From: a virus
Lineage: Duplodnaviria > Heunggongvirae > Uroviricota > Caudoviricetes
Direction: 5' to 3' (one strand)
IMG/VR virus record: IMGVR_UViG_2657245439_000004
DNA length: 5,982 nt
Shown here: in pieces, positions 1-5,982 of the stretch
Layout: each line of letters opens with the position of its first letter
Position numbering within the stretch: the first letter of the stretch is position 1
The notes under the pieces: model-generated
Databases searched by the model: none
What the model saw: the letters and a program-made list of their open reading frames with translations, nothing else
What the model was told of the DNA's origin: nothing
Translations under genes and position numbers: made by a program

Positions 1-50
1 AAAGGGCCTTCCCGAGAGTGGTAAAGGAGAGGCCCTGGAAATACCCCACA

Positions 51-89
51 GCCCCGAAAAAGAGCCAGTCAGTTGCTTAACTGACTGGC
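51..89 (-). terminator. Putative Rho-independent terminator downstream of J: perfect 11-bp stem (64-74 / 79-89) with 4-nt loop, followed on the minus strand by TCTTTTTCGGGG
   Basis: Seen in sequence: + strand 64-74 gccagtcagtt and 79-89 aactgactggc are exact reverse complements with loop gctt (75-78). On the minus strand the hairpin is immediately followed by tcttttt (complement of + 56-63), about 40 nt after the J stop codon (131-133). No T-tract follows the hairpin on the + strand, so it is unidirectional. Confidence 0.6.
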
Positions 90-130
90 ATTACACCATT
101 TCTGGTGCCCTTATATGGGTTATAACAATT

Positions 131-3100
131 TCAACGAATACTGATGCCGGAAGCGGCTTTTTTGGTCACAATCACCGTACAGTCGGTGATATTACCTGCC
201 CACTGATTGCCTTTATGGAAAACCTTAAACTCCAGAGTGACGCTTCCCCTGCCACTCGGCATATCAATAACCGCACTGTAGCTACCGGGAATGGCCCCTT
301 TAGTTTCTCTGGATGCGATTAATACACCGTTTTTGCGAACTTCAAAACCATAACCCGTGTAACTTGTACCTCCCGGGTTATTACCACTTCCCGGATAGCT
401 ATACGCTATTCCGTTAAAGATAATGGGCGGAATAATGATTTGACGGTCAAAGTTATGATCATCGCTGATGGTGACTGTAACCGTCCCGTTTGGTGTTTCC
501 GTGTTACCCCACGTACCAGCCTGTTTCGGAAATGATTTGGATACAGCTTTAACGAAATCCCCTCTGACTTGGGTCGCCTCCAGCATGCCCTTAATCGTAC
601 AGTTTTCATTTACCGTGACATTGTTGAGCGTCCCGGCGTTCGCATTCACACTGCCACTGATATCCGCATTTTTAGCAGTCAGCTTTCCGTCCGGTGTCAG
701 GGAAAATGCCGGTGGATTGCCACCGCTGGTAATAGTGGGGGCCGTCAGGCGTTTCAGGAACACGTCATTCATGAATATCTGGTTGCCCTGCGCCACAAAC
801 ATCGGCGTTTCATTCCCGTTTGCCGGGTCAATAAACGCGATACGGTTAGCGGCAACCAGAAACTGGCTCAGCTTGCCTTCCTCCGCGTCCTCCATGCTGA
901 GGCCAATACCCGCGACATAATGTTTGCCGTCTTTGGTCTGCTCAATTTTGACGCCCCACATGGCATTCCATTTATCGTTAGCGTCCTTCCACTCTTTCGA
1001 AAACTCCTCCAGTTTGCTGGCGTTATCCTCCGTCAGCTCAAAGTTTTCCAGCAGTTCCTTGCCGAGATGCGTTTTATTGATCAACCCTTTATAAAAATTC
1101 AGATAACCTTCCGCATCATCGCTCGCCCGACCGACGGCCTCCACAAATGCCGATTTACCTACGGTGTTCACGCTGCGGGTATAAAAGTAATAATCATAAC
1201 CCGGCTTAATATTGATACTGGCGGCTATCCAGTACAGCGCCGTACCAAGATAACGCGCGCTGGTTTCAACCTGCCTGATATCGATAATCCGCTTTTCCGA
1301 GAACCAGAACTCAAACTGCACCGTCGGGTCATATACAGCCAGTTTCGGGACCGCTGTTATCTGAAAATACCCTGGTATCAGTTCAATAGTGACAGGCGCT
1401 GCCGGTGCCGCAATCCGGAACGATACCGATGCCGGATCGCCCTGCTGCCCCCACGCATTTACCGCCCGGACTGTCAGCGTGTAACGCCCCAGCGCCAGTT
1501 GCGTGAAGCGGTATGTGGTTTCCGTCGTCCGGGCCGTGCTGACCAGCCGCTCACTGCCGTCGTCCGCTGTTACGGTCAGACGGAGCAGGAAGCTCACGCC
1601 CTTCACCACCTTCGGTGTGTCCCATCGCGCCAGCACCTGATACTCCCCGCTGTCTGCGGTGACTTCGGCAGTCAGGTGCTGCACCGCTGGCGGCGTGACA
1701 CCATTCACCGTGCCGCTCTGGTCGCCGTCAAAGTGCGCCCCGTTATCCACGATGGCCTCTTTTTCCGGGACATGCTGCACGGCTGTGACAGCGTACGTGC
1801 CGTCGTCGTTCTCACGGACACTCACGCAGCGGAACAGGCGCTGGCGCAACGTCGGCAGCTTCAGCCCCCATACGCTGTATTCAGCAACACCGTCAGGAAC
1901 ACGGCTCACTTTTACCTTCACGCCGTCGGTGACGGACTGAACCTCCACGCTGACCGGATTGCCACTTCCGTCAACCAGGCTTATCAGCGTGGTACCGGAG
2001 GATGGCAGCGTGATTTCACGGTCGAGCGTCAGCGTCCGGGTCTGGCTGTTCACCGCCAGCACACGACCACCGGTGCTGATACCGGCATAGTCATCATCAC
2101 AGATTTCAATGACATCGCCCGGCACATGGCGAAGCCCTTCTGCGCCCACGCAGAAGTCCACGGTCTGCGTTTCCAGCAGTTCTGTTTTAATCAGCCACAG
2201 CCCGGCGCGGTGTGCCTGCCCCCGGCTGGTACAGCCAAAAGCATCCATCTTCGTGACGTTACGACCGTAACGGGCAATGGCCTGCGTATCCTCCACAAGC
2301 TCTGTCGCCGTCTCCCAGCCGTTGTTCGGGTCAATCCAGTTCACCTCAACGGCATTATGGCGGTCTTTCAGGGCGCTGAAGCTGTAGCGGAACGGCGCGC
2401 CATCATCCGGCATCACCACATTACTGCGGTTATAGGTCCACACCTTATCCGACGGTCGGTCCTGCACGAACGTCAGCGTCTGCCCGTTCCATACCGGCAT
2501 ACAGCGCATCGCCGAGCAGAAATCACTGAGCACATCCCACGCCTTGCGCTGTGTGGTCAGGTACGCATTACAGGTGATGCGCGGCTCCGTGCCGCCAAAG
2601 CCGTCCGGCACTGCCTGGTCGCAGTACTGGCCGATGACATACAGCGCCCATTTGTCCACATCCGCCGCACCAAGACGTTTCCCCATGCCGTAGCGCGGAT
2701 GGGTCAGCATATCCCACAGACACCAGGCCATGTTGTCGCTGTACGCTGGCTTGAACGTTCCGTCCCAGATACCGCTGTATTGCCGCGTCTGCGGGTTATA
2801 GTTCGACGGCACCTGCAGAATACGCCCGCGAAGATGATAATTACGGCTCACCTGCTGACTGCCGAACTGCTCCGAGTCCACCTGCACGCCGACCAGTGCC
2901 GTGTTCGGGTAGCACTGTTTCACATCGATAATTTCGGTGTATGACGACCAGAGCGTTTTGTTCTGCAGCTGGTCTGTGGTGCTGTCCGGCGTCATCCTGC
3001 GCATCCGGATACTGAACGGGCGCGGCGGCAGGTTATCCACCACCACTGAGGCCAGATACTGCGACGTGGTTTTGCCCTTAATGGTGATGTCTTTTTCTGT

Positions 3101-3544
3101 CACCCAGCCACCGTTACGTTGTATCTGAACCAGCAGGCGGACTTCCGACGGATTCCTGTCCCCCTTTGAGGTGGTTTCCACCAGTGCCTGCACACCGAAG
3201 GTAAAGCGCAGACGGTCGATATTTGCCGACGTGATGGTCCGGGTGAGCGGCGTGTCATATTTCACTTCCGTACCCAGCACCGTCTCGGAGCCGGAGGATT
3301 CAAATCCCTCCGGCGGAGTCTGCTCCTGCTCACCAGCCCGGAACACCACCGTGACACCGGAGATGTTGGTATTCCCCTCAGTGTCCAGCACCGGCGTACT
3401 GTTCAGCAGCACGCTTTTTAATCCATCCACCGGACCTTCAACCGGCCCTTCACTGATGGCATCAATCACACTCAGCAACTGCGTGGATTTCAGGTTGTCC
3501 TTCGCTTCGCGCGGGGTATGCCCCTTACTGCTGCCTTTACCCAT
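131..3544 (-). CDS. J: Lambda J-like central tail fibre / host specificity protein (tail tip attachment protein J), 1137 aa
   Basis: Single 3414-nt minus-strand ORF. N-terminus [38 protein letters not shown]... and much of the body (e.g. ...[18 protein letters not shown]..., ...[80 protein letters not shown]...) match my recollection of lambda gpJ (1132 aa). It lies immediately downstream of I, as in lambda. GGAG sits 9-12 nt upstream of the ATG at 3544. ATG start, TGA stop at 131-133. Confidence 0.92.
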
Positions 3545-3566
3545 TCGTCATGCTCCATAAACGACA

Positions 3567-3586
3567 AAACCGCCCGGAGGCGGTTT
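3567..3586 (-). promoter_or_regulatory. Intercistronic GC-rich stem-loop between I stop and J start (8-bp stem, 4-nt loop) followed on the minus strand by an interrupted T-tract; possible attenuator, RNA-stability or processing element
   Basis: Seen in sequence: + 3567-3574 aaaccgcc pairs with 3579-3586 ggcggttt. The minus-strand context is gaaaccgcc-tccg-ggcggttt-tgtcgtttatGGAGcatgacgaATG, i.e. the hairpin sits just upstream of the J ribosome-binding site. Function is inferred only. Confidence 0.3.
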
Positions 3587-3604
3587 CACATAAAACATTT
3601 TGCA

Positions 3605-4252
3605 TCAGCGACCAATCACCACAACCTGCCCACCGTCACCTTCGTCTGCCGTGCTGATCTCCTGAGAAACCACCCGCGACCCCACACGCATTTCACCGTA
3701 CAGAACAGGCAAAACATTGCCCTGAGCAACCATGTTATCCAGTGACGAGAAATAGGTGTTCTGCTTACCGTTATCCGTGCTGGTCGCTGTGGGCGTCCGG
3801 GCTTTCGGTGCCAGCATCTGGGCCACACCGCCCAGGATCATACTGGCTCCTGCCGCATACATGCCCGATAAAGCCGCAGCACCCAGCCAGCCTGCAGGGT
3901 TCCACCATGCCACCGCAATCAGCGCCGCCCCCAGCACAGCCTGAAATACGCCGCCACTTTTAGCCCCCGCCAGGCGCGGTACGATGTGGATCACGGCACC
4001 ATTTGCCAGCGGCTCATTAAGACGGGCAGATAATTCGGTTTCACCTGCATCACGCCCGGCAATGCGCACCTGATACCAGCCGTCATTCAGTTTCTGACGA
4101 AACGCCGGGACCTGTGTGGACAGTGCGCGGATGGCTTCAGCCCCCGTTTTCACACGAAGGTCGATGCGGCGGCCAAATCGTTGCAAATCCCCGTAAAGGC
4201 AGATGCGTGCCATGCCCGGTGACGCCAGAGGGAGTGTGTGCGTCGCTGCCAT
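3605..4252 (-). CDS. I: Lambda I-like tail assembly protein (tail tip assembly protein I), 215 aa
   Basis: Minus-strand ORF whose N-terminus MAATHTLPLASPGMARICLYGDLQRFGRRIDLRVKTGAEAIRAL... and C-terminus ...NGKQNTYFSSLDNMVAQGNVLPVLYGEMRVGSRVVSQEISTADEGDGGQVVVIGR match my recollection of lambda gpI. It sits between K and J. GAGAGG lies ~12 nt upstream of the ATG at 4252. Its 5' end overlaps the 3' end of K out of frame. The exact start is uncertain: a second in-frame ATG lies 13 codons downstream at 4213 but has no SD. Confidence 0.85.
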   Translation of the reverse strand: MAATHTLPLASPGMARICLYGDLQRFGRRIDLRVKTGAEAIRALSTQVPAFRQKLNDGWYQVRIAGRDAGETELSARLNEPLANGAVIHIVPRLAGAKSGGVFQAVLGAALIAVAWWNPAGWLGAAALSGMYAAGASMILGGVAQMLAPKARTPTATSTDNGKQNTYFSSLDNMVAQGNVLPVLYGEMRVGSRVVSQEISTADEGDGGQVVVIGR

Positions 4253-4893
4253 TTGTCGGTATACCTCTCTCGTTTGCTCAGTTGTTCAGGAATATGGTGC
4301 AGCAGCTCGCCGTCACCACAGTAAATGGCGGCATGATTCGGCACCGATGAACCAAAACAGCACAGCAGCACATCGCCCGGTTGTGCTGATGACAACGGCA
4401 CCTGATACAGCCCTGTGGCCTCCAGATTATCCAGATAGAGATTCTGACCGTTACGCCACCAGTCATCCTCACGATGAAAATCCGGCATCTCAATCCCCGC
4501 CAGATGGTAAGCGTCCCGGAACAGCGTGTAACAGTCCGTCACCCCGTGCTCAAAGCGCCGCCCGGTAAGATGTGGCACACAGCGGAACTTGTGAATCGCC
4601 CCCCGGCAGACCAGCCACCACGGCAAATCACTCTGCACCTGCAACCGCCGGTCAGCCTCACTCAGCCAGGGCAGACCACCGGGGTGGCTGTGGACCAGCG
4701 CCACAATCTCACCCTGCATCTCTGCCTGCAGCCAGTCCTCCGGAGCCATCCGGAAATAATCCTCCGGCTCACCGGAAATATTCACGCAGGGAAAATATCT
4801 TTCCCCCTCCGGCGTTCTCACCACGAAGCCGCACGACTCCGCTGGCGCACATCGCCGGGCGTGCGCCAGAATCGCTGATTCTGTCTCTGTCAT
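4150..4893 (-). CDS. K: Lambda K-like tail assembly protein with JAMM/MPN metalloprotease motif and NlpC/P60-like Cys/His domain, 247 aa
   Basis: Minus-strand ORF MTETESAILAHARRCAPAESCGF... Contains the JAMM motif E-x(n)-H-x-H-x7-S-x2-D as ...AEMQGEIVALVHSHPGGLPWLSEAD..., and downstream Cys/His residues consistent with an NlpC/P60 papain-like fold (...HGVTDCYTLFRDAY..., ...VPNHAAIY..., ...LLHHIP...). Located between L and I as in lambda. The start at 4893 is 5 nt downstream of the L stop with no clear SD, suggesting translational coupling. An internal ATG at codon 49 is an alternative start. Confidence 0.85.
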   Translation of the reverse strand: MTETESAILAHARRCAPAESCGFVVRTPEGERYFPCVNISGEPEDYFRMAPEDWLQAEMQGEIVALVHSHPGGLPWLSEADRRLQVQSDLPWWLVCRGAIHKFRCVPHLTGRRFEHGVTDCYTLFRDAYHLAGIEMPDFHREDDWWRNGQNLYLDNLEATGLYQVPLSSAQPGDVLLCCFGSSVPNHAAIYCGDGELLHHIPEQLSKRERYTDKWQRRTHSLWRHRAWHASAFTGICNDLAAASTFV

Positions 4894-4898
4894 GGGAT

Positions 4899-5597
4899 TT
4901 ACTGCGAAAGTTTGTTAATGGAAAGGAAGCCGCCAAAGTTGCCGACGTTATTGCGAAACTTACAACCGCTCAGGCATTTGCTGCATTTATCCTTCGTGAT
5001 ATCGGACGTTGGCTGGTCATATTCATCCGCGACCGCCGGACCGTGATAACCGCACTCATCGCCGCGATAGGTCCAGGTGCAGGTGTTGGCCAGCATGATA
5101 CGTCCCGGAAAAACAGCGCCATCTGTTTCCGTCGGCGTGGACAGTACAAAGGAGGCACTCACCGCGCTCAGTTCGCTGCACTGCTCGATGCGCCAGCGGC
5201 TGATCACCTCCTGCTCCGGATCGGCGTCACTGTTTCCGTTAACGAAGTTCACCGCATCCAGAAAACGGGCGTAAACCTTACGCCGGACCACCGTTCCGCC
5301 GACCAGACTCTGCATATCTTCCGCCATCCCGGTGACCATACCGTACAGGTTAGAAACCGTCAGCGTGGGGCGCGTACTGGTGCCTTTGCCATTCAGTTCA
5401 AAACCACTCCCCTGAATGGGATACGGCTGATACTGTCGCCCCTGCCAGGTGACCGGCTCACCTTTTTCGTTCTGCTCATTACAGAAAAAATAACGTTCTC
5501 CACCGACCTCTGTCAGGTCGATTTCCCAGAGCACCACGCTGACCGACTGCTCCGCACGGGTGCATTCATTCAGTGTTTCCTGCCGGATATCCTGCAT
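4899..5597 (-). CDS. L: Lambda L-like minor tail protein (tail tip assembly protein L), 232 aa, with C-terminal cysteine cluster
   Basis: Minus-strand ORF MQDIRQETLNECTRAEQSVSVVLWEIDLTEVGGERYFFCNEQNEKGEPVTWQGRQYQPYPIQGSGFELNGKG..., the same length as lambda gpL (232 aa) and matching it as I recall. C-terminal Cys residues (...TCTWTYRGDECGYHG...KDKCSKCLSGCKF...) are consistent with the reported Fe-S binding of gpL. Its ATG (5595-5597) overlaps the TGA of the M reading frame as ATGA. Confidence 0.9.
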   Translation of the reverse strand: MQDIRQETLNECTRAEQSVSVVLWEIDLTEVGGERYFFCNEQNEKGEPVTWQGRQYQPYPIQGSGFELNGKGTSTRPTLTVSNLYGMVTGMAEDMQSLVGGTVVRRKVYARFLDAVNFVNGNSDADPEQEVISRWRIEQCSELSAVSASFVLSTPTETDGAVFPGRIMLANTCTWTYRGDECGYHGPAVADEYDQPTSDITKDKCSKCLSGCKFRNNVGNFGGFLSINKLSQ

Positions 5598-5925
5598 CAG
5601 TTCACCACCTGTTCAAACTCTGCGCTGAACTCAACACGCAGCATACTGACCCGTGACGACCATTTTGCGCAGGTCACCTTTATCTGCCGCCACTCATAAG
5701 GCGGCGTCCACAGAAAGGATTTCCAGCCCCGTGCTCAGCCAGAAACGACTCAAGCGCCGTGGCCTCCCAACGGGGAACAGAAAACGTCACGCTGTACGTT
5801 TTCAGGTTGGCATTCAGCCCGGCAGGCGCTCGCTGGGAATAACCATCACCAAAGCGCACCTTTCTTACAGAAGGGGCCGAAGCCACATCCATACCGGGTT
5901 TCACTTTCCAGCGGAAGGTTTTCAT
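5597..5925 (-). pseudogene. M: Lambda M-like minor tail protein gene disrupted by a 1-nt frameshift in a G-run (C-run 5727-5730 on + strand); could be a true pseudogene or a homopolymer sequencing error. The intact in-frame N-terminal ORF is 5680-5925 (81 aa)
   Basis: Seen in sequence: the ORF from ATG 5925 encodes MKTFRWKVKPGMDVASAPSVRKVRFGDGYSQRAPAGLNANLKTYSVTFSVPRWEATALESFLAEHG and then runs into ...AGNPFCGRRLMSGGR* (stop 5680-5682). A second frame, open from 5734, encodes GWKSFLWTPPYEWRQIKVTCAKWSSRVSMLRVEFSAEFEQVVN* and ends at TGA 5597-5599, overlapping the L start (ATGA). The span 5597-5925 is 329 nt, one short of the 330 nt needed for 109 codons plus stop. Adding one G to the GGGG run would join 66 + 43 = 109 aa, the length of lambda gpM. 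Confidence 0.7.
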
Positions 5926-5982
5926 CGTCCACCTCCGGAGAACAGGCCACCATCACGCATCTGTGTCTGAATTTCATCCTGC
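5922..5982 (-). CDS. H: 3' end (last ~19 codons) of the upstream tail gene, by synteny the tape measure protein (lambda H-like); partial, runs off the window edge
   Basis: The minus-strand frame entering the window at 5981 is open and reads ...QDEIQTQMRDGGLFSGGGR*, with its TGA (5922-5924) overlapping the M ATG (5923-5925) as ATGA. In lambda the gene immediately upstream of M is H. I could not check the peptide identity from memory, so this call rests on position and synteny. Confidence 0.45.
   Translation of the reverse strand, partial: QDEIQTQMRDGGLFSGGGR

Follow-up and report, generated by a model that had tools for sequence, protein, structure and literature searches.

One base short of a G5 run: frameshifted tail-tip gene M on a lambdoid prophage contig, by sequence error or recent deletion

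Introduction

Phage lambda carries its tail-tip genes in the order H-M-L-K-I-J, with overlapping H/M and M/L junctions. The product of M, gpM, is the distal tail protein and is present in six copies per tail, as seen in all five solved entries of tail tip protein M (8IYK, 8IYL, 8K35, 8XCG and 9E7M; 30 chains in total). The tail gene block of lambda also contains a programmed -1 frameshift, in the gene pair G/GT. It takes place on a conserved slippery heptamer, which is kept across phages. Frameshifts in such genes are further met as pseudogenes of decaying lambdoid prophages, where many neighbouring genes are broken as well, and as homopolymer errors of draft or long-read assemblies.

The DNA analysed here (the window), 5,982 bp in length, makes up all of contig JHTH01000239.1 in the draft assembly GCA_001266385.1. 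It shares gene order and both overlapping junctions with lambda but lacks one G at codons 66-67 of M, so that the deposited open reading frame stops after 81 codons. The decaying prophages offer the same change of G5 to G4 in three of the loci that we collected (L134, L135 and L146, the L146 lineage being supported by reads); in the window, however, M alone is broken and it carries no substitutions. As in homopolymer-error assemblies, a single base of a G/C run is changed on one contig, and the very same run is miscounted in L145, L149 and L151, assemblies with nearly all genes in fragments, whereas the contig of the window has no other discrepancy and was probably built from high-depth Illumina data. 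A -1 shift of the G/GT kind would mend M, which belongs to the same tail gene block, but the site in M lacks a heptamer as well as structure, the shifted arrangement is not conserved, and G and T themselves lie outside the window.

Results

The gene block of the window

Every gene is carried by the minus strand, and their order is that of the lambda tail-tip block. The features are as follows.

5922..5982, minus strand: 3' end of H, the tape-measure gene; last 19 codons (QDEIQTQMRDGGLFSGGGR) and stop
5728..5925, minus strand: M, codons 1-66, in the frame of the ATG at 5925; PF05939 profile positions 1-71
5727..5730, minus strand: G4 run (C4 on the plus strand), one G short of the usual G5 in the alignment
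5680..5727, minus strand: out-of-frame read-through of 15 unrelated codons (AGNPFCGRRLMSGGR) and premature TAA at 5682-5680
5597..5728, minus strand: M, codons 67-109 (5728-5600) and TGA stop (5599-5597), in the -1 frame; PF05939 profile positions 65-108
4899..5597, minus strand: L, 232 aa, intact; PF05100
4150..4893, minus strand: K, 247 aa, intact; Prok-JAB and NlpC/P60
3605..4252, minus strand: I, 215 aa, intact; 103-nt overlap with K, as in lambda
131..3544, minus strand: J, 1137 aa, intact; two SNPs relative to the close relatives L124 and L126

The TGA stop of H overlaps the ATG of M as ATGA (5925-5922), which is also the arrangement of lambda H/M. The original prediction had assigned an ATGA overlap to the M/L junction; this has to be corrected, as the M/L junction reads TGATG, the stop of M and the start of L having a single base in common (5597). 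The L start codon is preceded at a distance of 7 nt by the Shine-Dalgarno-like AGGTGG, and the same L protein sequence is found on at least 24 other contigs.

The contig breaks off 130 nt beyond J on one side and within H, of which the last 19 codons are present, on the other. Both ends are thus inside conserved lambdoid sequence, which suggests that the breaks were caused by repeats shared between several lambdoid prophages of one genome. The window is matched at up to 6 places in related EPEC genomes, and the EPEC strains O111:H2 12A and E2348/69 are among its best whole-window matches.

M is split between two frames at a G run

The open reading frame that begins at the ATG at 5925 runs through 66 gpM-like codons before it enters the 15 unrelated ones and the premature TAA, and the remainder of the gene is encoded in the -1 frame (GWKSFLWTPPYEWRQIKVTCAKWSSRVSMLRVEFSAEFEQVVN) up to the stop at 5599-5597. 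Both frames are open together only in the stretch from 5734 to 5683. Within it, the coding strand reads GGGG at 5730-5727, with a C on either side. In the alignment with lambda (J02459) and the phage YDC107_1, the sole gap in 342 columns fell on this run, which is GGGGG in both phages, and the segment 5597-5925 accordingly measures 329 nt in the window and 330 nt in lambda.

Membership in PF05939 was judged by the curated cut-off of 39 bits. The N-terminal fragment matched profile positions 1-71 (81 bits, E 1e-22), the fragment in the other frame matched positions 65-108 (46.6 bits, E 5e-12), and the addition of one G gave a gene of 109 codons whose product matched the profile end to end (1-108 of 108, 136 bits, E 7e-40). 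Since each fragment as well as the repaired protein matches the family, the split of M between frames is not due to chance. The repaired protein also aligned with lambda gpM in the structure 8iyk_M over residues 1-109 to 1-109 (E 8.8e-69), and codons 67-109 encode residues identical to those of lambda gpM 67-109. As deposited, M does not form an uninterrupted frame of about 109 codons, its 43 C-terminal codons being left in the -1 frame behind the stop. Thus, M is a frameshifted member of PF05939, as a pseudogene or through a sequence error. The original prediction of two halves of a lambda gpM gene in different frames, of the G4 at 5727-5730 as the site, and of a repaired length of 109 codons agrees with the translations, the profile matches, the structure and the lone alignment gap. 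The comparison with lambdoid M genes that it had proposed returned the G5 run in lambda, in YDC107_1 and in the closest relatives.

The closest relatives have an intact M

To sample relatives without regard to the G run, we picked 10 loci only by the identity of their L protein. All ten had an intact M of 109 aa with G5, reading CACGGGGGCTGG. Two of them, L124 (GCA_900450055.1) and L126 (GCA_900449225.1), could be aligned with the window over 4,084 nt, the only differences being one gap, at the missing G, and two SNPs, both inside J (window 3187 and 2378). M of these two relatives is intact (109 aa) and differs from M of the window by zero substitutions; the end of H, the rest of M, L, K and I are base for base the same as in prophages with an intact M. 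All 12 other homopolymer runs of at least 5 bases in these 4,084 nt agree with those of the relatives. An exact look-up of the 81-aa truncated product returned no contig besides JHTH01000239.1; its source was NCBI, and it was absent from the Logan read assemblies. The J protein of the window was likewise returned from JHTH01000239.1 alone. The lesion in M is without evolutionary depth.

L124 and L126 are identical to each other across the stretch compared with the window. Outside the genes in question, we noticed that H of L126 (UGBW01000003.1, 95-2675) is called as two open reading frames of 350 and 527 aa, while H of L124 is a single one of 859 aa; the split is probably a single indel in the L126 assembly.

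The four-G form is rare in databases

G4 was looked for in 5,426 complete E. coli genomes by means of two queries of 80 nt and two of 46 nt. The queries found 3,460, 2,723, 2,024 and 1,348 matching places, respectively, and none of these was an exact G4 match in the 5,426 genomes; the best match was always the query plus one base. Because complete genomes hold M in thousands of copies and G4 was found in none of them, we infer that the natural frequency of G4 is below about 1 in 1,000. In the phage collection, none of the 52 records was exact for G4, and five records were equal to the sequence of the window except for the added G. A pattern of 21 bases with G4 had no match in IMG/VR, where the G5 form was present on at least 120 contigs, and none in 185,579 species-representative genomes. 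It had two matches in metagenomes, one of which (L150) was rejected, since it is not an M gene and fits the 21 bases by chance.

The same run is changed in other M alleles

The 90% cluster of the 81-aa product contained 8 further sequences of 81 aa with the same break (HG/AG[NKR]PFCGRRLM...), which come from different M alleles, and 3 more products with a break a few codons later. We did not accept this cluster as proof of a hotspot, because clustering by itself favours the same out-of-frame tail. Three products of the cluster point to additional frameshifts a few codons past the run, with GGWKAF/RGRRLMSGGR in P0010 and P0013 and GGWKAF/CGRRLMSGGR in P0015. P0013, from a Logan contig, is a 322-aa H-M fusion with an additional frameshift at the end of H.

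As a gauge of assembly noise, the number of gap openings per kb relative to L124 was dropped, since real divergence between alleles dominated the count, and noise was judged instead by the fragmentation of genes in the gene calls. Among the loci with G4, almost all phage genes were fragmented in L145, L146 and L149. L134 and L135 were moderately broken, L134 having several phage genes in pieces. In L136, L137 and L138, M alone was broken and the tail clusters were otherwise intact. Four NCBI assemblies with large contigs (megabase- or 0.2-Mb-scale) carried G4, namely L134, L145, L146 and L149. In the lineage of L146, at least, the G4 lesion is genuine, because independent Logan contigs from separate SRA runs, 99.93% identical to L146, carry G4 too; one such contig was found in 6 samples.

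An M gene that has four G and still a continuous frame, which had been named beforehand as a case that would undermine the frameshift reading, does exist. The 80-kb contig SCPN01000351.1 (L151) has a lambda-like M with G4 at about 2059-2270 on the minus strand. A compensating additional G fifteen codons downstream (GGCGGCGAGATAAAG) regains the canonical C-terminus, and a deletion of 3 nt turns PREEAT into PREAT, so that the open reading frame is continuous with an out-of-frame patch of 15 residues. This sequence is 97.9% identical to lambda, with 10 gap openings in 7 kb. The case is thus a trivial, compensated one, and it supports the frameshift rather than speaking against it. Since the four large-contig assemblies with G4 have several or nearly all phage genes in pieces and L151 has compensating indels, the G run in M is a recurrent indel site in error-prone sequence.

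Sequence and structure around the run

The overlap of the two frames (5734-5683) contains no slippery heptamer of the form X XXY YYZ, the zero frame being CAC GGG GCU GGA. The 81 nt of RNA downstream of the run had a minimum free energy of -24.9 kcal/mol, as compared with -23.9 +/- 2.95 for shuffled sequences (z = -0.35). The two-frame arrangement of M was kept in none of the relatives: 10 of 10 identical-L loci had a single frame, as did the phage records that were checked.

A consensus scan reported a terminator-like hairpin across the G run (5746-5719, minus strand; 10 pairs, 3 of them G-C), followed by CCTTTCTGTG. We take it as probably a chance finding, with so few G-C pairs and a position inside a coding sequence. 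The region gave 2 such sites where 0.5 were expected by chance.

Discussion

Origin of the missing base

The original prediction had left both a real mutation and an assembly artefact open, and the evidence still stands there. While the frameshift and its position are read directly from the alignment, the choice between error and mutation is one that we infer. By our own rough estimate, either event has a prior of about 1 in 1,000 to 1 in 10,000 per copy. We slightly prefer an error: M would be an ordinary lambda-type gene, of which the deposited sequence is one G short of the G5 run, and the missing G would be due to an isolated error in the consensus of the draft (probability about 0.5). The confinement of the 81-aa product and of the J protein to one contig and the G5 run in all 10 identical-L loci speak for it. 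So do the near-identity to L124 and L126 with their complete M, the lack of exact G4 matches in the complete E. coli genomes, phage records, IMG/VR and species-representative genomes, and the indels that recur at this run in error-prone sequence. Alternatively, one G could have been lost recently by strand slippage in a resident lambdoid prophage, which would thereby have lost its own gpM; we regard such a deletion as a serious contender whose chances come somewhat short of even. In its favour, Illumina reads at ~226x seldom miscount a run of five bases, and the data are likely high-depth Illumina data, judged from the flanking accessions. No second homopolymer discrepancy appears in 4,084 nt, with 12 other runs in agreement, so that such errors are not general in the contig. 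Moreover, the identical lesion is present in at least 8 other M alleles, it is real and supported by reads in the L146 lineage, and it sits in the otherwise intact tail clusters of L136, L137 and L138. A real deletion is, however, harder to reconcile with a lesion that is seen on JHTH01000239.1 alone, with zero substitutions accumulated in M and the other four genes pristine, and with thousands of copies of M from complete E. coli genomes, of which none has G4; nor was the G4 allele of the window reproduced in Logan, although this may merely mean that no reads were deposited.

Other explanations are much less probable. The contig could be a merged or collapsed consensus of near-identical lambdoid tail modules, with G4 in only one copy or in part of the culture, and with one intact M or more still present. 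The position of both contig ends inside conserved phage sequence (the 3' end of H and the spacer downstream of J), the up to 6 matching places in EPEC relatives and a pipeline that joined contigs of two assemblers would fit such a merger, which we nevertheless consider improbable: with just 2 SNPs from one known prophage the window does not look like a mosaic, as far as can be judged from the one contig of the assembly that was viewed. Still less credit goes to the idea that full-length gpM is made from the G4 allele by -1 slippage or by G addition by RNA polymerase, the run then serving for recoding or as a phase-variable switch. If the ribosome moved back by one base after GGG (5730-5728), to read GGC (5728-5726), the wild-type H-G-G-W would indeed be restored, and with six gpM per tail even a low efficiency could suffice. 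But the zero frame CAC GGG GCU offers no heptamer, the downstream RNA folds like shuffled sequence, and every close relative and phage record checked has G5. Transcriptional slippage and phase variation are known for runs well above four bases, and here the run is of 4-5 bases, with G5 fixed in relatives and no G4 in 5,426 genomes. Recoding at M was rejected on these grounds, and the absence of recoding that had been assumed at the outset is borne out. It would be more far-fetched again to suppose that G4 is real and that tails are still made, through rare -1 slippage or the M of a co-resident prophage, with the G run as a leaky reversible switch.

Our view of the sequencing data behind the preferred reading and its main contender comes from the neighbouring accessions. 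JHTA-JHTG, JHTI and JHTK are GEMS EPEC isolates (PMC4433268, Table S2), which were sequenced on Illumina HiSeq2000 at ~226x, the contigs of Velvet and Edena being merged by Minimus (PMC4433268). The JHTH accession is named neither in the searchable literature nor in the text of the GEMS supplement, and its platform is thus taken from its neighbours; JHTH was presumably sequenced like them, and the best matches of the window to EPEC strains fit this.

Consequences for gpM and the prophage

As written, M would give an 81-aa product of 66 native and 15 unrelated residues. Without the C-terminal 43 of 109 residues this product should not work, and any translational coupling of M to L would be lost, as the premature stop lies 83 nt ahead of the L start. 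To call the prophage cryptic, as had been suggested for a real lesion, exceeds the data: cryptic prophages have several essential modules inactivated or missing, and the 6 kb on this contig show a single lesion. L, K, I and J are intact, and the sequence is otherwise that of prophages whose M is complete. A real lesion could, moreover, be made good in trans by the gpM of a second lambdoid prophage in the same cell. Without such help or a return of the run to G5, a real deletion would leave the phage without tails, and one EPEC prophage would freshly have been deprived of an essential tail gene, which is the textbook way for prophage decay to begin. An artefact would mean that one base is wrong in a draft assembly of 2015. 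Either way, M should be annotated as one frameshifted gene and not as an 81-aa protein. The event is of a known kind in a well-known gene, and there is nothing new in it. More generally, many deposited assemblies contain a miscount or a mutation in the G5 run of M, and isolated M 'pseudogenes' without read support are no evidence for defective prophages.

Observations on other sequences

The comparison of the lambdoid tail genes also brought up two other phage records. The 5' end of K in lambda J02459 (6127-6300, as compared with window 4730-4900) looks frameshifted relative to its relatives. Lambda reads GGAGG-CTATTTCC, whereas GGAGG and TATTTCC are two bases apart in the window and in about 113 further loci that we retrieved. 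As a consequence, the K of 199 aa annotated in lambda does not share the frame of the first ~48 codons (MTQTESAILAHARRCAPAESCGFVV...GEPE), whereas K of the window is one open reading frame of 247 aa. In the phage record MW057783.1, 'Campylobacter phage CJLB-4' (48,361 bp, host Campylobacter jejuni), the H-M-L region matched at 96.7%, the same as lambda, and at nearly the same coordinates (12966-13445, as compared with 13047-13526 in lambda). This record looks like lambda DNA and not like a Campylobacter phage.
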